Notes under the pieces: model-generated
Seen by the model: the letters and a program-made list of their open reading frames with translations, nothing else
The model's database searches: none
Told to the model about the DNA's origin: nothing
In this document: positions 1-45,129 of the stretch, piece by piece
Numbering within the stretch: position 1 is the first letter of the stretch
Layout of the letters: every line of letters starts with the position of its first letter
Made by a program: the position numbers and the translations under genes
Assembly (NCBI GenBank): GCA_031370645.1
Contig: JANMQV010000112.1
Coordinates: 1-45,129, forward strand
Origin: Candidatus Eiseniibacteriota bacterium
GTDB taxonomy: Bacteria; Eisenbacteria; RBG-16-71-46; SZUA-252
Direction: 5' to 3'
DNA: 45,129 nt

Positions 1-75
1 GGTCGTCCATGCGGACGACCGGCTCATGAGGTGTCGTGCGGTCGGGTGCCATGGGGGATGTGGCATGATACCACC

Positions 76-1248
76 GTGAACGGCGAAATCCTGATCATCG
101 GTGGCGGGGTCGTGGGCATGGCGCTAGGGTGGCGGCTCCGCCTCGAGGGCGCACGCGTATCCATCGTCGAACGCGGAAGTTGTGGCGGGGCGGCCGTAAC
201 TGCTTCCGCCGGACTCGTGCAGGCGGCGCCCGACGTGACGGGCAAGCACCCCGAACTCCTCGCCCTCACGATCCCGGCGCGACGGGCGTGGCGTGAATTC
301 GCCCGCGAGATCGAAGCGGCATCCGGCATCCCGCTCGGCTACGGAACGCGCGGACTTCTCGTGGTCTCGCTCGACGAATCGGAGGACGCCCTTCTCGACG
401 CGCGCGAGGCCCGCTATCGCGAGCACTCGCTCCCGGTGGAGCGCTTGACGGCCGCCGCCGCGCGACGGAAGGAGTGGTCGCTCGGTCCCGCGGTGCGGAG
501 CGCGCTCTGGCTCAAGGAAGATGCGTGGGTGAACACGGCCGCTCTGGGGCTCGCGCTCACGGAGGCGTTCCGCCGCGCGGGGGGCCGGACGTACGAGCGC
601 GAAACGGTGATTGCGATCGAGCAGGACGGATCGCGTGTGCGTGGAGCGCGCACGAGGTCGCGGCTCATCTCGGCGGAGACGATCGTGCTCGCGGCCGGTG
701 CCTGGAGTGCCCGGCTCGCGACGGCTGAGCTCGGACCCGATGCCATTCGCCCCTCGCGGGGGCAATCGCTGCTGTTCGAAGGCCGGGACGCGCGCGGAGC
801 CGCGCTGCTGCAACGGGCAGTGTCGTCCCCTTCCGTGTGGGCGGTTCCGCAAAATGACGGCGCGCTTTGGGCGGGCGGGGTGAAAGAGTCGGCGGATCTG
901 GTGGGGAGTTACGATCCGGAGCCGCGCGAAGAGACGACCGCGCGAATTCGCGAAGCCATCGAGCGGCTGATCCCGGGATCGCGGGAACTCGCGACGCGCG
1001 AGGCTCGCGTCGGCCATCCGTCCCGCACGGACGACGGGCTTCCCATCCTCGGCGCTTCGAGCCGGGTGGCCGGTCTCTACTACGCCACCGGTCACCACAA
1101 GACCGGGATCGTGCTCGCCGACGAAACGGCGCGAATCCTCGCTCCGCTCATCCTTCGCGGAGAACAAGACCCGCGCCTCGCGCCTTTCGGCGTGGAGCGG
1201 CTTAGGCTTGCTTCGGCTCGTCCTTCACGAGATTCTTCACGATCATGA
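76..1248 (+). CDS. FAD-dependent oxidoreductase, glycine oxidase (ThiO)/D-amino acid oxidase family
   Basis: N-terminal IIGGGVVG dinucleotide-binding motif, 'IVLAAGAWS', 'DGLPILG', 'YYATGHHKTGI'. GTG start at 76 chosen just before the Rossmann motif; ORF is open from 31. Confidence 0.8.
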   Translation: MNGEILIIGGGVVGMALGWRLRLEGARVSIVERGSCGGAAVTASAGLVQAAPDVTGKHPELLALTIPARRAWREFAREIEAASGIPLGYGTRGLLVVSLDESEDALLDAREARYREHSLPVERLTAAAARRKEWSLGPAVRSALWLKEDAWVNTAALGLALTEAFRRAGGRTYERETVIAIEQDGSRVRGARTRSRLISAETIVLAAGAWSARLATAELGPDAIRPSRGQSLLFEGRDARGAALLQRAVSSPSVWAVPQNDGALWAGGVKESADLVGSYDPEPREETTARIREAIERLIPGSRELATREARVGHPSRTDDGLPILGASSRVAGLYYATGHHKTGIVLADETARILAPLILRGEQDPRLAPFGVERLRLASARPSRDSSRS

Positions 1249-1498
1249 AAACCACGAAGGCGATGATCACGAAATCGATGAAGGCACCCATGAAGTCGCC
1301 GACGCCGAACTCGACGCTCCCGATCGTGCAGGTCGCCTGACGCCAGTCGCCCGACGGCGTGAACGCACCGACGATCGGCATGACGAGATCGCTCACGAGC
1401 GCGGTCACCAATTTACCGACCGCTCCGCCGATGACGACCGCGACCGCCAGCCCGATGACTCCGTGCTTCGTCAGGAATTCCTTGAACTCACCCAACAT
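1202..1498 (-). CDS. mscL: Large-conductance mechanosensitive channel
   Basis: MLGEFKEFLTKHGVIGLAVAVVIGGAVGKLVTALVSDLVMP...GDFMGAFIDFVIIAFVVF is the MscL signature. ATG at 1498 lies within the longer listed ORF. Confidence 0.92.
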   Translation of the reverse strand: MLGEFKEFLTKHGVIGLAVAVVIGGAVGKLVTALVSDLVMPIVGAFTPSGDWRQATCTIGSVEFGVGDFMGAFIDFVIIAFVVFMIVKNLVKDEPKQA

Positions 1499-1660
1499 GA
1501 CGGCGTCCTCCGTGACGGTTCGAAATCGCGCCCGAGCGAGTTCGCCACGGACGCCCGCCGGTAAGCCCGGCCAAGAGCGGCAGGATAGCGCGATGTGATA
1601 CCCTCCGGCCACCGGCAACCGATCGACGCCGAGGGACGGCAGCGATCGGCCCCATCCTCT

Positions 1661-3025
1661 ATGCGATCCTGGTTCGACTTCCTCTTCCCCCGCAAGGCCC
1701 TCGCCGAAGGCGACCGCCGGCTTCTCCACCTTTTCATCGGGAGAATGCTCGGCTCGGTCGGCTTCTCGATCACGATTCCTTTTCTCAGCATCTATCTCCA
1801 CGGCGAACGTCACGTCTCAATGAGCGCGATCGGCGGCATGTTCTTCATCGCAGCGTTGGCGGGGGCGGTGGCGCAAATCGTGGGCGGCGAGTGGGCCGAC
1901 CGGCAGGGACGAAAGATCGTCATGATCGTCGCGCAGGTGGGCCGGTCCTTGATATTCGCCGGCATGGGCGTCGCGGCGCTCAAGCATGCCGACTTCGGCG
2001 TCTTCGTGGCCCTGACATGTGGGAGCGCCTTTTTCGGCCGGCTCTTCGAACCTCCTTCCGGAGCCATGATCGCCGACGTGACCGAGGGGGCAGAGCGCGC
2101 GGAAGCGTTCGGTATCATGCGCGTGGCCGGGAATTTCGGCTTCGCGCTCGGGCCCGCCATCGGTGGATTTCTGGCGGCGCTCTCCTACGCGGCCCTCTTC
2201 TTTCTCTCCGCGACGATCATGCTCGCGGCCGGAATCATCATGGCGGTGATCGTGCGCGAGTCGCTTCCTCCGGAACGGCGGCGCGGAGCCGAGGCGGGTA
2301 TCGGCGACGACCTGCCGCCGGCCACGGTCCGCACGGCGGGCGCGCGTGACAAGACCAGCGCGGCCAAGCCGATGCGCGGCATCGACCTCTCGTCCGTGAT
2401 GGACACACTCAAGGACGGGCGCTTCCTGCGCCATTGCCTCTCCTGCCTCATCCTCTTCACCGTGCTCGGACAATTGATGTCGACTTTTTCGGTCTACGTG
2501 GTCGAGTGGTGCGGGCTCAGCAAGATGCAACTCGGATGGATCTACTCGGTGAACGGCGCGTTGGTGGTGCTGATCCAATTTCCCATCGTGAAGTTCCTCG
2601 CGCCCTATCGCATGACCACGGCACTCGTCGTGGGCAGCGTGCTATTCGCGGTGGGCTATGGGATGATGGGACTTGTCGGAAGCTTCGGGACGTTGGCACT
2701 GGCGATGACGGTCGTGACGCTCGGAGAGGTCGTGGCGGTCCCCGCGACGATGAACCTCACGACCAACTTCGCGACCGAAGAGACGCGCGGCCGCTACATG
2801 GGCGTCTACGGTCTCTTCAACTCGTTCGGCTGGTCGCTCGGGCCGCTCGTGGGAGGGACGCTGCTCGACGCCTCGAACCACGTATCTTGGATTCCTTGGA
2901 GCGTGATCGCGCTCCTCAGCATTTTCGCGGCGCTCGGCTTCTGGGACTTGCGCGGCCGCCTCTCGCGCGCGATGGACCGAGAAGGAGAACCGGCAACGGT
3001 GGCTTCCGCGGCCGCCCTGCCCTAG
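1661..3025 (+). CDS. MFS transporter
   Basis: About 12 hydrophobic segments; motif A 'GGEWADRQGRK'; 'RGRYMG', 'GPLVGG'. Start is either ATG 1661 or GTG 1595. Confidence 0.88.
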   Translation: MRSWFDFLFPRKALAEGDRRLLHLFIGRMLGSVGFSITIPFLSIYLHGERHVSMSAIGGMFFIAALAGAVAQIVGGEWADRQGRKIVMIVAQVGRSLIFAGMGVAALKHADFGVFVALTCGSAFFGRLFEPPSGAMIADVTEGAERAEAFGIMRVAGNFGFALGPAIGGFLAALSYAALFFLSATIMLAAGIIMAVIVRESLPPERRRGAEAGIGDDLPPATVRTAGARDKTSAAKPMRGIDLSSVMDTLKDGRFLRHCLSCLILFTVLGQLMSTFSVYVVEWCGLSKMQLGWIYSVNGALVVLIQFPIVKFLAPYRMTTALVVGSVLFAVGYGMMGLVGSFGTLALAMTVVTLGEVVAVPATMNLTTNFATEETRGRYMGVYGLFNSFGWSLGPLVGGTLLDASNHVSWIPWSVIALLSIFAALGFWDLRGRLSRAMDREGEPATVASAAALP

Positions 3026-3037
3026 AGGAGGACCCGC

Positions 3038-3523
3038 ATGAGCCTCGCTTCGAACACCCACGAATTCGCCTGCCGCTTGGTCTGGACCGGAGCGGCGAAG
3101 GGCGGCACGACGAACTACGAGACGTACTCGCGCGAATGCCGCGTCGACTTCTCCGGGAAACCATCGCTCCGCGGCACGGCGGCGGCCGCCTTCCGGGGCG
3201 ATCCCGCGCTCACGAATCCCGAGGATCTCTTGGTCGCCTCTCTCTCGATGTGCCACTTCCTCTCCTACGTGGCGCTCTGCGCGTTCAAAGGCGTGAACGT
3301 GATCTCCTACGAGGACGATGCGTCGGGGAAAATGGAACGCGTGGAGAAGACGTTCAAGTTCACCGACGTGCTTCTGAAGCCGCGCGTCACGATCGCGCCC
3401 GGTTCCGACCCCGAACTGGCGCGGTCTCTGCACGAGCGCGCGCACCACGACTGCTTCATCGCCAATTCGGTGAACTTCCCCGTGCGAAACGAGCCCGTCA
3501 TCTCGGTGGCGGCGCCGGTCTAG
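3038..3523 (+). CDS. OsmC family protein
   Basis: 'FRGDPALTNPEDLLVASLSMCH' and 'AHHDCFIANSV' with the two conserved Cys; GAGGAG RBS. Confidence 0.9.
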   Translation: MSLASNTHEFACRLVWTGAAKGGTTNYETYSRECRVDFSGKPSLRGTAAAAFRGDPALTNPEDLLVASLSMCHFLSYVALCAFKGVNVISYEDDASGKMERVEKTFKFTDVLLKPRVTIAPGSDPELARSLHERAHHDCFIANSVNFPVRNEPVISVAAPV

Positions 3524-3530
3524 CGAAGCC

Positions 3531-4022
3531 GTGAACGCCGCCCGCGTCGTCACCCGGCCCTGGCAGGTCTACGCGCTCACCGCGCTCTGGGCGCTGAAGG
3601 CGTTCCAGGAACTCTTGAGCGGTGCGGTAGGTGGATCGTTCTTCATCGCGAAGCAGGTGACCGAGGGGACGCTCTTCGGCTACGGACTCCAAATGGCGAT
3701 GCAGAGCGTGCTTCTCTCGTTGCTCTTGGCGGGAGGGGGTTTCTACGTGATGGTGGCGCTCTGGCTCGGTCGGCGGCCCGCGCGGCGCTGGGGCACCGCC
3801 GTCGCGGCGCTGAGCGAGGCGGTGACGCTCGGATATCTCTTCAGCCGTCCCGCGCAACTTGGGAGCGACCACGAACTCGTTCGCTTCGTGCTCGTCTCGA
3901 CGATGGTGAATCTCGGAATCGTGACGATCTTCCTGTTCGACCGGAGGCTGGCGGCGTTTCTGGGGAGTACGCGGCTCGTCGGGTGGTGGGCGCCGCGGCG
4001 GCGCGCGCGCGAAGACGAGTAG
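3531..4022 (+). CDS. Hypothetical membrane protein (about 4 TM)
   Basis: Hydrophobic segments, host-like codon usage, starts 7 bp after the osmC-like gene. Confidence 0.6.
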   Translation: MNAARVVTRPWQVYALTALWALKAFQELLSGAVGGSFFIAKQVTEGTLFGYGLQMAMQSVLLSLLLAGGGFYVMVALWLGRRPARRWGTAVAALSEAVTLGYLFSRPAQLGSDHELVRFVLVSTMVNLGIVTIFLFDRRLAAFLGSTRLVGWWAPRRRAREDE

Positions 4023-4065
4023 TTCGCCTAGAAGTTCGCGCTCCGCTCCCCTACGGTTCGAGCCG

Positions 4066-4719
4066 TCACAATCTGGGCCGTGCGCCACCGACCGCTCGAA
4101 TTCCAAGCACGATCTCCTCAACGGTCGCTCCGCTCCCGTAGCCCCATGGAATGAGTCCCTCGGGATTCACCACGAAGACCTGCGTCGTATGCGCCTTCCC
4201 CTTCGCGATGCCCCACGCCAGCGCGATCTCTCCGATCTCTGCTTCCGTTCCCGAGACACCGAGAAACGACGGATCGAACCGGCGTGCGTACACCGCGGCG
4301 ACGGCCGGCGTGTCGTGTTCGGGGTCGACGCTCACGAAGACGAACCGCACGCGGGAGGTGTCGGCCCCAAGCTCCGCGCGGACTTTCGCCCAACGCTTCA
4401 GGACGATCGTGCAGACGTCGGGACAGTTGGTGAATCCAAAATAGACGAGCACGACCCGGCCGCGCTCGGTCGCCAGATCGAATGCGGCGCCGGCGTCGCC
4501 CGAGAGCCGGAGTGCCGGGGCAGGCTTGGGAGGATCGTAGAGAGCCCCGGGGAGCGATTCGAGGATGCGCCTCGATACGTCCCGTGGAGTCTCCCCGGCG
4601 CCGCCACACCCGCCTACCGGGCCAAGTAGCAGCGCCGCCATGAGCGCGCCAAAAACAAAAACCGCGCCGCTCGCCGAAGTCCGGCGTGCCGACGCGGTCA
4701 TCCGCGGATCCCGCTTCAT
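4066..4719 (-). CDS. SCO1/SenC family copper-binding protein (probable lipoprotein)
   Basis: 'YFGFTNCPDVC' CxxxC motif, 'FVSVDPEHDT', downstream His ('AHTTQVFVVNPEG'); lipobox-like 'VGGC'. Confidence 0.88.
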   Translation of the reverse strand: MKRDPRMTASARRTSASGAVFVFGALMAALLLGPVGGCGGAGETPRDVSRRILESLPGALYDPPKPAPALRLSGDAGAAFDLATERGRVVLVYFGFTNCPDVCTIVLKRWAKVRAELGADTSRVRFVFVSVDPEHDTPAVAAVYARRFDPSFLGVSGTEAEIGEIALAWGIAKGKAHTTQVFVVNPEGLIPWGYGSGATVEEIVLGIRAVGGARPRL

Positions 4720-4729
4720 GGCTGCGCCC

Positions 4730-5482
4730 CTACCCGAGCGTGTATCCCCCGTCCACGATGATCGTCTGGCCGGTCACCCAGGAAGCCTGTGGCGTGCAGA
4801 GGAAGGCGGCCATGTTGGCCACTTCTTCCGTGGTGCCGACGCGGCCGAAGGGCGTGCGGCGGATCGACTCCGCGATGAGCAGTTCGTAGGAGGGGAATAT
4901 CTTGAGCGAGTCGGTGTCGATGAATCCGCCCGAAACGGCGTTCACGTTGATCTTCTTCGAGGCGAGTTCATAGGCCAGGTAGCGGACGAGCGTCTCGATC
5001 GCGGCTTTCGAAACGCCGATCGCCGCGTAACCCGGAATGTAGCGATGCGAGCCGAGCGAGGTGAGCGCCACGATGCGTCCGCCTTCGGGCATCATCTTCA
5101 CGGCCTGCTGCGCGCCGAAGAGAAGCGCTTTCGCGTTCGTGTTCATGGCGATGTCCCACATCTTGTCGTCCACGTCGAGAATGTTCCCGAAGTGACCGAT
5201 GGCGGCGTTCGACACGAAGATATCGAGTTTCGAGAAGTGCTGGCGAAGCTCCTCGAACATCTTGGGGATCTGTTCTTCGTTCCCGACGTTGGCGCGAATG
5301 GCGTATCCGCGAACCCCCAGCGCTTCGATTTCGGCCACCGCCTGCTTGGCGGAGTCGCGGCTGCGGAAGAAGTTAATGGCAACGTCGGCACCCATCTCCG
5401 CGAGATCGAGGGCGATTGCCTTCCCGATGCCGCGGGTTCCGCCGGTCACGAGCGCCGTCTTGCCTCTGAGATCGAAGAGCAT
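4730..5482 (-). CDS. SDR oxidoreductase, FabL-like enoyl-ACP reductase
   Basis: TGGTRGIG, 'FVSNAA', '[12 protein letters not shown]' (Y-x6-K as in FabL), 'GQTIIVDGG'. Confidence 0.85.
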
Positions 5483-5513
5483 GGTCCCTCCCTGACGATG
5501 CTAAGAAGGGGGA

Positions 5514-5542
5514 ATGGTGCGGGGGCGAGGCGAACCTGTCAA
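5514..5542 (-). promoter_or_regulatory. Putative sigma70 promoter for the fabL-like/SCO genes
   Basis: Minus strand TTGACA (5542-5537), N17, CACCAT (5519-5514). The -10 is weak. Confidence 0.35.
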
Positions 5543-5586
5543 GGCCGGGACCGGGGCCGCGCGGGGCCGCGCGTAAGGCGAGGCGG

Positions 5587-6156
5587 CTAGATGGCGGGGC
5601 GAACCTCTCGCGCCACGAGCGTGAGTCCCCCCTTGCCACGCCATCCATCCACGACCGCGACCAGACGAACCCTGCGCCCATCGGCGGGGCGCTCGAGGGG
5701 GGCTGAAACAGCCACCGGAAACTCCTGCCCGGTTTCGGCGAGCGTAAACCGAAGCGTCCCATCGGCGCCCTTCGCGAACGATCCGCTCGCTTCGAAAAGA
5801 ACGTCGACGAGGCTGAGATCGTGGAGGCGGTTTTCGGCCAGCGTCTTGATCACGTCCCGAAGGGGGAGGACGCGCGGCTTCGCGTAGCTGACCTCCACTT
5901 GGTCGCCGTTCAGACGCGCGTCGCCTCCCTTGGCGCTCCCCTTCGCCATCTGCCGAATGGTGGTCCGGCAGTGTGCGCAGGACGTGCAGCCGCGGAGCGC
6001 GAGATAGACCTTCGCGAACGGCGTGGGAGCGGCCGCGATCGTCGATTTCCCGGAGGCGGAAGCGGCCCCCGCGGCGCGGGCCGGGGTGCCGGCGAGAAGA
6101 ACGCCTGCGGCGATCACGAACGTAGCGGCGATGGATGAAGTCTTGGCGCGAGTCAT
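5587..6156 (-). CDS. Secreted protein with an HMA-like metal-binding motif
   Basis: Signal peptide ending 'PARA'; 'LRGCTSCAHCRTTI' resembles the GMxCxxC motif of HMA/CopZ domains. Confidence 0.6.
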   Translation of the reverse strand: MTRAKTSSIAATFVIAAGVLLAGTPARAAGAASASGKSTIAAAPTPFAKVYLALRGCTSCAHCRTTIRQMAKGSAKGGDARLNGDQVEVSYAKPRVLPLRDVIKTLAENRLHDLSLVDVLFEASGSFAKGADGTLRFTLAETGQEFPVAVSAPLERPADGRRVRLVAVVDGWRGKGGLTLVAREVRPAI

Positions 6157-6176
6157 GGTCGGGGCTCCTTTGCCTT

Positions 6177-7313
6177 TTAGAATTGAAACGCGACGCCCAC
6201 GTTCAGGCGATTGAGTTCTTGGTCCACGCCGTCCTTCCAGTGCTCGAGGTCCGCCTTGAAAGCGACCTCACGCACGGGGTGGTAGGCGATGCCGCCGGTC
6301 ACGATGGTCCTTTCCGCGAGGGGATCCTTCGTCACGCCGATCTCCGTATCGGCGTTGGTGTCGAAGCGTTCGAAGCGGGCAAAGAGCCAGAGCGCGCGAT
6401 CGGGCATCTGCGTCTTTCCATGGAGCAGATCGAACGCCGCTTCGCCGTAGAGTCCCCAGATGCGGCTTGCCACGGGCTCTCCGACGACCGCGGAAACCGA
6501 ATCGGAATTACCGATGGAGACAGTCGCGACTTCACCACGCAGGTCGAGCGCACCGCGGCGGAAGCGGGCATCCCCTTCGGCAATCGAAACGCCGACGCTT
6601 CCGAGTCCCGGCGTCCCCTGGTCGGCGCCTCCGACGTAGCCCGAGCCGCCGATCGAGAGCCCTCCCTTCGCGGCGTATTCGAGACGGCCGACGAGCGCGA
6701 GATCTTCCGCCTTCGCCTCGACGCCGTGCTGGCGCCCTTCGCGAATGCCGCTTCCCGTGGAGAACCCGGTCGCATCGAGTCCCGACACGACGTACGCGCG
6801 GTATCCCAGGGCTCCGTTCGACGCGCGCCCCACGAGGCCGACTCCGATCTCCTGCCACGTCGTCGGAATCACCGATGCCTCGAGGTAGGGTCGCTCCACG
6901 CTGTGATAGGTCGGTGGTTCGTGGAATTCGTTCAGCGGGCCGACCGGCATGAGGAGACTCCCCGCGCGAAGACTCACGGTGGGGGCGAGGTCGTACTCGA
7001 TGTGCGCGTATTCGAGTTCGATCTCGCTGGCCGAATGTTCGTAATCGACTTCGGCGCTCATCCGAATCGAGGACGTGAACTCGTACTCCCAGCCGAGGAC
7101 GAGTCGATGCACATCGACCATGGCGGGAGCCTTCTTGTCCATCGTGCCGGTCTCGGGATTGTTGTAATGGATCTCGCCGTAGCCGTGGATCGAGTAGCGC
7201 CTCTCCGTGGCGGGGTCGCCTTCAGCGCGGGCCGTCGCCGCGGCGACGAGGCTCAGGGCCAGTGCTGCAGTGATCGTGACGGCGCGAATCGGCAGGGGGG
7301 AGACGAGTCTCAT
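6177..7313 (-). CDS. Outer-membrane beta-barrel porin (OprO/OprP-like family)
   Basis: Signal peptide (ARA cleavage); 'GYGEIHYN', 'EVDYEH', 'PVGPLNEFHEPPTYHSVERP', 'IPTTWQEIG'; terminal Phe (VAFQF). ATG at 7313. Confidence 0.75.
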   Translation of the reverse strand: MRLVSPLPIRAVTITAALALSLVAAATARAEGDPATERRYSIHGYGEIHYNNPETGTMDKKAPAMVDVHRLVLGWEYEFTSSIRMSAEVDYEHSASEIELEYAHIEYDLAPTVSLRAGSLLMPVGPLNEFHEPPTYHSVERPYLEASVIPTTWQEIGVGLVGRASNGALGYRAYVVSGLDATGFSTGSGIREGRQHGVEAKAEDLALVGRLEYAAKGGLSIGGSGYVGGADQGTPGLGSVGVSIAEGDARFRRGALDLRGEVATVSIGNSDSVSAVVGEPVASRIWGLYGEAAFDLLHGKTQMPDRALWLFARFERFDTNADTEIGVTKDPLAERTIVTGGIAYHPVREVAFKADLEHWKDGVDQELNRLNVGVAFQF

Positions 7314-7611
7314 CGAGTTCCTCCGGGCAAAGGGCGCCGACGCTTGCGTCGCGCTCGATCGATTTCGAATGGGCGTTCGAGACCGCGATCCCAAACGCGG
7401 TGTGAAGAATGCCGCCTAATGTGCGGCAGTACAAGCAAAAGTTAACCTGCCTTCACTACTTCCTTGGTAGACTGCGAATATCTACCCAAGTATCTATTCC
7501 GAAACATTTTGGGCCAGTAGCGGTGGGGTGATCGGCGCGAGGCCGGCAGAACTGCCCGGCCTCGGCCAGGCAGCCCTTGCGCCTTTCCCGGCGGCGTGAT
7601 ACTCCTCCGGC

Positions 7612-8544
7612 GTGAGTTTCGGACGACTCTTGATCGGGGCGATCCTCGTTGGGATTGGCGGGGTCCTACTCGCTTCTCAGTTGGGGTATCTGCCTGCGGG
7701 CGTGATGCCCTGGTTCCTGCAATTCTGGCCCGCCCTCCTCGTCCTGTTCGGCCTCGCCCTCCTCGCAAACGCCATGAAGAACGTCGTACTCGGCTGGTTC
7801 GTGGCGGTCCTCGCCATCGCGGCCATCGCGTTCGGCGGTTGGTGGCTGGCCCACAACAAGGCGGCGGCGGGAACGGCTCATGTGGCGCGGCATTCGCTCA
7901 ACCGGCCGGTCGTCGAGACGCTCACGCTTCACGCTCGGACGTTCGGCGGAAGGCTCTCCATCGCGGGGGGCATGCGCGATTCCGCCTCGGGCGACGGCGC
8001 CCACTCGCTCGAAGTCTCCATCCGCGGCGTTAGCGACAAGGACGCCGAGCACACCTGGAGCGTCGGCGGCAGGACGGCCGAGTTCACCTGGCCGACACAC
8101 GTGCTCATCCCCGGCACCGCTCCCTTCGGCGCGGAGGTAGAGCTGCGCGCGCCGAAGCGAACGCTGGTCCGCCTGAAGACAGAGACGATTCTTTCGGGCG
8201 CCGATATCGACCTTACGAACCTCCGCCCGGAGAGTTGCGACACCCGCGTCGTGTCGGGCGGCGTTCGCGTGCGGGTCGGTGACGCGGCCCCCTCGATGAT
8301 TCGAATTCACGGCGCGCTCGGCGCTGCCGAGCTGATTCTTCCCGCCGCCGGTCCGGTGCGCGTTGAGTTTCTTTCGCCCCTCACGGCCCGATCGCTTCCC
8401 GACGATTTCCTCGAACACGTGGGTGGGCGCGGCAAGGCGAAGATCTGGATCGCCGAAGGGAAGGGGCGGCCGCTCCTCGTCGTTGTGGACGGAATGTTCC
8501 TCTACGTGAAGATCAAGCGCGCGCCCGTGCGCGCCGGAGGCTGA
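7612..8544 (+). CDS. LiaF/LiaI-like (DUF5668-type) membrane protein with a C-terminal beta-rich domain
   Basis: 'GAILVGIGGVLLASQLGYL...FWPALLVLFGL' N-terminal TM hairpin typical of LiaI/LiaF-like domains. Confidence 0.65.
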   Translation: MSFGRLLIGAILVGIGGVLLASQLGYLPAGVMPWFLQFWPALLVLFGLALLANAMKNVVLGWFVAVLAIAAIAFGGWWLAHNKAAAGTAHVARHSLNRPVVETLTLHARTFGGRLSIAGGMRDSASGDGAHSLEVSIRGVSDKDAEHTWSVGGRTAEFTWPTHVLIPGTAPFGAEVELRAPKRTLVRLKTETILSGADIDLTNLRPESCDTRVVSGGVRVRVGDAAPSMIRIHGALGAAELILPAAGPVRVEFLSPLTARSLPDDFLEHVGGRGKAKIWIAEGKGRPLLVVVDGMFLYVKIKRAPVRAGG

Positions 8545-8546
8545 CG

Positions 8547-8720
8547 ATGGCTGGAGGCGGCGGTCACAGCAGCATCGCATTCCCCCTCACGCTCGTGGCG
8601 GTCGGGGCTCTCCTTCTCCTGAAGGAGTTCGGCTACCTCCACGAGAATATTCTCCGCTACTGGCCGGTCCTTCTGATCGTCTGGGGTCTCGGCATGATTT
8701 GGGCGTCCCGAAAGGGGTAA
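8547..8720 (+). CDS. Small (57 aa) LiaI/DUF5668-like membrane protein, absent from the ORF track
   Basis: Manual translation MAGGGGHSSIAFPLTLVAVGALLLLKEFGYLHENILRYWPVLLIVWGLGMIWASRKG*; GGAGG RBS just upstream; WP motif shared with the upstream gene. Confidence 0.75.
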   Translation: MAGGGGHSSIAFPLTLVAVGALLLLKEFGYLHENILRYWPVLLIVWGLGMIWASRKG

Positions 8721-8778
8721 ATGCCCCGGAAGCGACTAGAGTGGCGGAACCTCGCGACCCCTGGTAGAGTTTGAAGGG

Positions 8779-9057
8779 ATGATGAACCTAGGAATGCGTC
8801 GCCACCTTCGGATTACCGCCCTCCTTGCCCTCCTTCTCGTCGGGATTTGGGTCGGCATCGTGCTGGTCCACGAGCATACGGGCGTCCAGCGATGCGAGGT
8901 ATGTAACGCGCTCCAATTCACGTCGGCCGACCTGGTCGCCCCGATCGTGGTGGCCGAGCCCGAAGCCGTAACACTCCTCGCCGAACCGCCGGCGCTCCCC
9001 TCCGCCGCAACGCCGTACCTCTCGACTCCTCCGGGCCGCGCCCCGCCGCTCGCCTAG
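8779..9057 (+). CDS. DUF2946-like leader peptide (TM, HEH, CxxC, RAPP); putative metal-responsive arrest peptide
   Basis: Hydrophobic N-terminus, 'VHEH', 'CEVC', Pro/Ala linker, C-terminal 'GRAPPLA*'; lies directly upstream of a metal-uptake operon. Confidence 0.8.
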   Translation: MMNLGMRRHLRITALLALLLVGIWVGIVLVHEHTGVQRCEVCNALQFTSADLVAPIVVAEPEAVTLLAEPPALPSAATPYLSTPPGRAPPLA

Positions 9058-9107
9058 CCTCCCCCGAACCGTTCCGTAACTCGCTTTACCCCTGAAATTC
9101 GGAGGCT
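9056..9107 (+). promoter_or_regulatory. SD-sequestering hairpin downstream of the RAPP leader
   Basis: AGCCTCC (9056-9062) is the exact reverse complement of GGAGGCT (9101-9107), which contains the SD of GTG 9111. GAA 9066-9068 can also pair with TTC 9098-9100. Confidence 0.6.
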
Positions 9108-9110
9108 GTC

Positions 9111-9242
9111 GTGCGCGTTTCATTCCGCGCGGCGACCGCGTTCCTTGCGCTTGTTGTCATGAGCGCCGGATTCGCGGCGGTCGCGTCCGCTCAATCGACT
9201 TCAACATCCAGCGCCCGTCAAGGAGGAGGCTTCACGCGATGA
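9111..9242 (+). pseudogene. 5' remnant (signal peptide) of the native outer-membrane gene, 43 aa
   Basis: GGAGG RBS plus GTG; MRVSFRAATAFLALVVMSAGFAAVASA|QSTSTSSARQGGGFTR*. The TGA overlaps ATG 9239. Confidence 0.6.
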
Positions 9243-10594
9243 GATGGACATTGGGGATAGCGACACTCGCCGCCGCTGCGATGCTGTGCAGTTCCCGAGT
9301 AGAGGCGCAGCAGACCTCCGATACGACCGCCCGTCGAAACGAGGGCATGCTTGACTCGCTCACTTCCTCCGTCCGTGTTCTTCGGGCGCGAGTTGATAGC
9401 TTGGCCGGCGCCGGCGAAGAGTCCGCAGCTGCGTCGCGGACCGCCGAAAAGCCGTCCTCGCCGGCCCCGGCGGCGCGGGCAGGGGGTTCGTACATGAACA
9501 TCAGCTACGATGGACTTATGGACTTTGGCTGGTCCTCTGAGGCAGATGTCGGCTAGCTGCAGCGGGGCGATCACGATCCCCAGGTACGAGGCTTCACAAT
9601 CCCCAATGGAGAACTCTCGCTGGATGGAACTGTGGATCCGCACTTCAAGGGCTTCAGCAACATCGTCCTTAAGCTGAATTCCGAGGGCGAGACGGGTATC
9701 GAATTGGAGGAGCTGTATTTCCTGACTACCTCGCTGCCGTGGAACTTGCAGCTGAAGGGCGGTCAATTTTTCACCGAGTTTGGTCGCCAGAATCCCCAGC
9801 ACCCGCACGCATGGTCCTTTGTGGACCAGCCGTTGGTGCTCAATAGCATGTTCGGCCCCGATGGGTTGCGTAGCCAAGGTGCGAGGGTCTCATGGCTCGC
9901 GCCGACATCGTGGTACACGGAAGCCATGGTCAGTGTTTTCAATAGCGCTGGGGGGACGGCGTTCAGCTTCCGCTCGCCCGAGTCATCAGAAATTCATGGA
10001 GGTGCACCCGTCGAGCGTGGGGTGCGCACATTCCGTGACATGCTGGTCGTGCCGCGCATCGCCACGTCATTCGACCTGAACACGACTCAGACGCTCGTGT
10101 TGGGCACGTCGGCTGCCTTCGGACCCAATAGCTCCGGGGCCCGTGCCAAGACCCAGGTGTATGGGGCCGACCTCTACTGGAAGTGGAAATCCACCACGGC
10201 AGATAGGGGCTTCCCGTTCTTTTCCTCCCAGACCGAGGTGCTGTTCCGCCGCTATGGAGCGGCAACGCGCGTTTCCGTAGCAGACTCGACGGCCACTCTG
10301 TTCGACGAGACGCTCAGTGACCGGGGCGTTTATTCGCAGTTGTTGTGGGGGATCAAGCCGCTCTGGGTCGCGGGGCTCCGCGGCGACTACGTCCGCGGGG
10401 GGCCCGCGGGGTTCGACTCACCTTTGCGCGCCGATCGCTACCGGCTCTCGCCGAATGTGACGTGCTACCTAAGCGAATTCTCGAAGTTGCGCCTGCAGTA
10501 CAACTACGACCACCGCAAGGGACTCGGCGCCGATCACTCGGTGTGGCTCCAGTTCGAGTTCCTCCTGGGCGCGCACGCAGCACACAAATTCTAA
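9239..10594 (+). pseudogene. Metal-uptake outer-membrane beta-barrel protein interrupted by a single in-frame TAG (9554-9556)
   Basis: ORFs 9239-9556 and 9632-10594 are in the same frame. The read-through sequence 'DVG*LQRGDHDPQVRGFTIPNGELSLDGTVDPHF' is continuous. Also 'FGRQNPQHPHAWSFVDQP' and C-terminal 'GAHAAHKF'. Confidence 0.75.
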
Positions 10595-10610
10595 AGGAGT
10601 AGAAGCACCT

Positions 10611-11537
10611 ATGAAAACCATGCGTCAGTTTACAATCGCGGCCGCCGCGCTAATCGCGCTGAGCGGCACAGGAGCGGCATCCGCACGACCACTCAACGTG
10701 GTGGCCACCACGCCGGATCTGGCAGCGCTTGCGAGGGAAATCGGCGGAGATGCCGTCGTCGTGGCGGCGCTGGCCAAACCGACGGAAGACCCGCATTTCG
10801 TGGACGCCAAGCCGAGCCACATCGTTACGCTCCACCGCGCCGATGTGCTCATCGAAGGTGGCGCCGAACTAGAAATCGGCTGGTTGCCGCCCCTGCTTGA
10901 GAGCGCACGCAACGCCAAAATTGCCCCAGGCGCGCCGGGACGCATCGTCACTTCGCAGGGCATCAGGATGCTCGAGGTACCCTCAACCCTCGACCGTTCC
11001 AGAGGCGATGTGCACGCGCTGGGTAATCCCCATTTTCTGATCGACCCGCTTAATGTGAAGGTCATCGTGGGGGAAATTGCCGAACACTTCGCGGAAGTCG
11101 ATCCAGCATCGGCCGGGCTGTTCAAGGCAAACCTGAAGAGATTTGACGCGAGCCTCGATGCAAAGACGGCCGAGTGGCAAAAGCAGCTCGAACCGTATCG
11201 AGGGGCGAAGATCGTCACTTACCATAATGACTTTGTCTACTTGGCTGAGCGGTTCAACCTGGAGGTAGTCGCGACCTTGGAGCCGAAGCCAGGCATCTCG
11301 CCCTCGCCCGCGCATCTGGCGAAGGTCATTGAACAAATGAAGGCTGAAAAAGCGCGCGTGATTCTCGTACAGCCTTACCAGAATCGCAAAACGGCGGAAG
11401 CGGTGGCGCGCCAGACGGGTGCGGTGGTGGTAGATAGTGCTCAGCAGCCGGGAGCTTACAAGGATACTGCCACGTATTTTCAGATGATGGATCATCTGGT
11501 GCAGGGGCTGGCCAAGGCCTTGAAGGAGAAGACATGA
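10611..11537 (+). CDS. Zn/Mn ABC transporter substrate-binding protein (ZnuA/TroA family)
   Basis: Signal peptide; metal-ligand motifs 'EDPHF', 'GNPHF', 'TYHN'; 'EPKPGISPSPAHL'. Confidence 0.92.
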   Translation: MKTMRQFTIAAAALIALSGTGAASARPLNVVATTPDLAALAREIGGDAVVVAALAKPTEDPHFVDAKPSHIVTLHRADVLIEGGAELEIGWLPPLLESARNAKIAPGAPGRIVTSQGIRMLEVPSTLDRSRGDVHALGNPHFLIDPLNVKVIVGEIAEHFAEVDPASAGLFKANLKRFDASLDAKTAEWQKQLEPYRGAKIVTYHNDFVYLAERFNLEVVATLEPKPGISPSPAHLAKVIEQMKAEKARVILVQPYQNRKTAEAVARQTGAVVVDSAQQPGAYKDTATYFQMMDHLVQGLAKALKEKT

Positions 11538-12370
11538 TGCAGGGGGAATTCCAGATCGCTTGGGAAGTCATGAAATGGCCGTTGGCGGCCTGCCTTGTGC
11601 TGCCACCGCTGCTGGTCTATCTCGGACTTCACGTTGTAGAGCGCGAAGTGATCTTCGTCGACCTGGCACTGGCCCAAGTGGCGACGCTGGGCACCTGCGT
11701 TGCCCTGATCATGGGCTACAGTTTTAAGGATCCCATCGCGTTTTGGATTTCGCTCGGTGTAACGTTTCTCGCCGCGGCCCTGTTCAGTTGGTCGCGCAGC
11801 AGCGAAAAACGTCATGTCCCGCAGGAAGCCATCATTGGCATCACGTTCGTGGTAGCTGCAGCGGGTGTGATCCTGCTGCTCAGCAGAGTGGCGGGAGGGA
11901 AAGAGGAACTCGAGAACTTACTGACGGGGGATGTTCTCAACGTGACCAAGGCGGAGGTCGGTCAGCGCGCGGCGATCTTTGCGGTGTTGGCCGGCTTCTA
12001 CGGCGCGTTTCACAAGCGATTCGCACTGATTTCGTCCGACCCGGACGGGGCTCGTGCGCAAGGGTTGAAGGTGCGTCTTTGGGACTTTCTGTTTTACGCG
12101 GCGTTTGCATTGGTAGTCGTCAGCTTTGTGCGTCTGGCAGGAGTACTGCTGACGTTTGCGTATCTGATCGTGCCTGCCGTCTGCGCGGTAATGCTCGCCC
12201 CACGATGGAGGACACGGTTGGTAATCGGGTGGGTGATCGCCGCGGCAGCGAGCCTGCTCGGGCTGTGGGCATCGTACCGGCTGGACTTGCCTACCGGGGC
12301 GGCGATTGTGTGCGCTTGCGGGTTACTTTTGGTCGTGGTGAGCGGTTACGCCGTTGTGCGCCGAGCATAG
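11534..12370 (+). CDS. Zn/Mn ABC transporter permease (ZnuB/ABC-3 family)
   Basis: 'IFVDLALAQVA', 'EAIIGI', 'GVLLTFAYLIVPA', 'DLPTGAAIV'; ATGA overlap with the SBP gene. Confidence 0.92.
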   Translation: MMQGEFQIAWEVMKWPLAACLVLPPLLVYLGLHVVEREVIFVDLALAQVATLGTCVALIMGYSFKDPIAFWISLGVTFLAAALFSWSRSSEKRHVPQEAIIGITFVVAAAGVILLLSRVAGGKEELENLLTGDVLNVTKAEVGQRAAIFAVLAGFYGAFHKRFALISSDPDGARAQGLKVRLWDFLFYAAFALVVVSFVRLAGVLLTFAYLIVPAVCAVMLAPRWRTRLVIGWVIAAAASLLGLWASYRLDLPTGAAIVCACGLLLVVVSGYAVVRRA

Positions 12371-12489
12371 GGAACGCTCGAAGCTCAAGGCGGCCATTCA
12401 GTGATCGCGGAGACCTCCCCCGACTCGAGAGAGGTCGAAGTCCTGCGCGGCGCGCGCTTGGTCGGGATGCATATCACCCCTCCTGCTTT

Positions 12490-12703
12490 GACTCGTCGCG
12501 TACGGCTCGCGGTCGGATGGATCGTCGGCGCGGCGGTCAGCATCGCTGGGACGCTCGTGTCGTACAAACTCGACTTCCCCACGGGGGCGACGATGGCCGC
12601 GACACTTGTCTTGGCCCTCTTTCCCTCGGTCGGTGCGGCGGCGTCCGTGGCGCCAGCGGCCCCGCGGCGCTCCCCTTCCCGTCACGACCCCCACGCCGCC
12701 TGA
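12490..12703 (+). pseudogene. 3' remnant of a second (native) ZnuB-type permease
   Basis: 'RVRLAVGWIVGAAVSIAGTLVSYKLDFPTGATMAATLVL' aligns by eye with the intact permease C-terminus 'RTRLVIGWVIAAAASLLGLWASYRLDLPTGAAIVCACGL'; the N-terminal ~230 aa are missing. Left boundary is approximate. Confidence 0.75.
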
Positions 12704-12706
12704 ATC

Positions 12707-12730
12707 ATTTACTTTAAACTTGAATCAAAT
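12707..12730. promoter_or_regulatory. AT-rich imperfect palindrome, candidate MarR operator
   Basis: ATTTACTTTAAACTTGAATCAAAT versus reverse complement ATTTGATTCAAGTTTAAAGTAAAT; directly upstream of doxX-marR. Confidence 0.55.
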
Positions 12731-12805
12731 AAGGCAGAGAGGCAGAGCGGGCAACGGGGCCGCTCGGGAGTCACGGGTTCACGGAAGTCCTTCGCGGAGG
12801 GTGTC

Positions 12806-13246
12806 ATGCTGAAGTTCATCACCAAGACCAACAACGACTTGAGTCTTCTATTCGTCCGTCTCGTCGTGGCCGCCGTCATGTTCCCGCACGGCGCTCAGAA
12901 GGTTCTCGGCTGGTTCGGCGGGTACGGCTATCTCGGGACCTACACCTATCTGACGAAGCAGATCGGGGCCCCGGCTCCTTTCGCGATTCTGGCGATCGCG
13001 ACCGAATTTCTGGGTCCGGTTGCCTTGGCGCTCGGTCTCTTCGGACGCGCCGCGGCGGCGGGTATCGTCAGCATCATGGCGGTTGCGGTGGCGACCGTTC
13101 ACTTCAAGAACGGCTTCTTCATGAACTGGTCGGGCGCTCAGGCGGGCGAGGGTTTCGAGTATCACATCCTCATGGCCGCGCTCGCGCTCCTCATCGTATT
13201 CAAGGGGAGCGGCGCCTACTCGGTCGACCGGAAGATCTCGGCCTGA
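12806..13246 (+). CDS. DoxX family membrane protein
   Basis: 'MFPHGAQKVLGWFGG', 'GFFMNWSGAQAGEGFEYH', 'GSGAYSVD'. Confidence 0.92.
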   Translation: MLKFITKTNNDLSLLFVRLVVAAVMFPHGAQKVLGWFGGYGYLGTYTYLTKQIGAPAPFAILAIATEFLGPVALALGLFGRAAAAGIVSIMAVAVATVHFKNGFFMNWSGAQAGEGFEYHILMAALALLIVFKGSGAYSVDRKISA

Positions 13247-13274
13247 CGCGAACGCAACGGAAGGGACGGCCACG

Positions 13275-13736
13275 ATGAGCACTCACTATCGAGGGGGCGC
13301 CGCGGAACGGCGCGCCCTCGATGTTTATACGCGGCTCATGCGAAGCGGGAAATCGGTCGGGACGCGGCTTGCTCGACAACTCCGCGAGCAGGGGCTCACT
13401 GAGACCCAATTCGGCTGCCTGGAGATGCTCTTCCATCTGGGACCGCTTCACCCCCAGGAGATCACGGAGAAGCATTTCATGACCGGCGGCAACACGACCT
13501 TCGTCGTAACGACGCTCGAGAAGGAGGGTCTCGTGGAGCGGAAGCCCGATCCAAACGACGGCCGCGCGACGCTCGTGCGGCTCACGGCGAAGGGGCGGAG
13601 GCTCGTGGCGGAACTCCTCCCCGGCCACGTCGCCGCCATCGTGCGGGAATTCGCGATCCTCTCGGCCGCGGAGCAGGAGGAACTCGGAAGGCTGTGCCGG
13701 ATCGTGGGAACGAGGGAGCGGCCCCCGGCTAGGTAG
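13275..13736 (+). CDS. MarR family transcriptional regulator
   Basis: 'GLTETQFGCLEML', wing motif 'LEKEGLVERKPDPNDGRATLVRLTAKG'. Confidence 0.92.
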   Translation: MSTHYRGGAAERRALDVYTRLMRSGKSVGTRLARQLREQGLTETQFGCLEMLFHLGPLHPQEITEKHFMTGGNTTFVVTTLEKEGLVERKPDPNDGRATLVRLTAKGRRLVAELLPGHVAAIVREFAILSAAEQEELGRLCRIVGTRERPPAR

Positions 13737-13943
13737 CCCAACCGCGGTCCCATGGCGTGGCCCGGTAGCCAGGCCGCGGCCCCTCCAAATCCTGGCGAAA
13801 CTCCGCGCTCCGGTTCAGCGTAGAATGAAAAAAGGGGTTGCCGCTCCGGGGTTGACGAGACCCCCCGGATCCCTCGACGCCACGGCGTCTGGGTGAAGAT
13901 CCCCCCTTCCGCGGCGCCCCGAACCTTTTTCCGGAGGTCCCCC

Positions 13944-14348
13944 GTGGCACGTGGAAGAACCACCGTCATCGTCGTCGCCTTCGCTGCCTTCTGCCTCGCG
14001 CTCGGCTACTGGTGGAGCATTCAGATCGGACTTCCGCTGACCGGCCAGAAACCATGGTGGTACGGGAAGGATGCGCACGTCCGTATCCAGGTCATCGAGG
14101 AGGGGCACGACATGGCGACCGTCTCGATGCGTCTCCCGAAGGGGATCATGGACACGATGGTGGCGCTCGGGACGGACGCGAAGATCTCGATGGACAAGGA
14201 CCATACGGTCGTCGGATTCACCACGCAGAAGGCGGCACGCGAGATCAAACTGCGCGATATCTGGAAGGACATCCAAAAACTTCCGAAGGGTCAGAAGCTG
14301 ACCGTCCAGGAAGACGGCGCTACGCTCAACATCTGGATCGAAGCCTAG
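13944..14348 (+). CDS. Hypothetical membrane-anchored protein
   Basis: GGAGG RBS at 13933, GTG at 13944, N-terminal TM segment, host-like codon usage. Confidence 0.65.
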   Translation: MARGRTTVIVVAFAAFCLALGYWWSIQIGLPLTGQKPWWYGKDAHVRIQVIEEGHDMATVSMRLPKGIMDTMVALGTDAKISMDKDHTVVGFTTQKAAREIKLRDIWKDIQKLPKGQKLTVQEDGATLNIWIEA

Positions 14349-14382
14349 CGCGCCTCGTAGTCGACGCAACCTGCGCCGCGCC

Positions 14383-15468
14383 CTACGGCAGAAACCGCTC
14401 CGGGTGCGCGATCTTCTGGGGCAGATACTCGTCGATCACGTAATTCAAGCCATGCGCCGCCAGCGCCTGCTGCTCGGCGCGGACTCCCATCGAGATGAGA
14501 TGCTCCATCGCCTTCGCCCACGGCTTGTGGTGCTTGAAGAAGGGGTCGTTCTTGATGGCATCCTTGGCCCGCTTCACGTCGACGTCCTTCAAGGGGTGCG
14601 TCGGTAGCTTGTAGTCGATGATGTCTTGCGGCGTGATGCCGAGGAAGCGCGCCTGCGGCACGCAGAAGAACTCGTTGATGTGCGCCGCGTTCCCCGAACC
14701 CACCTTGAACGTGCGGTAGATGTTCGAAATCCCGTACGGGTCGCCGTCCACGAAGACGTAGACCGGGATCTTCTTCTCGTCGGCCAGCCGCCGGATGAAG
14801 CGCCGACAGGCGCGCGTCGGGACGCCTCCCATGGACACCAGGATGCAGTTCGCCTTCTTCCAGTAGCCGTGCTTCACCAGGCGCTGAAACATGCCGGCGG
14901 TCTCGATCACCAAAATGAACTTCGCTTTCGTCTCGAATTTCAGATGCTCGACCGAGATCGGAATGGAATAGGCGCCACTTCCGAATTGGGTACAGTCGAT
15001 CCGGATCGGCTTCCCCGTGTCGTTGTCCTTGTCGACAACGACCAGCGCGCCGGAGATGTCGCCCCCCTTCTCCTCGGGGACGAATCCCATCTGCTCGCGA
15101 TTCACCTCAAACAATGCCTCCACGTCGTCCATGACGGTGTCGGACTCGGTCTGCTCCAGGAAGCGCGCATCGCCCCAATTCTTCGAGACGTAGTACGCCT
15201 CTCGCTTCGTCGCGATGTCGTCGGTCTCGACCAGCGTCTTCGAGAGCGCCATCATCCGGAGCGTCTGGGCGAACGTTTTTACGGTGTTCACGGTGAGCGT
15301 CCGCTCCTTCATCAGGCCGCGGATCTCGAAGTAGCCATCTTTCTCCACGTACTTCACGTTCGCGAGCGAACGAACGGGAAACTTCATCATCGGCTTCTTC
15401 TTCTTGAGGATCTGATCCTCGACGTTCTTTGCTTCCTTCTTGATCTTCGGTACCAGGTTCTCGCTCAT
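14383..15468 (-). CDS. top6A: DNA topoisomerase VI subunit A (Spo11-like)
   Basis: '[10 protein letters not shown]' catalytic-Tyr region; TOPRIM acidic residues 'VIETAG' and 'DGDPYG'; 'AEQQAL'. Confidence 0.93.
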
Positions 15469-17153
15469 GTGCGGCTCCGTTCGAGAGTGTCCTTGAGCGT
15501 CGAGCAGACTTTGTCGCGTTCCTTGTCCCCGATTCCGAGGATCTCCTGGAGTGCGATGCCGATGTGGGGGATGTACTTCTCGATATACGAGCGCTTCTTC
15601 TCCTCGTCCGCCTCTCGAAGTCCGCGGCGGATGAAGATGCCCAATTTACGTCCCACGTCCTGAAGCGCGAGCCGGATCTCCTTCATGATTTCGGGATAGG
15701 AGGCCACGGCTTCCTTCGACTCCGACGTGAACGGCACCCAGACGGATGCGATGTGGACCATCAGAAGCATCGGCGCGGTCGGGAGCGCCCCGCGCGACTG
15801 CTGCAATCCGTACGACTTCCAATTCGTCTGCGTCACCGACTTCGACACCGCGCAGGCCGACTGCTGATAGAGGAGCGGCACGCGGTTCGCGAAGCGGAGC
15901 ATGGTGATCAGCTCATCCCCTGGAAGCGCCTCCCCGCCATAGGCGAGCGCCGCCTCCACGCAGAAGGGATTCCCGCGATAGACGGCGGGCGAGCGTGACG
16001 TCGCCGCATAAAACTTCGCATCCACCTGCTTCTTCAACCCGGCCAGCAACAACTCCTCCCCGATCGGCGAGAGAACGTTGGCGGGCGGCGCCATCAGTTT
16101 CGTCGCCTGGATCGCCTTGTAGAGCGCTTCCGCCTGGTCGCGCGCCGCCTTGTGCGGCGAATAGCTCGGGGGGAGCATGGCCGTCTGGGCGATTTCATCG
16201 GCCGAGGCGGCACTCACGCGGGAGAACTCGCTGGTGAGGAACCCCTGGAGGTTCTTCGCCTTCGTTTCGTGGAGCATCTTCAGGAGAATGCCGAGCTCCA
16301 CGCCGTGCGGGTGGGGCTTGATCTCCTTCGGCGCCACCGGCAGTTCCTTCGCCACGCGCGGGTATTCGACGCGCTCCCCCTTCGGATCGACGTAGACGAT
16401 CTGCGCATGGGGATTCGCCATGGCGGTCTGTTCCACGTAGCCGTCGACCGAGTGGCGCCCCTTCTTATAGGTCGCCTCGATTTCCAGCTCCACGCGCGTT
16501 CCATGCGACGGAATCCACTCCACCTCGTGATCGGCGACAACGACCGGCGTGTTCCGGCGCGTATCGATTTGAATTTCGAATCGGTGAGCCGGCTTCCCGG
16601 CCCCGACCTTCGAGATGACGTTGATGGCGCGGCCGGTGGTGAGCTGTCCGTACATCGCGGCCGCCGAAATGCCGATCCCCTGCTGCCCTCGCGACTGGCG
16701 GAGCCGGTGGAACTTCGAGCCGTAGAGAAGCTGCCCGAAGATGCGCGGCACCTGCGCTTTCACGATGCCGGGACCGTTGTCCTGGACGGCAACGCGGTAG
16801 CGCGTCTCGTTGATCTCCTGAATCTCGAGAATCAGATCCGGAAGGATGCCCGCCTCTTCGCAGGCGTCGAGCGCGTTGTCGACCGCTTCTTTGACGGTGG
16901 TGAGGAGGGCTTTCGCGGGACTGTCGAATCCGAGGAGGTGGCGGTTCTTGGTGAAGAACTCGCTTACCGAGATTTCGCGCTGCTTCTCGGCCATGTCGGC
17001 GGCGGTGAGGCGCACCACCTTCGGCGCTGCCTTGGGCGCTGCTTTCAGCGCTTCCTTGGGCGTTGCTTTCAGCGCCTTCGCCGGCGCTTTCGCCTTGGCG
17101 GGGGCGGCTCGCTTGCCGCCGGTGTTCGTCTTCTTCGCGGTGGCTCCGCTCAT
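15465..17153 (-). CDS. top6B: DNA topoisomerase VI subunit B (GHKL ATPase)
   Basis: '[16 protein letters not shown]', N-box '[10 protein letters not shown]', 'DNGPGI', 'QSRGQQGIG', transducer 'RFANRVPL', '[10 protein letters not shown]'. Confidence 0.95.
17030..17075. repeat. 24-bp period tandem repeat encoding the Lys/Ala/Pro-rich N-terminal tail of Top6B
   Basis: ccttgggcgctgctttcagcgc (17030-17051) and ccttgggcgttgctttcagcgc (17054-17075). Confidence 0.75.
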
Positions 17154-17409
17154 GGATTCCCTTCCCTCGCATCCCCAGGTGGACTTCTTGAAATCGCCGG
17201 GACTCTACCCTTGCTTGGCGCGGCGCCGCAAGGGCGGTGGCGGCTCGGAACTGGCCGCCGGACGAAATTCGGCTCGAAGTTGCTCGCCTACCGGGTGCCC
17301 TGCCACGCCGCCGATGAGAGATGCCGGCGCCGCGCAACCTCCTGCCATTGTGTTCGCTCCGCCTTTTCGACGGCCCCGCGCTGGAGCATCTCGCGCGCCC
17401 TTTCGCGGG

Positions 17410-17424
17410 TGGCACGTCCATTGC
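17410..17424 (+). promoter_or_regulatory. Sigma54 (RpoN) -24/-12 promoter
   Basis: TGGCAC-GTCCA-TTGC matches the TGGCAC-N5-TTGC consensus, about 50 bp upstream of the pilB-like start. Confidence 0.7.
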
Positions 17425-17475
17425 GGTTTGCATCGCGAGGAATCATCCGTCGTCCCCTTACACCGGAGGAACATC

Positions 17476-18948
17476 GTGACCTCGACGACCCGTCCGACGC
17501 GCCGCATGACATCGATCTTGATGGACTGCGGCCTCGTTACGTCCGAGCAGATCGCGGAGGCCGTTTCGCGACAGATCGAGACCGGCCGCATGATCGGCGA
17601 GACACTTGTCGAGCTCGGCTTCACTACCGAGGAGAGCATTGTCTGGGCGCTCTCGAAGCAGCTGGGCATCCCCTACGCCGACGTTCAGCCGCAGGCGATC
17701 GACGGCGAGTTGGTGCGCCGCTTCCCCGAATCGCTCCTCCGCCGGACCCAGGCGGTGCCGCTCTTCCGTTCCGCCGAGGATGGAATCACCATCGCGTGCG
17801 CCGACCCCTCCGACACCGAAGCGATCGCGTCGCTCCAGGAGGCCGCGGAGAGCGCGGTCGCGTTCGTCATCGGAGGGCCGGCATCGATTCGCCGCGCGCT
17901 CGACACGATTCTTGGTCCCGCGCGTCCGAGCCCGGCCGAGGCGCGCGCCGCCATTCTCTCGAACGGTGAGGCGGTCCCGGCCAGCGACATCGTTTGGGAC
18001 CGCGGCGGGCGAAACTTCCTCCTCTTCCATCTTCATACCGCCCGCGAGCGAAAGGCGTCGGAAATCCATTTCATCCCGACGGTCTCGTCGCTCACGGTCT
18101 CCTATCGAACCGATGGCGGCCTGGAAGCGCAGGCGAGCGAACTCCCGGAAACCGCGCTCTACCTTCGCACGCGCCTGCATGCGCTGGGTATTCCCGATCT
18201 CGATAACGGCTCGTGCACGACCGCTCGCGGCTGCGTGACGGTGGATCTCGAGGGAGGGCGCATCGCGCTCGAAGTCTTCCATGCGCGCACCATCGCCGGC
18301 GTGGCGACCGTGCTTCGAATCAGCCCGCTGCCGCGTGAGGCTCCCGAACTCTCCTATCTGGGGCTCTCGCCGATCGGCGAGGCCGAGATTCGCGAGTTCG
18401 TGGACGGTCCGGAAGGAATCGTCCTCGTGAGCGGCCCGCCTCGTTCCGGCGGGTCGATGGTCTTGGCTTCGTTGACGGCGCTCGCCGCGCGGAACGAGCG
18501 ACGCGTCTTGGTCCTGGACGAGGGTGCGCTGGTCCCTTACCCGCACGACGCCGTACGCGTTCAGTCGGCCCACGGGGCTTCGAGCGGCGAGCGCTGGGAC
18601 ACGCTCGCTCTCGGCCTCGGTGCCGACGTGGTCGTTTTGGACGGCACGCTCCGCGGCGAGGCGATCACCGACGTCCTATCGGGGGTGACGGTGGGGCGGC
18701 TCGTCTTCGCTCGAACCGACTGGCTGGACGGCAAGGCGCTCCTCTCGTATCTCGCGTCGCGGCCCTCGGGTCGCGCCGTCTTGCGCGACCGGCCGTTCGC
18801 GCTCGTGATGCTCCCGAATTGTCGCCACGAGGGCGCTGCCGCTTGGGCTTCCCCCGAGGATGCGGAAGGCCGTGCCGGATGTCTCGAAGTGACGCTTCTG
18901 ACCGATGATGATCGCGACGCGCTCGCGCGCGGAGGAAAGACCAAATGA
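17476..18948 (+). CDS. GspE/PilB-like protein with an MshEN-type N-terminal domain and a degenerate ATPase domain
   Basis: GGAGG plus GTG 17476; 'GLVTSEQIAEAVSRQ...IGETLVELG...ALSKQLG', 'IACADPSD', 'ASEIHF'. The Walker A position reads GPPRSGGS (no Lys). Confidence 0.75.
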   Translation: MTSTTRPTRRMTSILMDCGLVTSEQIAEAVSRQIETGRMIGETLVELGFTTEESIVWALSKQLGIPYADVQPQAIDGELVRRFPESLLRRTQAVPLFRSAEDGITIACADPSDTEAIASLQEAAESAVAFVIGGPASIRRALDTILGPARPSPAEARAAILSNGEAVPASDIVWDRGGRNFLLFHLHTARERKASEIHFIPTVSSLTVSYRTDGGLEAQASELPETALYLRTRLHALGIPDLDNGSCTTARGCVTVDLEGGRIALEVFHARTIAGVATVLRISPLPREAPELSYLGLSPIGEAEIREFVDGPEGIVLVSGPPRSGGSMVLASLTALAARNERRVLVLDEGALVPYPHDAVRVQSAHGASSGERWDTLALGLGADVVVLDGTLRGEAITDVLSGVTVGRLVFARTDWLDGKALLSYLASRPSGRAVLRDRPFALVMLPNCRHEGAAAWASPEDAEGRAGCLEVTLLTDDDRDALARGGKTK

Positions 18949-20054
18949 CGCTCGATCTGCCGTCTTTGCTGAAGGCCACGCTCGAAGCCGGTGGTTCGGA
19001 CCTCCACCTGGCCACGGGGCAGCCGCCGCTGGTACGCCTTCGCGGGAAGATGATCCGCTCTCAGGCTCCGCCGCTCGCCGAGGCTCAGGCGCGCGATCTC
19101 GTCTACTCGGTCATGTCGGAAGAACAGCGCCGCTCCTTCGAGGATGGCGCCGAGATCGACTTCGCGTTCGAGCTCCCCGGCCTGGCCCGCTTCCGCGCCA
19201 ATGTGTTCCGCCAGCGCCACGGCGTCTCGGCCGTCTATCGCGTCATCATCTCGAGGATTCGAACGCTCGAAGAACTAGGCACGCCGCCGATTCTTCGCGA
19301 ATTGGCCATGAGGGACCGCGGGCTCGTTCTCGTGACCGGTCCGACGGGGAGCGGCAAGTCGACCACCCTGGCCGCCATGATCGACTACGTGAACGAGAAC
19401 CGACAGGGGCACATCATCACGATCGAGGACCCGATCGAGTTCGTGCACGACAGCAAGAAGTGCCTGGTCCAGCAGCGCGAGGTCGGCTCTCACACGGAGA
19501 GCTTCGCCGCGGCGCTTCGAAGCGCGCTCCGCGAGGATCCGGACATTCTCCTCGTCGGAGAGTTGCGCGATTTGGAAACGACGGCGCTCGCCATCACGGC
19601 GGCCGAAACGGGGCATCTCGTCTTCGGCACGCTCCATACCAATTCGGCGGCCAAGACCGTGGATCGCCTCATCGACATCTTCCCGGCCGACCGCCAGTCG
19701 CAGATCCGCACCATGCTGAGCGAGTCGCTCGAGGGGGTGATCGCGCAGACGCTCCTCCCCACCGCCGACGGCAAGGGGCGCGCGGCCGCGCTGGAGGTTT
19801 TGGTCGGAGTTCCGGCGCTTCGGAATCTTATTCGGGAAGGAAAGACGACGCAGATCGCGAGCGTCATGCAGGTCGGGTCGCAGCACGGCATGCAGACGCT
19901 CGATCAGGCGATCATGGAGCTCTTCGCCTCGGGAAAGATCTCCCGCGAGGAGGCGATGCTCCACACGAATAATCCGCGCTTGGTGGAGCAGCCATCCGCC
20001 GGCGCCGCGGGCGCGCCCGGGCGGCACGCCGGGAAGCTGGTCGTCCGGCCGTAG
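18945..20054 (+). CDS. pilT: Type IV pilus retraction ATPase
   Basis: 'GSDLHL', 'RFRANVF', GPTGSGKST, 'TIEDPIEF', 'ALREDPDILLVGELRD', 'TGHLVFGTLHT', 'ALRNLIRE', 'GMQTLDQ'. Confidence 0.95.
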   Translation: MTLDLPSLLKATLEAGGSDLHLATGQPPLVRLRGKMIRSQAPPLAEAQARDLVYSVMSEEQRRSFEDGAEIDFAFELPGLARFRANVFRQRHGVSAVYRVIISRIRTLEELGTPPILRELAMRDRGLVLVTGPTGSGKSTTLAAMIDYVNENRQGHIITIEDPIEFVHDSKKCLVQQREVGSHTESFAAALRSALREDPDILLVGELRDLETTALAITAAETGHLVFGTLHTNSAAKTVDRLIDIFPADRQSQIRTMLSESLEGVIAQTLLPTADGKGRAAALEVLVGVPALRNLIREGKTTQIASVMQVGSQHGMQTLDQAIMELFASGKISREEAMLHTNNPRLVEQPSAGAAGAPGRHAGKLVVRP

Positions 20055-20071
20055 CAGGGGGGACCGCATCT

Positions 20072-20112
20072 GGAGCGGGCCGGACGCGCCCATCGCGTCC
20101 GCGCCCTGCTCC
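20072..20112. terminator. GC-rich hairpin between the convergent pilT and cupin genes
   Basis: ggagcgggccggacgcg-cccat-cgcgtccgcgccctgctcc inverted repeat; no U-tract. Confidence 0.4.
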
Positions 20113-20124
20113 GGGGGATTCATC

Positions 20125-20532
20125 TCACGCCGGATCCCCGGTCGGCACGATTCCCGCCCCTTCCACCATCAAGATGACCGTTCGCTTCGGCGCTCGCGGC
20201 CGATGCCGCACCCCCTTCGGCACCACGAATCCCTGTCCCGGCCCAAGCGTGACCGAGCGCGATTCGAGATCGATGATCCACTCCCCCTCCACGACGAAGA
20301 AGAATTCGTCCTCGTTGTCGTGCTGGTGCCAGTGGTACTCGCCCTGCACGACTCCGAGGCGAACGACCGAATCGTTCACCTTGCAGAGCGTCTGGTTCCA
20401 CCAGGGGTGAGTGCACGCGGCGACAAGCGCCGGGACATCGATCGTCTCGAGCGACTCGTGCAGGATGTTGAGATGCGTGTCGTACGGGTGGTCGGGCTGT
20501 GGAGCGGCGGAAGATGGCTTCGCTTCGTTCAT
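20125..20532 (-). CDS. Cupin domain protein
   Basis: 'GEYHWHQHDNEDEFFFVVEG' and 'VVPKGVRHRP' cupin motifs; ATG 20532 with GGAGG RBS. Confidence 0.9.
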   Translation of the reverse strand: MNEAKPSSAAPQPDHPYDTHLNILHESLETIDVPALVAACTHPWWNQTLCKVNDSVVRLGVVQGEYHWHQHDNEDEFFFVVEGEWIIDLESRSVTLGPGQGFVVPKGVRHRPRAPKRTVILMVEGAGIVPTGDPA

Positions 20533-20643
20533 GGGCCTCCTCGATACTTGGCGCGGCTTACATGTAGGATAGCGCTTCGGGGGAGCGCGCCAAACGTCCG
20601 GCACACCCCTTGACCGACCTTGCGGGGATGATACACTTCCCGC

Positions 20644-21399
20644 ATGAGGCTCTTCTCGCTCCTGCTCCTCGCCCTCCTCGCCTCGGCCCCAGCATTCGCC
20701 GGCACCGGCTCCGAACCGGGATCCGACGGTTCCGCCACCCAGATTCCCCTGATCCACCTCGGCGAGGCTCCGCCGCCGCCGCCCGCCGTCGACCCTTCCC
20801 GCGTGAACGCCGTCGAGCGTTACCTCGCCGCGCGTCAGACGGGAAGCGTCGCCCGTACCAAGGGACGTATGGCGAAACTTCCAGCCATGGCTCCGAGGAG
20901 CGCCACGGCCGAGGAGCTCTACGGCCCGAAGGAAGCACACCTCATCGCCTTCGACTTCAAGGACGAGAGCGTCGAAGCATCGGGCGCCGGCCGCTTTCAG
21001 GTAACGGCGTTCCTTCTCTTCGCCGACGAAACGGGACAGGTCGTGGAGAGCCGCGACGAGGCGCTCGTCTTCACCGGCAAGAGCGGCGCCTGGAGCTGCG
21101 CCTCCCGTCAGACCACCGCGTCGATGTCCTGGAGCAGCGACGGCGTCTTCGATTCGGCCGCGGAGCTCGGCGTCTCCGAGGAGCTTCGCCGGGCCGAAAC
21201 ACATCTCCGCGATTGGACCATCGGCCGGCGCCAAGCGCTTGCCTACTCCGTCGCCGACGTCGCGAAGGAGCGTGACGGACGCGTCGTGGTTCAGTGCCTC
21301 CGCTTCACCGCCGATCCCGGCAAGCGGGGCTTCGATGTGGACAGCGCCACCGTCGTGTTGACGCGCGACGGCGGAACGCTCCGCGTCGAGCCCAACTAG
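20644..21399 (+). CDS. Secreted hypothetical protein
   Basis: Sec signal peptide (AFA cleavage), host-like codon usage. Confidence 0.65.
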   Translation: MRLFSLLLLALLASAPAFAGTGSEPGSDGSATQIPLIHLGEAPPPPPAVDPSRVNAVERYLAARQTGSVARTKGRMAKLPAMAPRSATAEELYGPKEAHLIAFDFKDESVEASGAGRFQVTAFLLFADETGQVVESRDEALVFTGKSGAWSCASRQTTASMSWSSDGVFDSAAELGVSEELRRAETHLRDWTIGRRQALAYSVADVAKERDGRVVVQCLRFTADPGKRGFDVDSATVVLTRDGGTLRVEPN

Positions 21400-21421
21400 T
21401 ACTCCCGAATCTCCACCCCTC

Positions 21422-22108
21422 ATGCGACTCGTTCTCTTCGACATCGATGGCACCCTCCTTCGTGAAGGCGTCGCGCCCAAGATCGCGTTCGCTCGCGCCC
21501 TTCGCGAGACGTATTCCACGGTCGGCCCGGTCGGGACGTTTCGCTTCGCGGGCATGACCTATCCGGAGTGCGTGACCGAGTTGATGCGGCTCGCGGGGGT
21601 CGCCGAAGACGTCATCCGTCAGCGTCGCGACGAATGCCTCCGCCGCTACGTGGAGCACTTGGAATTCGAGATGCCGAATCACGACGGCGCGCGACTTTTT
21701 CCCGGCGTGCGGGAGCTCCTGGAACGCTTGAACAAGCTGGACGACGTGCTGGTCGGGCTCCTCACCGGGAATGTCCTCCGCGGCGCCCAATTGAAACTGC
21801 AGCGGTGGAATCTGGAACCCTATTTCCGATTCGGCGCCTACGGCGACGATCACGAGGATCGGTCCGTGCTGGCGGCCATCGCCTTGCAGAAGGCGCGCGC
21901 GCTCATGGGACGCGACTTCTCGGGCGCCGACACGACGGTAGTGGGCGACACCCCGAAGGACATTTCTTGCGCGCGGGCGATCGGCGCGCGGGTCGTGGCC
22001 GTCGCCACGGGGCAGGTGACGCGCCAGGAACTGGCCGATCACGCTCCCGACGTTCTCCTCGACTCGTTCGAGAATCACGAAGCCGCGCTCCGAGCCATCT
22101 TTCCCTAG
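21422..22108 (+). CDS. HAD family hydrolase (phosphoglycolate phosphatase-like)
   Basis: 'LFDIDGTLL', 'LLTGN', 'VVGDTPKDI'. Confidence 0.9.
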   Translation: MRLVLFDIDGTLLREGVAPKIAFARALRETYSTVGPVGTFRFAGMTYPECVTELMRLAGVAEDVIRQRRDECLRRYVEHLEFEMPNHDGARLFPGVRELLERLNKLDDVLVGLLTGNVLRGAQLKLQRWNLEPYFRFGAYGDDHEDRSVLAAIALQKARALMGRDFSGADTTVVGDTPKDISCARAIGARVVAVATGQVTRQELADHAPDVLLDSFENHEAALRAIFP

Positions 22109-22159
22109 TCGTTCGCCGGCGCGCTCCAGATTCAACCCCCCGGAGCCGATGAATCGCTC

Positions 22160-24688
22160 ATGACCGGAGGCCGGCGTCACCCCCCATTCGCGATCGTGGC
22201 GGCCGTCGGCATCTCCGTCGCCGCGTTACTGACGCTCCGTCCGGGCGGGAGCGCATTCGCTTCGGCTACGGCGGCCGCGGCCGAACGGCCGCCGGGCGCC
22301 GATCCCACCCTCTGGTCCACGCTTCGCGCGACCCCGGAATCGACGCCTCGAACGGCCCCGTACATCCTCGCCCGCGGCGATCGGTTCTCGCTCGTTCGCC
22401 CCCGCGGCGCGGCGCGCCGAGGGCGTCCACGCGCCGACTCGGCGAGCGCGATCTTCTTTCGTGGCGTAAACCTCGGGGCGGGCACCCCCGGCCATTTCCC
22501 CGGCGAGTTCGCCATCGGCTACGAGGACTACCGCCGGTGGATACGCTTCGCGCGGGAACTCCACGCGAACGCCATTCGTGTCTACGCGCTCCACCCACCC
22601 GATTTCTACCGCGCGCTCCGCGCGGAAAACGAGGCGCACCCGGACGCGCCGCTCTGGCTTTTCCAAGAGGTCTGGACGGAACTGCCGGAGTCGAACAACT
22701 TCTGGACTCCGTCATACCGGCGCGCGTTCGAACGGGAAATCCGGATGACGATCGACGCGCTCCACGGAAACGCCGTCGTTAAAGCGCGGCCCGGCCATGC
22801 CGCCGGGCGCTACGAGCACGACGTCTCCCCTTGGCTGGCGGGCTGGCTCTTGGGGCGCGAGTGGGAGCCGTACGCCGTGCGCGAGACGGAGCGCTTGAAT
22901 CCGGACTCGACTCGCTACCGCGGCGCGATGGTCCAGGTGGAACGCGGAACCGCCATGGAGTGCTGGCTCGGACGCGTCTGCGATGTCGCCGCGCGCTACG
23001 AGAAGCGGAACTATGGGCTCGCGCGAGCGGTCTCCTTCGTGAACTGGCCGACGCTCGACCCCATGCGGCATCCGACCGAGACCGAACGGGGTGGCGCCGA
23101 GGCCGAACACGACGAGGACGCCTACAGTGTCGATCCGCTTCGCATCCAGTCCGTCGCTACGCCCTCGCGAACTTCGGGGTTCCTCGGCACGTTCGCGAAC
23201 TATCACGCCTATCCCTATTATCCCGACTTTCTGAATCTCGACCCGGGTTACGCCGCGTTCCGCGACCGGCACGGCGCTTGTAACTACGCAGGCTACTTGG
23301 CTGATCTAAAGGCGCACACGCGCGGCATGCCGCTCCTGATCGGAGAGTTCGGAGTCCCGAACAGCCGCGGCGTGGCGCATCTCCATCCGCAGGGGATCGA
23401 TCACGGCGGCGCGTCGGAGGTGGAGCAGGGGCGCCGCGACGTGCGGCTCCTGGAGGACATCGCCGGCGCGGGCGCGTCGGGCTCGCTTCTCTTCGCGATC
23501 TTCGACGAATGGTTCAAGGTGAACTGGATGGTGCAGAAGGGGGAGTGGCCGCGCGATCGGGATCCGCTCTGGCACAACCTCCTCGATCCGGAAGAGTGCT
23601 ACGGCCTCATCGGCTTCGACCCACCGCCTGCCATTCGAATCGACGGAGACTTCTCGGACTGGGCCTCGATCTCACGGTACGCCTCCGCCGACTCCTCGAA
23701 GACGGATGCCCCGCGTTTCCTTCGCGCCCTCTCCGCGACGTCCGACCAGACGCGCTTCTATCTTCGCCTCGAACTCGATCCGCGATCGGCTTCGCGCGAC
23801 ATTCGGTCGATCGGGGTGGCGTTCGACGTTCTCGACCCCGCTCGTGGCGACCGGCGACTTCCGGAACCGCTTCGCGCCCGCTGGTCGCGCGGCGCCGAGT
23901 ACGTTCTCTTGATCGAGCCGGCGCTCGGCTCGAACCAGAATCGAGATCGCCGAGCCGCGCTCTTCTCCGACGCCGCCACGCGCTATTCGGAGTACGCGCG
24001 CGTCCGACGCGGCGGCGAAGCCGGGTTCCTGCGCACGCCGTACCGCCCGGTGGCGAATGACGACGGCCGCTACCTGCCGCTTTTGGTCGAGACGAACCGG
24101 GAGCGTGTCTCCCGGAGCGGGCAGTTCTACCCGGCGCTCTATCGAAACGCGGGGCGGCTCGAGTACGGGCGCGAACCGGCTCCGGAAGTCGCGTGGCCGG
24201 GAGCCGCGCCGACCCAGGCGTACGACCCGCACGCCGAGTGGCGGATGGACGACGCGCGCCGGAACATCGAGATCGCGATACCGTGGGGACTCCTCGGCGT
24301 CGGCGATCCCTCGAGTCACGCCGTCATCGACGACCGCGATGGCACGCCGCAGATCGAGACCACGCGAACGCCCGGAATCGCGCTCCTGTCATGGGCCACC
24401 ACCGCGCCCGGAGCGCGCGCCGACTCACTCGGACCCGTGGCGGAGGGGGCGCGTGAGGCGTCGCCGCGGGATCTTCAGTTTCTTGGCCCCATAGGAACCG
24501 TGCAACGTATTGATGGACAATCGGTTACAATATCGACCCCCGGCGACAAGGTGGTGGTGTGGAACGGATGGGAAACGCCGATAACTACTGAGCGTGTCAA
24601 ACGTTCGGCCCGGTTCGTCCGGGAAGCCTTCGAGGGAATGGAAGCCCGTGAACAGAAAGCAGACTCGAACGTGGATGAAGGCCCGTAA
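22160..24688 (+). CDS. Exported glycoside hydrolase-like protein (clan GH-A TIM barrel plus a C-terminal CBM9/DOMON-like region)
   Basis: 'GVNLG', 'NAIRVY', 'GREWEP' (candidate acid/base Glu), 'YHAYPYYPDF', 'IGEFG' (candidate nucleophile Glu), 'IDGDFSDW', 'EIAIPWGLL'. Confidence 0.7.
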   Translation: MTGGRRHPPFAIVAAVGISVAALLTLRPGGSAFASATAAAAERPPGADPTLWSTLRATPESTPRTAPYILARGDRFSLVRPRGAARRGRPRADSASAIFFRGVNLGAGTPGHFPGEFAIGYEDYRRWIRFARELHANAIRVYALHPPDFYRALRAENEAHPDAPLWLFQEVWTELPESNNFWTPSYRRAFEREIRMTIDALHGNAVVKARPGHAAGRYEHDVSPWLAGWLLGREWEPYAVRETERLNPDSTRYRGAMVQVERGTAMECWLGRVCDVAARYEKRNYGLARAVSFVNWPTLDPMRHPTETERGGAEAEHDEDAYSVDPLRIQSVATPSRTSGFLGTFANYHAYPYYPDFLNLDPGYAAFRDRHGACNYAGYLADLKAHTRGMPLLIGEFGVPNSRGVAHLHPQGIDHGGASEVEQGRRDVRLLEDIAGAGASGSLLFAIFDEWFKVNWMVQKGEWPRDRDPLWHNLLDPEECYGLIGFDPPPAIRIDGDFSDWASISRYASADSSKTDAPRFLRALSATSDQTRFYLRLELDPRSASRDIRSIGVAFDVLDPARGDRRLPEPLRARWSRGAEYVLLIEPALGSNQNRDRRAALFSDAATRYSEYARVRRGGEAGFLRTPYRPVANDDGRYLPLLVETNRERVSRSGQFYPALYRNAGRLEYGREPAPEVAWPGAAPTQAYDPHAEWRMDDARRNIEIAIPWGLLGVGDPSSHAVIDDRDGTPQIETTRTPGIALLSWATTAPGARADSLGPVAEGAREASPRDLQFLGPIGTVQRIDGQSVTISTPGDKVVVWNGWETPITTERVKRSARFVREAFEGMEAREQKADSNVDEGP

Positions 24689-26417
24689 GCGCCGGGCTCG
24701 CCGCGACCTCGCCCCAGGACGGACCCGCGCGGTTGTCCTCTTCATTTCTGTCGTTCTCCTCCTCGTCGCCAAATTCGCCTTTAGCGCGGAAGCATGGCCC
24801 GAAGATGATTCGGCCGCCGATTCCACTGCCGGGCATCCCAGCACAGGCGCCGCGCGAACGGGTGGAGCGAAATCCGCAACAAAGCAGCCCGTGCGATTCA
24901 GCGTCCCGGCACCCGCGGACTCCCTGATTCGCGCCGCGCGCGTCGCGGCGGATGACAAACGCTTCGACGCCGCGGCCGAAGACCTTCGCCGCGCACTCGT
25001 GCTTCGTCCCGGCGACAAGACGGCGTGGTCGCTCCTCGCGCGCGTTCAATCGTGGGACCGAAAGTTCGACGCCTCTCTCGCCACCTACCGTGCACTTCTC
25101 ACCGCGTATCCCGACGACGCGTTCGACCGCGCCGGATATGCGCGCGTTCTCTCCTGGTCGGGGCAGTACGACGAATCAATCGTCGAATTTCGCCGGGCGG
25201 CGGGAGCCGACTCGACGAACCTCGAGACGCGCCTCGGCCTCGCGCGCGTCCGTTCCTGGGCGGGCGATCTCCCGGGTGCCGCGATCGAGTACGGGCGGAT
25301 CCTCCGCGCGAATCCGTCCTACGGCGACGCATGGCTCGGCAGGGCGACGATCGAACGCTGGCGCGGCGCGGCGACCGCGGCGGACCGCGACGCCGCGAAG
25401 GCCGCCGCGCTCGGAGCCGACGCCGAGGCGCTGGCGGAAGAGCGGCAGGCGATCGATCGAGCGCTCGCGCCGACGACCGCGTTCGGCGTGACGACCTCGC
25501 ACGAGCGGCAGCGAGCGAGCGGAGCGCCCGACTTCACGATCGAGGAATCGGGCCCGTTCGGCGCGGCGCGCGCCACGCTCGGCCGGACGGTCGGCGTGGG
25601 AGCGCGGGTCGCGGAGACGCGGCTCTTCGAGCGGAACAGTCGTCCGGCCGCGGGCGATACGACACTCAACTACGATCTCGACAGCCGGAGCCTCCGCCTC
25701 GACGCGTCGTTCCTCCGCTCCTACCCCGTTCAGTTCTCCGCGGGCGGCGAGTGGCGGAATTTCGACACGCGAAGCGCCAAGGTGCTCTATCCGCGAACCG
25801 GCGGCCACTCCTTTTCCGGATGGAACGCTCGTGTCTGGGGCTACGCGGGGCGCTGGACCCCCGGCCTCACCGCGCGACGGACGTTTCTCGCGCTCAAGGA
25901 ATGGCATGCGCCGACGGGAATGCTCCGCTTCGACCCCGGCCATCTAACCGACGTCGAAGGGACGCTCGGCTACCAGTGGAACGCGCGTGGAAGCGCATCG
26001 CTCTCCGGCACGCGCGGCGAAACTTCCGATGACAACCGGCGCTGGCGCGGCGGCGGCACGGTCGCCTACCGCGTCCACATCGGGCGCCCCAGTCTCCGCC
26101 TCGACTACGGCCTGACGTTCGCCGATTGGGACCGCCGCTCCCCCTCGTACTTCACGCCGCTCGCGAGCACGCGTCACGCCGGCGGGCTCTCGCTGAGCGG
26201 TTACGCGGAGCCGGGGGCCGTGGAATACGGCGCGCGTTACGAACTGTCGCACCTCGCCTCTTCGAATTTCGACGACATCGTGGCGCATTCGTTCAGCGGC
26301 TATTTGAACGGCACGCTCGCGGACCGCTTCCCGCTCGGTCTGGAAGCGTCCTACTCCGTCGACAACAACGACTACGAGACCTGGTACGTCGGGGCCACGG
26401 CCTCGGCTCGATGGTGA
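24675..26417 (+). CDS. TPR-repeat protein with a C-terminal outer-membrane beta-barrel (PgaA/YaiO-like architecture)
   Basis: Signal-like N-terminus; repeated 'ARVxSW' TPRs; amphipathic strands 'SPSYFTP'; terminal Trp (ASARW). Confidence 0.7.
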   Translation: MKARKRRARRDLAPGRTRAVVLFISVVLLLVAKFAFSAEAWPEDDSAADSTAGHPSTGAARTGGAKSATKQPVRFSVPAPADSLIRAARVAADDKRFDAAAEDLRRALVLRPGDKTAWSLLARVQSWDRKFDASLATYRALLTAYPDDAFDRAGYARVLSWSGQYDESIVEFRRAAGADSTNLETRLGLARVRSWAGDLPGAAIEYGRILRANPSYGDAWLGRATIERWRGAATAADRDAAKAAALGADAEALAEERQAIDRALAPTTAFGVTTSHERQRASGAPDFTIEESGPFGAARATLGRTVGVGARVAETRLFERNSRPAAGDTTLNYDLDSRSLRLDASFLRSYPVQFSAGGEWRNFDTRSAKVLYPRTGGHSFSGWNARVWGYAGRWTPGLTARRTFLALKEWHAPTGMLRFDPGHLTDVEGTLGYQWNARGSASLSGTRGETSDDNRRWRGGGTVAYRVHIGRPSLRLDYGLTFADWDRRSPSYFTPLASTRHAGGLSLSGYAEPGAVEYGARYELSHLASSNFDDIVAHSFSGYLNGTLADRFPLGLEASYSVDNNDYETWYVGATASARW

Positions 26418-26439
26418 CCCGGACCGCCCGCCCGCGACC

Positions 26440-27507
26440 ATGATCGACTACAACGTCCTCCTGATCACGCTCGGCATCCTCCTCGGCATCGTCATTCTGA
26501 CGACCGCGGCCGCCATCGTGAACAAGATCCTCTCCCTACGCGAGGCGAACACGCGGCAGGCCACGATGGAGCGGCTCCGCCAGGCGTTCCTTCTCCTGAA
26601 CGATCCGCGCGAACGTCCGGCCGCGAACCGGACCATCGCCGACATTCTGCAAGGGCGCTGGGGCGAGCTGGCCGCGGAGGGGGTGGCGCAGTTGGATCTC
26701 TCGCTCCGCCTCGACGTCGTTCGCGCGGCGGAGGAGCTTGGGGTGGTGGCGCGCTATCTGCGTGACGCGAAGAGTTCGATGAAGTGGACGCGGGCGCGGG
26801 CGCTTCGAATCCTGGGCGAGTTGAAGGTGCCGGTCTCGGTGCCGACCCTCTTGCAGGCGCTCGAAGATCGCGACTCCGACGTCCGAAACGTGGCGGCGCG
26901 TTCCCTCGGGCGGATGAAGCTCCAAGCCGCGGAAGAGGCGCTCGTCTCGCTACTCGGGAAACACGATCAGGCGGTTTCGGCGCGCATCGCGGCCATCTGT
27001 ATCGAAATGGGACCCCGCACGGCACCGCTCCTCATCCGGTCGCTCCGCGACGGATCCCCGAAGGCGCGATTCTGGTCCGCGCGCATTCTCGGCGAGATCC
27101 GCGACCCGCGCGCCGTTCGCTCGCTCGGCGACGCCCTCCTCGATCCCGAGGCGGATGTCCGGTCGGCTTCGACCTGGGCGCTCGGGCAGATCGGCGAGCG
27201 TGCGACAGGGCCCCTCGTCGAACCGCTCCTCCGCGATCCGCTTTGGTACGTCCGCGCGCACGCCGCGGAGTCGCTCGGGAAGTTGGGGGATGGAGCCTAC
27301 GCTCCGGCTCTGGGCGACGCGCTCCGAGATCATTCGTGGTGGGTGCGGAAAAACGCCCTCGACGCCCTGGTTCGGCTGGGCGATCCGGCGAAGCCTGTTC
27401 TCTTGAAGACGCTCCAGGGTGACGACCGCTTCGCGCGGGAGTGCGCGGTCGAGGCCCTCGTCTCGCTCGGCGTCCCGGTCCCCGCGTTGACCGGAGGCCG
27501 CCCGTGA
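26440..27507 (+). CDS. Membrane-anchored HEAT-repeat protein
   Basis: N-terminal TM; repeated 'L.D.D..VR..AA.ALG' HEAT/PBS-lyase units. Confidence 0.88.
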   Translation: MIDYNVLLITLGILLGIVILTTAAAIVNKILSLREANTRQATMERLRQAFLLLNDPRERPAANRTIADILQGRWGELAAEGVAQLDLSLRLDVVRAAEELGVVARYLRDAKSSMKWTRARALRILGELKVPVSVPTLLQALEDRDSDVRNVAARSLGRMKLQAAEEALVSLLGKHDQAVSARIAAICIEMGPRTAPLLIRSLRDGSPKARFWSARILGEIRDPRAVRSLGDALLDPEADVRSASTWALGQIGERATGPLVEPLLRDPLWYVRAHAAESLGKLGDGAYAPALGDALRDHSWWVRKNALDALVRLGDPAKPVLLKTLQGDDRFARECAVEALVSLGVPVPALTGGRP

Positions 27508-28940
27508 CCGCGCCGGTCTGGCTCGTTAGCAGCGTCGACACGATCAGTTTCGCCATTCTGATCTATTTCAGCGCGCTTCAGATTGTGCTCTTCACGCTTC
27601 TGATTCTCTCCTACTTCGACATGCGCCGCCGCTTGGCGCAGAACTTCTATGCCGACTACGAGGCGCTCGCCAAGTCCCACTTCACGTTCCCGATCACCGT
27701 CATCATGCCGGCACACAACGAGGCGGCGTCCGCGGCGGAGGCCGTCCACTCCGTTCTCTCGCTCGACTACCCGCAGCACGAAGTAATCGTGGTGAACGAC
27801 GGCTCGACCGACGCGACGCTCGAGGCGCTCGTTCGGGAATTCCGCCTGGAGCGTCGTGACACGGTCTATCGGAAGAGTCTTCCGTTCCGCGGGGAGATCC
27901 GCGGCATCTACAAGTCCTCAGCGTACCCTCACCTCACGGTGATCGATAAGGAGCACGCGGGAAAGAGCGAGGCGTTGAACTGCGCGATCAATCTCTCGCG
28001 CTACCCTCTATTCTGTTCGATCGACGCCGACTCCATCTTCCAGGACAACGCGCTCCTTCGAGTCGTTCGACCCTTCCTGGAGGATCCGGACCGCGTCATC
28101 GCGGTCGGGGGACAGGTGCGCGTGGCGAACGGCTGCCACGTGGAGCGCGGGCGCGTCATCGAACCGAGACTGCCCCAGAACATCCTCGCGGCGTTCCAGG
28201 TGGTCGAGTACCTTCGCGCCGTCGTGGCGAGCCGGCTCGGCCTCTCGGCGATGAATAATTTGCTTCTGCTCTCGGGCGTCTTCAGCCTCTTCCGGAAGGA
28301 CGCGGTGATCGAGGTCGGAGGGTATCGGAGCGATGTCGTGACCGAGGACATGGAGCTGGTCGTCCGCCTCCACCACCGCATGCGGCAGGAGCAGCGCCCC
28401 TACTCCATCGTCTTCCTTCCCGATCCGATCTGCTGGACCGAAGTACCGGAGAGCGTCGGCGCGCTCGCGCGGCAGCGGAACCGCTGGCACCGTGGCCTCA
28501 TGCAATCGCTATGGCTCCACAAGAGCATTCTCTGGACGAAGCACTCCGGTTCGCTTCGCTGGGTCGGAATGCCGTACTACATCTGCTTCGAATTCCTCGG
28601 ACCGATCGTGGAATTGATCGGCTACATCCTGATTCCGATCGCCTACTTTCTCGGATTCCTCTCGCCGCTCTGGTTCTGGGCGTTTCTCTTCCTCTCGATC
28701 ACCTCCGGCGCGTTTCTCTCCATATCCGCGGTGCTCCTCGAGGAGATTTCCTTCGGGCTCTACCGTTCCTGGGGCGATTTCTCCCTCCTGATCGCCATCG
28801 GCGTCATCGAGAATTTCTCCTACCGCATCCTCACTCTCTTCTTTCGCCTGGGAGCCGTCCTCGATATGATTTTGGGACGTGGTGGCTGGGGACGGCAGGA
28901 GCGGACCGGATTCGGGCGCAACCGGACCTCGACCCCGTAA
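27504..28940 (+). CDS. Processive GT2 glycosyltransferase (cellulose/PNAG synthase-like)
   Basis: 'NDGSTD', 'GKSEALN', 'DADS', 'TEDME', 'QRNRW' (D,D,D,QxxRW); N- and C-terminal TMs; GTGA overlap with the HEAT gene. Confidence 0.92.
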   Translation: MTAPVWLVSSVDTISFAILIYFSALQIVLFTLLILSYFDMRRRLAQNFYADYEALAKSHFTFPITVIMPAHNEAASAAEAVHSVLSLDYPQHEVIVVNDGSTDATLEALVREFRLERRDTVYRKSLPFRGEIRGIYKSSAYPHLTVIDKEHAGKSEALNCAINLSRYPLFCSIDADSIFQDNALLRVVRPFLEDPDRVIAVGGQVRVANGCHVERGRVIEPRLPQNILAAFQVVEYLRAVVASRLGLSAMNNLLLLSGVFSLFRKDAVIEVGGYRSDVVTEDMELVVRLHHRMRQEQRPYSIVFLPDPICWTEVPESVGALARQRNRWHRGLMQSLWLHKSILWTKHSGSLRWVGMPYYICFEFLGPIVELIGYILIPIAYFLGFLSPLWFWAFLFLSITSGAFLSISAVLLEEISFGLYRSWGDFSLLIAIGVIENFSYRILTLFFRLGAVLDMILGRGGWGRQERTGFGRNRTSTP

Positions 28941-28985
28941 ACCCAAGCGGCCACGCGTTCTTCCCCCGCCGGAGGGAGCCGCGTC

Positions 28986-31970
28986 GTGCGCCTGTTGGGG
29001 CTCATCCTAGGAGCCTGCCTGCTCGTCGAGGCGTCGTTTGCCTCGGCAGCACCGCCGATCCAGACCTGGAGTGAGATCGCCGCCCGTCGAGGGCCGGCTA
29101 CCGCCGCGCGCCTGCGGCAGTCGCTGGCGGCCGCGAAACCGCTCGGCGTCGATCGGGCTCCTCGCGTTCGGCTCACCGGCCCGACGCACTTCAAGGCGCT
29201 CGTCATCCTGCTTCAATTCAGCGATCACCCCGCCGACACGCTGAATCACACGCCCGCGGATTACGACGATCTCCTTTTCAGCGTCGGCACCCGCCCGCTC
29301 GGAAGCATGCGCGACTATTACCGCGAAGTATCGCGGGGCGCGTTCGACATCTCGGGCGTCGTCACCCGCTGGTACACGGCTCCTCGCTCCTACGCGCTCT
29401 ACACGTCGGGAGCCGGCGGATTCGGCGGCGTGCCCGGAAACGCGCAACAGATGGCGGCCGACGCGGTCGCCCTCGCCGACGCCGATATCGACCTCTCCCA
29501 GTTCGACAACGACGGGCCCGACGGCGTGCCGAATTCCGGCGACGACGACGGAGCGATCGACGCCCTCTTCATCGTGCACGCGGGACCCGGCGGTGAGGAA
29601 ACGGCCGACTCGGACGACATCTGGTCGCACCAGTGGAATCTACGGATTCCGTACACGTCGGCGGACGGCACGACGGCGTTTCTCTACACGTCGGAACCCG
29701 AGGCGTGGGCAGGGCTCGCGCCCTTCACGACCGCGGGCGCCATCACCTCGATCGGCGTCTTCTGCCACGAATTCGGGCACGTCCTCGGCGTCCCCGACCT
29801 CTACGACACGTCGGTCTCGATCTACGCCAATGAAGGCGTGGGCGAATGGGACTTGATGGGATCGGGCGTCTACAACCACCTCGCCGGCCGGCCGCTCGGT
29901 TCGACACCGGCGCACTTCTCAGGGTGGTCCTTGGCGCGGCTCGGCTGGGTGACGCCGATCTGGGTGATGCAGGATTCGCTCGGCGTCACCATTCCGCCGA
30001 TCGAGACCTCGAACGCGGTGTTTCGACTCTGGACGAACGGAACGGAGGACGCGGAGTACTTCCTGATCGAAAATCGCCAGCCGATCGGCTTCGACGCCGG
30101 GCTCGTTCGCTCGGCGGTCGAGGGAGGGACGGGGCCGGCGCACGGGCTCCTGATCTATCACATCGACGATTCGGTGATCGGCGAGTCGGACCCGGAACAG
30201 AAGATGATCGACGTGGAGGAAGGGGGCGGCACCCGCATTCCGACAGGATTCGTCGGGGAGCAGAACCTCGACCTCGGCTCGGGCCAGATCGCCTCGCAGA
30301 CGATCTGCGGAGGAAGTCCGAACGTCGTCGGAAATCGGGGTGACAAGTACGATCCCTGGCCGGGCGAAGGCGCGCGGACGGGCTTCGAGGGATTCTCCTG
30401 CCCGAACAGTAACGGGAACTGCAAGGGGCTGAGCAGCCAGGTCGCGGTGCGGAACATCACCGAGGTCGGCGGCGACATCCACGCCGACCTCCTCGTAACC
30501 GGCGTTCAGATCCGCCGCGAACCGTTCCTCGTCGACGACTCGCCGGCGGTGGGAACTCCAAACAACGGAAACGGTCTCCTCGAAAGCGGGGAGACGGTCC
30601 GCATGCGCTGCCCCATCACGAATCTCGGTAGCGTGCCGACGGAGCCGCTCCGCGTGGTCTTGAAGTCGACCGAACCATTCATCTCCCTCTTCGCCGACAC
30701 GCTCGACTATGGAATCTTGGCGGGCGGAGAGACCGATTCCGGGACCGTCTTTCTAGCGACCGTGAATCTGACCCCCGACCCGGGTGCCTCCATGGTAGCC
30801 ATGGAGATCCGCTCGCCCTTCAGCCAGGTGCTTGCCGACAGTTTCCAGCTCTTCCTCGGCACGCGCACCGGGCTCTGCGAGAACTTCGAGGGCGGCCCGT
30901 CGCGTTGGTACGGCGAGGCGAACGGCTGCGACGGCGTGAACGAGTGGCATATGGAGCAGGGTGCCAACAACACCGGCTTCGGTTCGTGGGCGTGGCGCCT
31001 CGGCCCGTACGGGCCGATCGGTTCCTACGCCTCGAGGCAGGACGCCCGGCTCGTGAGCCCTCCGATTCGGCTTCCGGGCGCGAGCGACACGCTTCGATTT
31101 TTCCACCGCTACGATTGCGAGTACGCGTTCGACGGACTCTCGATCGAGATTTCGAACGACTTCGGAGTCTCGTGGAATCTGATCAATCCCGTCGGCGGAT
31201 ACACCACCGGGGATCGCTACAGCGGCACGAAGGCATCGTTCACCCAGGCGGTCTTCCCGCTCGATGGATATTCCGGCGTGATCCAGATCGGATTCCGATT
31301 CCGCTCCCAGCCCCCGTACGACGGAATCGGCTGGTGGATCGACGACGTCACGGTGGACGGCGACGCGCCCTGCGCTCCGGTGGAAGTTGCCATCGAGCGA
31401 TTCACCGCCGCGGCGGTGGAGGACGCTTCGCCTCCGCGTGTGCGGCTCGATTGGACCGTCACCGGACCGACCGAAGTCTCGCTCACGATCGAGCGTTCGG
31501 TGGCCGGTCAAGCGCCCGTGGGAATCATTCGGCTTCCGAGCTTTATCGGCGACGGCAGCGCCGAGGATCTGAACGTCATTCCCGGGGCGCTCTACGACTA
31601 TTACCTGCGAGCGGCGCGGATCGGGCACCCCGACGCGGTGGGGGGCCCGATCCGGGTCTCGGTCCCCGCGCCCGTTCCGCCGCCGGCTCCGAAAGTGTTC
31701 GCCCTGAGCCGGGTGCATCCGAATCCGTTCCGGCCCGACGCGAACCTGGCGGTCTCCCTGGACCGCGACGGACCGTTCATGGTACGCATCTATCGTCCGG
31801 ACGGCAGGGTGGTTCGGACGCTGCGCTTCGCCGCCCGGCCGGCGGGAACGCACGCGATCTCCTGGGACGGCCGCGACGACCGGGGCCGTTCGGCGGCTGC
31901 CGGGATCTACCTCTTCGAGCTGCGGTTCGGCGAACGAACGCGCGTTCAAAAGGCGGTATTGCTCCGATGA
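28986..31970 (+). CDS. M6 family (immune inhibitor A-like) metalloprotease with a C-terminal FlgD-Ig/T9SS-like domain
   Basis: 'HEFGHVLGVPDLYD', 'WDLMGSG', 'EYFLIENRQ'; tail 'PNPF...WDGRDDRGRSAAAGIY'. Confidence 0.9.
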   Translation: MRLLGLILGACLLVEASFASAAPPIQTWSEIAARRGPATAARLRQSLAAAKPLGVDRAPRVRLTGPTHFKALVILLQFSDHPADTLNHTPADYDDLLFSVGTRPLGSMRDYYREVSRGAFDISGVVTRWYTAPRSYALYTSGAGGFGGVPGNAQQMAADAVALADADIDLSQFDNDGPDGVPNSGDDDGAIDALFIVHAGPGGEETADSDDIWSHQWNLRIPYTSADGTTAFLYTSEPEAWAGLAPFTTAGAITSIGVFCHEFGHVLGVPDLYDTSVSIYANEGVGEWDLMGSGVYNHLAGRPLGSTPAHFSGWSLARLGWVTPIWVMQDSLGVTIPPIETSNAVFRLWTNGTEDAEYFLIENRQPIGFDAGLVRSAVEGGTGPAHGLLIYHIDDSVIGESDPEQKMIDVEEGGGTRIPTGFVGEQNLDLGSGQIASQTICGGSPNVVGNRGDKYDPWPGEGARTGFEGFSCPNSNGNCKGLSSQVAVRNITEVGGDIHADLLVTGVQIRREPFLVDDSPAVGTPNNGNGLLESGETVRMRCPITNLGSVPTEPLRVVLKSTEPFISLFADTLDYGILAGGETDSGTVFLATVNLTPDPGASMVAMEIRSPFSQVLADSFQLFLGTRTGLCENFEGGPSRWYGEANGCDGVNEWHMEQGANNTGFGSWAWRLGPYGPIGSYASRQDARLVSPPIRLPGASDTLRFFHRYDCEYAFDGLSIEISNDFGVSWNLINPVGGYTTGDRYSGTKASFTQAVFPLDGYSGVIQIGFRFRSQPPYDGIGWWIDDVTVDGDAPCAPVEVAIERFTAAAVEDASPPRVRLDWTVTGPTEVSLTIERSVAGQAPVGIIRLPSFIGDGSAEDLNVIPGALYDYYLRAARIGHPDAVGGPIRVSVPAPVPPPAPKVFALSRVHPNPFRPDANLAVSLDRDGPFMVRIYRPDGRVVRTLRFAARPAGTHAISWDGRDDRGRSAAAGIYLFELRFGERTRVQKAVLLR

Positions 31971-32473
31971 GCTCCACCACGACTCGCCTCGACGGACCGA
32001 TCGTCTATCTGGAGGTTCCCGGCCCCGAACACCTTCCCACGATCTGGAAGGTCTACCTCGACGCGCCGGACTACTTCGAGGCGCTCCTCGGCACGAAGGA
32101 TTTCGATCCGGTCGCGATCGAGATGCTCTACGAGGACGCCATCTCCGACGAGAATCGATTCTACTTCGCCGTCCGGAGAAACGACTCGAAGGCGCTGATC
32201 GGGACGCTGGAAGTGGAGGTCGGAACGTCGGAACTCCCGGCCACGCTTCGTGGCTTCGTGCTCGCGCAAGCGGAGCGGGGGAAGGGATTCGGGAGGGCGG
32301 CGCTCGAGCTGGTGGAGCAGTTCCTGGTGGACGAATACGGGGTGGCGGCGATCGCGGCGGAGGTCCCGCCAGGCTACGACGACGGCGAGCGGTTCTTGGA
32401 GGCGATGGGGTTCCGGGAGCGCCGCCTCAAGTCGGGCGACGTCCGCTGGCTCAAGAAGATCGACTCGGACTAG
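31967..32473 (+). CDS. GNAT family acetyltransferase
   Basis: 'ERGKGFGR' acetyl-CoA motif, 'FLEAMGF'; ATGA overlap with the protease gene. Confidence 0.8.
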   Translation: MSSTTTRLDGPIVYLEVPGPEHLPTIWKVYLDAPDYFEALLGTKDFDPVAIEMLYEDAISDENRFYFAVRRNDSKALIGTLEVEVGTSELPATLRGFVLAQAERGKGFGRAALELVEQFLVDEYGVAAIAAEVPPGYDDGERFLEAMGFRERRLKSGDVRWLKKIDSD

Positions 32474-34805
32474 AGTCGCGCGCGGCGATCGCGCGATTCA
32501 CGCGAGAGAGCAGTTCCTCGAGATCAAACGGCTTGCTGACGACGAACGTCACGCCGTGGTCGCGCACCATCTCCTCGCTGATCGTGGCTCCCCAACCGGT
32601 CACAAGCCCCAGCACCATGTTGGGCGGCCCTTCCTTTCGAATCACGCGCGCCACGTCCCAACCGCTTACATCTGCCATGCCGAGGTCGGTCAAGACGGCG
32701 TCGTAGCGCCCTTCGCGGAACCGCGCGATTCCCTCGGAGCCCGACGAAGCGGTCGTCACCGCGTGTCCGCCGCGCTCGAGCCCGTCGCGAAGCACTCCCA
32801 GCAGTTCCGTTTCGTCGTCGACCACGAGGATCTTCGCCTGGTAGGGCGCCTGGACGCGAACCGGCGACGCCTCGGCCAAACCCGCCTGCTCGGTGACCGG
32901 AAAACGCATCCGAATCGTCGCCCCCTCGCCCGAGGCGGTCTCGACCTCCACCGTTCCCCGGTGGCGCGACACGATTCCATAGACCATCGACAAGCCGAGG
33001 CCCGTGCCGGCAAGCCCCTTCGTCGTGAAGAAGGGCTCGAACATGCGACTCCGCACATCGTCGGTGATGCCGGTTCCGTCGTCGATCACTTCGAGGATCG
33101 ACTCGTCGCGTTCCCCGCGGCAGCGGATGGTGATCGTGCCGCCGTGCGGGAGGGCATCGACCGCGTTGAAGATGAGATTCGTCAGCGCCTCGCGGATCTC
33201 GGCTCGGGAGCCGAGAATCGGCCGCGCCTCGCGGACATCGACGCGCACTTCCACCTTCACGCCGCGCCGCTGGGCGTCATTCTTCCACTTGCCGCGCGTG
33301 ATCTCGATCACCTCCTCCGCGATACTCGGAAGATCGAGCGGCTCGTGCGTGCGATCCTCGCGGACGCGCGTGAATTGCTGGATCCGCCGCACCGCTTCGC
33401 CGCCGTCCATGGCCGCCTGGCGAATCACGTTCAACCCCGACGTGAGCTCCGGTTCCTTCGTCTTCATGAGGAGGAGCTGAGTGCGCCCGAGGATGATGCC
33501 GAGGTTGTTATTGAAATCGTGCGCCACGCCGGCCGCGAGTTCCCCGAGCGCGCGGAGCTTCTCGCCGCGAGCGAGGCGGTCTTGGAGATCCCGCATCGCC
33601 GAAACGTCCGAGAGAAGGAGCATGCGGGCCGGCTCGTTCTGGAAGACGAGGGGCGCCACCTGGAATTCGGCCTGCACCCGGCGCCCGCCCGCATGGAGGA
33701 TCTCCACCGAAATCTGCGGGCCGTCGTTCGATTCGCGGCGGAGCGCCTCGCGGACGGCTTCGTACGATTCGGGGGAGAAGAGCGACTCCGCCGCGAATCC
33801 CTCCATGCGGAGCGCGGCGGAGGTCCGTCCCGTCATTCGCTCGAGGGCGGCGTTCGTGAAGACGACCTTCCCTGCCTGGATGATGGCGATCCCCTGCGGC
33901 GCGCTCTCGACGAGCACGCGATACTTCGCCTCCGATTCGGCGAGGGCACGCGTACGCGCCTCCACGGCCGCTTCGAGCGTCTGATTGAGGCGCGAGAGAT
34001 TCTCCCGGCTCGCGAGCACCTCGATCTGTTGGCGCTGCACTTCCTCGGCCATGTGATCGAAATGCCAGGCGAGCGTCTCGAGCTCGTCGCCCGACTGGAG
34101 ATTCACGCGCTGCGAGTAGTCGCCCTTCGCGATGGCGCGCGTCGCGGTGACGAGCCGCTGGATCGGGCGGGTGATTCCGCCGGCCGCCGCCCGCGCCGCA
34201 AGGAGGCAGAGAATCGCGGCCAAGATACCCGCCAGGATGAGATTTCGCGTCAGCGCCGCCACATCCCGGTCGACTCCGTCCATGGAGACCGCGATCCGCA
34301 CGGTGCCCCACTTGACGGCGTACCCCTGAACGTACACGGGAAGGAAGATCTCGAGCAGGCGCGCATCGCCGGGTCGCGCGGGAGCCAGAAAGCGCCAGCG
34401 CTCCTCGCGCGTGGCGTGCGCCAGGAAATCGGCGGCGTCGCGCGGCGGATTACCGAACGAGTTTTCACTTCGGCTGTCGGCCGCGATCATCCCTTCCTTG
34501 TCGTAGATCACGACGTAGGCGATCTCGCTCCCTTCCTGGGAACGGCTCGCGGCCTGATTGAGCGCGATGTAGTTGTAGGAGAGAAGCGAGGGAGTGGAGA
34601 GCCAGGCGATATTTCGCGCCACCGCGACTCCGCGCTTCCGCGTTTCACGCTGAAGCGATTCGGATTCGCTCCGGACGATGAACGTCACGGCCGCCGCCAC
34701 GAGGGCGACGACCACGACGGCGAAAGTCAGGAAGATCCGCGCTTGGAGCCCGCGCCAAAACGGAATCGGGCGCTCAGCGGGATGCGTCGCGGCGGTCTCG
34801 GCCAT
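32451..34805 (-). CDS. Hybrid sensor histidine kinase (TM-periplasmic-TM, HAMP, PAS, HisKA, HATPase, REC)
   Basis: HAMP 'DELETLA', H-box 'AHDFNN', 'NAVDA', 'FEPFFTTK', 'GTGLGL', receiver 'VVDD...TDLGM...KPF'. Confidence 0.93.
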   Translation of the reverse strand: MAETAATHPAERPIPFWRGLQARIFLTFAVVVVALVAAAVTFIVRSESESLQRETRKRGVAVARNIAWLSTPSLLSYNYIALNQAASRSQEGSEIAYVVIYDKEGMIAADSRSENSFGNPPRDAADFLAHATREERWRFLAPARPGDARLLEIFLPVYVQGYAVKWGTVRIAVSMDGVDRDVAALTRNLILAGILAAILCLLAARAAAGGITRPIQRLVTATRAIAKGDYSQRVNLQSGDELETLAWHFDHMAEEVQRQQIEVLASRENLSRLNQTLEAAVEARTRALAESEAKYRVLVESAPQGIAIIQAGKVVFTNAALERMTGRTSAALRMEGFAAESLFSPESYEAVREALRRESNDGPQISVEILHAGGRRVQAEFQVAPLVFQNEPARMLLLSDVSAMRDLQDRLARGEKLRALGELAAGVAHDFNNNLGIILGRTQLLLMKTKEPELTSGLNVIRQAAMDGGEAVRRIQQFTRVREDRTHEPLDLPSIAEEVIEITRGKWKNDAQRRGVKVEVRVDVREARPILGSRAEIREALTNLIFNAVDALPHGGTITIRCRGERDESILEVIDDGTGITDDVRSRMFEPFFTTKGLAGTGLGLSMVYGIVSRHRGTVEVETASGEGATIRMRFPVTEQAGLAEASPVRVQAPYQAKILVVDDETELLGVLRDGLERGGHAVTTASSGSEGIARFREGRYDAVLTDLGMADVSGWDVARVIRKEGPPNMVLGLVTGWGATISEEMVRDHGVTFVVSKPFDLEELLSRVNRAIAARDSSPSRSS

Positions 34806-36483
34806 CCCTGGGCTCCGTGAGGTGGAGCTTCTCCATGGCCAGCGTCGAGATCCCCAAGGGATTCATCTCGAGCCCGGCCACGTTGTCCTTCATTCCGATG
34901 AAACTGACGGTGTAGTAGAGCGGCACGAAGGGAGCATCGTGGAGGATCGCGTTCTCAACCCGGCGATAGAGATCCGCCCGAGCGTCGGCGTCCCGCGCGG
35001 CTCGCGCCGCGTCGAGGAGCGAATCGACCTCGGCATCGTGATAGCGGAAATAGTTCGTCGCGCTCGTGGAATAGGCGAGGCTTCGAAGAAACGACTCCGG
35101 ATCGGGAATGTCGGCGATCCAGGCGAGCGCGAACATCGGCACCTTTCGATTCGTGATCGCCTTGTCGAGCACAGCCCAGGATTCGTAGCGCAGCCGGACC
35201 GTGATGCCGGCCTCGGCGAGCGAGCGGACCATGACCGAGTCGACCTGGCGAAGGTCGGTACCGCCGAGATTCTTCCAGAGCTCGATGGGAGGCAGCGGGT
35301 GGCCCGGGCCGTAGCCCGCTTGGGCCAGTAGGGCGCGCGCGGCGGAGAGATCTCGCGGCGGCACTTTGCTCGCCGGCGAGTAGCCGGTGATGCCCGGCGG
35401 CAGGATCCCCTGCGCGAGCGTTTTCCCCTCTGGGAGCGCGCTCAGCATCGCATGCCGGTCGATGCTGAGCGCCACGGCCCTCCGGACGCGCCGATCGTTC
35501 AGCGGGGCGATCGACGCGTTCATCCCGATGAAGGAGAGGCTCAGATCCTGCCAGCGAAGCACCGCGAGCCCGGGGCGCGCGCGGAATTCCTCGACCCGGT
35601 TGCTCGGCAGAAGGCTCAGCGTCGCCCGGCCGTCCAGGAGCGCGTTCGCGCCGGCTTCCACGACGTCGCCGGGTGGGGCGATGAAGAGGAGACTGTCGAG
35701 CTTCGGCCGCCCCATGAAGTAGTCGTCGTTCGCCGCCAGCGCGACGGTCTGATCGGCATGAAGCCTCACGAAGCGAAATGGCCCCGTCCCGACCGGGTTC
35801 GTTTCGAGCGCATGCGGGCCCCCCGCGTCGAGCAACTCACGCGGGACGGCGCTCGTCTGGTCGAGCGCGAGAGCGTAGAGGAGCGAGGGATAGGGGCGGC
35901 TCAGGGTGATCTCGAGCTGGTAGCGATCGATCGTCCGGATGCCGCGAATCCTCTTCGCTTTCCCTTCCGTGAATTCGCGCACGCCGCTGATCGCGTCGAG
36001 GTAGGTGGCGGCGAGGCCTTCGGAGAGGAAGGGCTCCTGAAAAACCCGGGTGAGGCTGAACGCGAAGTCCTGCGCGGTGACTTCCCGGCCGTTGTGGAAG
36101 TGCACGCCCGGGCGGAGACGGAAGACGTAGCGAAGTCCGTCCTTCGAGATGGTCCAGCTCTCGGCGAGCTGCGGCGTCGGTTCCAGATCCGACGTCATGC
36201 CGATCAAGGGGCTGTAGATCTGCGCGACCACCTCGGAGGAGTAGGCGTCGGCGGCGCGCGCGGGATCGAGCGAATGCGGGAATTCCTGGTAGAAGCGGAA
36301 GACGTTCGGTCCCGAGGAAAGCGTCGGCGCGACGGATGCGCTTCCCGTTCCCGTCGCCGGCCTCCCGCCTTCGTCCGCCTGACGATGACGCCAGACGCTC
36401 GGAAGCGCGACGGCCAACAAAAGGAGCAGCACCGCGCCCAGCGCGGCCATCCTCCCACCCCATTTTTCCCACATGGCGCCCAT
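34774..36483 (-). CDS. ABC-type family 5 (OppA/DppA-like) substrate-binding protein
   Basis: 'SLDPA', 'LAESWTIS.DG..Y.F.LR.GV.FHNG', 'PVGTGPF', 'VRRAVALSID'. Start is ambiguous (36483, 36474 or later). Confidence 0.9.
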   Translation of the reverse strand: MGAMWEKWGGRMAALGAVLLLLLAVALPSVWRHRQADEGGRPATGTGSASVAPTLSSGPNVFRFYQEFPHSLDPARAADAYSSEVVAQIYSPLIGMTSDLEPTPQLAESWTISKDGLRYVFRLRPGVHFHNGREVTAQDFAFSLTRVFQEPFLSEGLAATYLDAISGVREFTEGKAKRIRGIRTIDRYQLEITLSRPYPSLLYALALDQTSAVPRELLDAGGPHALETNPVGTGPFRFVRLHADQTVALAANDDYFMGRPKLDSLLFIAPPGDVVEAGANALLDGRATLSLLPSNRVEEFRARPGLAVLRWQDLSLSFIGMNASIAPLNDRRVRRAVALSIDRHAMLSALPEGKTLAQGILPPGITGYSPASKVPPRDLSAARALLAQAGYGPGHPLPPIELWKNLGGTDLRQVDSVMVRSLAEAGITVRLRYESWAVLDKAITNRKVPMFALAWIADIPDPESFLRSLAYSTSATNYFRYHDAEVDSLLDAARAARDADARADLYRRVENAILHDAPFVPLYYTVSFIGMKDNVAGLEMNPLGISTLAMEKLHLTEPRDGRDRRDASR

Positions 36484-36601
36484 CTCGATAATGAATCGGA
36501 ATCGGGGGGTGCGTGCTTAACGCGTTTCTGGGCGAGTCGGGGGTGAGGTTGGGTTGCGGTATTGCCTTGTAAGGCGTTATTGCATAATTGGTTGTCGGTC
36601 C

Positions 36602-37012
36602 CTAATCGTCCCCCTCCCACCGCCGCTCCCGCTTCGTCGCTCCCCGGCGTTTCTTCGTCTCGATTCGGGCGTGGCGCGAGGAGGTGGTAGGCGCGGTCGC
36701 GCGGCGCGCACGGCGAGGCGTCAGCGCCGCCAGCACGAGGGCGCGGAGCCGTTCCACCGCGGCGTTGCGATTCCGACCCTGCGAGCGGAATCGCTGGGAA
36801 ACGACGCGAAGTGTGCCGTCCGCCGCGATCCGAGTTCCGAGTGCCGCGCGAACCGCCGTCTTCTGCGTGGCGGAGAGGGACGACCCGTCCAGATCCCAAA
36901 CCGCCTCCACGCGCGTCTCCACCTTGTTCACGTTCTGGCCACCGGGTCCGCCCGCGCGGGAGGTGCGAAAGCGGATCTCGCGAAGCGGGATGAAGGGCGT
37001 TTCGCCGCGCAT
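36602..37012 (-). CDS. arfB: Alternative ribosome rescue factor B (peptidyl-tRNA hydrolase)
   Basis: 'SRAGGPGGQNVNKVET', 'RSQGRNR', basic C-terminal tail. Confidence 0.93.
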   Translation of the reverse strand: MRGETPFIPLREIRFRTSRAGGPGGQNVNKVETRVEAVWDLDGSSLSATQKTAVRAALGTRIAADGTLRVVSQRFRSQGRNRNAAVERLRALVLAALTPRRARRATAPTTSSRHARIETKKRRGATKRERRWEGDD

Positions 37013-37013
37013 G

Positions 37014-38303
37014 TTAGGCGAGGAGCGCCGGCAGCTCGCGCTGCACCGGCTCGGTGGTAACCAACGCGCGGCCGGCATCGAGGAGGAGGTTCACCTCGCT
37101 CCGAACGCCGAACTCCTCGAGATAGATCCCCGGCTCCACCGAGACGAGCGTGCCATCGAGCAGCCGGCGCTCATCGCGCGTTTCCAAATTATCCAAGTGG
37201 ACGCCGTTCGCGTGCACCTGCTCCCCGATTGAATGTCCGGTGCGATGGAGGAAACGCTCGCCGTAGCCACGCTCGCGAACCACCGCTCGCGCCGCGTCGT
37301 CCACGTCGCAGCCGCGAATCTCGCGCCCCGTCACGAGCGCCTGCTCCACCGTGCGGACGGCGGCATCGCGCGCATCGCGCACGATCTCGAAGATCTCGCG
37401 ATGGCGCGCCGGAGCGCTTGCTCCGACGAACGCGACCTGCGTGTAGTCGGCGAAGATCGCGCCGGGGTGAGTCGCCTTGCACCAGGCGTCGATGAGAAGG
37501 AAGTCACCCTTCCGGATGGGGACGTCGGTCCCGGGGCGCGTGTCGAAATGCGGATCGCCCGAGTGTTCGTTCACCGCCACGGTAGGCGCGAGCTCTGTGA
37601 CGAGTCCCTCCCCGTCGAATCGGTCGAGAATGAAGCGCTGGAGTGAGACCTCGGTGATCGAAGTTCCGGCGCGGACGGCGTCCCGAACTCGAGCGAACGC
37701 GGCGCCGAAGATTCCGTGGAGGCGCTTCCCCGTTTCGATGTGGTCGCGGCGCGCCTCGGGCGACAGAACCCCGCCGAATCGCTGCGCGAGGTTCGCCGAG
37801 GAAATGACCGGCGCCCCCGCGGCTCGAACCAACTCGATCGTTCCCGCGTCCACGCGCGAGAGATACGGAAGGCGCGCGAGCGGAGAGTACTCCATGGCGA
37901 TCGAGGGGGCGATGCCGCCCGAAGGACCGATCGAGGCGACGATGCTTCCCACCGCATCGGCAATCGCCCGGTCGAGTTCGCCCCATGACAGGTAGATGGT
38001 CGTCTCGCCTGGGAGCGGATCGAGGCTTCGGGGCTCGATGCGGTGAACGATTCGTCGCGGCGTACCCCGCGCGGGGATGAGATAGAACCAGCGCCGCGAG
38101 TCCTTCGCCCGATCCTGAATCCGATCGAGCCCCAGCACCGCCGGCGCGATCGGGTTCGAGCCGTGAAAGTCGTAGAGGAGCCAGGCGCCGATCTCCTCCT
38201 CGCGGAGCGCTGCCTGAATCGCCGCCACGCGCTCGGCCAACTCCTTCGCGAGCGCCGCCCGGGCGTCGGCGGGCGCCGGCGGAGGAGAAGCCGGCATGGT
38301 CAT
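37014..38303 (-). CDS. M24 family metallopeptidase (Xaa-Pro type)
   Basis: 'DPHF', 'LLID', 'ADYT', 'HRTGHSIG', 'SVEPGIY', 'GVRSE'. Confidence 0.9.
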   Translation of the reverse strand: MTMPASPPPAPADARAALAKELAERVAAIQAALREEEIGAWLLYDFHGSNPIAPAVLGLDRIQDRAKDSRRWFYLIPARGTPRRIVHRIEPRSLDPLPGETTIYLSWGELDRAIADAVGSIVASIGPSGGIAPSIAMEYSPLARLPYLSRVDAGTIELVRAAGAPVISSANLAQRFGGVLSPEARRDHIETGKRLHGIFGAAFARVRDAVRAGTSITEVSLQRFILDRFDGEGLVTELAPTVAVNEHSGDPHFDTRPGTDVPIRKGDFLLIDAWCKATHPGAIFADYTQVAFVGASAPARHREIFEIVRDARDAAVRTVEQALVTGREIRGCDVDDAARAVVRERGYGERFLHRTGHSIGEQVHANGVHLDNLETRDERRLLDGTLVSVEPGIYLEEFGVRSEVNLLLDAGRALVTTEPVQRELPALLA

Positions 38304-39505
38304 CGCCGCTCTCCGTCCCCGTGGAACCGGCCGGCGATCACCTCTCGGAGCGCAGGCATTCCCTCGCGCGTCAGGGCCGAGACAAATACCGCCCCGGGAT
38401 GCTGGGCTCGGAGCCCGATGAGGGCAATCTCGTCATCGAGCGCGTCGATCTTGTTGAAGACGAGGAGCCGGGGACGCTCGAGCGCTCCGAGTTCCTCGAG
38501 AACGGTGTTCACCGCCTCGATGTGCGCGTCCGGGTCGGTCTCGGCGGCGTCCACGACGTGGAGTAGCAGATCGGCCTCGGTGACTTCCTCCAACGTGGCG
38601 CGGAACGAGGCGACCAGATGCGCCGGAAGCTTTCGGATGAATCCAACCGTGTCGGTGAGGAGGACCTGCACCTTCCCCTCCGAGGCGATGACGCGGGTCG
38701 TAGGATCGAGCGTGGCGAAGAGCTGGTTTTCCACGTAGACCTTGGCTTTCGCGAGGGCGTTGAAGAGTGTGGATTTCCCGGCGTTGGTGTAACCGACGAG
38801 CGAGACCTTGAAACAATCCTTCCGCCCCCTTCGCTGCACGCGCCGTTCGCGAACCACCCCTTCCAGCTCACGTTTCAGGCGCGCGAGCCGCTCACGGATC
38901 TTCCGGCGGTCTACTTCCAGCTGCGTCTCACCCGGCCCACGCGCGCCGATCCCGCCGGCCTGCTGTCCGAGATGGGTCCACATGCGCGTGAGGCGGGGAA
39001 GCAGGTACTCGAGTTGCGCCAGCTCCACCTGAAGGCGCGCTTCCCGTGTGCGAGCGCGGCGCGCGAAGATGTCGAGAATGAGCGCGCTTCGGTCCACGAC
39101 GCGCATTCCCGTCTCCTTCTCCAGATTCCGCTGTTGTCCCGGCGAGAGATCGTCGTCGAGGAGGAGGAGCCCCGCCTTCTCTTCGACGGCGAGTTCCTGT
39201 ATCTCTTCGATCTTCCCTTTGCTGAGAAACGTAGAGGCGCGAACCGCGCCGCGGCGTTGCAGCACCTGCCCGCGCACCTGCGCTCCCGCCGTCTCGGCCA
39301 GGAGTTTCAGTTCCGCCAGTGTGATCGAGGCCTCCCCGCCGCGCGTGGAGCGGCCGGCCAGAATGGCTCGATCGGGCTTCCCCGCGGGCTTTGCAGTACC
39401 GGCGGGCCCTACGTCTTCCGAGGTGGTGTCCGCTTCGTGGCTATGACGCGGGCGCGATTTCGAGGTCGTACGGGATGTTGTCCGCGAGGTTTTCAAACGT
39501 TCCAT
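38300..39505 (-). CDS. hflX: Ribosome-splitting GTPase HflX
   Basis: 'LILDIFARRA', 'GPGETQLEVDRR', GYTNAGKST, 'FATLD', 'DTVGF', 'NKID'. Start is uncertain. Confidence 0.95.
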   Translation of the reverse strand: MERLKTSRTTSRTTSKSRPRHSHEADTTSEDVGPAGTAKPAGKPDRAILAGRSTRGGEASITLAELKLLAETAGAQVRGQVLQRRGAVRASTFLSKGKIEEIQELAVEEKAGLLLLDDDLSPGQQRNLEKETGMRVVDRSALILDIFARRARTREARLQVELAQLEYLLPRLTRMWTHLGQQAGGIGARGPGETQLEVDRRKIRERLARLKRELEGVVRERRVQRRGRKDCFKVSLVGYTNAGKSTLFNALAKAKVYVENQLFATLDPTTRVIASEGKVQVLLTDTVGFIRKLPAHLVASFRATLEEVTEADLLLHVVDAAETDPDAHIEAVNTVLEELGALERPRLLVFNKIDALDDEIALIGLRAQHPGAVFVSALTREGMPALREVIAGRFHGDGERR

Positions 39506-40673
39506 CCGGTCGGGCGTAGACAACGTCCTCGAGGCGGACGCCCATGCCGCGGGAGGGATAATAGAGACCCGGCTCGATCGTGAAGAGCGAGCCCGGTTCG
39601 AGCCGGTCGGGATTGTTGACGGGTCCGCCGAGATTCGGGCGCTCGTGGACCTCGAGGCCGATGCCGTGGCCGAGGCCGTGCACGTATCCCTCTTCCAGCC
39701 GATCGTCCTGCCGAATGGTGCGGTGCCCGTGCTTCTCGAAGAAGTCGCAGACGCGGTCCTGGTAGGAGCGGCCGCGCGCCTGCAGTTTGAGCGCGTCGAT
39801 CGAATCGCGGAGCGAGTCGCGGACGCAGGAGTGGACGGCGCGGAGGTCGTCCGAAGCCCGGCCCACGCAGTAGGTGCGCGTCACGTCGAAGAAGTAGCCC
39901 CCTCCGGCCTGCACCGGGTAGAGATCGATGACGATCGACGCTCCCTCCTCCAGCACATCGGCGTCGTTCCCCGAGTTGTGCGGCACGCCGGCATCCCGAC
40001 CTTGCGCCACGATATTTCCGCCCGGCTCCTCGAGCCCCGCTTCGAAAAACGTCCGGCGGATGCCGCGACGGAGTCGTCCGACCGTCACCCACCCCTCGTC
40101 GTCGCGGAGGCGCTTTCCATCCAGGCGGCCTCGCCCGATCATCTCGCGGACGCGGGCGTAGGCGGTCGCGCAGACCGCCCCGACCTTCTTCACTTCCGCC
40201 AGCTCGGCTTCGTCCTTCGTGAGGCGCGCCTGGAGGAAGAGGTCGGGATCGCTGTCCTCGATCAGCTCGAGATCGGGGCGGCGCTCCCGAAGCCGGCGGA
40301 GGATGTGGTAATAGCGACCGACCGGCCCGGTGCCGTCCACCAAGAGCCTGCCGCTCACGCCGAGGGCGCGAAGCGTCTCGTCCAAGAAACGCGCGTAAGC
40401 GGGGGCCGCCGCTCCCTCTTCCTCCAGGATCTTCCGGTAGCCGCGGTCCCCATAGGTGCTCAACTCGAACCCGGTCGTGGCCGCGCCATCCCGCTCCATC
40501 GAGGCATGCACCAAGTGCGGGCGGCCGCCGCGCTTCCAAACGACCACGCCCGTGCTCAGGTCGGCGCGAGGCCCCACGACGTAGCGGAACGTCGCGTTCG
40601 GAGTTTCGGTCTTCAGAACGAGGGCGGCGTCATAGCCCCGCTCCCCCAAAAGCTTCTCGATGTCAGCGCGCAT
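39441..40673 (-). CDS. Aminopeptidase P / M24 family peptidase
   Basis: 'VPHNSG', 'IVIDLYP', 'DVTRT', 'HGLGHGIGLEVHE', 'TIEPGLY', 'GVRLED'. Confidence 0.92.
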   Translation of the reverse strand: MRADIEKLLGERGYDAALVLKTETPNATFRYVVGPRADLSTGVVVWKRGGRPHLVHASMERDGAATTGFELSTYGDRGYRKILEEEGAAAPAYARFLDETLRALGVSGRLLVDGTGPVGRYYHILRRLRERRPDLELIEDSDPDLFLQARLTKDEAELAEVKKVGAVCATAYARVREMIGRGRLDGKRLRDDEGWVTVGRLRRGIRRTFFEAGLEEPGGNIVAQGRDAGVPHNSGNDADVLEEGASIVIDLYPVQAGGGYFFDVTRTYCVGRASDDLRAVHSCVRDSLRDSIDALKLQARGRSYQDRVCDFFEKHGHRTIRQDDRLEEGYVHGLGHGIGLEVHERPNLGGPVNNPDRLEPGSLFTIEPGLYYPSRGMGVRLEDVVYARPDGTFENLADNIPYDLEIAPAS

Positions 40674-40718
40674 GGTTCGCTCCGAATGCGGCGACGGCGC
40701 GCCGGTTGGTGGTTGACG

Positions 40719-41912
40719 TCATGTACGGAAGAGGACCTGCTCGTTCGAGAAGAGCCGCACGGCGATGACGATCATGAGCGCGGCAAGCAGGCTGCTCGAT
40801 CCGATGGCGGCGAAGGCGTGCGACGCCTGCACCGTGTCGGTGAGAATCTCACGCTGCAGGAGTGCCGTGTTGAGAATCGGCACGAAGAACTGCTTCAGGG
40901 GGACCGACTCCGACTGTGTGAACGAACTGAGCCCCAGGAAGACCGACGCCATATAGACGTACGTCGCGTACGTCTGTCCTTCGCGCATGCTCCGCGCGAA
41001 GCATCCGATGGCCACGAGAATGGCGCTGAGGAAGATGGCCGCCGGAAGGAGCGTGAGGAAAAGAAGGAGCATCTTCTCCGGGCTCACGGAGAGTTCCAGT
41101 GCTTGGCTCTTCATGACCGTGAGGTGGGCGGCCAGCACGCCGAACGAGAGCCAAAGGCCCAAGATGCCCGTCACGGCGCCCGTGAGGGAGGCGGCTAGGA
41201 CTGCCATGACCTTTCCGATCACGAGTTCGGCGCGAGTCGCCGCGCTCGCGAGAATCGTCTCGAGCGTGCTCCGCTCCTTCTCGCCGGTCGTGGCGTCGAT
41301 CGCGGTCTGCATGGCGCCCGCCGCCACCATGAAGATGAGGAGATACGGGATCAGGAGCGCCGCGATGTAGCCTCCGAGTTCCTTCTTGGACGAGATGTCC
41401 TTCCGCTCCACGGTGAGCGCCGGAGGCGCCGTGGCGTTCGCGCCGCGGCTCTTGGCCCATTCGAGGGTGAGCGCCTGTCGGACTTCGTCCATCGCCGGTT
41501 TCAGCCGCTTGGCGGTTTCCGACGACTTGTTGTCCGCATCTTTGTAGCGAAGTTCCACTTTCACGCTGTCGCCGCGCGCGATCATCCCCGCGAGATCGGG
41601 CGGGAGGACGAGGAGCGCCTGCACGTCCGCCGCATCGTAGGTCGCCGGCTCTTGATCGAATGGCACGACGGTGACCCCTTCGACCGCGGCCACCTTTTCG
41701 GATGCGGCGGGAAACTGCGCCGCGCCCACGATGCCGACCCGAACGGAGAAGGCTTTCGCCTCTTCGTCGTTCTTCGACTGGATGTAACCCATGAGCATGA
41801 GGAGCGCCGGGTAGAGCAAGAACGGGAAGACGAAGATCGCGAAGATCGTTCTCCCGTCCCGGAGCGTGTCGATCAGTTCCTTCCGGAAGACGGCCATCGT
41901 CCTACCGGTCAT
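40719..41912 (-). CDS. ABC-2 type permease, NatB-like
   Basis: 'KELIDTLRDGRT', 'AIDATTGEKERSTLETIL', 'GK'; multiple TMs. Confidence 0.85.
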   Translation of the reverse strand: MTGRTMAVFRKELIDTLRDGRTIFAIFVFPFLLYPALLMLMGYIQSKNDEEAKAFSVRVGIVGAAQFPAASEKVAAVEGVTVVPFDQEPATYDAADVQALLVLPPDLAGMIARGDSVKVELRYKDADNKSSETAKRLKPAMDEVRQALTLEWAKSRGANATAPPALTVERKDISSKKELGGYIAALLIPYLLIFMVAAGAMQTAIDATTGEKERSTLETILASAATRAELVIGKVMAVLAASLTGAVTGILGLWLSFGVLAAHLTVMKSQALELSVSPEKMLLLFLTLLPAAIFLSAILVAIGCFARSMREGQTYATYVYMASVFLGLSSFTQSESVPLKQFFVPILNTALLQREILTDTVQASHAFAAIGSSSLLAALMIVIAVRLFSNEQVLFRT

Positions 41913-42648
41913 CGAGCCCTCCCTTCACCGCCTCGACGAATACATCTTCGAGGCTTCCCGATCCGTTCCCCGCGCCGAGCGTCGCGAGCGTTCCTTGCTT
42001 CAAGATGGACCCCTTCTCGATGATGGCGATCTCGTCGCAGATCCGCTCCGCCTCCGTCATGATATGGGTCGAGAAGATAACCGTCCTTCCACGCTTCTTG
42101 AGATCCAGGACCAGCGCCAGCACTTCACGCGCCCCGAAGACATCGAGACCCGACGTCGGCTCGTCGAAAATCAGGACTTCCGGATCGTGCACGACGACGC
42201 GGGCGATAGAGAGCCGCTGCTTCATCCCGGTCGACATCTTGCCGACGCGCTTGTCGAGGAGCCCGTCGAGAGCGAACGGCTTCGTGAGCGCGTCGATGCG
42301 CGCCGGAATCGCGGACGGCTCCATTCCCGCGAGCGTGCCGAAGTAGGTGAGGAGTTCTCGCCCGGTGAGGCGATCGTAGAGTTTCGTATCGCCGGAGAGA
42401 TAGCCGATACGGCGGCGGACCTCCGCCGGTTTCTGAATAATATCGAAGCCCGCGACCTTCGCGGTTCCGGCCGACGGCGAGAGAATCGTGGCGAGCATGC
42501 GCAGTGTCGTCGTCTTGCCTGCGCCGTTTCGACCGAGCAGTCCGAAGACCTGTCCCGGGCGGCAGGTGAAGGAGATGTCCTTCACCGCCGGGACGTCCCC
42601 CTTCTTCCGGTCGTGAAACGTTTTTCGTAATCCTTGGACTTCGATCAA
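41902..42648 (-). CDS. ABC transporter ATP-binding protein, NatA-like
   Basis: GRNGAGKTT, 'MSTGMKQR', 'FDEPTSGLD', 'STH'; TTG start with GGGAG RBS. Confidence 0.92.
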   Translation of the reverse strand: MIEVQGLRKTFHDRKKGDVPAVKDISFTCRPGQVFGLLGRNGAGKTTTLRMLATILSPSAGTAKVAGFDIIQKPAEVRRRIGYLSGDTKLYDRLTGRELLTYFGTLAGMEPSAIPARIDALTKPFALDGLLDKRVGKMSTGMKQRLSIARVVVHDPEVLIFDEPTSGLDVFGAREVLALVLDLKKRGRTVIFSTHIMTEAERICDEIAIIEKGSILKQGTLATLGAGNGSGSLEDVFVEAVKGGLDDR

Positions 42649-42708
42649 GAAAACTCCCTCGTCTCGAGGAATGTCGCGGCCGGAGCCATTTCCAGGCCAA
42701 GAGCGCTG

Positions 42709-42737
42709 AGTCTAGGAACCGCGAGAGAGGGTGTCAA
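42709..42737 (-). promoter_or_regulatory. Sigma70 promoter of the natAB-M24-hflX-M24-arfB run
   Basis: Minus strand TTGACA (42737-42732), N17, TAGACT (42714-42709). Confidence 0.65.
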
Positions 42738-42759
42738 CGCGAGGGGGGCGAATCTCGTA

Positions 42760-42788
42760 TTGAAGCCGAACGTCTAAATAGGTACCTT
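42760..42788 (+). promoter_or_regulatory. Putative promoter of trxA
   Basis: TTGAAG, N17, TACCTT. Confidence 0.4.
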
Positions 42789-42858
42789 TAGGGACGAGCG
42801 CGTAGGGGCGCGCCGATAACCGATACTGTTGCAACTACTTGCGAAGGAGTTCAGAAAA

Positions 42859-43188
42859 ATGTCCCAGGCCGTTCTCGAAGTAACCGACAGCACGTTCGAC
42901 GCCGAGGTGCTGCAGTCGCAAGTTCCCGTGCTCGTCGACTTCTGGGCTACCTGGTGCGGCCCCTGCCGGATGATCGCCCCCGTCGTGGAAGAAGTGGCGA
43001 AGCTGTACGAGGGCAGGGTGAAGGTGGCGAAGGTGGACGTGGACAATAATGTTCGCATCGCGACCAAGTTCGACATTCGAAGCATTCCGACGCTCTACAT
43101 CTTCAAGGGCGGAAAGGTCGTGCAGACGATCGTCGGCGCCGTTCCGAAGAACCAGCTCACGATGGCGCTGGACGGGGTGCTCGCCTAG
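42859..43188 (+). CDS. trxA: Thioredoxin
   Basis: '[11 protein letters not shown]', 'IRSIPTL'; AAGGAG RBS. Confidence 0.95.
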
Positions 43189-43233
43189 AAGAACGCGCCG
43201 CAAGATGAGGCGATTGGGTTCGCCGCGGCGCTC

Positions 43234-45129
43234 CTAGTTCTCGAATCCCATCTTCTTCAGAAATGCCGCCCACCGCGGATCGCCGTGAAGCGAACGAAAG
43301 AGCGGTTCCACTCTCACTTCGGCGAGGCCGGGATCGCGACTGATGTAGGCACGCTCGAGCCATTCAAACGCGCGATCCTTCTCGCCGCGGTACGAATAGG
43401 CGCCCGCGATTTGGAACAAGGCCTCCTTCGCGTGGTTCCGCACCAATTCTTTGAGCGCCGCATCCGAGGAGTCGCGCATCCCCTGAGCGTGCCGCGCGAG
43501 CGCGATTCCCTGAAGTCGGTAGTACGGCACCGGGACTTTCTCGAATTGGGCGCGCGCTTCTTCGGCGCGCCCCTCCGCCAGCCGAACCAGCCCCATTCCG
43601 TAGGGGAGAAATCCGTTTTGGGGCCCGAGTTCGAGTGCTTTCTGGAGCGCCCCTTCCGCTTCCTTCAGCCGTCCGGCCTGATAGGCGTGCGCGCCCCAGT
43701 TCCGAAGCGCCGAGACGCTCAGTGGATCGAGTTCGGCGGCGCGGCGGTCGAGTTCGATTGCCTCGTCCAATTTTCCGAGCGAGGCGAAGGCCCCGGCCAC
43801 GGCGTGAACGACGTCCGCGTTTCCAGGCGCGAGCGCTAGAGCGCGGCGGTACGAGGAGTCGGCCACGCTCCAATTCCAGTCGTGCCAGAGGCTCACCCAT
43901 CCGAGCGCCACGTGCCCCTCGGCCAGGTTCGGCTCGAGGCGGAGCGCGCGCTGGGCCGCTTCCCGGGCGCGCGTGTAGCCCGCCTCGCCGGCCGGAGCCC
44001 ATCCCCACGAGGCCTGCGCCATCTGCGCGCGCGAGAGGCCGGCCCACGCGAGCGCGTTCGCCGGATCGAGATCGACCGCGCGCTTGAAAAAGTCGATCGC
44101 TTTCGCCATGTCGGCATCGTTGAAGCGATCGTAGAAGAAGCGGCCCTGGAGATAGAGGCGATAGGCTTCGGCGTTCGTGCCTCGGCCGGTTGAGGCCGCC
44201 TTGAGAGCGGCATCGCTCAACGCCGGGTCGGTTCCACCGGCCTTTCCGCCTCGCAGCGCTACTCGCAGTTCTTTCACCACCGCGCGCGCGATCCGGTCCT
44301 GGACGGAAAAGACGTCGTCGAGTTTCAGGTCGTACGTCTCGGACCAGACGTGAAATCCATCCGACGACTTGATGAGCTGCGCCGTGATCCGATAGCGGTC
44401 GCCGGCCCTTCGCACGCTCCCTTCGAGCACGTGCCCGACGTGGAGCTGGCGCCCCACCTCGGGGACCTGCACCTCTTTCCCTTTGAAACTGAACGACGAG
44501 GTTCTCGCCGCCACGTGGACGTCCTTCAGGTTTGCGAGCACGTTCAGGAGTTCTTCGCTGATTCCGTCGGCGAAGTATTCCTGGTCGCGCTGGGGGCTCA
44601 AATCGACGAATGGAAGGACGGCAATGGACGCGAATTCCGCGGGAGTCGCGGCGTGTGTCGCGGCGTGCCGTGCTTCCCAGAAGCGATAGCCGCCGATCGC
44701 CACGGCCGCGGCGATCACGAGGAGGGCTGGCAGGACCCACCGCCCACCTCGGCGGCTTTGTACCGCGGGTTCATCGACGGCGATTCCGCGAGACGCCGGG
44801 TCGGCGATGCGCTCCACCGACGAATCCTTCGCCACGAGTCGGAGCTCGTTCCGGACTTCCTTGGCGGATGGAACGCGGTCGGCGGGATTCTTCTCCAGGC
44901 ACCACTCGACGATTCGAACGAAGTCGGCGGGGAGATCGCCGCGGAGTGAGGTCATCGGCACGGGGGTGTCACGCAGGATCGAGGAAGCGAGGTCGGCGGA
45001 ACTCCTCCCCTGGAAGGGGCGTTTTCCGGTCGTCAGCTCATAGAGCATGGCGCCGAGCGAGAAGAGGTCGGTCCGCCCGTCCACCGCCTCGCCGCGTAGT
45101 TGCTCCGGCGCCATGTAGGGCACCGTCCC
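43234..45129 (-). CDS. Ser/Thr protein kinase with a TolB-like domain and TPR repeats (5' end outside the window)
   Basis: 'GTVPYMAPEQ', 'DLFSLG', TM, 'SIAVLPF...YFADGISEEL', TPRs, 'DPRW'. Confidence 0.9.
   Translation of the reverse strand, partial: GTVPYMAPEQLRGEAVDGRTDLFSLGAMLYELTTGKRPFQGRSSADLASSILRDTPVPMTSLRGDLPADFVRIVEWCLEKNPADRVPSAKEVRNELRLVAKDSSVERIADPASRGIAVDEPAVQSRRGGRWVLPALLVIAAAVAIGGYRFWEARHAATHAATPAEFASIAVLPFVDLSPQRDQEYFADGISEELLNVLANLKDVHVAARTSSFSFKGKEVQVPEVGRQLHVGHVLEGSVRRAGDRYRITAQLIKSSDGFHVWSETYDLKLDDVFSVQDRIARAVVKELRVALRGGKAGGTDPALSDAALKAASTGRGTNAEAYRLYLQGRFFYDRFNDADMAKAIDFFKRAVDLDPANALAWAGLSRAQMAQASWGWAPAGEAGYTRAREAAQRALRLEPNLAEGHVALGWVSLWHDWNWSVADSSYRRALALAPGNADVVHAVAGAFASLGKLDEAIELDRRAAELDPLSVSALRNWGAHAYQAGRLKEAEGALQKALELGPQNGFLPYGMGLVRLAEGRAEEARAQFEKVPVPYYRLQGIALARHAQGMRDSSDAALKELVRNHAKEALFQIAGAYSYRGEKDRAFEWLERAYISRDPGLAEVRVEPLFRSLHGDPRWAAFLKKMGFEN

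Follow-up and report, generated by a model that had tools for sequence, protein, structure and literature searches.

To our knowledge, metal-sensing arrest peptides have so far been shown only for copper, in CruR and CutF. CruR (Bp2923) of Bordetella pertussis is described as the prototype of Pfam DUF2946/PF11162; it contains a CXXC motif and, after 45 intervening residues (a number constant within 1-2), an RAPP motif 3 amino acids from its end (PMC9426467). RAPP and CXXC mutants of CruR are reported to lose regulation, and CruR acts via Rho and a 162-nt spacer, with a signal peptide that is reportedly dispensable (PMC9426467). Arrest by CruR was demonstrated in vitro by toeprinting (PMC12992588). 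CutF of Rhodobacter capsulatus has a CxxxC motif and an EF-P-dependent PPP motif, and disulfide formation is part of its published model; copper is described as enhancing or inducing the stall, which switches on a detoxifying oxidase (bioRxiv 10.1101/2025.02.05.636593). SecM (Escherichia coli) and ApdA/ApdP are described as monitors of Sec/YidC activity that precede sec or yidC genes, and cryo-EM of ApdA/ApdP gave the position of the stall at RAPP (PMC10951233). A survey of RAPP/RGPP uORFs (EMBO J 2025) records small, exported RAPP ORFs upstream of genes for metal homeostasis and reports "carbohydrate porin" as enriched, with 54 RAPP and 5 AAPP cases (PMC12992588). The words "zinc" and "ZnuA" are absent from the main text of that survey, and the searched part of its supplement contains no ZnuA/ZnuB linkage, no Eisenbacteria row and no RNA switch (PMC12992588).

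We found that an ORF with the architecture of these leaders heads a porin/ZnuA/ZnuB operon in Candidatus Eisenbacteria. The operon lies in a contig that we analysed over 45,129 nucleotides (the window; Table 1). An earlier note on this DNA had described a 92-aa ORF with a transmembrane segment, HEH, CEVC, a Pro/Ala linker of ~44 residues and RAPP, and every one of these features is present in the sequence. Sequence comparison makes it probable, in our view, that this ORF encodes a CruR/CutF-type (DUF2946-like) regulatory leader, whose nascent chain senses metal and arrests the ribosome that is making it. The note had also named it as the best candidate in the window for an undescribed system. 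That description is too strong, as this kind of device is already known from CruR, CutF and the RAPP uORF survey (PMC12992588).

Table 1. Leader, candidate control elements and operon genes, in positions of the window.
Feature	Position	Strand	Details
Promoter-like element	8746..8771	+	GGAAC 8746-8750, 18-nt spacer, GTT 8769-8771
Leader ORF, 92 aa	8779-9057	+	conserved Met is the second ATG, 8782
Predicted transmembrane / signal-anchor segment, residues 12-30	8812..8868	+	R7, R8 and R11 in front
Candidate metal-ligand block, H31-x-H33, five residues, C39-x-x-C42	8869..8904	+	H31-E-H33 codons 8869-8877; C39-E-V-C42 codons 8893-8904
Linker ("ruler"), 44 residues	8905..9036	+	length fixed, sequence variable
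RAPP arrest motif (putative), R87-A-P-P90	9037-9048	+	CGC GCC CCG CCG; invariant in alignment A1
Stop codon and pyrimidine-rich anti-Shine-Dalgarno arm (predicted)	9055..9062	+	UAGCCUCC
Shine-Dalgarno GGAGG (9101-9105) and CUG, 3' helix arm (predicted)	9101..9108	+	serves GTG 9111
43-codon ORF, remnant of original porin start (signal peptide)	9111..9242	+	GTG start 9111
Porin-type outer-membrane barrel ("porin-prime" of the swapped-in cassette)	9239..10594	+	in-frame TAG 9554-9556
ZnuA-family substrate-binding protein	10611..11537	+	PF01297, 4e-60
ABC-3 (ZnuB-type) permease	11534..12370	+	PF00950, 4e-33; start overlaps ZnuA stop
Remnant of original ZnuB C-terminus	12401..12703	+	weak ABC-3 match

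The putative anchor has a mean Kyte-Doolittle hydropathy of 2.86 over its 19 residues, and we infer that it has an N-in/C-out topology. The linker contains 8 Pro and 9 Ala, and the RAPP motif is followed by Leu-Ala-TAG. GC content by codon position (0.74/0.48/0.78) fits coding in the frame of the leader ORF. A 136-nt fragment, 8969-9104, was found in one metatranscriptome run; it could be DNA carry-over instead of transcript. RNA run X9, with only 6 bins covered out of 30, is uninformative on the 5' end and the rest of the operon.

Conservation is decisive for this reading, as the motif alone is weak proof: translated in six frames, the 3 Mb GC-rich genome has 267 cases of RAPP or RGPP no more than 8 aa from a stop. 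The complete pattern of CxxC, spacer, RxPP and tail occurs in only one ORF of that genome. Among 27 close homologs (alignment A1), H31, H33, C39, C42, G86, R87, A88, P89 and P90 were invariant. In alignment A2, H31, C39 and C42 were invariant and H33 was at least 90% conserved, and the hydrophobic block was kept in both alignments. The pattern of CxxC, spacer, RxPP and short tail was found in 81 of 82 family proteins; the sole protein without it is a 61-aa fragment. The spacer between CxxC and RxPP was 44 aa in 74 of these 81 proteins, 45 in five, 43 in one and 39 in one. The tail after RxPP ranged from 1 to 11 residues and was 2 aa in 60/81. An HxH motif lies no more than 12 aa before CxxC in 79 of the 81; relative L034 has D-H in place of H-x-H. 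The earlier note had named in advance a lack of RAPP conservation among orthologs as a possible refutation. The motif is RAPP in 75/81 and, as above, does not vary in A1.

We compared the family with DUF2946. Pfam PF11162 did not match the window leader ORF even at E<=10, and Pfam and NCBIfam searches with the ORF alone gave nothing useful. Family members matched PF11162 in 21 of 38 cases at E<=1. At E<=0.05, 12 of 35 relatives matched, weakly and in register, with residues ~30-89 on profile positions 53-117. None of the relatives reached the gathering score of 23.7 bits (best 23.3), and the HMM search that the earlier note had suggested as a check for DUF2946 was thus negative for the ORF and, at gathering score, for its relatives. 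A genome-wide PF11162 search gave no match above cut-off, and a second homolog search with A2 gave 49 proteins, for none of which a Pfam domain had been precomputed. In the ESM Atlas, the nearest clusters either bear the name DUF2946 or have PF11162 on 54% of their members (score 0.96). The leader ORF appears to be a divergent DUF2946/CruR/CutF relative that falls below the Pfam threshold. Because Pfam misses the family and its members are annotated "hypothetical," it is invisible to standard annotation.

The leader is linked to the same genes at other loci. A porin and ZnuA follow the uORF at 16/16 fetched Eisenbacteria loci, and ZnuB does so at 15/16, the 16th being cut by a contig end. In G184, a different type of RAPP uORF precedes the same cassette type. 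A profile search with alignment A3 found no relative in genome contigs and five loci in metagenome contigs. At these five distant loci, as far as the contigs reach, a porin follows the uORF in all five, ZnuA in four and ZnuB in three. The order leader, porin, ZnuA, ZnuB that the earlier note had read in the window is therefore kept, to the extent of the contigs, wherever relatives were fetched (16 Eisenbacteria loci, G184 and five metagenome loci).

In the window itself, the transporter cassette was swapped in from another lineage. DNA collinearity with relatives stops at 9202 and resumes at 12503-12619. Over 33 aa, the product of the 43-codon ORF shows 73% identity with the N-terminus of the porin at a locus from the same genus, and the stop of this ORF overlaps the next ATG (ATGA, 9239-9242). 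At the other end, the product of 12401..12703 is 56-67% identical to the ZnuB ends of relatives. The native porin has a weak, sub-threshold match to the LbtU siderophore porin family.

Porin-prime is 451 aa long (379 aa in relatives) and had no match in Pfam or NCBIfam, including Plug and TonB_dep_Rec. Its AlphaFold model (pLDDT 68) resembles 16-18-strand porins; in the PDB it comes closest to chitoporin, OmpT, OprP, DcaP and AlgE, and the matches listed include no TonB-dependent receptor. We defined a TonB-dependent transporter by a plug domain, a 22-strand barrel and a length of >600 aa, and porin-prime falls outside this definition. It models as a plug-less, porin-type barrel, which bears out the non-TonB porin of the earlier note. 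Position 9555 is C, giving a Ser codon, in contigs of three DNA runs, and the in-frame TAG was unseen in public contigs. We considered whether this TAG might be a sign of recoding or of a pseudogene; recoding was rejected, since the codon aligns with Ser in homologs and 9555 is C in those three runs.

The nearest solved structures to the ZnuA-family protein are Synechocystis ZnuA and AztC-type zinc binders; its NCBIfam AztC match falls below the cut-off. His62, His141 and His205 were invariant in six homologs and correspond, when aligned, to the histidines of DPH, DPH and FH in Synechocystis ZnuA. We take these three histidines to be the metal ligands. The permease is the genome's sole ABC-3 match, and no ATPase gene lies next to it. 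The operon's cargo is, as predicted from these genes, zinc-type. A gene for an SCO1/SenC copper chaperone lies nearby on the other strand (4066-4719).

A conserved promoter-like element precedes the leader. The earlier note had read an extended -10-like element, TGGTAGAGT (8762-8770), which it thought would make the mRNA nearly leaderless. This sequence overlaps a GGAAC-N18-GTT element whose spacing is identical in 16/16 Eisenbacteria loci, with the ATG 6-10 nt after GTT; T-G-n-T-A-n-n-G-T is also largely conserved across the loci. GGAAC-N18-GTT equals the sigmaE/sigmaH ECF consensus (PMC10012870). TGnTAnnGT could be a sigma-70 extended -10, and an ECF-type promoter would fit GGAAC-N18-GTT at least as well. 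The element itself is thus conserved, and a near-leaderless mRNA is plausible because the motif lies so close to the ATG; the assignment to an extended -10 has at least an equal competitor. A simple sigma-70 consensus scan of 8500-9400 gave no promoters. The same scan gave one terminator-like site on the minus strand (8534-8519), which we judged unrelated to the operon. Among other genomic sites of the promoter motif, the next best scored 17, versus 34 here, and a stricter pattern had no matches. These searches thus define no regulon and single out no sigma factor.

We found a potential RNA switch between the leader and the next start codon. The post-stop arm, 9055-9062, pairs with the Shine-Dalgarno arm, 9101-9108, both in minimum-energy folds and in a consensus structure that RNAalifold derived from 10 loci. 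Pyrimidines make up 7-9 of the nine bases after the leader stop at 17/17 loci. For the helix, 88.8% of cells were paired; for the complete 11-pair structure the figure was 74.5%, compared to 30-50% when it was slid. The Shine-Dalgarno sequence was predicted to pair with the post-stop segment at 12 of 15 loci evaluated; at L023 and L025 it was predicted to pair elsewhere. There was no compensatory change in the helix within the Eisenbacteria clade, and shuffle controls were not exceeded. Ranked against the same-locus background, the duplex energy was 0.035 in the window and 0.006-0.82 across the clade, with 10/16 loci above 0.08, and fold z-scores were only about -0.8. The distant subfamily has different arms, GUCUCUCUCU with GGAGAGAGAC, 2-3 nt after RAPP, and their duplex rank was <=0.01 at 4/5 loci. 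Overall, a candidate anti-Shine-Dalgarno element lies within reach of an RAPP-stalled ribosome; the support is strong in the distant subfamily and only moderate in Eisenbacteria.

From the architecture, conservation and gene linkage described above, we suggest a scheme that would join stalling and metal sensing to the RNA switch and give control a direction. Transcription would start a few bases before the ATG, at GGAAC-N18-GTT / TGnTAnnGT, and give a near-leaderless mRNA. The anchor would insert N-in/C-out and so bring HxH and CxxC to the membrane's outer face. Arrest would occur at R87-A-P; Pro89 (9043-9045) would occupy the P site and Pro90 (9046-9048) the A site, a position taken from the ApdA/ApdP cryo-EM (PMC10951233) and the CruR toeprint (PMC12992588), as reported there. 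The 44-aa ruler would then keep the ligand block 47-58 residues away from the peptidyl-transferase centre. The stalled ribosome would cover the stop codon and the start of the anti-Shine-Dalgarno arm, leaving the Shine-Dalgarno sequence free. The ORF at 9111 would then be translated, and porin, ZnuA and ZnuB would follow by coupling. Metal bound to a His2Cys2 site would fold or pull the chain and release the arrest; judged from the cargo of the operon, zinc is the most likely metal. After release, the ribosome would terminate, the helix would close and the uptake genes would be off. In addition, the C-rich spacer after the leader stop may serve Rho as a loading site. This complete scheme, in which a zinc-sensing nascent chain holds His2Cys2 at a fixed 44 residues from the arrest and release of the RAPP stall switches translation of porin/ZnuA/ZnuB, is possible, and we advance it tentatively.

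The leader and its stall might be as proposed and the output transcriptional, as in CruR, with the Shine-Dalgarno helix incidental. The stalled ribosome would then mask a Rho site in the C-rich spacer, and its release would lead to Rho termination before the porin gene. CruR itself works via Rho, C is abundant and G scarce over the 45 nt that follow the stop at 17/17 loci (C 19 and G 7 in the window), and the helix lacks covariation in the clade and is energetically unremarkable at most loci. However, the spacer in the window is only 53 nt, compared to 162 nt in CruR, and the arms of the distant subfamily are long, unusual and complementary, which points to masking of the Shine-Dalgarno sequence. 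We regard a purely transcriptional output as somewhat unlikely; Rho termination and Shine-Dalgarno masking could also act together. A separate doubt concerns the ligand. It might be copper or a different thiophilic metal, or the leader might respond to the thiol/disulfide state of CxxC in the periplasm, as both characterised relatives, CruR and CutF, respond to copper via Cys motifs and the CutF model includes disulfide formation. The SCO1/SenC gene could be cited in favor of copper, but it is apart from the operon, on the other strand, and no member of it. The conserved cargo, a ZnuA-family binder with three invariant His and zinc-specific nearest structures plus an ABC-3 permease, argues against a ligand other than zinc, as does the HxH that is almost invariant beside CxxC (79/81 proteins). 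We consider such a ligand unlikely.

Two further readings dispense with a metal-controlled arrest. The gene is conserved and protein-coding, and its product has plausible ligands and a membrane anchor. The ORF might therefore encode a small, stable protein that is anchored in the membrane, binds metal in the periplasm and serves porin/ZnuA as a chaperone or accessory; RAPP would then be a structural or interaction motif. For such a protein, we would have to accept that conservation is confined to the anchor, the ligand block and GRAPP, that the 44-aa linker keeps its length and not its sequence, and that the ESM Atlas model is poor (pLDDT 0.63, pTM 0.30). RAPP is also a strong arrest sequence that proteomes avoid, yet here it is always 1-11 residues from the stop, and 2 residues from it in 60/81 proteins. 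These points make a stable protein very unlikely. It is still harder to see the leader as a Sec/YidC monitoring substrate like SecM/ApdA, whose arrest would be released only by the pulling force of membrane insertion, with metal irrelevant. An N-terminal anchor with a C-terminal RAPP is indeed the layout of ApdA and ApdP. But the downstream genes are never sec or yidC (porin and ZnuA/ZnuB were found at every fetched locus), and the invariant His/Cys block would be left unexplained. We think this reading extremely improbable.

A leader of CruR architecture stands before porin/ZnuA/ZnuB in at least three diverged subfamilies, which suggests co-translational control of zinc import. Zinc import is textbook territory of the Zur repressor and may also answer to a membrane-placed, co-translational sensor. 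If the zinc-sensing reading is true, this would be the first case of zinc uptake controlled at translation by an arrest peptide, and the device would be modular, with the same leader recombined onto a foreign transporter cassette, as in the window genome. The natural chimera of leader and cassette in the window shows that the regulatory module is movable between cassettes. The fixed ruler of 44-45 residues and the position of the anti-Shine-Dalgarno arm lead to exact predictions for mutants.

The window leader is most like CruR, and the CruR/DUF2946-like architecture read by the earlier note holds in each part. Both have an N-terminal export segment and CxxC, a fixed spacer (45 aa in CruR and 44 here) and RAPP close to the C-terminus (3 aa away in CruR, 2 here), and each is the first gene of a metal-uptake operon that opens with an outer-membrane protein. 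They differ in length (145 aa for CruR versus 92 aa for the window leader, which is below the PF11162 threshold) and in host, Proteobacteria for CruR and Candidatus Eisenbacteria here. Unlike CruR, the window leader has an almost invariant HxH beside CxxC. The cargo of CruR is a TonB-dependent copper transporter; that of the window is a plug-less porin with a predicted zinc-type ZnuA/ZnuB importer. CruR has a 162-nt spacer to the next gene and Rho-dependent termination, whereas the window has 53 nt and a predicted Shine-Dalgarno-masking helix.

CutF, too, is a DUF2946-type nascent exported sensor. In both CutF and the window leader, sensing is proposed at the periplasmic face, and the stalled ribosome is proposed, for CutF as far as its report describes it, to melt a stem-loop that hides the Shine-Dalgarno sequence of the next gene. 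CutF has CxxxC, PPP and an oxidase as cargo; the window leader has RAPP and uptake genes. Because an uptake system stands in the place of a detoxifying oxidase, the opposite sign of control is expected. CruR acts via Rho and a 162-nt spacer and can reportedly do without its signal peptide, and in CutF metal enhances the stall, so neither mechanism nor sign is simply transferable. SecM and ApdA/ApdP lack a His/Cys ligand block, in contrast to the window leader. Uptake of zinc by znuABC and ZnuD is classically under Zur, a DNA-binding repressor. These systems share with the window operon a zinc-type binding protein, a permease and an outer-membrane entry route. A DUF2946 gene also appears in the Zur regulon table of Caulobacter, where CC2720, with a Zur box, is ahead of czrCBA (PMC4176598). 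In the Zur systems control is by the DNA-binding repressor, whereas in the window operon it would be by a putative leader peptide.

We found that the leader ORF heading the porin-ZnuA-ZnuB operon is conserved, both in its architecture and in its linkage to Znu-type genes. The comparison bears out the earlier note's observation and supports its reading in part. Every element that the earlier note had described, from the membrane segment and the HEH and CEVC motifs through a linker of ~44 residues to RAPP just before the stop, was present in the 92-residue frame (see the table of features). GC content by codon position (0.74/0.48/0.78) fits a coding sequence. RAPP near a stop codon is weak evidence by itself, because six-frame translation of the whole genome gave 267 occurrences of RAPP or RGPP within 8 residues of a stop; the case rests on conservation. 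Only one open frame of ordinary composition in the genome combines RAPP or RGPP with CxxC at 40-48 residues.

Features of the leader region and of the remnants of the original operon
Feature	Coordinates	Strand	Basis or position
LiaF-TM-domain protein, 310 aa	7612-8544	+	first of the LiaF-like pair directly upstream of the leader
LiaI/LiaF-like membrane peptide, 57 aa	8547-8720	+	directly upstream of the leader
Leader ORF, 92 aa	8779-9057	+	sequence translation
Hydrophobic segment, residues 12-30, three Arg before it	within 8779-9057	+	hydropathy 2.86
H31-E-H33	8869-8877	+	sequence
C39-E-V-C42	8893-8904	+	sequence
Linker, 44 residues (8 Pro, 9 Ala)	between C42 and R87	+	sequence
R87-A-P-P90, then Leu-Ala-TAG	9037-9048 (RAPP)	+	sequence
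Leader stop codon and next five bases, UAGCCUCC	9055-9062	+	pairs with 9101-9108 in predicted folds
GGAGGCUG, includes Shine-Dalgarno of the GTG at 9111	9101-9108	+	predicted fold
Porin remnant, now a 43-codon ORF; stop overlaps ATG of new porin	9111-9242	+	comparison with same-genus loci
ZnuB remnant	12401-12703	+	comparison with same-genus loci

A word-indexed protein search returned 39 candidates, 27 of them leader homologs at E≤0.01 and, where named, 'hypothetical protein' of Candidatus Eisenbacteria. In the alignment of these 27, H31, H33, C39, C42 and G86-R-A-P-P90 were invariant and the linker was variable. Their profile, searched against 1.84 billion representatives, matched only 37 proteins at E≤0.001. 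In the wider set from profile searches, H31, C39 and C42 were invariant, and H33, R87, P89 and P90 were at least 90% conserved. The series CxxC, spacer, RxPP and tail was present in 81 of the 82 family proteins collected; the sole exception was a 61-residue fragment. Among the 81, the spacer was 44 residues in 74 (45 in five, 43 in one and 39 in one), the tail was two residues in 60, and HxH was found in 79. The motif itself was RAPP in 75. Because its length is fixed and its sequence is free, the linker resembles a molecular ruler and not a folded domain.

The expected kinship with DUF2946 (PF11162), the family of CruR from Bordetella pertussis, formally failed the profile test and was visible only below threshold. 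PF11162 did not match the leader ORF even at E≤10, and a genome-wide search found nothing above the PF11162 cut-off. Of the family members, 21/38 matched at E≤1 and 12/35 at E≤0.05; all of the latter aligned residues ~30-89 to profile positions 53-117, and these sub-threshold alignments place the CxxC-to-RAPP module in register. The best family member scored 23.3 bits, and none reached the cut-off of 23.7. The ESM Atlas neighbours of the leader were clusters of 91-95 residues, DUF2946-named or with PF11162 on 54% of members (score 0.96). The defining features of the CruR family are a CXXC and a RAPP motif with 45 residues between them, conserved to within 1-2; RAPP is three residues from the end, and >95% of members have an export signal (Roy et al., PMC9426467). 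Because it has every one of these architectural features but does not match the profile, the leader is, as judged from sequence, a divergent CruR-like relative and not a Pfam member of DUF2946.

Linkage of the leader to ZnuA and ZnuB recurred across genomes, within the reach of the contigs. The family profile matched 20 of the 206 genomes of the phylum, all in one family (7/7 in genus g1, 7/10 in g2, 5/10 in g4 and 0/13 in g3), and 0/165 genomes in the other 17 families. We fetched 16 of the 19 loci other than the window's own; the remaining three are on contigs too short. A porin-like gene and ZnuA followed the leader in all 16, and ZnuB was next in 15, the 16th ending at a contig boundary. 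As far as contigs reach, the leader is directly preceded by the LiaF-like pair in the window, in the 16 fetched loci and in G184, a genome of genus g3. In G184, a different RAPP ORF (L045 969-1280, on G184:C45), missed by the family profile used in the phylum survey, is flanked by the LiaF-like pair and a porin-ZnuA-ZnuB cassette, with the layout HQHH, CALC, 44 residues, RAPP-LA-stop. Five metagenome loci carried a leader ~30% identical to the window's, followed, as far as contigs reach, by a porin (5/5), ZnuA (four) and ZnuB (three). The ABC-3 permease of this distant subfamily has a C-terminal HEAT-repeat domain (L040 3705-5015 and L043 2861-4285).

ZnuA matched PF01297 (4e-60) and the permease matched PF00950. 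The solved structures nearest to the window's ZnuA were Synechocystis ZnuA and AztC-type zinc binders, and His62, His141 and His205, which we take to be zinc ligands, did not vary among six homologs that cover all three subfamily contexts. The permease (11534-12370) is the only ABC-3 gene in the window's genome (95% complete). There was no ABC ATPase gene in the operon or beside ZnuA/ZnuB in any locus seen. The outer-membrane protein had no family match. Its model (pLDDT 68 overall, 70-90 in the barrel) resembles 16-18-strand porins (chitoporin, OmpT, OprP, DcaP and AlgE), and no TonB-dependent receptor was among the structure matches listed, in keeping with the non-TonB porin of the earlier note. 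The native porin type had a weak, sub-threshold match to the LbtU siderophore porin family.

Compared with its relatives, the window's operon is a natural chimera, with a foreign porin-ZnuA-ZnuB cassette at 9203-12500 in place of the original. DNA collinearity with four same-genus loci (L023-L026) ends at 9202. It restarts with L023-L025 at 12503-12619 and again at ~13814; past the break, L026 has only a short match (11617-11692). Positions 9350-12370 share 86% DNA identity with the corresponding cassette in G184, a genome of another genus that has its own leader type. Protein identity to G184 is 89% for ZnuA and 96% for ZnuB, and only 31% for the flanking LiaF-like gene. The promoter, the leader, the first ~31 porin codons and the end of ZnuB are left from the original operon. 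Contigs of three DNA runs from two studies bridge the cassette junction. The porin gene also contains an in-frame TAG (9554-9556) at a conserved Ser codon. Because public contigs from three DNA runs (two studies) have TCG (Ser) there, with C at 9555, and homologs, including database protein P0064, have Ser, the TAG is an assembly variant or error and not a feature of the population.

The window has a DoxX-MarR gene pair (12806-13736, +) that three of the four compared loci from the same genus lack; the fourth has no match beyond 11692. A pair with ~50% identity follows ZnuB in L030, a locus from another genus. A conserved 151-aa ORF (13893-14348, +), with an N-terminal membrane segment and no family match, recurs after the operon in same-genus loci. 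This bacterial genome encodes both subunits, A and B, of topoisomerase VI (14383-17153, -). A divergent cluster (4066-7394, -) encodes a 405-aa porin-like protein without a family match, a 189-aa exported CxxCxxC protein, a short-chain dehydrogenase and an SCO1/SenC copper chaperone.

Upstream of the leader, GGAAC-N18-GTT was found with identical spacing in 16/16 Eisenbacteria loci, with the ATG 6-10 nt past GTT; the genome has no second strong site for the motif. This is the sigmaE/sigmaH ECF consensus of Corynebacterium and mycobacteria (PMC10012870). The same alignment columns keep T-G-n-T-A-n-n-G-T, the extended -10 from which a nearly leaderless message had been proposed. The motif could be ECF-type or an extended -10, two readings that these columns do not distinguish. 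Under either reading the interval to the ATG leaves too little space for a Shine-Dalgarno, and a leaderless or nearly leaderless mRNA is expected. In the distant subfamily, a sigma-70-like TTGCAT-N17/18-TATCAT/TATGAT is placed 9 nt 5' of the ATG. One metatranscriptome run contained a 136-nt fragment (8969-9104), with adapters on both sides and 0 mismatches to the window, covering the 3' end of the leader and, as far as the Shine-Dalgarno, the spacer. It hints only weakly at transcription, as DNA carry-over is possible.

In minimum-energy folds the leader stop region can pair with the Shine-Dalgarno segment (9055-9062/9101-9108), and RNAalifold predicted the same helix from 10 loci. The helix was paired in 88.8% of cells, and the whole 11-pair structure in 74.5%, versus 30-50% when slid. 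In 17/17 loci, the nine bases past the leader stop included 7-9 pyrimidines and the first 45 nt had more C than G. The alignment of Eisenbacteria loci contained no compensatory change in the helix and did not exceed shuffle controls; fold z-scores were approximately -0.8. The duplex ranked 0.035 in the window and 0.006-0.82 in the clade (>0.08 in 10/16 loci), and is not exceptional in this clade against same-locus background. The best support for a putative Shine-Dalgarno-masking switch came from the distant subfamily. There, a different arm, GUCUCUCUCU, beginning 2-3 nt past the RAPP codons, is predicted to pair with an unusual Shine-Dalgarno, GGAGAGAGAC, and the duplex ranked ≤0.01 in 4/5 loci. 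In both designs the 5' arm is at most ~12-19 nt from the codon that the predicted stall would place in the P site, a stall position borrowed from accounts of ApdA/ApdP (PMC10951233) and CruR (PMC12992588). A ribosome arrested there would be expected to keep the helix from closing.

A 2025 survey of RAPP/RGPP uORFs reported enrichment before genes for TonB-dependent receptors, YcnI, PCuAC, PepSY and DsbA/thioredoxin, and also 'carbohydrate porin' (54 RAPP to 5 AAPP); 'zinc' and 'ZnuA' are absent from its main text (PMC12992588). A DUF2946 gene ahead of czrCBA, carrying a Zur box, appears in a table of the Caulobacter Zur regulon (PMC4176598), and the literature searched contained no other relevant report on DUF2946 and zinc. 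None of the matches listed tied ZnuA to a leader peptide or ribosome stalling. In the literature searched, the main text of the survey included, we came upon no account of a Znu-linked RAPP leader.

We propose that the leader would be anchored in the membrane and would stall the ribosome translating it, and that the arrested ribosome would keep the Shine-Dalgarno-masking helix open. The metal sensed would most likely be zinc, favoured by the cargo and the near-invariant HxH; metal would release the arrest and uptake would be shut off. A Rho-dependent contribution to output may be added, as in CruR. CruR and CutF of Rhodobacter capsulatus are described as copper-responsive (PMC9426467; bioRxiv 10.1101/2025.02.05.636593), and the opening of a helix by a stalled ribosome has been proposed for CutF too (bioRxiv 10.1101/2025.02.05.636593).
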